Assembly: GCA_048940925.1 (NCBI GenBank)
Contig: JBHLOC010000021.1
Location: 44,802 to 85,268 of the forward strand
DNA from: Promethearchaeota archaeon
GTDB lineage: Archaea; Asgardarchaeota; Lokiarchaeia; Sigyniarchaeales; SOKP01
DNA length: 40,467 nucleotides
Direction: 5' to 3'
Position numbers and translations under genes: made by a program. Positions 1-40,467 of this stretch are shown one piece after another; within the stretch, counting starts at the first letter, position 1, and each line of letters begins with the position of its first letter. Below the pieces are notes generated by a model. That model worked only from the letters and a program-made list of their open reading frames with translations, was not told the origin of the DNA and ran no database searches.

Positions 1-121
1 TATTTTTTCCTTTTTTATAATAAAATTTTTTACATATATATTATTTAATCAAATAGAAATTAGGGATATCAAGTATAGGTGACTGGCTATAACAAAATGT
101 GAGAACTACAATCCTGATTTT

Positions 122-1609
122 TTGTCAGAAAGAGAGATTAAAGAAAAAAATATCCCTTTTGAAAGAAAATACATCCCTTTTAATCGATTATTTAACCCTC
201 GAGCAGTAGCAGTAATTGGGGTAAGCAAGGATAGAGATTGGGGTGGGAGTCATTATCTGGAAACTTTTAAAGAATATGAATACGCAGAGCCAGTTTATCC
301 TGTTAATCCAAAGTATGCAGGAGAAGAAATTCAAGGATTCAATGTTTATGATTCGATTTCCTCTTTACCAGATGATCCTCCAATTGATCTTGGAATAGTT
401 GCTGTTCCAGCTAAAATTACACCTCAAATTGTTGAAGAATTAGGACAAAAAGGTGTATTCTTTGCTCATATTTTTTCTAGTGGATTTTCAGAACTTGGTG
501 AGGAGGGATATAACTTAGAAAAACAGCTTTTAGAAAAAGCAAGAAAAACTCATATTCGGATTCTTGGGCCTAATTGTATGGGTATTTATAATCCAAAGGG
601 GCGAATAGGCTTTACACATCATCTTCCCTTAGAAGTTGGTCCTGTAGCCTTTATAAGTCAATCGGGTGGAATTGCAGGGAGACACTCCCGTATTGGATCA
701 TCAAATAGTTATTTTTTTTCAAAAGTTATTTCTCTAGGTAATCAAATAGATCTAGATATTGTGGACTTCTTGAATTACTTTAGGACTGATCCTGATACTA
801 GAGTAATTTCCATGTATATTGAAAATATAAAGAGAAGCGGAAATGATTTCGTTCAATTTTTAAAAAAAACCACTAAAGAAAAACCAGTTATAATATGGAA
901 AGGTGGAAAATTAGAAGCGGGACATAGCGCAGTAATGAGCCATACGGGTGGTTTGGCAGGGGATATGAAGTTATGGAGGGCTATGGCGCATCAGACGGGT
1001 ATTATTCTCGTAAGAAACTTTAAAGAATTAATTGAAATGATCCAAACTTGTATAACATATAAAATTCCAAGAACTCTCGGTACAGCCATCATTACAGGGG
1101 GTGGTGGACCAGCAGTAGAAATGACAGATGAGTGTGAACTAAATGGTCTAAAAATTCCAAGAATCACAGAAAAAGCTCAAAAGATGATAAATGAATATAT
1201 TCCTGAAATTAATTCTAATTTAACAAACCCATTAGAATTTGGGGCTAATGGTAGTCATGAGAATTTGATTAAGACTTTGCAAATTCTAGATAATGAGTCT
1301 CATATTTCTACAATAATGATTACTATTCGTCCTGAACGGATTATTTCACAGGGATTAGATATGGATGAATCTATTAATAGTTTTGCTAATGCGTTGTCAC
1401 CAAACTCAGAAAAAAACTTAGTTAGTATAGATATGCCATTCGAACCACGAGAAGAAACAATAGATGCACTACAAGAATTTCGTCCTAAAATGATAAAAAA
1501 AGGGATATTGGTATATAACTCAGTTGATCTAGCAGCTAAAAGCATCTATCGTCTATGGACCTACGGAAATTATCTGAAAAATCATGGATATAATCTGTAT
1601 TTACAATAA
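122..1609 (+). CDS. Acyl-CoA synthetase (NDP-forming) alpha subunit-like protein
   Basis: LFNPRAVAVIGVS, VYPVNP, DLGIVAVPA, RILGPNCMG, FISQSGG, SLGNQID, and phospho-His motif SHTGGLAG. TTG start. No ATP-grasp beta subunit in the window. Confidence 0.88.
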   Translation: MSEREIKEKNIPFERKYIPFNRLFNPRAVAVIGVSKDRDWGGSHYLETFKEYEYAEPVYPVNPKYAGEEIQGFNVYDSISSLPDDPPIDLGIVAVPAKITPQIVEELGQKGVFFAHIFSSGFSELGEEGYNLEKQLLEKARKTHIRILGPNCMGIYNPKGRIGFTHHLPLEVGPVAFISQSGGIAGRHSRIGSSNSYFFSKVISLGNQIDLDIVDFLNYFRTDPDTRVISMYIENIKRSGNDFVQFLKKTTKEKPVIIWKGGKLEAGHSAVMSHTGGLAGDMKLWRAMAHQTGIILVRNFKELIEMIQTCITYKIPRTLGTAIITGGGGPAVEMTDECELNGLKIPRITEKAQKMINEYIPEINSNLTNPLEFGANGSHENLIKTLQILDNESHISTIMITIRPERIISQGLDMDESINSFANALSPNSEKNLVSIDMPFEPREETIDALQEFRPKMIKKGILVYNSVDLAAKSIYRLWTYGNYLKNHGYNLYLQ

Positions 1610-1734
1610 TAACCAAAATTTATACCGAATAAATTTAGACTTATTCTAAATAGATTGATCTTTCAATTTTTTAAATTATTTACTTTTCCTAAATTATATT
1701 TATTAATAAAGAAAAATGAATTTATAATGGACTA

Positions 1735-2757
1735 ATGAAACGTCTAAAAGTCCCTAAGCCAATTTCTTGTGGATTAATACTTTCTTATAAATGTAACTGC
1801 GAATGTAAGCATTGTATGTATTTTGGGTCACCAAAATGGGCTGATTCAATAAGTAATAAACAATTGAAGGAGACTTTAACTAAATTATCTAAAATAATTC
1901 AGCCTTCTCCAGATGGACCTGAAAATGTAAGATTAAATTATGGACTTCATTTTACAGGCGGAGAACCTTTTTTAGATTATAATCTTTTATTGAAAGCTGT
2001 TGAATTTGGCAATAAACTAAACATTCCTTCAATGTTTGTGGAAACAAATTGTTATTGGTGTAAAAATGATACTATTACTCGAGATAGACTCTTAAAATTA
2101 AAAAACATAGGACTACATGGCATTCTAATAAGTGTAAATCCTTTCATTCTTGAATTTGTTCCTTTTGAATATACAAAACGAGCCATAAGAATAAGTTTGG
2201 AAATTTTTCGGGAAAATTTGATGATTTATCAATTATATTATTTTGGTCAATTTAGAGAGTTAAATTTTAAAGGAAGGCTTCCTATCGAGAAATACATTGA
2301 ATTTGTTAGTATAGAGGATTTGAAAAGAAGAGTAGAAATGCTTATGATGGGACGTGCAGCTTACTCATTAGAAAATTTACATAAAAAATTTCCTATTGAA
2401 CATTTTCTCAATGAAAATTGCAAAATAGAGCTAGTTAGGAACTGGCATTGTCATTTTGATAACTATGGAAATTATATGCCTGGTTATTGTGGGGGTATTT
2501 CATGGGGAAACATTAGAAATTTAGACTCTCTCTTTAATGAAGGTATTGATCTTGACGAATATCCTATTTTAAAAGCTTTGATTTTAAGGACTATTAAAGA
2601 TCTCTATATATTTTCGATTGATCATTTTAATTATGAGAAACTAAATGATGGTTATGTTTCAAAATGTCATGTCTGTTTTGATATACGGCGAGCTATTGTT
2701 TCTAAAACAAATGAGTTTAAAGAGTTAAGTCCTTTAGAATTCTATTCTCATATCTAA
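1735..2757 (+). CDS. Radical SAM protein
   Basis: CNCECKHC (CxxxCxxC), FTGGEP, VETN; extra C-terminal Cys residues (GYCGG, KCHVC) suggest an auxiliary cluster. Confidence 0.9.
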   Translation: MKRLKVPKPISCGLILSYKCNCECKHCMYFGSPKWADSISNKQLKETLTKLSKIIQPSPDGPENVRLNYGLHFTGGEPFLDYNLLLKAVEFGNKLNIPSMFVETNCYWCKNDTITRDRLLKLKNIGLHGILISVNPFILEFVPFEYTKRAIRISLEIFRENLMIYQLYYFGQFRELNFKGRLPIEKYIEFVSIEDLKRRVEMLMMGRAAYSLENLHKKFPIEHFLNENCKIELVRNWHCHFDNYGNYMPGYCGGISWGNIRNLDSLFNEGIDLDEYPILKALILRTIKDLYIFSIDHFNYEKLNDGYVSKCHVCFDIRRAIVSKTNEFKELSPLEFYSHI

Positions 2758-2800
2758 AAAAGAGATTATTATTAATTTTGTTTTAAAAATAAAAGGTGTA

Positions 2801-4201
2801 TTAGTCCGCTAAAACCTTTTCTTTTTTCTCTAAGTGTAGTTTTCTAGCATCCTCAGTTATTTTGTGATATTTTTTCTTATCAATCGGGAAGAATAACATT
2901 ACGATAATTCCGACTACTAGAAATATCGTTGGAAAAATAAACATTAAACTCCGTAAACCAAAAATATTAGTAGTTGTTATCGTAGTTGGATCAAAAATCG
3001 CCCATTCCACTCCTATGAATACGAGTCCTATTGTTATATAAATTACTACATTTGTCAATTTTATAATAAACCCGGTTACACCATAAAATCCCGCTTCTCT
3101 CCGAATCCCTGTATTCAATTCATCTTCATCAATAATAGCAGCAATTACAACATCTCTAACAATTAGAACCCCAGCTAATCCAAATCCCCAAATTAATAAG
3201 GTAATAAAGCCCCCCATAGCATTAGATATAAACATAAATGGAGATAAAGTTGCAATGAATACAATTAACGCTAAAATATAAGCATTTTTAGCTCCAAGTT
3301 TACTAATAATGATTCGCCAAGGGAATACAAAAATTAAAGCAGCTACAAATCCAGTTCCCAATATTAATGATTGAACAAAAGCATCCTCAACACCCAATAC
3401 AAAACGTCCAAAAAGAGGAAATACTGTTGGTAACATACCAAATGAATACCAAATAGTAAAACTCCCAACAAGAAAAATCCTGAATGATTTATTTTTAAAT
3501 GCATATCTCAATGACGTAAGAAAAGAGGGAGCACTTTCAGGATCTTTAGAAAATTCAATTCTTTCTTTAAAACCAAATCTTATAAAGATAAATCCTGAAA
3601 CAGCACATATTATTGAGATAGTTATCGCAGCAAAACTATAATCACTAAAATATTGTGGATCGGCAAATACGGGTATAAAAATCCCTGGTAAAATGAATGC
3701 AATTAAAAGAGAAATGACTTGAAAGAATTGGATTGACGTATTTGCTTTCGCACGTTGATCTAAGTCTCGAAACAATTCAGGAAATAATGCAGTCTGATTT
3801 AAAGAATACATTGTGTAAAATAACTCCCAAAGTATAATTATTATTAATAAGTATAGAAATGTGACTATAGGATCTCCTCTAGGAGGTGTCCAGAGTAATA
3901 TATTCAAAAAGAGTAAAGGAATAATACCAGCAATTATATAAGGTTTTCTGCGACCCCATTTTGTGCTAGTCCGATCCGATATTGTCCCCAAAAGTGGATC
4001 ATTGAAAGCATTCCACACCGACCAAATTACGAATGCACTAGTTATTAATACAACATTTAACTGAACAACAGAATAGTAAAATGTAAAAACTAAAAATGTA
4101 AAAAATTGAAAAAAAACAACGTCGGTAAACCCACCAAAACTATATAATACTGCCTTCTTTAATGAATATTCAGATTCTGAATCTTTCTCTTCTTTAACCA
4201 T
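2801..4201 (-). CDS. MFS transporter, glycoside-pentoside-hexuronide (MelB/GPH) family
   Basis: About 12 hydrophobic segments; NDPLLGTISDRTSTKWGRRKPYI and IDEDELNTGIRREAGFYG motifs. Confidence 0.9.
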   Translation of the reverse strand: MVKEEKDSESEYSLKKAVLYSFGGFTDVVFFQFFTFLVFTFYYSVVQLNVVLITSAFVIWSVWNAFNDPLLGTISDRTSTKWGRRKPYIIAGIIPLLFLNILLWTPPRGDPIVTFLYLLIIIILWELFYTMYSLNQTALFPELFRDLDQRAKANTSIQFFQVISLLIAFILPGIFIPVFADPQYFSDYSFAAITISIICAVSGFIFIRFGFKERIEFSKDPESAPSFLTSLRYAFKNKSFRIFLVGSFTIWYSFGMLPTVFPLFGRFVLGVEDAFVQSLILGTGFVAALIFVFPWRIIISKLGAKNAYILALIVFIATLSPFMFISNAMGGFITLLIWGFGLAGVLIVRDVVIAAIIDEDELNTGIRREAGFYGVTGFIIKLTNVVIYITIGLVFIGVEWAIFDPTTITTTNIFGLRSLMFIFPTIFLVVGIIVMLFFPIDKKKYHKITEDARKLHLEKKEKVLAD

Positions 4202-4358
4202 ATTATCTCTCCATTATTTTGTATTTTTACTTACGAGATAGTTGACGTAAAAGAATAATTATAGATTGTTCACACTATTAATAAATAATTATTTTAATCA
4301 ATACTCTATAATTCAAGGTTTCCATTTTTTTTAAAATCCTTTTTATTTTTGCATAAAA

Positions 4359-4911
4359 ATGTCTAAAATCTCCACTAAATTTAGTGAGGCTCTATTTTTA
4401 AATATAAGATCAGTGCAATATTTATCAAACTCAAATTTCTTCGAGATGAGATATAATTTCGAAAGGTTTTACAAATAACAATTACTCTGAGATTTTAACA
4501 GACAAAAATCAGAGCTTTGAGAAACCAGATATTTCAAATAATAAAACTGTCATTTCTGAGCTTGTCTCAGAGTTATTTAAACAAATTAATTCAAAAGATT
4601 CGTTTGCCTATTTCTCTGACTTATTATTTGAATCCTTACAAGATTATAAAAAATATTATCAGGTTAATAATTTTTTAGAAAATAATAATAATTTAAGAGA
4701 AACTCCACTTAATGAATTACTTTCCGTCAATTCTGGTATCAGCGACCCAAAAAATGAATATCTTGCTATATCAAATGATATCCATTCCATTTTATCTAAT
4801 TACCCTGATTTAAACAATAAACAAAAACTAAATTTCTGTTTTAATCAAAGATATTACATGAAATTATATCTAAAAGAAGTTTTAACTGCATTGAAAAAAA
4901 GAAAGTATTAA
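4359..4911 (+). pseudogene. Probable frameshifted hypothetical protein gene (not in the ORF track)
   Basis: ATG at 4359 opens a 39-aa frame (MSKISTKFSEALFLNIRSVQYLSNSNFFEMRY...). An overlapping +1 frame is stop-free from 4450 to TAA at 4909-4911 (153 aa, DIISKGFTNN...LKEVLTALKKRKY) and has no early canonical start. Confidence 0.55.
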
Positions 4912-4964
4912 GCTTGATAACCAGAAAATTTTAAAAAAAAGAAATAGTTTAGTATAAATTAAAA

Positions 4965-5678
4965 CTAGGTTTTAAGCCCAAGATACATCCAGACAGCAAA
5001 AGTTGCCATAACAATTCTTGTGAGCCCAATAGTCCAAGGTGTTTCAAGTATTGAATCTAATGCTCCACAAACAACGAAAATGATAAAACCAATTGATAAA
5101 TACGTAAACTTTCTCCGTAATAAACCAGTAGATTGTTTTGCTTTTATTGCAAATCCTATTCCTAAGAAAATTAAAGAAGAAACTAAAAATACTGCAACCA
5201 AGATAAAAGTGGGATGTCCTTGATTAAAACTGGCATCTATTAAACCATTGGGTACCAACACTTCAATATAGTCAAATGAATCAACTGTCTGAAACCATAA
5301 GAAATATTCGAATACTATTCCTAAGACTAAAAAAATCCCTACGAGTACCCATTTGTATTTAGGGATTAGAAGTTCTCCACCAAGATACATTGCAAAAAAA
5401 AGCGCAGGTGCAACCCATGTATAACTTAAAAGTACATAAACTGGAACTGGACCTTCAGCTGGCCCTAAATTATGATCTGTAATTAATTTGACAAAAAAAT
5501 CAATAGTTGGACCAAGCCATAAGAAACCTACGAAAAAAATTTGTATACCTGCTATAGATAATAGTTTAGCTTTCAATTTTATTGATTTATAAAGAGATAA
5601 TAAACCAAAAACTGCTGAAGATAAAATAATAAGTGATGCTGTTAAGCCATCCAACCAACCTTCAAAAGCGATTACCAT
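4965..5678 (-). CDS. Stand-alone 7-TM integral membrane protein, unknown function
   Basis: Seven hydrophobic segments counted by eye; no soluble domain. Confidence 0.8.
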   Translation of the reverse strand: MVIAFEGWLDGLTASLIILSSAVFGLLSLYKSIKLKAKLLSIAGIQIFFVGFLWLGPTIDFFVKLITDHNLGPAEGPVPVYVLLSYTWVAPALFFAMYLGGELLIPKYKWVLVGIFLVLGIVFEYFLWFQTVDSFDYIEVLVPNGLIDASFNQGHPTFILVAVFLVSSLIFLGIGFAIKAKQSTGLLRRKFTYLSIGFIIFVVCGALDSILETPWTIGLTRIVMATFAVWMYLGLKT

Positions 5679-5841
5679 TCTTAATTCCTCACAAATTATC
5701 TAAAAATTTTATTGTAAATTGAAATTATATATTTATTTAATTTGATTTTATTTATAATTATATTTTTTGTATTGACAAAATATATTAAAGTTTGTAAGCT
5801 GTAATTCTAATTGTTTTTTAATTATTAATATTTAAGGATCT

Positions 5842-6399
5842 CTAAATTAATTGAAATCTTCTATAAAAAAATGTGGATACTTTTTGATTTTTCTTATCGT
5901 CTTCCAACTTGAATTTAAGTTCTAAATGTTGGTTAAGACTTTTCAATGGATACATATGAGAGATAATAATAGCTCCACCTTTTGCTGTGCTGATTACATG
6001 ATTAAGATATTTTTCCATTGTGGGTAAAGAATATATATAAATAAAATCATAATTCTTTAAATTATGGGTATAGAAATTTCCCCTTATGAATTTTACTTTA
6101 CTGAATACTTTTTTTTTATAAATTTTACCTTCTTTTAATAATCGAATAGACTTTTTAGCTTCATTTATAAGGATTGGATCGATTTCAATTCCGATTGATC
6201 TTATTCCATAATTTACTGCAGAATAAATAATGACTTGACCATTTCCCGAACCTAAATCAATTAATATTTGCTTAGAATTTTTATGCAGATCAAATTTTTT
6301 CGCAAGGGTTCCAAATATCTTTTTTAGAAAGACTTGTTTAGTTTCTTGGAATGGTAGATCTAATTGAGAATAAAATTTCTTTAATTTCTTTTCGCACAT
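5842..6399 (-). CDS. Class I SAM-dependent methyltransferase, resembling aKMT/FAM173-type protein-lysine methyltransferases
   Basis: IDLGSGNGQV (motif I), GIEID (post-I), YDFIYIYSLP; N-terminal LPFQET. Confidence 0.8.
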   Translation of the reverse strand: MCEKKLKKFYSQLDLPFQETKQVFLKKIFGTLAKKFDLHKNSKQILIDLGSGNGQVIIYSAVNYGIRSIGIEIDPILINEAKKSIRLLKEGKIYKKKVFSKVKFIRGNFYTHNLKNYDFIYIYSLPTMEKYLNHVISTAKGGAIIISHMYPLKSLNQHLELKFKLEDDKKNQKVSTFFYRRFQLI

Positions 6400-6480
6400 T
6401 TTAATGTTTCAATCAGTTCAGAATTTTATTCTTTTCATAATCATGAATTATTTATGCCTAATTAAATCTTATGAAATAAT

Positions 6481-8310
6481 TTAGAAAGTAGCTTCCGTTT
6501 GTTTTGCCTTAATTTCTTCAATAAATTCATAAGATTGGTGACGAAAGTATGTATTATATAATCTTGCATAATATCCATTTTTTTGAATCAAATTCTCATG
6601 ATTACCTTCCTCAACAATCTCCCCATGATCAAGTACAATTATACGATCGACGTTTCTTACGGTGGTAAGCCTATGAGCAATAACAATTGTAGTTCGTCCT
6701 TGCATTACTTTCTCCATGGCTTCTTGAATCTGAACCTCTGTAAACGGATCTACTGATGCTGTTGCTTCGTCTAATATTAAGATTGATGGATTTTGTAATA
6801 AAACTCTTGCAAATACTATCAATTGTCGTTGTCCCATTGAGAGAACTTTTCCTCTTTCTAAAATGTATGTTTCCAGTCCCTTATCAAGATTTTTAATCCA
6901 TTCCATACCGCCAGACTGGTCTAGAGCCCAAATTACATCTTCTTTTGTGGCATCTGGTGAGCCATAGGTAATATTATTTTTGATTGAGTCAGCCCAGAGA
7001 AATGGCACCTGAGGTATAAATCCTACAGATCTCCTAAATTCTGTAAGTGATATATCTCGTATACTATGACCATCTATAAGAACATCTCCTGATTGAAATT
7101 CATATAAACGAAGTAAAATTTTTGTTAAAGTTGATTTACCTGCTCCCGTGTGGCCTACAATGGCAACAGTCTCTCCTGGGTGAATTTTCAAATTAAAACC
7201 TTTGAAAACAGGTTTACGAGGTACATATTCAAATTCTAAATTTTCAAATTCTATTTTTCCCTTTATTGAATCTAACACATAATCTCCTTGCTTAATATAA
7301 GATTGAGAGTCTTGAAGAGCAAAGATCCTTTCTGCTGCTGATAGTCCTTCTTGAAACTGAGGCCAAAAACTAGCAATTTGAAGTATAGGTGCGAATAAAA
7401 TTAACGAACTTTGAAGAAACAGATAAATATCTGACCCACTCAGCACCCCTTGTAGTATAAAATTACCTCCAAAAAATATAAGTAAAGCATAGAGAATAGC
7501 GATGAAAATATCTAAGCTCGGAAAGAGAATAGATAAATATAAAGCTCTACTCATGTTTACTTGAAAGGATTGATCATTAATCGCTTGAAAATTGTCAAAT
7601 TGGCTTTCTTCTTGGCGAAAACTTTTTATTATTTGAATTCCTGCCATAGATTCCTGTATAAAGGCATTTACTTGCGCTAAGGAACGCTGACCATACATTG
7701 ACTTTTTTCTTGCAACTTTACGAAAAGAGAGTGTAAATGCAAAAACAATAGGTATCATTAACATGAATACTCCTGTTAACAATGGACTTATAAAGATCAT
7801 TGGAATAAGTACGATAATTAACATTATAAATGAAGAAATTAATTCTGTAAACATGGTAATTGAACTACCGAATTTTTGTCCATCAGAATTGATCCTACTT
7901 ACTATTCTGCCTGTTGGATATTTATCAAAGAAAGATAAATCTTGCTCAAGAACTCTTAAATTAGTTTGTCTACGTAAATTATAGCAGACACTATATACCA
8001 TTCGATTGCTTGTACGCCTATTTACATAGTTAAAAACATATCCTAATGAATTCAAGATTAAAGTAGTTATAATAAAATAAATTAAAATAAAGAGATCTGA
8101 TTTTAATTCTAGTTGTTTAATAATTAGACTCATTAGATAAGGAGTTAATCCATAAGTAACTGATGAAAGACATATAAAAGTAATTACAATTGTCATAGAA
8201 CGTCTATAGGGTTTAAACAATTTTATAACTCTATTAAATAATTCTCTATCTGAATAAATTCTATCATAACCCTCTTCATCTAATCCAAAATAACCTATTC
8301 TTCGAAACAT
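6481..8310 (-). CDS. ABC exporter half-transporter (TMD+NBD), subunit B
   Basis: Walker A GHTGAGKS, degenerate signature LSMGQRQ, Walker B ILILDEAT, H-loop IAHRL. Confidence 0.95.
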   Translation of the reverse strand: MFRRIGYFGLDEEGYDRIYSDRELFNRVIKLFKPYRRSMTIVITFICLSSVTYGLTPYLMSLIIKQLELKSDLFILIYFIITTLILNSLGYVFNYVNRRTSNRMVYSVCYNLRRQTNLRVLEQDLSFFDKYPTGRIVSRINSDGQKFGSSITMFTELISSFIMLIIVLIPMIFISPLLTGVFMLMIPIVFAFTLSFRKVARKKSMYGQRSLAQVNAFIQESMAGIQIIKSFRQEESQFDNFQAINDQSFQVNMSRALYLSILFPSLDIFIAILYALLIFFGGNFILQGVLSGSDIYLFLQSSLILFAPILQIASFWPQFQEGLSAAERIFALQDSQSYIKQGDYVLDSIKGKIEFENLEFEYVPRKPVFKGFNLKIHPGETVAIVGHTGAGKSTLTKILLRLYEFQSGDVLIDGHSIRDISLTEFRRSVGFIPQVPFLWADSIKNNITYGSPDATKEDVIWALDQSGGMEWIKNLDKGLETYILERGKVLSMGQRQLIVFARVLLQNPSILILDEATASVDPFTEVQIQEAMEKVMQGRTTIVIAHRLTTVRNVDRIIVLDHGEIVEEGNHENLIQKNGYYARLYNTYFRHQSYEFIEEIKAKQTEATF

Positions 8311-8315
8311 ACTAA

Positions 8316-10154
8316 TTAATCATTTCCTAAAAGTTCATTTAAGGTTTTATCAAAACGTTTTATAAAGATTTTTTGATATTCTTTTGAGTTTTTTAGTAAA
8401 TACTCATGGGATCCCTGATTGACAATCTCACCTTGTTTTAACACGATTATTAAATCTGCCCATCTTATTTGGGAAAGCCTATGAGTTATTATAAAGGTAG
8501 TTCTTCCATTTAAAATCTTAAAAATTGCCTTCTGAATTCTTTCTTCGGTTTCTGAATCTATTGAGGAGCTAGAATCATCCAATACTAATATTTTTGGATC
8601 TGTAAGAAAAGCACGGGCAATTGCAACTCGTTGACGTTCACCTCCACTTAATTGTACTCCTCTCTCCCCAACTTCTGTATCATACTGATCTGGTAAATAT
8701 TTTATAAATTCATGGGCTTGTGCTTCTTTAGCGACAGAAATTACTTGTTCCTCAGAGGAATCACGTCCAAAAGAAATATTGTCCAAAATTGAATCTGAAA
8801 AGATAAATATGTCCTGTTCAATATAGGCAATCTGGTCACGAAGAGATTGTAGAGAAAAATTTCTAACATCAATTCCATCAATTAAAATTCGACCGTCATC
8901 TACATCATATAACCGTGAAATCAATTTTGTAAGTGTTGTTTTTCCAGAACCCGTTGTTCCTACTATTGCTACAGTCTGTCCTGCTAATACCTCAAAATTT
9001 ATACTTTTTAATACTTTATTTTGGGTACCGGGGTAAGAAAAGGTAACATTCTCAAATTTTAAATTTCCTTCTATTTCTTTAGATAGAGCATCATCAGAAT
9101 CGTAGATTTCTGATTTCTGATTCATTATTTCTAAAAGTCTATTTCCTCCTACAATTGCTTCTTTTGCCATTAAGAATGACCTTATTGAAGCGTTAACAGG
9201 AAATCGTAGTCTCAATAATAGTCCTATTAAACCTAATACATCACCAATGGACAAAATCCCAGCTCTATTATAAAATACGGCGATTGTTAAGCCTAAAGTA
9301 ACTGTTACTGAAAGAAGTAATAGAGGAAGATACTTTGCTTGTATATCACCTTGTTCAATACCCGCATCTCGATAACTCAGAGCACTATCTTTATATCTTT
9401 CAACACTATGTTCTTCTTGAGCCATCGATTTCACGATTTCAATTCCACTCAAAGATTCGTTTAAAACAGTGTTCATATAACCGAAAGCAATACGCCTACT
9501 TACCGTCGGAGGAGTTAAAAGGCGTAGAAATCTCCGAAGATATAAAATAAATATTATACTAAATGTAATTGGAATTAACACTAATTCGGGTCGATAGGTA
9601 GAACCAATCAAATAAATAGGAACAATTAAATTGATACCAGCATCTAAAATCATAGCTAACGCAGGTGAAATTAAAAAATTTAATAATCTTACGTCATTTG
9701 TTGCCCTAGCCATGATATCCCCTATTCTTTGATTATCATGAAATGATTGACTTTTACCTAGCAAATTTAAATAGAATTCTCTGCGCACATCTCTCTCTAT
9801 TCTCTGAGCAACAATTTCTCGAAACGTTCTTGCCAATAATCCCGAGATTGGACTTCCCAATCCAATAAATAAAACTAAAAATGTATAATTAAATAATTGA
9901 TTAGAATGTCCTGCAGAGAAAATATCAATGGCTTTCCCGATTACGACATAAATGAAGGACCCAAAGTAAGACGCCAATATCATTAGAGCAAAGAATGATA
10001 CCATTAGAAACTTATTAGATTTATAAAACATATGTTTTATAATCCAAGATCTAACACCCTTCTTTCGTGCTTTTAAAAAGTCGTCCTCTTCTAAATGAAA
10101 TTCTGAATTGTTTTTCAAAATTAAGCTTTGACTTTTTAGTCTCTGATTTTTCAA
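8316..10154 (-). CDS. ABC exporter half-transporter (TMD+NBD), subunit A
   Basis: Walker A GTTGSGKT, signature LSGGERQ, Walker B ILVLDDSS (Glu replaced by Asp); 5-bp gap to the partner gene. TTG start is uncertain. Confidence 0.95.
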   Translation of the reverse strand: MKNQRLKSQSLILKNNSEFHLEEDDFLKARKKGVRSWIIKHMFYKSNKFLMVSFFALMILASYFGSFIYVVIGKAIDIFSAGHSNQLFNYTFLVLFIGLGSPISGLLARTFREIVAQRIERDVRREFYLNLLGKSQSFHDNQRIGDIMARATNDVRLLNFLISPALAMILDAGINLIVPIYLIGSTYRPELVLIPITFSIIFILYLRRFLRLLTPPTVSRRIAFGYMNTVLNESLSGIEIVKSMAQEEHSVERYKDSALSYRDAGIEQGDIQAKYLPLLLLSVTVTLGLTIAVFYNRAGILSIGDVLGLIGLLLRLRFPVNASIRSFLMAKEAIVGGNRLLEIMNQKSEIYDSDDALSKEIEGNLKFENVTFSYPGTQNKVLKSINFEVLAGQTVAIVGTTGSGKTTLTKLISRLYDVDDGRILIDGIDVRNFSLQSLRDQIAYIEQDIFIFSDSILDNISFGRDSSEEQVISVAKEAQAHEFIKYLPDQYDTEVGERGVQLSGGERQRVAIARAFLTDPKILVLDDSSSSIDSETEERIQKAIFKILNGRTTFIITHRLSQIRWADLIIVLKQGEIVNQGSHEYLLKNSKEYQKIFIKRFDKTLNELLGND

Positions 10155-10348
10155 AGACTTATATCATCTTTTTAATTTCGATTTTAAACTTTTAAATTAA
10201 ATAAAAGAAAAGAAGAAAATAAGTTTTTCGATAAGCAAGTAAAAAAGATTGGCATTTTGTTAGAAACTTATATTTTTGAAATCCGCAAGATTTAACACTA
10301 AATGTAACTCTTAAATACATAATTTTTCGATATATGAGAATTTTTATT

Positions 10349-11353
10349 ATGGTTTCTGTATTAATAACTGGTGGCACAGGATTTATTGGTATACCATTGG
10401 TAAAAAGACTTCATGAATTAGGCCATAAGTTAACATTACTCGTTAGAGAGACAAGTGATATTACTCCTTTTGAAGATTTAAATAATATTGAGTTTGTTAT
10501 AGGTGATATTAGAGATAACGATAGTTTAAACATTGCTGTAAACGGAATTGATATAATTTTTCATCTCGCGGCTTATACCGGAATATGGGCAAAAAATAAT
10601 TCTATTTATTTCGATGTCAATGTAAAAGGAACTGAAAATGTGGCTAAAATTGCCCTTGAAAAAAACCTTAAATTATTTTATGTCAGTTCATTCACAGCAA
10701 TAGGTCCTACTCCTCCAGAACCTGTAGATGAAACATATGAAAATGCGCATTTTTCTATGGAATATGAGAGGTCTAAATTTCAAGCAAAAAGATTAGTAAA
10801 AGAACTTATACCTAAAGGACTCAAAGTAACAATTTTTTATCCCGGGATTGTATATGGTCCAGGAGATTTTAATATATTTGGAAGGATGCTTTTTGATGTT
10901 ATGAGGGGAAAAATTCTTCCCTTAGGGGTTTGTCCTGGAAAGGGAGAATCAATCGCTTGTTTTTCATATGTTTATGATTTAATAGATATTTTAGTGAGTA
11001 TAATCAACAGAGAAGATTTTTTTGGAGACGATTTCATTCTTGGAGGAGAAAACGTCAAATTTAGAGAATATCTAGATCTTATCGCTGAAATTGGAAGAAA
11101 CAAAAAAGCGAAAAAGCTTCCATTCTGGGTTACTATGGTTTATGCCTGGTTATTAGAAGTAAAAGCTTTTTTCAATAAAAAAGTGCCATATTTGACACGA
11201 CCTACACTTAGAGCACTTAAATATCATAGAGCCTATTCTTCAAAAAAAGCCATTGAAAAACTGGGCTATAGAATTACTCCATTAAGAGAGGGATTGAAAA
11301 AAACAATTGATTGGTATATAAATTTTAATGAAAAAGAAAAAAATAAGAGCTAG
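10349..11353 (+). CDS. Extended SDR, NAD-dependent epimerase/dehydratase (HpnA/DFR/3-beta-HSD-like)
   Basis: VLITGGTGFIG, IFHLAA, VNVKGTEN, YERSK (YxxxK), VYGPGD. ATG at 10349 preferred; alternative at 10334. Confidence 0.92.
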   Translation: MVSVLITGGTGFIGIPLVKRLHELGHKLTLLVRETSDITPFEDLNNIEFVIGDIRDNDSLNIAVNGIDIIFHLAAYTGIWAKNNSIYFDVNVKGTENVAKIALEKNLKLFYVSSFTAIGPTPPEPVDETYENAHFSMEYERSKFQAKRLVKELIPKGLKVTIFYPGIVYGPGDFNIFGRMLFDVMRGKILPLGVCPGKGESIACFSYVYDLIDILVSIINREDFFGDDFILGGENVKFREYLDLIAEIGRNKKAKKLPFWVTMVYAWLLEVKAFFNKKVPYLTRPTLRALKYHRAYSSKKAIEKLGYRITPLREGLKKTIDWYINFNEKEKNKS

Positions 11354-11364
11354 ATATTTAAAAA

Positions 11365-11844
11365 ATGGTGGAAGAAAAATTAACATCTCGAATTATCGAT
11401 GTAAAGGCTTATAAAACAGAAATAACAAGGAAATACACCAAATTTTTATCAAAATATCCTGAAATTTTTTCTGATTTAATATCAGGATCAAATTTTGATT
11501 TTGCAATTTACGATTCAATTGAAGATTATGATGATCATTCTCCTATAGACATTTTTAATGTTTTTCGTAATACACAAGGAATTGAAATTAAACCTGGAAA
11601 AGCACATGATTCTGATTTGGAATTAGCGCTTTCGACGGAAGCAGTTAAAAAATTAATACAGACAAACACGAAAAAGGAATACGCAGAACTTCTTGGATCT
11701 TTTTACAACAATCCTGATGAAAAAAAGGGATGGATTGATTTTGAATTACATAAAAGAACACAAACACTAATTAATATGGGTTATGGTAAATTCGCGCGAT
11801 CAGCGGGAATTCTATCCGATGAAGATGATATATATAGTCTTTAA
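11365..11844 (+). CDS. Hypothetical protein, possible SCP2-like fold; paralog of 13413..13820
   Basis: 159-aa ORF 11 bp after the SDR; shares DL.L...., EY and L..MGY.K(F/W) blocks with 13413..13820. Confidence 0.75.
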   Translation: MVEEKLTSRIIDVKAYKTEITRKYTKFLSKYPEIFSDLISGSNFDFAIYDSIEDYDDHSPIDIFNVFRNTQGIEIKPGKAHDSDLELALSTEAVKKLIQTNTKKEYAELLGSFYNNPDEKKGWIDFELHKRTQTLINMGYGKFARSAGILSDEDDIYSL

Positions 11845-11906
11845 GATTATTTTTTTGAAAAAATTCGTTTTAACACAATGTTAATATATAAGGGTAAGTA
11901 GAGAAA

Positions 11907-13400
11907 ATGTCAAAAGTAAAAGAATTACAAATTAAAAATAAATACAATGGTGAAGTTATAGACACCGTACCTGCCGATACACCAGAAACAGTTCGAGAAA
12001 AAATAAAGAAAGTCCATAAACATCACTACCTTTTAAAAAAAATGGATTTTTTTGAACGTGCGCAAATTCTATCAAAGTATTCAGGAAAAGTGCGTTTTAA
12101 AAAAAATAAATTAAAAGATTTAATCGTTGCGGAAGGAGGGCTCCCAATCAAATATTCTGAATGGGAACTAAGTATTGTGCTAAATGGCTTTCGCTTTTGT
12201 GATTGGTATTATCAATTCTTAGAAGAAAAATCATTAACAAGTATAGAAGGGGAGCAACTAGTCAGAATAAGATATATTCCACACGGGTTAGCTGCATGTC
12301 TTTCTCCTAGAAATACACCCATAAGTCTCCCTCTTTATCAATTGGGAGCTAATTATTTAGTTGGAAATCCAGCTATTATGAAACCTTCTACGGCTTGTCC
12401 ATTAACTATGCTAGAGGCGTTTTCTATGATGGGAGAAATGAACTTACCAGCTCTTGAAGCCTTAGATTTGGTCATAGCTCCTGGAGAATGGGCGGTGGAT
12501 GAATTTCTTCAATCTCCGCTAGTAAAAACTTTGATGACGATTACATCCTCTCATACGGCAAAGGATATCCTAGTGCGTTATGGTAAATTCTTGAAAAAAA
12601 CAATTGATAGATCTATGGGAGTTGCTATGTATACTCAACCATTTAAAAATTTCTTTTTCGAATGTGCTGGAAATGATGCCGGAATAGTAATGGATGATGT
12701 AAATTTAGAACAAGTTGCTCAATGGAATGCAATGGCAAGTTATACTAATTCAGGGCAACAGTGTTTTTCTATGAAGCGAATTATAGTCCACCGAGATATA
12801 TACGATGAATATATAGAATATTTAATTAAAGAAATTGAAAAGTTAAAATATGGAGATCCTACAGACCCAGATGTAGATATTGGTCCTTTAGGAAGTAGAA
12901 GAATATTGATGATGATGGAAGTAATGGTGGAAGATGTTAAGAAATACGGAGCTAAAATCTATACAGGTGCTGAAAAAATTGATACTGGTGAGGATTATGG
13001 ATTGTTTTATAAGCCAACTTTAGCGGAAATCAAACCTGAATTATGCGAAGACCTCACAAAAGCTCCTTTTTTATGGCGAGAAGAAGCTTTCGGTCCAGTT
13101 CGCTCTGTTACTAAAGCTAATGACATGAAGGACGCAATAAGGTTAGCAAATGCAAGTAACTATGGTATGAGGGCTGTAGTTTATACAACTAATTTGAATA
13201 ATATTGAGATTTTTAAGAACGAATTAGAAGCTGCGAATATTTACATTAATGCAAGACCTATGCTCGTTGACATTACAGTTTCCTTAGGTGGAATTAAAGA
13301 CTCTGCGTATCCCGCAGGATGTAAATATTACCCTCAGGAACTGGTTTATGGAAAGTATATTTATGATGGAACGCCATTGAATTTAGAAAAAATAAAGTAA
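11907..13400 (+). CDS. Aldehyde dehydrogenase family protein with atypical motifs
   Basis: PRNTP (PWNFP equivalent), MKPS, FECAGND (catalytic Glu), NSGQQC (catalytic Cys), EEAFGPV, NASNYGM. Confidence 0.93.
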   Translation: MSKVKELQIKNKYNGEVIDTVPADTPETVREKIKKVHKHHYLLKKMDFFERAQILSKYSGKVRFKKNKLKDLIVAEGGLPIKYSEWELSIVLNGFRFCDWYYQFLEEKSLTSIEGEQLVRIRYIPHGLAACLSPRNTPISLPLYQLGANYLVGNPAIMKPSTACPLTMLEAFSMMGEMNLPALEALDLVIAPGEWAVDEFLQSPLVKTLMTITSSHTAKDILVRYGKFLKKTIDRSMGVAMYTQPFKNFFFECAGNDAGIVMDDVNLEQVAQWNAMASYTNSGQQCFSMKRIIVHRDIYDEYIEYLIKEIEKLKYGDPTDPDVDIGPLGSRRILMMMEVMVEDVKKYGAKIYTGAEKIDTGEDYGLFYKPTLAEIKPELCEDLTKAPFLWREEAFGPVRSVTKANDMKDAIRLANASNYGMRAVVYTTNLNNIEIFKNELEAANIYINARPMLVDITVSLGGIKDSAYPAGCKYYPQELVYGKYIYDGTPLNLEKIK

Positions 13401-13412
13401 ACTCCACATACG

Positions 13413-13820
13413 ATGGAAGCAGAAGAACTATACAAAAAATTAAAAACCTATTTTTCTTTTAATTATGATTTAATGAGGCATCTTAATATAAACGCGTGTT
13501 GGGAGTATTATATTACAGAAAACACTACTAATGAACTAAATTTCAAGTTGCACTACTATTTATATAAAAAAAAAGATAAAAATTTAGAAATGACAAAAAT
13601 TAATCCGAATATTAAACCAGATTTGATATTATATTTCACTGAAAATGCAATTTTAAATCTAATTAAAGGGAATCCAAGTGCAGATGAGTATTATTATCGC
13701 TACCGAGAAATGATGAGAAATACTAAACCTGGAATTAAAGTGGATAATAAAGTGAATAAACCTCGATTGAAACTTTGGCAAATGGGTTATAAAAAGTGGC
13801 AATCTGAATTCAAATTTTAA
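13413..13820 (+). CDS. Hypothetical protein, possible SCP2-like fold; paralog of 11365..11844
   Basis: 135-aa ORF 12 bp after the ALDH; PDLILYFTENAILNLI and KLWQMGYKKW. Confidence 0.75.
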   Translation: MEAEELYKKLKTYFSFNYDLMRHLNINACWEYYITENTTNELNFKLHYYLYKKKDKNLEMTKINPNIKPDLILYFTENAILNLIKGNPSADEYYYRYREMMRNTKPGIKVDNKVNKPRLKLWQMGYKKWQSEFKF

Positions 13821-13841
13821 AATAAATGAATGGTTTGATTT

Positions 13842-15488
13842 TTAAAAAAACTTGATAAGAGACTCCAAATAATCTTTTGGTCTTTCATATCCTAATAAAT
13901 TTAATAATGTTGCAGCAATATTTCCTAAAGCAGGATCTTTAATCTCATCATTAATTATGTATTCGTTATTATAACATGAGTCTATAATTGCGAACATTAC
14001 AGGATTTAGAGTATGTGCTGTCTTGGATTTCATCATTTCATCCAGATTTCCATGATCAGCTGTTAAAACAGTAACACCATTAAAAGATGCAACAGTATCA
14101 ACGATTTCTTTTACACATTCGTCAACAGTTTCAGCAGCAATCATCGCAGCACTTTTAGCACCTGTATGTCCAACCATATCACCATTTGCAAAATTAACTC
14201 TTAAAAATTTATATTTATTAGAAATAATCGCTTTGATAAGTTCGTCTCTTACTTCATATGCTTTCATTTTGGGATGACTTTTAATTGTTTCGGAGGGATC
14301 TGATTTAATTTCTACACAATCCTCGCCCACTATTTTCATATCTCTATTTCCTCGCCAAAAGTAAGTTACATGACCATATTTATGGGTTTCAGCAATAGCA
14401 TATTGTTTTACACCTTCAGTAGATAAGTAATCGGAGATTGTATTATGAATTTTTGGAGGATCTATAAAATAATTCTTTGGAATATTTAATTTATCATCAT
14501 ATTGTAGTAATCCATAATATTGAACATCAGGATAGTAATTTCGCTCAAATTCACTAAAGTTTTCCTCGTCAAATGCTCTTGAAATCTGAATTGCGCGATC
14601 TCCCCGAAAATTAAAATAAATAACAGCATCATCATGTACCATTTTACCAATTGGAGTTTCTTTCTCATCCACAACAACAAAAGAAGGAAGATATTGATCT
14701 GTAATATCTGGCTGTAGATTTCTTGCTTGAATTACAGCATCTTGAGCAGATCTAAAATATCCTTTATACGATGGAAATTGCTCAGGAATTCCCTCAACAT
14801 GAGCTTCCCAACCTCTTTTTACAACATCCCAATCAGAATTATATCTATCCATGGTCACTCGCATTCTTCCTCCCCCTGAGGCGATTCTATAATCATATCC
14901 GCCATCTTCATTTATATTACTTAATTCTTGTTCTAATTCATCTATATATAACAAAGCTGATTGAGGTGGTACATCTCGACCATCTAATAATGCATGAATT
15001 CTTACTTTTTTAACATTTGAATCTTTAGCACCCCTAATTAATCCAATTAAATGAGAAATGTGGCTATGTACATAACCATCTGATAATAATCCTATAAAAT
15101 GGAGTGTTTTTCCATTTGTAATGATCCTCTTAATAAGATTTTGCCATTTTTGCATTTTGAATAATTCTTTAGATTGAATTGCTTCTTTCGCTAATAATGC
15201 CCTTTGTTTGACAATATTGCCTGCACCGATAGCATTATGCCCTACTTCACTATTTCCCATTTCCTTATCGGAAGGTAAACCGACAGAAGTTCCATGAGCT
15301 TTTAATTCTGTATACAATCTTAATTTAGGACATTCCTTTTGTAATTTATCTATGAATGGAGTATCTGCTAAATAGAAAGCATTGCTTTCATCTTGCCTTC
15401 CAAGCCCAATTCCATCCATTATTATTAAAACAAGAGGCCCTTCCCTTCCAGAGAATGTTTTTAATTTTTTAAGGTGAATATCTTGCAT
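13842..15488 (-). CDS. gpmI: 2,3-bisphosphoglycerate-independent phosphoglycerate mutase
   Basis: IMDGIG, MGNSEVGH, LLSDGYVHSH, DGRDVPP, NFRGDRA, NFANGDMVGHTG, TADHGN, TAHTLNPV. Confidence 0.97.
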   Translation of the reverse strand: MQDIHLKKLKTFSGREGPLVLIIMDGIGLGRQDESNAFYLADTPFIDKLQKECPKLRLYTELKAHGTSVGLPSDKEMGNSEVGHNAIGAGNIVKQRALLAKEAIQSKELFKMQKWQNLIKRIITNGKTLHFIGLLSDGYVHSHISHLIGLIRGAKDSNVKKVRIHALLDGRDVPPQSALLYIDELEQELSNINEDGGYDYRIASGGGRMRVTMDRYNSDWDVVKRGWEAHVEGIPEQFPSYKGYFRSAQDAVIQARNLQPDITDQYLPSFVVVDEKETPIGKMVHDDAVIYFNFRGDRAIQISRAFDEENFSEFERNYYPDVQYYGLLQYDDKLNIPKNYFIDPPKIHNTISDYLSTEGVKQYAIAETHKYGHVTYFWRGNRDMKIVGEDCVEIKSDPSETIKSHPKMKAYEVRDELIKAIISNKYKFLRVNFANGDMVGHTGAKSAAMIAAETVDECVKEIVDTVASFNGVTVLTADHGNLDEMMKSKTAHTLNPVMFAIIDSCYNNEYIINDEIKDPALGNIAATLLNLLGYERPKDYLESLIKFF

Positions 15489-15686
15489 TTATTCTGTACT
15501 CTTAGATACTATTCTTTTACCAAATATGATATATTATTTTTACCTTAATTATATATTTCTTAGAAGAGATAATCATTTTATTTATATAAGATCTTTTCAG
15601 ATTTTATTATAATAAAACAAAATATTCCTTTGAAAACGTCTTTATATTGTGATTACTATATTAACTAGTACCTAATTGATATATTC

Positions 15687-17126
15687 GTGATAATTATGAA
15701 AGATGAAGATATTTGTTATATGCCTGCTGTTAGCATACGTGATGGATTGTTAAATGGAGATTTTACCTCGCAAGAGATTACTGAACTATTTATAAATCGA
15801 ATTGAGAAAATAAATCCTCTAGTAAATGCGTACTGCACACCTACTTTCGAAATAGCTCGGGAAATGGCTAAAAAAGCTGACATAGCCTTCAAGAAAGGTG
15901 AAAAAGTAGGGAATTTAAATGGAATCCCCATAAGTATAAAAGATTTAATACAAACCAAGGGGATCTTAACAACTTATGGTTCTAGGTTGTATGAGAATTT
16001 TATTCCGGAGCAAGATGATGTAGCGGTTCAAAGATTAAAAAATGCAGGATGTGTAATTCTGGGTAAAACAAATACACCTGATTTTGGACATATTGCTCTT
16101 ACTAATAATCTAATTTTTGGACAAACTAAAAATCCTTGGGATTTGGAGAAAAATTCTGGGGGCTCCAGTGGGGGAGCTGCATCAGCAGTGGCATCTGGAA
16201 TTAGTCCATTAGCTTTGGGTTCTGATGGAGGTGGCTCAATTAGAGTTCCAAGCAGTTGCTGTGGCGTTTATGGATTAAAAACTACATTTGGCCGCATCCC
16301 AAGTTATCCTCGTGAGGGAATAGCATTCTGGAATATGGATCATTATGGACCAATTGTTAGGATTGTTGAAGATGCTGCTTTAATGTTGAATGTTATGAAA
16401 GGTCCGCATCCTTTGGATCATAATACTTTCCCAGATGATGGCACGGATTACTTAGAATCTCTCAAAGTAATACCTAAAGCCGTAAAAATTGGCTATTCCA
16501 TGGATTTAGGATATGTTAAAATCATTCATGAGGAAGTTGAAAAAGCTGTTATCGAAAGTGTTCAAAAATTTGAAAATTTTGATTGGAATGTCGAAAATAT
16601 AAAAATTAAAGTAAGAAAACCAGAAAGTGCTTTCGGTGTACTAGCTAGATTAGGATATACCTATGACCATAAAAATGATTTAAATAAGCGTCCTGAAGAT
16701 CTTAGTCCTGATTTAATTCAAATAATAGAAGCAGGCTTAACATTAACTGGACTCGATGTGATAAAAGCAATAGCACAACGTCATGCGATCTATGAAACAT
16801 TTCATCGATATTTCTTAGATTATGATATATTAATTACTCCAACACTACCACACCCGTCCTTTAAAATTGAAATGGGAAAGCGAGGAACGATATTCCCAAG
16901 TGTAAAGGGAAAACCATTAAGTATAACAAGTTGGATGTGCTTTACCTATCCATTTAATCTTACGGGTTTACCTGCGGCCTCAATTCCCTGTGGATGGACA
17001 AATGATGGATTACCTATAGGAATGCAAATTATTGGTCGTCGTTATGATGAGAAAACCGTTTTACAAGTTTCTAAAGCTTTTGAAGAAATATCTCCATGGC
17101 AAGACAAACTACCAATATTAAAATAA
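15687..17126 (+). CDS. Amidase signature family enzyme
   Basis: ISIKD, GKTNTPDF, GGSSGGAA, LGSDGGGSIRVPSS (Ser-cisSer-Lys triad). Start may be the ATG at 15696. Confidence 0.93.
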   Translation: MIIMKDEDICYMPAVSIRDGLLNGDFTSQEITELFINRIEKINPLVNAYCTPTFEIAREMAKKADIAFKKGEKVGNLNGIPISIKDLIQTKGILTTYGSRLYENFIPEQDDVAVQRLKNAGCVILGKTNTPDFGHIALTNNLIFGQTKNPWDLEKNSGGSSGGAASAVASGISPLALGSDGGGSIRVPSSCCGVYGLKTTFGRIPSYPREGIAFWNMDHYGPIVRIVEDAALMLNVMKGPHPLDHNTFPDDGTDYLESLKVIPKAVKIGYSMDLGYVKIIHEEVEKAVIESVQKFENFDWNVENIKIKVRKPESAFGVLARLGYTYDHKNDLNKRPEDLSPDLIQIIEAGLTLTGLDVIKAIAQRHAIYETFHRYFLDYDILITPTLPHPSFKIEMGKRGTIFPSVKGKPLSITSWMCFTYPFNLTGLPAASIPCGWTNDGLPIGMQIIGRRYDEKTVLQVSKAFEEISPWQDKLPILK

Positions 17127-17157
17127 AATCTTTTTCCTTTTTTAATAAGTTACTGAA

Positions 17158-18246
17158 TTAAAATGATTTCATATTAGAAGTAGTTATATAAGAAGAATCT
17201 CCAATTGTTATACTTTTTTTAATCAGATCTTCTAAGACAGAATAATCTCCAATAATACTCTCAGAAGATATAATTTTTGTTAAATAAACACCATCCCCAA
17301 TAACAGAATCAGAAAGAATACATTTTTCCAAAACTGCATCATCTCCAATGGATACATTTGGACCAATAACGGAATCTGATATCCTCGTGTTGTTACCTAT
17401 AATTACAGGGGGGACTATTTTTGAATCCACAATTGCGCCAGTTTGGAATAATTTTTCATATGTAGGGTCTTGAATTTTTGTTTCAGCTAATAATAAGCGA
17501 TTTCCTTCAATTAAACTTTCAGGTCTCCCAAAATCTAATATATTTCGTTCCATTTCATTAATTTTGAGCTTAAACCCTTCTTCGATAAGCTGTTGGATAA
17601 CTGGTGTTAAGTGATGTTCCTGACCATTTTCTAAAGGGATTTTACTTTGTTCTTCTAATAATTCAAATAAACGTGAAGTTATGCTCATTCCTAATAAATA
17701 TGCTCCAGATACAGCATAATTAGATTTAGGTTTTTCAGGTTTTTCAACGATACTTCTAATAATTCCTTCGTTATTCACTTCAATAACCCCATAGAATTTC
17801 GGGTTATCAACTTGTTTAACATTTATTACTCCATCACATATATCTTGGTGGAAATTGAGTAGAATCCGTGAATAATCTTCCATAGGGAGCCTATCACTTA
17901 AAAGTATGAAACAATCATCATTTTCGGCAAATTTTCTCGCTAAAAGAATCGCATCACCTAAACCTGAAAAATATGGCGTTTCGGCACTATATCCCATCGG
18001 TTTTTGTGTTATAAACTCAATATTAAAATAATCAGAATAGTTCTTTGTGAGATATTCAGTTATTTGTCTTTTTTTGTATCCAACAATAAAACAAATATTT
18101 GTATCTTTAGGAAATGTACTTTTCAATTTTATTAAAATATGATCTATCAACCGTTTTCCAGCGATCTTTAGAAAAGCTTTGGGCTTGGAATATGTGAAAG
18201 GTTGTAATCTCTTACCAACCCCCGCAATAGGACAAATTAACCACAT
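17158..18246 (-). CDS. Sugar-phosphate nucleotidyltransferase with C-terminal left-handed beta-helix
   Basis: AGVGKRLQPFTYSKPK, GLGDAI, YGV, VEKP, DFGRPESL, hexapeptide repeats. Confidence 0.92.
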   Translation of the reverse strand: MWLICPIAGVGKRLQPFTYSKPKAFLKIAGKRLIDHILIKLKSTFPKDTNICFIVGYKKRQITEYLTKNYSDYFNIEFITQKPMGYSAETPYFSGLGDAILLARKFAENDDCFILLSDRLPMEDYSRILLNFHQDICDGVINVKQVDNPKFYGVIEVNNEGIIRSIVEKPEKPKSNYAVSGAYLLGMSITSRLFELLEEQSKIPLENGQEHHLTPVIQQLIEEGFKLKINEMERNILDFGRPESLIEGNRLLLAETKIQDPTYEKLFQTGAIVDSKIVPPVIIGNNTRISDSVIGPNVSIGDDAVLEKCILSDSVIGDGVYLTKIISSESIIGDYSVLEDLIKKSITIGDSSYITTSNMKSF

Positions 18247-18362
18247 TTTTGAGAATCTTTTTATGAAATTGACGAATTTTTAATGTTGAAAAATATAAAA
18301 ATGGATAGAATAAAAAATATATTAATCTTTTCTTGAGAACTTAAGATATTCCATAATTAATT

Positions 18363-18905
18363 TTATAACTTTAGTAATTTATCTAAAATTTCGTAGTATT
18401 TTGCTTCTTGTAACTTCTCTTGGATTACATTTTTTAATTTTCTTAAATAGTAATTATCTGAATTGGTTCGCTTGGTGCCATAAATCTTCTTGTTAATAGC
18501 TATTCTTGTTTTTTCATCTAAAAATTCAGGTGAAATCTTTTTGTAGTTTTCTATTAGTTTCTTTTTTCCCTCTTTATCATTAGATTTATTCTCAAAATCA
18601 GCTTCATATTGGATTCTTGAGTATAAATTAGTTATCCATGTCATAATCCTATCTAAATCTCCCTTCAAATATGTTCTTTGATTTAACCAGTTTTTAAATT
18701 CAATTATTTGATTTAGAAACTCATTATTTTCAGGCGTAATATTTGATTTTTGGTTTTCTTTCTGAACCATATTTCTAATTTTCTTTTTTTTTAGTTCTTT
18801 AACTTCATCCTCAGAAAGGCTCTTAAACGCTTTTTCTCTTTTAATTCTTTCTTCTTTTGATCCTTTTTCATTAAGCCATTTATCAATTGACATACTAATT
18901 CTCAC
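18363..18905 (-). CDS. Hypothetical basic helical protein
   Basis: 180-aa K/E-rich ORF filling the intergenic space; probable start at ATG 18893 (MSIDKWL). Confidence 0.75.
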   Translation of the reverse strand: MRISMSIDKWLNEKGSKEERIKREKAFKSLSEDEVKELKKKKIRNMVQKENQKSNITPENNEFLNQIIEFKNWLNQRTYLKGDLDRIMTWITNLYSRIQYEADFENKSNDKEGKKKLIENYKKISPEFLDEKTRIAINKKIYGTKRTNSDNYYLRKLKNVIQEKLQEAKYYEILDKLLKL

Positions 18906-19032
18906 TAATATTAAATATCCAAGTTAATAATTTGTTTTTTATTAAGTATTTAACACAAATGAAAGTTCTTCTAGCTTGATTTTATTTTAGTTAAATTAAA
19001 ATTGAGAATCGGTTTTTAATATTAATAACAAA

Positions 19033-19803
19033 ATGACGATTAAAGCAATTATTTTTGACTTTGGTTTTACCTTGTTCCATTTTGATAATCCTTCCGTAGA
19101 GAGATATTATGAGTGTTTCAAAAAAGGATTATTAAAATCAATTGATATTTTAAAAGAACACCACGTTTGGAACGACAATTTATCGAACGAATCTTTCATT
19201 AAGAAATTTTCAAAAAAAAGAGAACATTTTTTTAGGAAAAGTATTAAAACTAAAACGGAATTTCCTACATCTCTGGTGTTCCAAAGTGTTTTAGAATTAC
19301 TTAAAGAAGAAAATATTGTTAATAGCATAGAACATTTAAAAGAGAAAACTTATAAAGAATTAGCGGAAATCTATCATTCTTGTGAAGAAGAAGAATGGGT
19401 ACCCTTTGAAAATACTAGAAAAACATTAGAAAAATTAGTAGAAAAGAATTTAAAAGTAGCATTAATCTCAAATCATCCTAATCATAAAACTATAGAAAAT
19501 ATCTTAAAAAGGCATGATTTGTATAAATTTTTTAATTATATAACTACATCTGCAAAATTTGGGAAAAGAAAACCAGATCCCAATATCTTTCTTTATACTC
19601 TAGAAAAAATAGGATTGAAGGATCAACCAGGCTCTGTTATTATGTGTGGAGATGAATATGCAGATATTATTGGTGCTCAAAGAGCTAATCTACAAACAAT
19701 TTTATATGAAAGAAGATATAAATTCCCATTTGAAAAAGAACTCAATGTTCCAGATCTAATAAAAATTAGAGATATTTCAGAAATTATAAACTATATTGGT
19801 TGA
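19033..19803 (+). CDS. HAD-superfamily hydrolase (subfamily IA)
   Basis: IIFDFGFTL, ISN, RKPDPNIF, CGDEYADIIGA. Confidence 0.92.
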   Translation: MTIKAIIFDFGFTLFHFDNPSVERYYECFKKGLLKSIDILKEHHVWNDNLSNESFIKKFSKKREHFFRKSIKTKTEFPTSLVFQSVLELLKEENIVNSIEHLKEKTYKELAEIYHSCEEEEWVPFENTRKTLEKLVEKNLKVALISNHPNHKTIENILKRHDLYKFFNYITTSAKFGKRKPDPNIFLYTLEKIGLKDQPGSVIMCGDEYADIIGAQRANLQTILYERRYKFPFEKELNVPDLIKIRDISEIINYIG

Positions 19804-19858
19804 TCTTCATACATTTTAAGGATTGAGTAATTTGTAAATGATATTTTCCTATTTAATG

Positions 19859-20584
19859 TTATGAATATGTTTTTCTTTTATACTTAAATATATCTTCAAT
19901 AGTAATACCATAGGATAATAACTCTCTTTCTATAATCGGTTTCTTTAATGTCCATTTGAATGGTTTTACAATTTCCCGTAAAAATTTATGAACATTATCT
20001 TTAGCTTCAGTTCTAGTGGAATAACCAATGTAAGGAGTGCCATATTTGGATCTACCCTCATATTTATAAATTTTAGATGTAAAAATTCCTAAACTACTAC
20101 TCAATTTTTTAAAATCTTTTACAAGAATCTTTGAACCATTAGTAAAATTTAACCCAAGTGAGATATAATTTTTCTTTTTATATCTACTCAGAAAAATTGA
20201 TCCATCTGTATCAAATAGACCTTTAATACAGGCTGAAATAATACTATTTTTTGAACAATTTTTTATCCATTCAGGTACACCAACCTGATTTTTTATTTTA
20301 TTTCCTGGAACTACTCCAACATCAACTAATGATTCTACTATTTTTTTTTGAAATATGCGAAGAACAGCGCAATTATCTTTTCTCTTTGTTTGTAACGAAG
20401 GTACAATATTGAATATTGATTCGATTAAACTCTTCACATAAAATAAATACTCTTTTTCATCCATATAATTAAACGCAATTTCACATGAATAATGAGATGA
20501 ATCATAATCCAATTGTATTGAACCATCACCTAAGATAATTCCTATTAATTCAGCGATTTTTTTATTTTTTGTAAGCTTCATCAC
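19859..20584 (-). CDS. Free-standing two-motif LAGLIDADG endonuclease-like protein
   Basis: AELIGIILGDGSI and CIKGLFDTDGSI, with both motif-terminal Asp residues kept; GNK...VPEWI and LNFTNGS..L patterns; no intein termini. Confidence 0.9.
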   Translation of the reverse strand: MMKLTKNKKIAELIGIILGDGSIQLDYDSSHYSCEIAFNYMDEKEYLFYVKSLIESIFNIVPSLQTKRKDNCAVLRIFQKKIVESLVDVGVVPGNKIKNQVGVPEWIKNCSKNSIISACIKGLFDTDGSIFLSRYKKKNYISLGLNFTNGSKILVKDFKKLSSSLGIFTSKIYKYEGRSKYGTPYIGYSTRTEAKDNVHKFLREIVKPFKWTLKKPIIERELLSYGITIEDIFKYKRKTYS

Positions 20585-20658
20585 AAATTATTAAAATCAA
20601 TTTCACTTTTTAATATAAAGACACTTAATGATTTAGGATTTTTGAATATTCAATATTG

Positions 20659-20693
20659 CAATAAAAAAAATGAGATTAACAATAAAAAAATGA
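20659..20693 (-). terminator. Tandem oligo-T tracts after tRNA-Arg, probable archaeal terminators
   Basis: Near-direct repeat caataaaaaaaatga (20659-20673) and caataaaaaaatga (20680-20693), giving T8 and T7 runs on the minus strand 50-85 nt 3' of the tRNA. Confidence 0.4.
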
Positions 20694-20742
20694 ATAATAA
20701 TTAATCATAAGATTTAGTTTCATTTACTCATTATTAATAAAG

Positions 20743-20817
20743 TGGTCCAGGAGGGATTTGAACCCCCGATTTCTGGCTCCGCAAGCCAGTGCCCTATCCA
20801 AACTAGACAACTGGACC
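20743..20817 (-). tRNA. tRNA-Arg(GCG), no intron, CCA not encoded
   Basis: Reverse complement folds as acceptor GGTCCAG/CTGGACC, anticodon arm CTGGC-TT GCG GA-GCCAG, T arm GGGGG-TTCAAAT-CCCTC. Confidence 0.97.
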
Positions 20818-20897
20818 ATAATCACTTTCTGTTTGTAATTCTTAATAATTAATAATTCTCTATAATAATTATCTATTCATTATTACTAGTCAAAAGT

Positions 20898-21566
20898 ATG
20901 TTTAATAATTATTGTGTAATCTTTGATATGGACGGAGTCCTTGCAGATACAGAACCTATTCATTTTGAGAGTTGGGTAAAAATGGCAAATGAAATAGGAG
21001 CAAAATTTACAAGAGAATTTTTTAAGCAAACATTTGGTCAACAATCACCTACTATTACAAGAAAGTTAGTTGGTCCATCAATCGATGAGACTCTTATAAT
21101 TCAATGGTCTAATCTTAAAGAATCCTATTATCGAGAAATGGTTAAAGATAAATTAGAGCTTTTACCTGGTGTAATAGATATTATAAAGGATCTAAAATCA
21201 GAAGGATTTAAATTAGCTATAGGTTCAAGTGGTCCTTCTGAAAATGTTGAATTACTTTTAACAACATTAAAAATAAAAAACCTTTTTGATAATATTATCA
21301 CTGCAGCAGATGTCAGGAAAGGAAAGCCTGAACCCGATGTTTTTTTAGTTGCTGCTAATCTTTTAGGAATTGATCCAAAAAAATGCATTGTAATTGAAGA
21401 TGCTCCTGTAGGTATTCAAGCGGCAAATAATGCTGGAATGAAATCCATTGCTCTAACAACTACTCATAATACAGAAGAGTTACAAGAAGCTAATCTTGTA
21501 GTGCAAGATTTATCTCTTATAAGTATAAATGATATTAAGAAATTATTAGATATAGAAATTGAGTAA
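20898..21566 (+). CDS. HAD-family phosphatase, beta-phosphoglucomutase-like
   Basis: IFDMDGVLADT, GSS, KGKPEPDVF, IEDAPVGIQAA. Confidence 0.92.
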   Translation: MFNNYCVIFDMDGVLADTEPIHFESWVKMANEIGAKFTREFFKQTFGQQSPTITRKLVGPSIDETLIIQWSNLKESYYREMVKDKLELLPGVIDIIKDLKSEGFKLAIGSSGPSENVELLLTTLKIKNLFDNIITAADVRKGKPEPDVFLVAANLLGIDPKKCIVIEDAPVGIQAANNAGMKSIALTTTHNTEELQEANLVVQDLSLISINDIKKLLDIEIE

Positions 21567-21570
21567 AGAT

Positions 21571-23724
21571 TTAATATTCAACCCATATGGGACCTGCATA
21601 AGAAAACCTTCCATTTTCCCCTACAACACGAATTAAATAATAATCGTAACCTCTTGTATTTAAATCACTTGGAGTAATAGGATTATCACTATATTGATTA
21701 ATATAATATTTTCCTCCTTTTTTGATACAACTATTTTCATACGATGTTCCAGTTATAGGATCAGTATCGATTATCGAGATATTGATGATGGGGGAAGAAA
21801 TTTCTAAAGTCTGCCATAATTTCCCATTTTTAATAATTTCAATATCTGCATTCCAATTTGGAATACAATTATGAGTTACTGATGCAGCTTTGGATTTTTG
21901 TGCAACTGGAGCACCGTCTTGAGCAAGAAAGACATTTATTTTTCTATGTTCAGTTTGGTTATTAGCCACAAATGTTGAACCATCACCGACATGTGTAGTA
22001 TTTATTTGGAATATAAGAATTGGTCGACCATGATCCGAATTAGCAAAGATTCTTTGCTTTTCTAATCCAGTGAAAACACCCTCTCTTGTGAGATTACTTA
22101 CATATACCGCAGTTAAACCACCAGGATAGGGATGTTCATTCCGTGTGTTCCATAAACTAAAAGGACGTTGATGTCCAATATAGGCTCTAGTATGACTTAG
22201 ACTATGACCAGGATGACCATCATGTTCATCACTGGCGACATACATAGTCATTCTATAACCCATAGTAAAAGCATCAATAACAGAAGACCCATTTGTATAT
22301 TTTGGAGGAGCATCAATAGCTCCTACATAATTTAGGGGATGACGTTGTTCAAATAGACATTCTCCGTGGACAGATGATACTTCTGCAATTTTAACATATT
22401 TTGGATTGTTATACGTCCAATCTTGAATGTAAGCTTTTTTAGTTGTATGATGTGGTAGTGCAAGTGCTCTAACACCTTGTTTTGTAGTGAAATCATCAAG
22501 AACGTTCCATAATGCTTGAGGAGAAGTAACAGTGAAGTAGGAATCAAGTATAGGTGATTTTAATAAACTGTTCCCACTAAAAATACAGACATAATGACCT
22601 GTTCGAACACAAGTCCATTCGATACCATGGAATGTGACAAATTCTCCAGGTTCATAGGCAGCATTAGTTGAAGACTCAAGTTAATCAAGAGAAAATGGAG
22701 AAAACCTCATTATTTCACCATGATCAGTAAGCGCATTAAAATCAAGGCAAGCAATATGTCTAGCATAATAAAATGAATGTTGGGGTATACTTGTTCCGTC
22801 AGAGAGTTGCGAATGTGTATGGATATCTCCCCAAACTATTAAGGGGTCAGAAAATGAAAAATTTTTTACTATAATTGGGTTACTATAATATGTATTTTCA
22901 GTAATACTATCATCTACTAATATATAATGGATACCTGGAGTCATGATGGTTGCTTGAAAAACATGAATTCCATTATCTTTACCATCTCTAATTTCATAAG
23001 CAATATCAGATCCTAAAAATTGTCCTGTAAATGTGTATGGTTCAGGTAAATCTACTTGAGGATTCAATATCTGATTATAATTAGTAAGATTATATGAAAT
23101 TATAGAGAATTCTACTTTTCCTTTATAAACCGCACTTAGACGTTCATAAGAATCCCATGCTTCAACTGTAATATCAAATGACTCATCTATTTTTACCATA
23201 GTAGGAGTATTTACCCATAAAAGCCTAGGATTATTATCAAACATTACACCTAAATCAATACTCACAGATGTCCAAAAACTAATTGGTATAAGAGCTATCG
23301 AAAGTTCTATTACTTTACGACTTTTATTTGACAACTTCAGATAATGCTGGTGACATTGAACAATTTTTTTAATAGTTATTTCTTTTCTTTTTAAAATCTC
23401 TAAAATAAGTAATAAGATGGCATATGATATTATAAAACCTACACTAAAATAAATTACTGTAATGAGAGGGGCAAGACCCTTGTAAAAATGAACAAAAAAA
23501 GTGATAAAACCAATAGCACCAGCCAATATAATCCCGTTCCGTTTCCAAGCATTATCTTTTAAGAATATAAAGTAAAAAATCCCAATGACTAAGCCGATAA
23601 CACACCAGAAATACCAGAAAAGTGTAACAATACCAAAAATGTAGACAATAAATCTAGAAATACGCCATAAATGAAACCAATCTCTCTTAGGTACTATTAA
23701 TTTTTTGTTCTTATGCTCTTTCAT
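21571..23724 (-). pseudogene. Membrane-anchored PHP-like metallohydrolase (DUF3604/CehA-McbA-like) interrupted by one in-frame TAA at 22681-22683
   Basis: ORFs 22681..23724 and 21571..22263 are in the same frame and the 139 codons between them are open (LESSTNAAYEPGEFVTFHGIEWT...GHY...LPHH...EVSSVHG). Motifs WGDIHTHSQLSDG, LTDH, ASDEHDGHPG. Confidence 0.88.
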
Positions 23725-23828
23725 TTTTGTAATTAATTATTCTTCCAACAAATTTATAATATTTAATAATATATGTAATTAAATTACTTAAATTTTTAAT
23801 ACAGCATTTTGTTATTGGTGGTAATAGT

Positions 23829-25109
23829 ATGAAAACTACTAAAAAAGATATATTCTATAAGGATCAGCATGTTCGAATTACTACTTTTGGAGATGGCAAC
23901 TGTCATCTTATAAGATCTTTTGGAAATATAGGTGTTGTTGAGACAAACGAAGGAATAGTTCTATTTGATATAACTGGGAAGAATCTCGGACCAAAATCAT
24001 TTTATGGGTTTAGACAATTAACGGATAAACCTATAAAATATATCATATATTCCCACGGTCATTTTGATCATTGTTTTGGTTACGAACCTTTCATAAACGA
24101 AATTAAAGAAAAAGGTTGGGATATGCCCCAAATCATTGCCCACGAGAATTGTGTAAAAAGATTTGAAAAATATACACTGTTAGACGGATATCATGCATGG
24201 ATCAATTCTATGCAATTTTCTTCTATACCTGAAAGACAAAGAGGACTTGTAACAGCTAGAGAAACTCTCGAACCGACTATTATTATTCGCGGGAATGATG
24301 AGTATACTTTTAATTTAGGAATAGATTTTGAGTTGTACCATGATATAGGTGAAACTGATGATAGTATCTGGATGTATGTACCTGAAAAAAAGGTCTTATT
24401 TACAGGTGATCTTATTATTTCAGCTTATCCAAATGTAGGAAATCCTTATAAAGTTCAAAGATATCCAAAACACTGGGCTTTCGCAATGGAAAAAATGATG
24501 AAAAAGAACGCAGAATATTTAGTTCCTGGTCATGGTCGCCTTATCGAAGGAAAAGAAAATGTTAAGGAAGCATTAGAAATTACAGCAGAAGCAATGCATT
24601 TCGTCCATGATGAGGTTGTAAAGAGAATGAATCAAGGAAAATGGTTTGAACAAATTTATCATGAAATGTTAGAGATCTATCCAGAAAAATTTAAGCAATA
24701 TGAAATTTTACAATGGGTATATGGTAGTTATCCATTTGCTATACATGCAGTTTATAGGCTTTATCATGGATGGTATGATAGCGGCAATCCCACTGATCTT
24801 TTTCCTTCAAAATCTACAGACATTGCCAAAACATTACTGGAGATAAACACTGAAGAACAGTATTTAAACCACGCAAAAAAACTATATGATGAAGAAAAAC
24901 TACAATTAGCATTAAACATTCTTGATATTATATTAAAAGCAGAAGATAAAGCCAAATCTAATATTCTCTTGGAAGCACTCAACTTGAAATACACGATCTT
25001 AAAACAACAAGCTGATCAAGAAACTTCATTAATAGCACGAAATATTATAAATAATGGAGTAAATGAAATTAAAGAAAAAATAAGAGAGATAGAAAAAAAG
25101 AATAAATAA
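23829..25109 (+). CDS. Metallo-beta-lactamase-fold hydrolase, alkyl sulfatase (SdsA1-like)
   Basis: YSHGHFDH, GETDD, TGDL, PNVGNP, VPGHG, followed by a dimerisation region (YRLYHGWYDSGNPTDLFP). Confidence 0.88.
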   Translation: MKTTKKDIFYKDQHVRITTFGDGNCHLIRSFGNIGVVETNEGIVLFDITGKNLGPKSFYGFRQLTDKPIKYIIYSHGHFDHCFGYEPFINEIKEKGWDMPQIIAHENCVKRFEKYTLLDGYHAWINSMQFSSIPERQRGLVTARETLEPTIIIRGNDEYTFNLGIDFELYHDIGETDDSIWMYVPEKKVLFTGDLIISAYPNVGNPYKVQRYPKHWAFAMEKMMKKNAEYLVPGHGRLIEGKENVKEALEITAEAMHFVHDEVVKRMNQGKWFEQIYHEMLEIYPEKFKQYEILQWVYGSYPFAIHAVYRLYHGWYDSGNPTDLFPSKSTDIAKTLLEINTEEQYLNHAKKLYDEEKLQLALNILDIILKAEDKAKSNILLEALNLKYTILKQQADQETSLIARNIINNGVNEIKEKIREIEKKNK

Positions 25110-25119
25110 GGATATTTTT

Positions 25120-26880
25120 ATGGATATAGGAGAAATTAGAAAAATCCTCTGGATCAATGGCTTAAAAAATGCAGTAGAATTTGGAGGGAAACCAAATAAA
25201 AAAGCAGTTATGGGAAAGTTAATGGCCGAAAGGAAAGACCTCCGATCTCAAGCTAAAATGGTCATTCCGATTCTGGATGAGATTATCGGAGAGATTTCTA
25301 ATTTAAGTATGGAAGAGCAGAAGAAAAAATTAGTACAATTAGATCCGGATGCTCTCACAAAAAAAGAAAAACATGTAGAGGAAAAAGTATTACCACCATT
25401 ACCAAATATCGATAAATATGAGAGAGTAGTCATGCGGTTAGCTCCTTATCCTAGTGGGGCTCTACATATAGGTAATGCTAGAATGATTGTGTTAAATGAT
25501 GAATATGTAAAAAAATATAATGGGGAACTAATATTATTTTATGATGACACAATCGGAAGTCCCAAATCATTAAGGGACAGTCCAAAAGCTAAATATGTTT
25601 TACCAGAAGCATATAAATTGATAGAACAAGGATTAGAGTGGTTAGGTGTAAAATATACAAAAATTTTTTATAAAAGTGATCGTTTGGAGATTTTTTATGA
25701 ATATTGTGAGAAACTAATTAAAGATAATATGGCCTATGTATGTTTTTGCTCTGGTGAGGAATTCAGGGAAAAATTTAAAAAAAAAATGGAGATTTGTCCT
25801 CATAGAAATCATTCAATAGATAAAAATTTAACTGAATGGCAATCTATGCTAAGTGGCAAATATCATGAAGGAGATGCTGTAGTAAGGTTAAAAACTGGCA
25901 TGAAACAAAAAGATCCTGCTTTAAGAGACCAAATTATTATGAGAATCTCTGAAGCAGAGCATCCAAAAGTAGGAAAAAAATATAGGGTATGGCCTATGCT
26001 TGAATTCTCTTGGAGTATCGATGATCATCTTATTGGTGTTTCTCATATTTTAAGAGGAATTGATTTAGTAAAAGAAGATTTTATCGAGGAATTTGTTTGG
26101 GAGCACTTTGGCTGGAAAAAGGCCGAATTTTTGCATTATGGAAGAATTAATTTCCCTGGACTGAAGCTTAGTAAAACTAACGCTCGAAACAAAATACAGA
26201 ATGGTATATATCATGGATGGGAGGATCCTAGAACCTGGAGCTTACAATCTCTCAAAAAACGAGGAATCAAACCAGAAGCGCTGAAAGAATCATTATTAGA
26301 ATTGGGGATGTCGCTAACAGGTATTACATTCTCTGTTGATTGGTTATATTCAAAAAATCAAGATTTTATTGATGAAATTTCTAATAGATATTTCTTTGTG
26401 GAAGATCCGGTGTTAATTCTTATCTCTAATATTCCTACTAAAGGATATATAGCTGAACCCTTGTTACACCCATCATATCCAAGTAAAGGAAAAAGAAAAA
26501 TAACGTGTACTGCTACAAATGGTGAATTAAAAATATTAATTTCTTTTTTAGATGTAAAGAAATTAGAAAAAAATCAAGTTATAAGATTAAAAGACTTAAT
26601 CAATGTTAGAATTGAATCTATTAATTTTAAGGAAAAAAAAGTAGATGCTAGTTTCCATAGTAAGAAATTAAACAGAAAATTTTCGATTATTCATTGGGTG
26701 CCGAAGGATGAAAATATTAGAGTTTCTATAGTAAAACCTGATGGATCTATAGTCTATGGCATGGGTGAAATTAATCTTTTGAAAATAGAGATGAATCATC
26801 CTATTCAATTCGAACGGTTTGGATTTGTAAATCCTATAGAAATAAAAAACAAATGTCTTCATTGTTATTTTACTCATTAA
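25120..26880 (+). CDS. gltX: Glutamate--tRNA ligase (archaeal type)
   Basis: RLAPYPSGALHIGN, YVCFC, SHILRG, KLSKT, WEDPR, C-terminal QFERFGF. Confidence 0.97.
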   Translation: MDIGEIRKILWINGLKNAVEFGGKPNKKAVMGKLMAERKDLRSQAKMVIPILDEIIGEISNLSMEEQKKKLVQLDPDALTKKEKHVEEKVLPPLPNIDKYERVVMRLAPYPSGALHIGNARMIVLNDEYVKKYNGELILFYDDTIGSPKSLRDSPKAKYVLPEAYKLIEQGLEWLGVKYTKIFYKSDRLEIFYEYCEKLIKDNMAYVCFCSGEEFREKFKKKMEICPHRNHSIDKNLTEWQSMLSGKYHEGDAVVRLKTGMKQKDPALRDQIIMRISEAEHPKVGKKYRVWPMLEFSWSIDDHLIGVSHILRGIDLVKEDFIEEFVWEHFGWKKAEFLHYGRINFPGLKLSKTNARNKIQNGIYHGWEDPRTWSLQSLKKRGIKPEALKESLLELGMSLTGITFSVDWLYSKNQDFIDEISNRYFFVEDPVLILISNIPTKGYIAEPLLHPSYPSKGKRKITCTATNGELKILISFLDVKKLEKNQVIRLKDLINVRIESINFKEKKVDASFHSKKLNRKFSIIHWVPKDENIRVSIVKPDGSIVYGMGEINLLKIEMNHPIQFERFGFVNPIEIKNKCLHCYFTH

Positions 26881-27029
26881 ATATTTTGAAACATCCTTTT
26901 CTTAATAACTCATCAAAATATTATGATAATTAAAGTTCTAATGAAAAAATTTTAATAATTAACGATAAAATTATAACTGTATAAGAATAAAAATACCTAA
27001 TAAAATCAATTAATAAGATACTGAAGTTA

Positions 27030-28931
27030 ATGTCTCAACTACCCTGTAAAAAATGCGGTAGTGGTCTACCCTTAGTAAAAGGGTCTGTTATTCAGTGTCC
27101 TTATTGTGGGTCAAAAACTTATTATTTGGAATCAATTTATTCTTTTAGATATTATGTTTCAGAGATTTTAAGCCTCACTTCAATAAAAGAGAAAAGAAAA
27201 ATTGATGATAGCGAACTCGAGAGAAGGAAATTACTTATTAAATCATATTTTCATAAAATAAATACTAAATTTAATGATTATAGACATTTAGTAATTACCA
27301 AATTAGACGAAATTAACATCGATCTGGTAAAATTATTCAATTTGATTCGAGAAGCTGGTAATTTTGAGATTATTATCGAAAAATTTCTTTTAAATCATTT
27401 ACCTCAAAGTAATGAGAGAATTAAATTTCAGGAAATTAGAGATTCATCCTATATTATTAATAAATCTCTATTAGGGTTATATTATAGTTATTTGGCTAAA
27501 GAAATAAAGAATTATAAACATTGCTCCAAATTCTATTATTTTGCTGAACGAAATTTTCAAAATATTGTAGACTATTGTCATATAACAAAATTTGAAAATC
27601 AAGCTTCCCACATCTATGATAAGGAAGAAATATATTCAATACTCGTAAAGTTTGTATCTATTCTAAGAAATATTTTAAATAAAAATCCAAGGTATTATTC
27701 TGAAAAATTAGAAAATTTACTAAAGAAATTGGGAAAAATTGGATTGATAGATATTCAAACATATAATTTATATACACAAATCGACCATATATATCAATTA
27801 GAACGAGATACCGCGGTATTATTAGAAAAAGTTAGAATAGATAATCCGTTTTCACAAACAGAATCAATAAATGAAAATTTAATACTTGATATGGAAGAGG
27901 ATATTAAAAAATTAAATTACGTTAGAAATTGGATTAAAGATATATCTGAAAAATTTTATATTTATCAAAGAAATCTTCTTAAATTACATTCTGGAAGGTT
28001 AATCAAGTATTTAGAATCTTATCGCGAGGAATTTTTAAATTATAAAAACAAGAATGCTGAAAAGATTGATGATCTATTAGGTACTATGGTTAATAAAGTA
28101 TTGGATACATATAATTCAGAAATTATAGAAGCTTTAGATATTCTAAGTTATTTTATGCAGAAAAATATTTATAATCAAGAAGTTATAGAAAGATTTGAAA
28201 TCGAGCACGATGATCTTATCAAAATGGAGGAGGCCCTCAAAAATTTCATTAATAATTTATTTAAAAAACCTCTTCTCAGAAATATTGAATCTGAATATTA
28301 TAAAAAACTTATTTCTCTAATTTCCGGCAAACGTACTGAATTTGATAACTATATTTCAAAATATATCAATAGATTACTAAAAAATTTTGAAGAAGTTAGA
28401 AATCAGAAAGTATTATCCTTAGAAGAACAACGTAATCAGTTTAGTTTAGAGATTAAACCTAGCCTTCAGAAATTAATTAATTTAAGTTTTACTTTAAATG
28501 AAGAAAATTTACCATATCCCCTTTTCATAGATATAAGTTTTGAAAACAGAAAATTAAAAGTAGATTACCCAGAAATGGTAACTCTTACAATAGAAAATCC
28601 AAATTTAACAGATATAAAGGATATAAAAATTTATTTCTTTATACCAGACTCTTTTCAATCTAAACTGAAATTTACAAATATTAAGAGACTAAAAGCTAAT
28701 GAAACAAGAAAAATGAAAACTAGAATTATTCCCAGAGAAAGAGGAACATTTTTATCTATGGTTATGATGGAATATCAACATACCAACAAAACGTTTTGGA
28801 TGCCCTCAATTAAATTTGAGATAGAAGTCGAAGATACTAAGAGGTATCTATATTATCCTGTAACCAGAGCTAACTTTGAGTATGTACTCGAGGCTAACCA
28901 TAGATTAAAATTTATTAGAAGTTTTATTTAA
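27030..28931 (+). CDS. Hypothetical protein: N-terminal Zn ribbon, long helical region, C-terminal beta-rich (Ig/CARDB-like) domain
   Basis: CKKCG...CPYCG; E/K/L-rich middle; tail VTLTIENP..IKDIKIYF..IKRLKANET..IIP.ERG. Confidence 0.8.
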   Translation: MSQLPCKKCGSGLPLVKGSVIQCPYCGSKTYYLESIYSFRYYVSEILSLTSIKEKRKIDDSELERRKLLIKSYFHKINTKFNDYRHLVITKLDEINIDLVKLFNLIREAGNFEIIIEKFLLNHLPQSNERIKFQEIRDSSYIINKSLLGLYYSYLAKEIKNYKHCSKFYYFAERNFQNIVDYCHITKFENQASHIYDKEEIYSILVKFVSILRNILNKNPRYYSEKLENLLKKLGKIGLIDIQTYNLYTQIDHIYQLERDTAVLLEKVRIDNPFSQTESINENLILDMEEDIKKLNYVRNWIKDISEKFYIYQRNLLKLHSGRLIKYLESYREEFLNYKNKNAEKIDDLLGTMVNKVLDTYNSEIIEALDILSYFMQKNIYNQEVIERFEIEHDDLIKMEEALKNFINNLFKKPLLRNIESEYYKKLISLISGKRTEFDNYISKYINRLLKNFEEVRNQKVLSLEEQRNQFSLEIKPSLQKLINLSFTLNEENLPYPLFIDISFENRKLKVDYPEMVTLTIENPNLTDIKDIKIYFFIPDSFQSKLKFTNIKRLKANETRKMKTRIIPRERGTFLSMVMMEYQHTNKTFWMPSIKFEIEVEDTKRYLYYPVTRANFEYVLEANHRLKFIRSFI

Positions 28932-29020
28932 GAATTATATCCTTAGTTTACTTATTAAAAATTATATTTAATATAAAAAGTAAAATTTTTAGTAGTTTAA
29001 TTTCTTCCTCAACATTAACA

Positions 29021-30115
29021 ATGAACGATAAAGAAATTCCACAAAAATCTAATGATCAAGAATCCACTGAATATACATGGTCATTTTGCCCTATCTGTGG
29101 GGATAAGCTTCCAAAAGTTCAAAATGTTAAATTTTGTATAAAGTGTGGAACAAATATCGAGTTTATTAAAAAACATAGACAATTACCACCTGATCAAGTA
29201 AATAATCCTTATAAAATTACAACTACACAACCCCAATATCCCTCTTTTTTTATTGAATATGGACCAGAGAAAATATCGGATGAAGATATTCTCAATACCA
29301 AAGATCGTAAATTATGGAGTACACTTACTTCTATAGGACTTCCTTTAGGAGCGTTTATTGCTTTAGAATTTTTGTTAGCTGGACTATTTGTAGTTATAAT
29401 ATTATTTACTAATAGTATAAATGCAATTTATGGATTGGCTTCTAATTTATATTTTACTGCTCTAATTTCTGTTTTTGAATTAATTTTTGCTATCATTCCC
29501 ATGATAAATGTGGGGAAATATCTTCAAAATCCAACCATAAAAAATAGATTAGCTTTATTGGGATTTACCTCAAAAGGTTATGATAGGAGAAGGATTCTTA
29601 AAGAAATTTTAATAGGATTAAGTTTTGCGATAATGGGTTTTATTATTGTGTATTCAGTAAGTACACTTATTGAAATTATTTTTGAAAAAGGGCTCGGAAT
29701 CGAGATAGTAAGTGATGATAGTGGTATAGAGGCAGGCATACTTTCCTCTGATCTTTTAAGTATTATACTTCTTGTAGTAGTTATGATATTGTTTATAGGA
29801 ACGACGGAGGAAATTCTATTTAGAGGTTTTATGCAAAAAGGATTAGTTCGGAATTTAGGAAACAAATGGGGAATATTATTAACTGCCTTTATCTTTGCTT
29901 TCATTCACATAATTGGAATTTTTCTCATATTTGAATCACCTGTAACAATTTTTCTATCTTTTGTTATATCTTTTATCCCCTACTTTATAATTTCTTTAAT
30001 CTTAGGATGGTTATTTTTTTGGAGAAATGAAAATTTGATTGCGAATATGACTTGTCATGGGGTATTTAATGCTATACAAATTATTATAGCCTACATTTTA
30101 GTGCAAGCTTTTTAA
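29021..30115 (+). CDS. CPBP (CAAX/Abi, Rce1-like) intramembrane protease with N-terminal Zn ribbon
   Basis: EEILFRG, FAFIH, HGVFN; N-terminal CPICG...FCIKCG. Confidence 0.92.
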   Translation: MNDKEIPQKSNDQESTEYTWSFCPICGDKLPKVQNVKFCIKCGTNIEFIKKHRQLPPDQVNNPYKITTTQPQYPSFFIEYGPEKISDEDILNTKDRKLWSTLTSIGLPLGAFIALEFLLAGLFVVIILFTNSINAIYGLASNLYFTALISVFELIFAIIPMINVGKYLQNPTIKNRLALLGFTSKGYDRRRILKEILIGLSFAIMGFIIVYSVSTLIEIIFEKGLGIEIVSDDSGIEAGILSSDLLSIILLVVVMILFIGTTEEILFRGFMQKGLVRNLGNKWGILLTAFIFAFIHIIGIFLIFESPVTIFLSFVISFIPYFIISLILGWLFFWRNENLIANMTCHGVFNAIQIIIAYILVQAF

Positions 30116-30141
30116 TTTTAAAATTATTATTACAGGCAGAT

Positions 30142-31002
30142 ATGAGCTTATTACATAAATTTGAATTGTTAGCTAAGGGAAAGGAAAAAAAAATAGGGAT
30201 TGGCTTTGGAGAATCAGATTTTCATAATCAGAAAATCTTGAGAGCAAGCAAGTCTTTTTTAAAAGAATATAACTCTGAGGTTTTTATCTTTGGGAAAAAA
30301 CCCTTTTTGAATACTATAAAAAACCAAGTCTCATTAAAAAAAGATCAATCAAAATTTAGGTTAATCGATTGTACAGATCCAGAAGAGTATATTTTTGAAT
30401 TTTTATATGATAATACAATTAATGTTATTGTTAGAGGTTCATTAAGTTCAAATAAATTTTTAAAAATCCTAAAAGACAAGTCAAATATCACGGAGATAAA
30501 TAGATTAGCATTATTAGAAACAATAAAGGGACATCAATTTTTTTATGGACCAGTCGGAATTGATGAATGTAATACATTAGAAAAAAAAAAAATATATATT
30601 GAGAATGCATTAAAAGAATTCGCAAATCTTGGTATTGTTCCAAAAGTTAGCATTTTAAGTGGTGGTCGGGTAAGCGATATCGGTAGAGATAATAGAGTGG
30701 ACAAAACAATTAAAGAGGCTGAAAACTTGGTTGAGACACTAAAAATGAGACATTATGATTTAAACATTTCTCATGATGAAATATTAATAGAAAACGCCAT
30801 TGAAAAGAAATCTAATTTAATTATTGCTCCTGATGGTATTTCAGGTAATCTAATATATCGTACGCTAGTTCATTTAGGAGGAGGAAAGGCTTATGGTGCA
30901 ATTTATATAGGGATTGATAAAATTATAATAGACACATCAAGAGTAGGTAAATCCTCTGAAATTCATGGTGCCTTATTACTAGGACTTGCCCTCTCAAGGT
31001 AA
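30142..31002 (+). CDS. mtxX: MtxX / methanogenesis marker protein 4-like
   Basis: VRGSL, RLALL, PVGIDE, LSGGR, ILIENA, IAPDGISGNLIYRTL, DTSR. Confidence 0.85.
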   Translation: MSLLHKFELLAKGKEKKIGIGFGESDFHNQKILRASKSFLKEYNSEVFIFGKKPFLNTIKNQVSLKKDQSKFRLIDCTDPEEYIFEFLYDNTINVIVRGSLSSNKFLKILKDKSNITEINRLALLETIKGHQFFYGPVGIDECNTLEKKKIYIENALKEFANLGIVPKVSILSGGRVSDIGRDNRVDKTIKEAENLVETLKMRHYDLNISHDEILIENAIEKKSNLIIAPDGISGNLIYRTLVHLGGGKAYGAIYIGIDKIIIDTSRVGKSSEIHGALLLGLALSR

Positions 31003-31011
31003 AGTCTTCTG

Positions 31012-33480
31012 CTAAGTTTTGGTAATATTTATCTTACTAAAGAATAGTTTATCTTTTTGTTTAAGAATCATAGGTTCACCTACAATTGTAAATTTGCCTT
31101 TTAACTTCATATCTTTCCGAGCAAATAAGTCTTCCCTAAGATCTAATCGCCCTGAATCAAAATTTGAATGAACACTCCCTATATACACATCTATAGTTCC
31201 TGGTTCTACAATAAAATTCATGCTTTCATTATAAAATCCAAGTTGTTTCATAGAGATTAGAAAACTAACTCTTACAACCTCATCAGGTTTTAGAGTTATT
31301 CGCTTGAACCCAAATAATTCTTCCACTGGGCGCGTAATAGTGGCTTCACGATCATGTAAATATAATTGTACTACTTCATCACCCTCAATTTTACCTATGT
31401 TTTTAAGGTCTAATGAAATCTCAACAGTTCCATTAATATCTACTTCTGATGGATTAATTTCTAAATTACTAAATTCAAACTGAGTATAACTTAACCCAAA
31501 TCCAAAGGGAAATAAAGGTTCTGTATTTTCTTCTACATAATTCCAAGTCCACACAGAAAGATTACCTGTAGGTTTGTTATTATGAAACACAGGAATCTGC
31601 CCTGTATTTCGCGGAATTGATATCGGTAATTTTCCACCGGGATTATAATCACCGAATAACACATCAGCAACAGCATTTGCTCCCTCTTCCCCAGGGAGCC
31701 ATGCTTCTATAATTGCGGGGATATGCTCTTTTTCCCAAAGAATTGATAAAGGACGTCCATTGATTAAAATTAGAACTATCGGTGTCCCAGTAGAATATAT
31801 TTCACGAATTAACTCTTCTTGGACTCCAGGTATGGTCAATCTATCACGATCTCGACCCTCTCCGCTCGTACAATCCAATGTCATTCCAGATTTTCCCCCC
31901 ATAACAAGGATGGCAACTTCAGATTCTTTAGCCATTTCTATCGCATTTTTAAAATCACTTCTATCATCTCCGAGAATTTTACATCCCTCTGTGTAAAAAA
32001 TGTTAGTTGTAGTGGATATTTTTTGTTTAATTGCATCCAAAATACTTTTAATATTGTATGTCTTTCGAGCAAACAAATCTTTATCTTCACTTTCAATTAT
32101 ATCTTTAAAAAATGCAGCTGCTTCTTTATCAAGATCACGAATTCCAGTAATACTGGTTGCTGAAGCTTCAAATTGGCTTAAAAAGGAATAATCTCCCAAT
32201 AGATTGCGCACAGTATTAGCATTTGGTCCTATAACAGCTATATTTTTTAAATTTTTCTTAAGAGGCAAAAGATTATTCTCATTTTTTAATAATACTATGG
32301 ACTTTTGAGCAATATTTCTTGCAAGTGCTTTGGAGCTTGGGTTTGAAAATATCTCCGTTATTTTTTCAATCTTCTCTTCTACATATGGATTTTCAAATAA
32401 ACCAAGTTCGAATTTTTTTCTAAGAATTCGTGCAACTGAACGATTTACCACATCTTCACTTACTTTACCTTTTTTTATAGCTCGTACAAAACCATTTCCA
32501 TACCCTGCAGTTCTAGGCAATTCGACGTCTAATCCCGCATTGATCGCAAGAATTGCTGCGTCAGTAGGATTAAAAGCTACTCTATGCAATCTACAAGCAA
32601 GCTCAATTGTTACATAATCTGATACAACAATTCCAGTGAATCTATATTTATTCCTTAGAAGATTGGTTAATAATTCATGAGAAATACCACAAGGAATTCC
32701 ATCAATTTCATGATAAGCATTCATCACTGAACCCATATTAGATTCCTTAATTGCAACCTCAAATGGTTTTGAAAATATTTCTAATAATTCTCGCTTAGGT
32801 ACAAACGCAGGAGCCCAGTTTCTACCTCCTTGCGATAAGCCATATCCTACAAAATGTTTACCTGTAGCTATTACACCTGTTTTTAAGGAATCACCCTGTA
32901 ATCCCTTTATATATGTTGCTCCCATTCGAGATACAAGATAAGGATCTTCTCCAAAAGTTTCTTCTGTTCGTCCCCATCTAGGATCACGCGCAATATCAAG
33001 CACAGGAGAGAGACCCTGATGAGCACCAACTGTCCTCATTTGTTTTTTAATCTCACTCGTCATCATCTCCGCTAAATCTGGATCCCATGTAGAAGCTAAT
33101 CCAATCATCTGCGGAAACATTGTTCCATTTCTAGCACAATATCCGCTTAGGCATTCCTCATGAATAATTGTCGGAATACCAAGACGAGTTTCTTCCTTTA
33201 AGAACTTTTGTATTTCATTAGCTATTTTTACTGATTCCTGGGGTTTTACATTTAAACTTACCCCTAATCTTGAAATTTGTCCAATCCCATGACGAAGTTT
33301 TCTCTCCATTTTCTCTAAAGATAACTCATTTGATTCCATCAGATCACTTGGATAAAAAGATCCAAGTTGAGCTACTTTTTCTTCAATATTCATCTTAGAA
33401 ATTAAGTCTTCAACTCTTTCCTCAATGGAATGAGTAGGATTTAAATAAACTGGCTTATCTGTGTTCTCTTCTGACTTCAT
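31012..33480 (-). CDS. Glycoside hydrolase family 3 (beta-glucosidase/xylosidase) with Fn3-like C-terminus
   Basis: HEECLSG, RDPRWGRTEETFGEDP, KHFVGY, VVSDY (nucleophile), EGRDR, FPFGFGLSYT, EVVQLY. Confidence 0.96.
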   Translation of the reverse strand: MKSEENTDKPVYLNPTHSIEERVEDLISKMNIEEKVAQLGSFYPSDLMESNELSLEKMERKLRHGIGQISRLGVSLNVKPQESVKIANEIQKFLKEETRLGIPTIIHEECLSGYCARNGTMFPQMIGLASTWDPDLAEMMTSEIKKQMRTVGAHQGLSPVLDIARDPRWGRTEETFGEDPYLVSRMGATYIKGLQGDSLKTGVIATGKHFVGYGLSQGGRNWAPAFVPKRELLEIFSKPFEVAIKESNMGSVMNAYHEIDGIPCGISHELLTNLLRNKYRFTGIVVSDYVTIELACRLHRVAFNPTDAAILAINAGLDVELPRTAGYGNGFVRAIKKGKVSEDVVNRSVARILRKKFELGLFENPYVEEKIEKITEIFSNPSSKALARNIAQKSIVLLKNENNLLPLKKNLKNIAVIGPNANTVRNLLGDYSFLSQFEASATSITGIRDLDKEAAAFFKDIIESEDKDLFARKTYNIKSILDAIKQKISTTTNIFYTEGCKILGDDRSDFKNAIEMAKESEVAILVMGGKSGMTLDCTSGEGRDRDRLTIPGVQEELIREIYSTGTPIVLILINGRPLSILWEKEHIPAIIEAWLPGEEGANAVADVLFGDYNPGGKLPISIPRNTGQIPVFHNNKPTGNLSVWTWNYVEENTEPLFPFGFGLSYTQFEFSNLEINPSEVDINGTVEISLDLKNIGKIEGDEVVQLYLHDREATITRPVEELFGFKRITLKPDEVVRVSFLISMKQLGFYNESMNFIVEPGTIDVYIGSVHSNFDSGRLDLREDLFARKDMKLKGKFTIVGEPMILKQKDKLFFSKINITKT

Positions 33481-33605
33481 ATCATCTCAACTTAACATGA
33501 AAATTTCCTAATTTCCTTTATAAAAAAAATAGTATCTAACTTAAAAAAATTAAGAGAAAAAAATTCTAAAAATGAGGTTAGTAAAACATCCAATTCTATT
33601 ATGTA

Positions 33606-34472
33606 TCAATTAAATTCTTTAATAAGCATTGAAAAATCCTTCTCTTTTTCTGAAGCCTTTAAAAGAGCAAGAATTTCATCTAATTCTTGGATACTTTTTA
33701 CACCTGGAACAGTTGTTGAGACACTAGTATGAGAAAGAGTATAATTCAAACATTTTATTGGAGTAATATTTTTAGGAATCTTTTTTTTCAAACTAATCCC
33801 ACCACTTTGATATTTTGCGATAGTTACTGTCCTATTTGTCTGAAGCAGTTTTCCACCAGCAAAGGGTTTAATAGCTACCAGTCCTACTTTATTTTTTACA
33901 CATTCTTCTAAAAATTCTTCTCTTCCGGACATAGCATGATTTGCAATATTAATTTGGTGCATTATCACATCAAAATGTCCACTCTTAACTGCTTTTAATC
34001 CTATAGAATTATTATGCGTACTCAACCCGATAAATTTTGCCTTTCCTTCTCTTTGTAGCTTTTTTGCTATATCTAATAATCCTCCTCTAGCTATTAATGA
34101 TTCATATTCCTTTTCTTTAACGAACTGTAAATTAATAATATCTATGTAATCCCTTTTTAATAAAGACAATGAATTTAATATCGCTTTTTCACAATCTCTG
34201 ACATTACGAGTTCTTCGAACTTTTCCCTCATATTCTATTGACCCTAAATGACATGCAATTATCACCTCATCTCTATGGTCTTTAATCCCTGCACTAATGT
34301 TTTCGATATATTCAGAAACATTGAAAACTAGATCAAAATAATTTATCCCATTTTTTATTGCCTTTAGGATTACAGAAATAACAGTTTCACGAGGTTGATG
34401 ATATAAATATTCGGTTCCTAAACCAATCTCACTAACCTTTAATCCAGTTTTTCCTAATACACGATAGTTCAT
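33606..34472 (-). CDS. Aldo/keto reductase family protein
   Basis: YRVLGKTGLKVSEIGLG, GINYFD, IGLSTH, KPFAGGKL, VPGVKS. Confidence 0.9.
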   Translation of the reverse strand: MNYRVLGKTGLKVSEIGLGTEYLYHQPRETVISVILKAIKNGINYFDLVFNVSEYIENISAGIKDHRDEVIIACHLGSIEYEGKVRRTRNVRDCEKAILNSLSLLKRDYIDIINLQFVKEKEYESLIARGGLLDIAKKLQREGKAKFIGLSTHNNSIGLKAVKSGHFDVIMHQINIANHAMSGREEFLEECVKNKVGLVAIKPFAGGKLLQTNRTVTIAKYQSGGISLKKKIPKNITPIKCLNYTLSHTSVSTTVPGVKSIQELDEILALLKASEKEKDFSMLIKEFN

Positions 34473-34600
34473 GTTTCATATCAAATTTTAATTTAATATT
34501 AAGTTAATGTTGAGTTCAAGTTTTAATTTTAAATATTATTTAAAAAGTGATCTGGTATAAAGAATTTTTATAAAAGAAAAAAAAAATAATTTTTATAGAA

Positions 34601-34900
34601 TTAACTTATTGCTCCTAGAAAAGTTGCAAGAAGTACAATTATACCCCCTATTAAGCTCGCAAAAACTATTAAAAGTATTCCTAAAATCGCTAGAAAAACA
34701 GGTGTATAAGGTATTGGTTTAACACCTAATCCAATAGCTAAAATAGAAAATATTATTGCTAATACACCACCTATGAGGCCAAACCCATAAGGTAAATATT
34801 CTATTCCTATTATATGAACAATAGCTTCAATTAAAGCAATAATACCTCCAATTATAGCCATAATACGCATTGTTTTATCTGTTTCCTGCACTTCACCCAT
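34601..34900 (-). CDS. Small Gly-rich membrane protein, 3-4 TM
   Basis: 99-aa hydrophobic ORF with an internal GG-I/V-I/L repeat; GTGAG upstream of the ATG. Confidence 0.8.
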   Translation of the reverse strand: MGEVQETDKTMRIMAIIGGIIALIEAIVHIIGIEYLPYGFGLIGGVLAIIFSILAIGLGVKPIPYTPVFLAILGILLIVFASLIGGIIVLLATFLGAIS

Positions 34901-34933
34901 AGTTGCTCACAAACTATTTTTATTAATTATTAA

Positions 34934-34993
34934 TTAAAAAGAAGATCAACAATACTTAAAAACTTATAAAAATGAGTAGATGATTATTTTAAT
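34934..34993. repeat. Copy 1 of a 60-bp promoter-like direct repeat
   Basis: Ungapped 47/60 match (counted by hand) to 36562-36621; contains TTAAAAACTTATAA (BRE/TATA-like). Confidence 0.8.
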
Positions 34994-35015
34994 AACTGTT
35001 TAATATCATTAAATT

Positions 35016-36470
35016 ATGTCATTAAAGCAACTTCAATTATTAAATAAATCACTGAAATCAGCTAATTTATCTAGATTCAAAGAAATTTTCAATCTATACA
35101 CAGAAAATAGAAGCTTACATTTGTCAGAATCACTAAATTATAAAAAATTTAGAGATCAAATTGAAAAATCTTATTATTTTGCTCTCTCTAAATTCCTCGC
35201 TTTATTTAGATTTGATGATTTTAGTGAACTTTTTAATTACTCTGATAAATTAGGGATTTTCATAGATGTTAAAAAAATCCCAAACCGATTTCAAATTATC
35301 TGTGACCTACATTTAGATGGCATTCAAAGAGGATTAATAGGTAGGATTTTTGATATTATTAGGTTTTTTAATCAATATAATTTATTTGAAAGAGATTTTA
35401 CTGAAGCAGAACTAGAAGAACTCGAAGAAATAAAAAAAGATAAACTGCTTATAGAGAATTTAAAAGATTTATTTGGCAAGCTTTCGAATTCATTAATTTT
35501 TTATGCATGTAAAATTATGCCTTATGATCTTTATAAAATATATGTGGAACGTATTAATTATTATTCTTTAAACAGTCTTGAAAGAACTGAATTAGGAGAT
35601 ACATCCAATCTAAATTTTTTAAAACGATGGACTGATCGTTATTCTATTTATGGTTTAAGTGTAGAAAACTTAGGGGATTCAATAAGTTTTGCTAAATACT
35701 GTAAAAAACAGCATGAATTAAATAAAAACAGAGCAACCTTTAATAATGTACAATTACTTAAAATTAAGTATCGTAACAGAATACACCTGGTCTCAATTAA
35801 TAATCTGTTAAAAAATTATGACAAGATAATTGAGAATAAAGCAAATTATAATTTTTATAGTCTATCAATGGTTCTATTAGGAGGATTAGGTCCCCAAGGG
35901 CATGGTTTTACTTATTCGACACCCCGAGGAGAATTGATAGAAATATGTAGTGATATAAAAGAGAATGAGGCAATAATCATAAAATACAAGCAATTTTTAA
36001 AAGAACGTTTTCTCTCGAAAATGAATAAAGAATTATATAAAAAGGGTATTGATGAGATTACAGTACGAAAATTGGAAGAATACCTCTCAGATGTCATAAA
36101 TGATAAGCAAAAGATTAGTTTTTTTAACAAGGATGAAATTGTTAATCATATTTATGAATTTTTGAGCATATCAAATGATAGAATCTATAAAAATGATTCA
36201 GAACTGTTTAATTTAATAACAGAAATCTCAGATGTTATAAAAATAATCCTTAGACCGATACATATGATTGATCAATTTATATGTAGAATGAATTTAGTTG
36301 ATGAAGACGTACTCAAATCTGAAGAAATCGCAAAATTAACCAGTTTGGAAGGAAAATCCCATTTTGACGTTTTAAGAGAAAGATTTTTCTTTCAAAATGA
36401 AGTTTATTGGTTTTTTAAAGACTATTCTAATGAAATAAATGCACTTGAGAAAAAATTTCTATCACTTTAA
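35016..36470 (+). CDS. Uncharacterised protein, tandem paralog A
   Basis: 484 aa, collinear with 36689..38215; GGLGPQGHGFTYSTPRGELIEICSD and AKLTSLEGKSHFDVLRER. Confidence 0.88.
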   Translation: MSLKQLQLLNKSLKSANLSRFKEIFNLYTENRSLHLSESLNYKKFRDQIEKSYYFALSKFLALFRFDDFSELFNYSDKLGIFIDVKKIPNRFQIICDLHLDGIQRGLIGRIFDIIRFFNQYNLFERDFTEAELEELEEIKKDKLLIENLKDLFGKLSNSLIFYACKIMPYDLYKIYVERINYYSLNSLERTELGDTSNLNFLKRWTDRYSIYGLSVENLGDSISFAKYCKKQHELNKNRATFNNVQLLKIKYRNRIHLVSINNLLKNYDKIIENKANYNFYSLSMVLLGGLGPQGHGFTYSTPRGELIEICSDIKENEAIIIKYKQFLKERFLSKMNKELYKKGIDEITVRKLEEYLSDVINDKQKISFFNKDEIVNHIYEFLSISNDRIYKNDSELFNLITEISDVIKIILRPIHMIDQFICRMNLVDEDVLKSEEIAKLTSLEGKSHFDVLRERFFFQNEVYWFFKDYSNEINALEKKFLSL

Positions 36471-36490
36471 TCTTTAAAGAGTAAATTTAT

Positions 36491-36557
36491 ATCGAAGAGG
36501 GGTGATTGAACCCCCAACCAATAATTTATCGCTAAGACATTAAGCATCCTCTTTGAT
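36491..36557 (-). ncRNA. tRNA-Pro-derived tRNA-like element (pseudo-tRNA or ncRNA)
   Basis: Minus strand TGGTTGGGGGTTCAATCACCCCTCTTCG resembles the tRNA-Pro 3' end TGGTCGGGGGTTCAATTCCCCCCTCTCCC. Bounded by the inverted repeat atcgaagagg (36491-36500) / cctctttgat (36548-36557). No anticodon arm. Confidence 0.65.
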
Positions 36558-36561
36558 CTTC

Positions 36562-36621
36562 TTAAAAAGTAGATCAGTTCTGTTTAAAAACTTATAAGAA
36601 TTAAAAGATATTTATTTTAAT
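36562..36621. repeat. Copy 2 of the 60-bp promoter-like direct repeat
   Basis: 47/60 identity with 34934-34993; begins 5 nt beyond the tRNA-like element. Confidence 0.8.
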
Positions 36622-36688
36622 CAAATTAAATAATGATCATCAACACTACTAGTTTAAATATTTCAATAATTCCCCATTACTTATAACC

Positions 36689-38215
36689 ATGCTATCATCC
36701 CAATTTCAAACAATTATTAAGACCTTAAAATCAGGAGATATCCCTAAATTTATAAGAATAATCGACCAATTTACAGAACATGAACCGAACAACCTTACAA
36801 ATTCGAAGTATTATAATAAATTTAGAGCAGATCTCGAAAAAGCTTACTATGAAGCGCTATCAAAACGTCTTAAATCGATGAAAAATGATTTTGTCAAGGG
36901 GAAAAAGGATGTTTCTCAACTTCTTAATTATTCTGATAGATTAGGAATTTTTATTGATGTATCTAATGTTGATGTTGAGGGAATCATCAGTGAATTACAT
37001 ATAGATGGTCTTAATAAGGGAATCAGAAGTAGAATTATTGAACTTGTTAGGTTTTTTAATAAATACAATTTATTTGAGAGAAATTTTACTGTAGAGGAAT
37101 TAAAAATAGTTCAAGAAATAAAAAAGAATGATAGACTACTTGCCGTTAACTTAAAAGATTTATTTGGGACAGTTTCGGATTCATTGATTTTTTATATCTG
37201 TAAAGTAATGTCCTATGATTATGTGAAATGGATTAAGGATAGGTTAAAAAATCCTCGTGGTTATGGGTATTTAATGAGACCAAACTCTTTAAGAAATTGG
37301 ACTGATGGATATGTAATCTATGATTTAGTTGTTCGAAATTTAGGTAGTGTAGAAGAATTTATAGAAAAGGTTGAAGCTAAACAAAAGTTAGACAGTTTAA
37401 ATGGGGGCATGATACTATTAGAATTTAATCCACGCTTTATTTATAATACTATTGAAAATCGTATTATGCGTATATTGCGCGAAAAACATATTGTATATCC
37501 AAAAAATATAATACAAAATAAGGAAAAAATCTTAGATAAAGATAATTATAATTTCTATAGTCTTTCAATGGTAATTTTTGGGGGATTAGGACCAGAGGGT
37601 TACGGATTTACCTATTCTACTCCTAGAGGTGAAGTGATCGAAATATGTTCTGATCAAAAAGAAACTGAAGCTATCATTATAAAATTCAAGCAGTATTTGA
37701 TGAGAAGGTTTTTAGATAAACTTAAAAAAGAAATGGCTAATTTAGGCATAAACCTTAACATTAGAGAAAAAGTAATCAAGTATTTATCAGATGTTATTAA
37801 TCCTAAAGATATTGTTAGTTATTATAATAAAAATTCGATTGTAAGAAAAATAAAAAATTTCTTGCTTCGAATAGATGAATTTCAGCGTGTGGAACAATCA
37901 AAATTAGAAGCAATCATAGATAAAGTTTCATTTGCTGTTTCTGTAATTCTCAAGAAGATAAAACTTAAAGATCAATTCATTACACGGATGGAATTAGTAG
38001 CTAATGGAAAATTAAAATCTGAAGATGTGGCAAAACTCACAAGTTTAAGAGGAAAATCCCATTATGACGTCTTACGGGAAAGAATGTTTCTCCAGAACAA
38101 ACCTAAATGGTTTTTTAAAAACTATCCAAAACAAATAAATGAACTTGAAAGAGAATATCAGAAGAAATTGAGAGAGTTCAATGCAAGAGAAAGAGGAGTA
38201 ACTTTTGACTACTGA
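36689..38215 (+). CDS. Uncharacterised protein, tandem paralog B
   Basis: 508 aa; GGLGPEGYGFTYSTPRGEVIEICSD and AKLTSLRGKSHYDVLRER; convergent with tRNA-Pro. Confidence 0.88.
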   Translation: MLSSQFQTIIKTLKSGDIPKFIRIIDQFTEHEPNNLTNSKYYNKFRADLEKAYYEALSKRLKSMKNDFVKGKKDVSQLLNYSDRLGIFIDVSNVDVEGIISELHIDGLNKGIRSRIIELVRFFNKYNLFERNFTVEELKIVQEIKKNDRLLAVNLKDLFGTVSDSLIFYICKVMSYDYVKWIKDRLKNPRGYGYLMRPNSLRNWTDGYVIYDLVVRNLGSVEEFIEKVEAKQKLDSLNGGMILLEFNPRFIYNTIENRIMRILREKHIVYPKNIIQNKEKILDKDNYNFYSLSMVIFGGLGPEGYGFTYSTPRGEVIEICSDQKETEAIIIKFKQYLMRRFLDKLKKEMANLGINLNIREKVIKYLSDVINPKDIVSYYNKNSIVRKIKNFLLRIDEFQRVEQSKLEAIIDKVSFAVSVILKKIKLKDQFITRMELVANGKLKSEDVAKLTSLRGKSHYDVLRERMFLQNKPKWFFKNYPKQINELEREYQKKLREFNARERGVTFDY

Positions 38216-38333
38216 TAAATAGATGGTTCTTCTTCCAAAATGAAATTAACTGATTTTCTAAGAATTATACTAAAGAGATAAGAAAGTTTGAGGATTAGTT
38301 TTCAATTTTTTAAAAATATAATAAATTGATGTA

Positions 38334-38437
38334 TGGGAGAGGGGGGAATTGAACCCCCGACCACTCGGCCCCCAGCCGATTCTATTTGGTGAGATAAATT
38401 CTCACCAATGTATCATACCAAGCTAGACCACCCTCCC
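38334..38437 (-). tRNA. tRNA-Pro(GGG) with a 30-nt intron (38380-38409) at position 27/28
   Basis: Acceptor GGGAGGG/CTCTCCC, T arm GGGGG-TTCAATT-CCCCC. Removing 38380-38409 restores the anticodon arm CTCGG-CT GGG GG-CCGAG and gives 74 nt. Confidence 0.93.
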
Positions 38438-38647
38438 TTCCAGAAACAGGTGCATCTCAAAAAAGATATTTGTAAACAAGAGTTCTAAATAGAATCTGTA
38501 TTATTAAGAATCATAAATTCTATTTATTTTTAATTATCATTAGAAAAAATGAGAATAATTCAATAATTTATTCTAATAATTTTTAAATTATTTTGAGAGT
38601 TTACTTTATTAAATTCTATTTTATATTTTTCTTTATCAATTAAAATC

Positions 38648-38944
38648 ATGCGTTCTAGAAAACCATTCATTATTTTTTGGCCTCAATATTTCGATGCAAA
38701 AAGAAGTCGAAGTAGAGGTAGGCGTGTACCTAAAAAATTTGCGATTGATAAAATTACACTTAATGATATCTTTAAAGCGGCTAATAATTTAGGTTATAAT
38801 GCTCAGATTGAAAAAGGATATAGATATTCTAGAACGTGGTGGGGAGATCCAGGAAGGGTTTTGATAGACACGAAGGGAAAGCAAAAGTCAAAAGTTTTAT
38901 TTGAAGTTGCTAAAGAAATTAGAAAAATTCAATCAAAAACTTAG
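38648..38944 (+). CDS. srp19: Signal recognition particle 19 kDa protein
   Basis: IFWPQYFDAKRSRSRGRRVPK, YSRTWW..PGRV, KSKVLFEVA. Confidence 0.95.
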   Translation: MRSRKPFIIFWPQYFDAKRSRSRGRRVPKKFAIDKITLNDIFKAANNLGYNAQIEKGYRYSRTWWGDPGRVLIDTKGKQKSKVLFEVAKEIRKIQSKT

Positions 38945-38954
38945 AAATCGAATT

Positions 38955-39326
38955 ATGCACGAGTTTTCATTTGCTTACAGTATTTTTAAAGTAGCTGAAA
39001 CCACAGCCTTGAAATATAATGCGAAAAAAATAACTGAAGTTCTTCTTGAAATTGGAGAATTAACTCTCATTGTACCTGAACTTCTTGAACGCTCCTTTGA
39101 AATGGCTACAAAAGGATCAATCGCTGAAGGAGCAAGATTGAACATCAAAATGCTGCCCGGAAAGATCAAATGTAGAGAATGCGATACAATTTCAGAAGTA
39201 TCTATAACAAAGGAAGCACAATTAACAGGATTACAATTATTTCAATGTTCTCATTGTGGGAGCAACAATACTGAAATAATTGAAGGGAAAAAAGCTAATG
39301 TTAAGAATATTAAAATCCAAGATTAG
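38955..39326 (+). CDS. hypA: Hydrogenase maturation nickel metallochaperone HypA
   Basis: The MHE N-terminus fixes the start at 38955; IGELT, CREC...CSHCGS, I.EGK. Confidence 0.95.
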   Translation: MHEFSFAYSIFKVAETTALKYNAKKITEVLLEIGELTLIVPELLERSFEMATKGSIAEGARLNIKMLPGKIKCRECDTISEVSITKEAQLTGLQLFQCSHCGSNNTEIIEGKKANVKNIKIQD

Positions 39327-39397
39327 TTCTTAAATAGGTAAAATCCATAATTTAAGAGTGTCATAAATATCAACTTTAAGTAAAAGAAAATTTAACT

Positions 39398-39775
39398 CTA
39401 GATAAGAACTCCATTTAACAAGCCATGCTGACCGGGTCTACTAGTAATTCTAGCATTCCCTAATTCCGTTTCAACAACAGCTCCTTTTGTTAGCACATGT
39501 CTTCGATTCAAATCTTTTGAAGCGGCATTACTTTCAAATCCCAGGATCCTAACTTTTGAAGTTTTGTTTGTATTAGGGTCAGTTACATTGATATAATCTG
39601 TTGAAAATAACCTGATTTTTCTATTTCCCCCTAATGTCCTTTGTGGTTTCTTCTTATAAGGACCTATGAAAGTATCAATAGTAGGTCGTTCAAGTTCTCT
39701 TTTCCTTTTCTTCCTAAAGTGTCTATACTTTTTCCCAGTATACTTCCGCTTACTACGCGCATGACTTCGTGCCAT
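39398..39775 (-). CDS. rps8e: 30S ribosomal protein S8e
   Basis: RKYTGKK, KKRKREL, RTLGGN.K, LTKGAVVETELGNARITSRPGQHG. Confidence 0.98.
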   Translation of the reverse strand: MARSHARSKRKYTGKKYRHFRKKRKRELERPTIDTFIGPYKKKPQRTLGGNRKIRLFSTDYINVTDPNTNKTSKVRILGFESNAASKDLNRRHVLTKGAVVETELGNARITSRPGQHGLLNGVLI

Positions 39776-39955
39776 TAAATATTTACCTTGGAGAATATTA
39801 CAGATTATTATTGATAAGGAAGGATATCTTTAAAATTTTTTTAAAAAATTCAATTAAATTATGATTTATTAAAGTAAAATAAATATAGAAATATTATTTA
39901 TTATATTATATCTTTCAATTAGCTAATTATTATAGAACAAAGCGTATTTAGTATA

Positions 39956-40467
39956 ATGATGGAAAATAACAGTAATCTTAATCAATTAGATCAAACACAG
40001 CTTGAAAAAATGCTCAAGTCTGGCACCACAACAGTTGGAATAATCATTAAAGATGGAGTGATTCTCGGCACGGAAAGTCAAGCCACTGCTGGGTATACTG
40101 TCGCCTCTAAGCAAGCTCAGAAATTATTTGAAATTAATAAATATACTGCAGCAACGATTGCAGGGGGGGTTGCGGACTGTCAATATGTCGTAAACCAAAT
40201 ACGTGCTTTATCTCGTTTAAAAGAAGTTGAAGAAGGAGAAGTTCCGGAACCTAAGTATGTAGCCTCAATTTGCCGCAATATACTTTTTTCTGGTCGAACC
40301 TATTTTATAAGCATGATGATAATTGGCGGATATTCCTCCAAAGAAGAATATGGGAAGCTTTATGGAATCGATCTCTTGGGCACGCTATATGAAGAAGATC
40401 AATATATATCATTTGGTAGTGGTTCTCCCTTTACTTTAGGTGTGTTAGAAGCTGATTGGAAGCCAAA
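39956..40467 (+). CDS. psmB: Proteasome subunit beta (3'-truncated by the window edge; not in the ORF track)
   Basis: MMENNSNLNQLDQTQLEKMLKSG|TTTVGIIIKDGVILGTESQATAG...QKLFEI...AGGVADCQ...GSGSP; propeptide, Thr1, Glu17 and Lys33 are all present. Confidence 0.96.
   Translation, partial: MMENNSNLNQLDQTQLEKMLKSGTTTVGIIIKDGVILGTESQATAGYTVASKQAQKLFEINKYTAATIAGGVADCQYVVNQIRALSRLKEVEEGEVPEPKYVASICRNILFSGRTYFISMMIIGGYSSKEEYGKLYGIDLLGTLYEEDQYISFGSGSPFTLGVLEADWKP

Follow-up and report, generated by a model that had tools for sequence, protein, structure and literature searches.

Mobile DNA has long been known to settle at tRNA genes, and in archaea some of it has left its mark on the tRNA genes themselves. 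In Caldiarchaeum subterraneum, a mobile element causes heterogeneity of tRNA genes, its 1.8-kb insert – repeated in the genome – encoding a DNA recombinase (Sugahara et al. 2012, PLoS One 7:e32504, PMC3293823). Examples of integrative elements at Asgard tRNA genes were given by Wu et al. 2022 (PMC8813620), and in Heimdallarchaeum the element HeimM2 places a free-standing homing endonuclease between the 16S rRNA and tRNA-Arg genes (PMC8813620).

Here we describe a variable slot, lying between a gene for a small membrane protein and the 3' end of tRNA-Pro(GGG), that is probably a recombination hot spot in one Lokiarchaeal (Promethearchaeota) genus. As in Caldiarchaeum, a fragment of one tRNA allele is found 1–2 kb from an intact allele with another intron make-up, with inserted DNA between them, and related genomes contain alleles that differ in intron number (PMC3293823). 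Unlike the Caldiarchaeum insert, however, that of the genome studied here (G000) consists of a promoter and a paralogue of a host family, lacks a recombinase and is unique in the genome, and the tRNA-Pro fragment is always the 3' part rather than the 5' part (PMC3293823).

The locus resembles the tRNA-gene islands of tyrosine integrases, including the archaeal SSV/pNOB8-type, in that DNA enters on the 3' side and leaves the tRNA 3' part directly repeated, in that some relatives have the site empty and others filled, and in the reuse of one tRNA as a hot spot. It differs from them in having no integrase in cis, a single self-promoted gene as cargo, successive cassettes that are mutual paralogues and repeats of inconstant length. 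HeimM2-type elements have a counterpart in an HNH open reading frame (ORF) at the tRNA-Pro 3' end in four relatives (G067, G051, G008 and G020), whereas the G000 insert carries no endonuclease gene. Finally, the ordered single-gene cassettes at one site, whose number and order differ between relatives, resemble integron arrays; unlike in integrons, there is no IntI-type integrase, no attI/attC sites were identified, and the cassettes are self-promoted, all of one protein family and anchored by a tRNA gene.

Architecture of the locus

The window – the whole stretch of 40,467 nucleotides that was analysed – contains the following features at the slot and its borders.

34601..34900, minus strand: memb, small membrane-protein gene, 99 aa (ORF call; weak DUF6223 match)
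34934..34993, plus strand: block1, putative archaeal promoter of ORF A (78% identical to block2)
35016..36470, plus strand: ORF A, A-type family member, 484 aa (ORF call; comparison with ORF B)
36492..36557, minus strand: displaced tRNA-Pro 3' fragment, 66 nt (alignment to G018 tRNA-Pro)
36555..36575, no strand: imperfect palindrome GATCTTCTT-AAA-AAGTAGATC, spanning the fragment/block2 junction (read from sequence)
36562..36621, plus strand: block2, putative promoter of ORF B (78% identical to block1)
36689..38215, plus strand: ORF B, B-type family member, 508 aa (ORF call; comparison with ORF A)
38227..38313, plus strand: third-copy tail, a pseudogene with two in-frame stops (C-terminus X/A-like: FFFQNEIN*FSKNYTKEIRKFED*FSIF)
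38334..38437, minus strand: intact tRNA-Pro(GGG) (Rfam tRNA 35.8 bits, gathering score 29)
roughly 38380-38409, minus strand: 30-nt intron of the intact tRNA-Pro(GGG), after position 27/28
38648..38944, plus strand: SRP19 gene (Pfam match; conserved right border, followed by hypA and rpS8e)

A sequence-only reading of this DNA had described two units with the same layout, and each of their elements is present where it was placed. The array comprises two diverged genes for ~500-aa proteins, each behind its own promoter-like block, together with a broken third gene that the reading did not include. On the left, memb – transcribed divergently from block1 – forms a conserved border found in nearly all of the 41 loci compared; on the right, SRP19 served as the anchor in 49 genomes. 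No recombinase domain was detected in the ORFs of 34.5–38.5 kb (memb, A and B, plus two short frames in antisense).

Block1 contains a AAGAAGATC motif and an A-rich BRE-like stretch with a TATA-like box (TTATAA), as well as a spacer that leads to the putative start of transcription; it would act as the promoter of ORF A, as block2 would for ORF B. The two blocks agree at 47/60 positions without gaps. When a 150-nt query containing block2 was compared with the 4.8-Mb genome, block1 was the sole significant match (E 3.4e-7; next best E 0.007 over 33 nt), so that the similarity, being the only significant pair in the genome, stands well above what composition would yield; neither the block nor the tRNA fragment recurs elsewhere in G000. 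Counterparts of block1 in relatives (95% identical in G067 and G018, 88–92% in five more genomes) always lie upstream of the first cassette. Block2 is 87% identical in G024, and it is exactly at block2 (36562) that the B unit starts to be homologous to G002 and G064. The junction palindrome also occurs in G024 and G044, its left arm missing at first-copy blocks. Each cassette, then, consists of a promoter-like block of ~60 nt and one member of a genus-restricted family of ~500-aa proteins.

The cassette-encoded proteins

ORF A and ORF B are paralogues that share 47% identity from end to end (E 1e-138) and ~65% at the DNA level, with synonymous sites that are saturated (dS 1.3). The earlier suggestion that both are under selection holds: the ORF A orthologue in G067 is 83% identical with a dN/dS of 0.14, and ORF B, 60–76% identical to its orthologues in ten genomes (76% to the copies in G002, G064 and G048), gives 0.18–0.20. 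These ratios support purifying selection on both, and the proteins are presumably functional.

Pfam, PADLOC and PHROGs gave no match for either ORF, nor did PDB sequence profiles or the ESM Atlas. Structure models (pLDDT 84 for the whole protein, 77.5 for the central domain) returned nothing at E <= 0.001 in Foldseek; the best VIA-align score (Z 8.2) covered a helical segment only, the central beta domain reached Z 3.1, and neither the whole-protein nor the central-domain model yielded a convincing structural neighbour. A profile search of 1.84 billion representatives recovered only 103 clusters, all of the same ~500-aa family, some with longer forms whose N-terminal extension contains no domain that was found; relatives on viral contigs were not found. 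The family is restricted to the genus and structurally unmatched in these searches. Its core paralogue, near which no tRNA was found, is paired with a Roadblock/LC7 gene, and this pairing hints that the proteins may have a regulatory or GTPase-linked role. A 490-aa gene convergent with the core paralogue proved unrelated to the family.

The third-copy tail (38227-38313) is 76% identical in nucleotide sequence to the 3' end of ORF A, and its top protein matches are X-type tails. It shares 70–76% nucleotide identity with all X/A tails and no single donor stands out; orthology to the gene of G018 was considered and set aside, the local identity (71%) being no higher than with other X/A tails.

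The tRNA fragment and the introns of tRNA-Pro

The intact tRNA-Pro was missed by ARAGORN because of its 30-nt insert after position 27/28; with the insert removed, the program calls tRNA-Pro(GGG), and intron-less orthologues exist in five genomes. Across the genus, the number of introns in tRNA-Pro orthologues is 0, 1 or 2, and at least six positions are used.

The second tRNA sequence lies in the same orientation between ORF A and block2. Its stretch 36499-36520 shows an 86% match to the intact gene's T-arm/acceptor; over its whole length (36492-36557) it aligns to the tRNA-Pro of G018, intron included, with a score of 65 (shuffles 14 +/- 2). It comprises the acceptor 3' strand, the T-arm, an intron of ~30 nt at 'position ~45' and 2–3 nt of the anticodon stem. 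As the intron position differs from that of the resident tRNA, the fragment derives from another tRNA-Pro allele, whose last 66 nt on the 3' side it represents, and it corresponds to the 3' portion of a G018-type allele. The 'tRNA-Pro-like remnant' of the sequence-only reading (36491-36557) was rightly located, but it is no generic relic and includes the intron of another allele. Twice, independently, the fragment differs in intron make-up from the gene that took its place: in the module common to G000, G024 and G044, and in the element of G051.

The fragment matches the functional allele at 71–84% and is decaying: Rfam finds nothing in 36471-36561 even at E 10, and the orthologous fragments of G024 and G044 are more decayed. 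In G024 the T-stem is destroyed and the fragment is 50% identical to that of G000, whereas junction and block2 are 88% conserved between the two genomes. The possibility that the fragment works as a tRNA-like element, lacking an anticodon but with its acceptor stem restored by compensation, was also considered; it was rejected because the supposed 5' strand aligns to the end of the donor allele's intron and its anticodon stem, and because the orthologous fragments lose the pairing.

Similar fragments border cassettes in six more genomes: G067, G024, G051 and G008, identified by a 29-mer Hamming scan (0 hits on the opposite strand, 1 in five-fold shuffles), and G069 and G044, recognised by eye. 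All share the orientation of the tRNA, and they measure between 28 and about 80 nt. Such varying lengths fit decay or imprecise events better than a single classical integrase.

Variation of the slot across the genus

As the sequence-only reading had proposed, cassette copy number was compared between related tRNA-Pro loci. It varies from 0 to 3: among the 41 loci, the slot holds no family copy in 25, one in 8, two in 4 and three in 1, and two further arrays are cut by contig ends. Tandem arrays recur in five other genomes, and the order of types differs: X-B in G013, B-X in G048, B-X-X' in G069, B-Y in G064 and G059, and A-B in G000. In clade II every member has at least one cassette, and birth and death of copies under vertical descent could account for much of the variation there.

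In the tree, the copies at the locus fall into a single clade, within which A, X and B make up deep subclades that each contain several species. A groups with the G067 copy and B with those of G002, G064, G048 and G013 (support 100), so the adjacent A and B are not each other's closest relatives. A, B and X are old cassette types rather than recent copies of one another. In G018, an A-type promoter is joined to an X-type 5' leader and ORF; a long BLAST alignment had raised the prospect of an A/X chimera within the gene itself, but sliding-window identity is X-type throughout.

Family copies are not the only occupants. Between memb and SRP19, the arrays inspected encode, besides these, an AMP-ligase, the HNH ORF, LRR and beta-helix proteins and small proteins. 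The HNH endonuclease ORF (phrog_2255, 4e-15) abuts the tRNA-Pro 3' end in the four genomes named above, in the place held by ORF B in G000, and is bracketed by a tRNA fragment in G067, G051 and G008; in G051, the fragment has a gene for an LRR protein as its neighbour, immediately beyond the element. The HNH family was not found in G000. A tRNA-Arg fragment was sought beyond the LAGLIDADG gene, and none was found.

The clearest view of an insertion comes from comparing empty and occupied sites. G016 is empty (memb-orf72-spacer-tRNA), while G024 reads memb-orf66-same spacer-remnant-GATCTTC-block2-B'-tRNA, and G044 is alike. The native flank of the empty site thus runs, in G024, right up to the tRNA fragment, and the fragment/junction/block2/B-type module sits in G024 and G044 inside an otherwise empty site, with no paralogue on its left. 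In a tree of flanking genes, both genomes are nested among zero-copy genomes.

Synonymous divergence, measured by NG86 and four-fold-site counts over four short flanking genes, supports lateral exchange of ORF B as the probable reading. Against G002, 73/108 four-fold sites are identical in B and 53/127 in the flanking genes (Fisher p 8e-5), and B is likewise less diverged than its flanks against G064 (p 3e-6) and G048 (p 2e-3). These three genomes, against which B shows the lower synonymous divergence, belong to another clade. At the nucleotide level, the B unit is 81–84% identical, the flanks 72–73%.

Origin of the array

The sequence-only reading left two alternatives, an old tandem duplication of a whole unit and tRNA-anchored accretion of cassettes with no local integrase. 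It is the second that fared better: copy numbers from 0 to 3, the empty and occupied sites, the fragments in six genomes and the lateral signal of ORF B all speak for it. The attL/attR-like layout noted at the outset was borne out as well, with direct repeats of the tRNA 3' part bracketing the insert and the tRNA gene intact. The ORF A/ORF B region is most likely a variable array of self-promoted gene cassettes, and such cassettes probably accrete at tRNA-Pro, are shuffled and are lost with no integrase of their own nearby.

The strongest rival, though an unlikely one, is a classical integrative element, with a tyrosine or serine integrase, acting in trans or since lost, that recognises an att core within the 3' part of tRNA-Pro. 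Direct repeats bracketing inserts, empty beside occupied sites, the known integration at Asgard tRNA genes (PMC8813620) and the Caldiarchaeum case – where a tRNA-allele fragment beside another allele flanks a recombinase element (PMC3293823) – all fit it, but no integrase was found in or beside the cassette arrays inspected in relatives or here, the repeats vary in length and the ~500-aa family is not on viral contigs.

Marginally less probable still is purely vertical birth-and-death, in which an ancestral multi-copy array was pruned by differential deletion only, the fragment being an ancient partial-duplication relic and no cassette having been transferred. Nine genomes of one clade do all have at least one copy, deletions do occur (witness the tail at 38227-38313 and the A-type promoter/X-type ORF join of G018), and from an A-B-X ancestor each of G000, G018 and G067 could be reached by a single deletion or replacement. 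Yet the X-B and B-X orders would need many extra ancestral copies, G024 and G044 fall among zero-copy genomes with the empty-site flank intact against the fragment, and B is less diverged at synonymous sites than its flanks against three genomes of another clade.

In situ tandem duplication, the other alternative of the sequence-only reading, is largely refuted and very improbable. Doubling of a promoter-ORF-tRNA unit (or one with the tRNA 3' part only), followed by divergence of A and B and decay of the inner tRNA, would, with its right end inside the tRNA, yield promoter-ORF-fragment and then promoter-ORF-tRNA, and the two ORFs are indeed co-oriented paralogues. Against this stand the saturated dS between A and B, each of which is closer to orthologues in other species within deep multi-species lineages (A, B and X); a fragment too well preserved, at 71–84%, to be neutral DNA dating from the A/B split; its intron type, absent from the resident tRNA; and the fragment-block2-B module found elsewhere beside native flank with no left paralogue.

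A chimeric assembly of two strains' loci is scarcely credible: every genome compared is a metagenome bin, that of G000 having 90 contigs and 8.4% estimated contamination, but the copies share only ~65% of their DNA sequence, too little to confuse an assembler, tandem arrays occur in five other genomes and the junctions are reproduced in independent assemblies (that of A with the fragment in G067, fragment-block2-B in G024 and G044).

How the cassettes may move

Under the accretion reading, a B cassette with its own promoter was most likely inserted into tRNA-Pro, bringing a fresh tRNA 3' part that kept the gene intact, while the former 3' part – its allele having had an intron close to position 45 – was pushed aside as the fragment. 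The resulting fragment/block2/B module was probably exchanged between species later on, and the third copy was presumably cut to its tail by deletion. For the enzyme step of cassette movement, we infer recombination of the Campbell or double-crossover type, with the conserved tRNA-Pro sequence as its anchor and DNA from related cells or excised circles as the substrate. Host homologous or short-homology recombination could be the executor, and breaks made by HNH endonucleases, whose genes occupy the same site in other species, a possible stimulus; this route is a tentative proposal, quite possible if short of probable.

A bolder and rather unlikely version of integrase-free exchange would make the tRNA-Pro 3' half carried by each incoming module the recombination handle, the palindrome an enzyme site and the proteins selected cargo. 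Every insertion would then replace the resident tRNA 3' half, which would drive intron gain and loss across the genus; the palindromic junction (GATCTTCTT-AAA-AAGnAGATC) would be where an enzyme acts, and the family proteins might serve, for instance, self/non-self or conflict functions.

Implications for Lokiarchaeal genome evolution

The tRNA-Pro locus offers an Asgard example, open to comparison between genomes, of gene gain, shuffling and loss with no resident integrase. It also ties cassette turnover to the puzzle of how non-canonical tRNA introns originate and turn over: that tRNA halves carried by mobile elements may rewrite tRNA intron patterns is a hypothesis testable in existing metagenomes. 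For the ~500-aa family itself, the picture is one of extra members that behave like exchangeable cargo and a core member that pairs with a Roadblock/LC7 gene.

The array in G000 and the tRNA fragment

The array lies in a 4.8-Mb archaeal genome in 90 contigs (G000) which, like all the genomes compared here, is a metagenome bin. The public names of proteins homologous to its own put it in Promethearchaeota/Lokiarchaeota. It occupies the interval between a small membrane-protein gene and tRNA-Pro – hereafter the slot – and is built of cassettes, each a promoter-like block followed by one ORF of a family of ~500-aa proteins.

Features of the array (window positions)
34601–34900, minus strand: small membrane-protein gene, left border of the array
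34934–34993: block1, upstream of ORF A
35016–36470: ORF A, 484 aa
36492–36557: tRNA-like fragment between ORF A and block2
36562–36621: block2, upstream of ORF B
36689–38215: ORF B, 508 aa
38227–38313: short pseudogene tail of the family, 3′ of ORF B
38334–38437, minus strand: intact tRNA gene
Beyond the intact tRNA: SRP19–hypA–rpS8e, right border of the array

ORFs A and B share 47% identity over their full length, the blocks agree at 47 of 60 positions, and the resident tRNA (Rfam score 35.8 bits) – overlooked by ARAGORN owing to 30 nt inserted after position 27/28 – is called tRNA-Pro(GGG) once the insert is removed; the two-unit layout described by the sequence-only reading is therefore confirmed. 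The block match that it reported is genuine, block1 being the sole significant match to the block2 region in a whole-genome search (E 3.4e-7), and its suggestion that both ORFs are under selection holds, with dN/dS values of 0.14 for ORF A and 0.18–0.20 for ORF B indicating purifying selection.

The fragment did not come from the resident tRNA, whose intron sits at 27/28 and which has none at the fragment's intron position. It aligns instead to the tRNA-Pro of another genome, G018 – covering the acceptor strand, the T-arm and the ~30-nt intron of that allele (TTATCGCTAAGAyATTAAGC) and ending 2–3 nt into the anticodon stem – with a score of 65, against 14 ± 2 for shuffles. A scan with a 29-nt tRNA 3′ end detected extra same-orientation fragments in G067, G024, G051 and G008; the opposite strand gave no hit and five-fold shuffled sequence a single one. 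More decayed fragments are visible by eye in G069 and G044.

The orthologous tRNA-Pro(GGG) genes of the genus (L036–L075 and window 38334–38437) carry no intron (five genomes), one or two, at six or more positions: two kinds near 26–28, one near 45, and others in the T-stem, T-loop and anticodon loop. Between the close relatives G019 and G049 (neighbouring gene dS 0.09), the intron type and a compensatory anticodon-stem pair differ, which indicates allele replacement with a breakpoint within the tRNA.

The slot across the genus

Of 24 genomes sampled from the genus, 23 contain the family; the query used found no member in 16 genomes drawn from other families of the same order. The locus comparison proposed in the sequence-only reading was carried out by extracting the tRNA-Pro locus from 40 relatives via an SRP19 anchor, and family copy number next to tRNA-Pro indeed varies, from zero to three.

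Family copies in the slot (40 relatives plus G000)
0 copies: 25 loci
1 copy: 8 loci
2 copies: 4 loci
3 copies: 1 locus
Cut by a contig end: 2 loci (one with at least 1 copy, one with at least 2)
Not readable, contig end: 1 locus

Order of cassettes, left to right towards the tRNA
G000: A-B
G013: X-B
G048: B-X
G069: B-X-X′
G064 and G059: B-Y
G067: A orthologue, tRNA fragment, HNH endonuclease gene, tRNA

In a maximum-likelihood tree (a quick search), the slot copies form one clade, apart from the core copies found at another locus. Within it, A, X and B are deeply branching types, each present in several species, and a Y copy sits on a long branch. One clade (loci L038, L039, L041, L046, L047, L055, L058, L069 and L071) has a 516-aa AMP-dependent synthetase gene between tRNA-Pro and SRP19, and all nine members carry at least one family cassette.

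Insertion rather than local duplication

In situ tandem duplication, one of the two origins offered by the sequence-only reading, fares poorly: A and B are not nearest neighbours of each other but members of deep types spread across several species. The features of two relatives, G024 and G044, instead argue for insertion. Both share the G000 module in order – decayed fragment with a position-45-type intron, GATCTTC junction, block2 and B-type ORF – and neither has a family copy to the left of the fragment. Both are also nested among zero-copy genomes in the species tree, which was built on two short proteins encoded in the flank, SRP19 and HypA. At the empty site of G016, a spacer links a 72-aa ORF to the tRNA 3′ end; this spacer persists in G024 as far as the fragment, so the fragment marks the exact former end of the tRNA, and in G024 a cassette with a new tRNA 3′ part was inserted behind it. 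Insertion takes place at the 3′ side of the tRNA, displacing the earlier 3′ part, and the tRNA-Pro site has been used repeatedly and independently. Between G000 and G024, the junction and block2 are 88% identical and the fragment 50%, the level that would be expected for neutral decay.

Exchange between species and deletion within arrays

Cassettes have also been exchanged between species. At silent sites, the B copies of G002, G064 and G048 resemble ORF B of G000 more closely than the flanking core genes of these genomes resemble those of G000: four-fold sites identical to G002 number 73/108 in B versus 53/127 in the flanks (p 8e-5), and the same comparison gives p 3e-6 for G064 and 2e-3 for G048. 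Nucleotide identity is 81–84% in the B unit and 72–73% in the flanks, and homology of the unit extends precisely from block2 to 5 nt past the stop codon. ORF A shows no excess silent-site similarity to its G067 orthologue and is somewhat more diverged at these sites than the flanks, a pattern that fits either vertical descent or an older polymorphism.

Deletion occurs inside arrays as well. Positions 38227–38281 of G000 match the ORF A 3′ end at 76% identity, and the tail at 38227–38313 translates as a stop-riddled family C-terminus (FFFQNEIN*FSKNYTKEIRKFED*FSIF) whose nearest relatives are X-type; a third copy was therefore formerly present in the array.

At locus L036 of G018 (oriented 5058–5150), a promoter block of A type (95% identity to block1) is fused to X-type sequence, namely the last ~30 nt of the X-type 5′ leader and the X-type ORF. 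A deletion within a former multi-copy array would produce such a join.

Promoters, junction and mechanism

Each block has an A-rich BRE-like stretch and a TTATAA box ~25 nt before conservation ends, with a AAGAAGATC motif ahead; from these elements we infer that block1 and block2 are archaeal promoters. The internal-cassette junction (36555–36575) is an imperfect palindrome, GATCTTCTT-AAA-AAGTAGATC, conserved in three genomes and lacking its left arm at first-copy promoters, and could serve as an operator or as a site of recombination.

Neither the G000 array nor any of the other arrays inspected encodes a recombinase. The mechanism we prefer is recombination that uses the conserved tRNA-Pro sequence as its anchor; it would join resident DNA with DNA from relatives or excised circles and may be stimulated by double-strand breaks; an integrase acting in trans is a possible alternative.

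Four genomes have an HNH endonuclease gene (phrog_2255, E 4e-15) directly adjoining the 3′ end of tRNA-Pro; G000 has no gene of this kind. These HNH/endonuclease VII-like ORFs of 280–370 aa – L037 of G067 (oriented 5836–6678), L057 of G051 (5739–6575), L075 of G008 (oriented 5831–6670) and L048 of G020 (oriented 5612–6730) – end a few nucleotides from the tRNA, and in three of the four genomes a displaced tRNA 3′ fragment brackets the ORF; that of G051 differs from the resident tRNA in having an intron in the T-loop and part of one in the anticodon loop. Among more distant HNH homologues, 4 of 20 loci have a tRNA within 1.5 kb. Elsewhere in the window, a free-standing LAGLIDADG endonuclease ORF (19859–20817; PF14528, 3e-13) sits immediately 3′ of tRNA-Arg(GCG), in the same orientation; no tRNA-Arg fragment was found beyond it.

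Relation to known systems

The most similar case on record is the tRNA-Thr locus of Caldiarchaeum, where a fragment of one intron allele likewise lies near another allele, 1.8 kb away, with a recombinase-encoding insert between them (PMC3293823). In Heimdallarchaeum, both tRNA-linked integration and the insertion of an element with a homing-endonuclease homologue between 16S rRNA and tRNA genes have been described (PMC8813620), and non-canonical tRNA introns are abundant in other Asgard classes (PMC11291895). The G000 array differs from the described cases in that its cargo is a self-promoted paralogue of a host family, that it has no recombinase in cis, lacking the integrase of a classical genomic island, and that successive cassettes stack as an array.

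The protein family

The family has at least 446 members, and within 1.84 billion representative proteins it forms only 103 clusters at 50% identity. Its protein matches no family, defence or phage profile and no PDB sequence. AlphaFold models it confidently (pLDDT 84 for a model of the full-length protein, 77.5 for one of the central β domain, which carries an invariant GGLGPxGxGFTYSTPxGExIEICSD motif); neither predicted model has a meaningful structural neighbour, the best Z scores being 8.2, for a helical segment, and 3.1, for the β domain. Eleven members (P0125, P0126, P0130–P0133, P0140, P0142, P0143, P0149 and P0151) reach 720–770 aa through an extra N-terminal region of ~265–300 aa, in which no Pfam domain was found.

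In most genomes a single core copy is found at another place, with no tRNA nearby; it follows a Roadblock/LC7 gene (PF03259, 8e-15) in the same orientation at a distance of ~90 nt. Examples of this paralogue are L005 (G000:C63; 5338–6783, minus strand), where part of the Roadblock gene is masked by N, and L015 (1004–2889); judged by upstream sequence, the pairing is kept in ~19 of 21 genomes. This pairing of the core copy with Roadblock/LC7 is the only lead to the function of the family.
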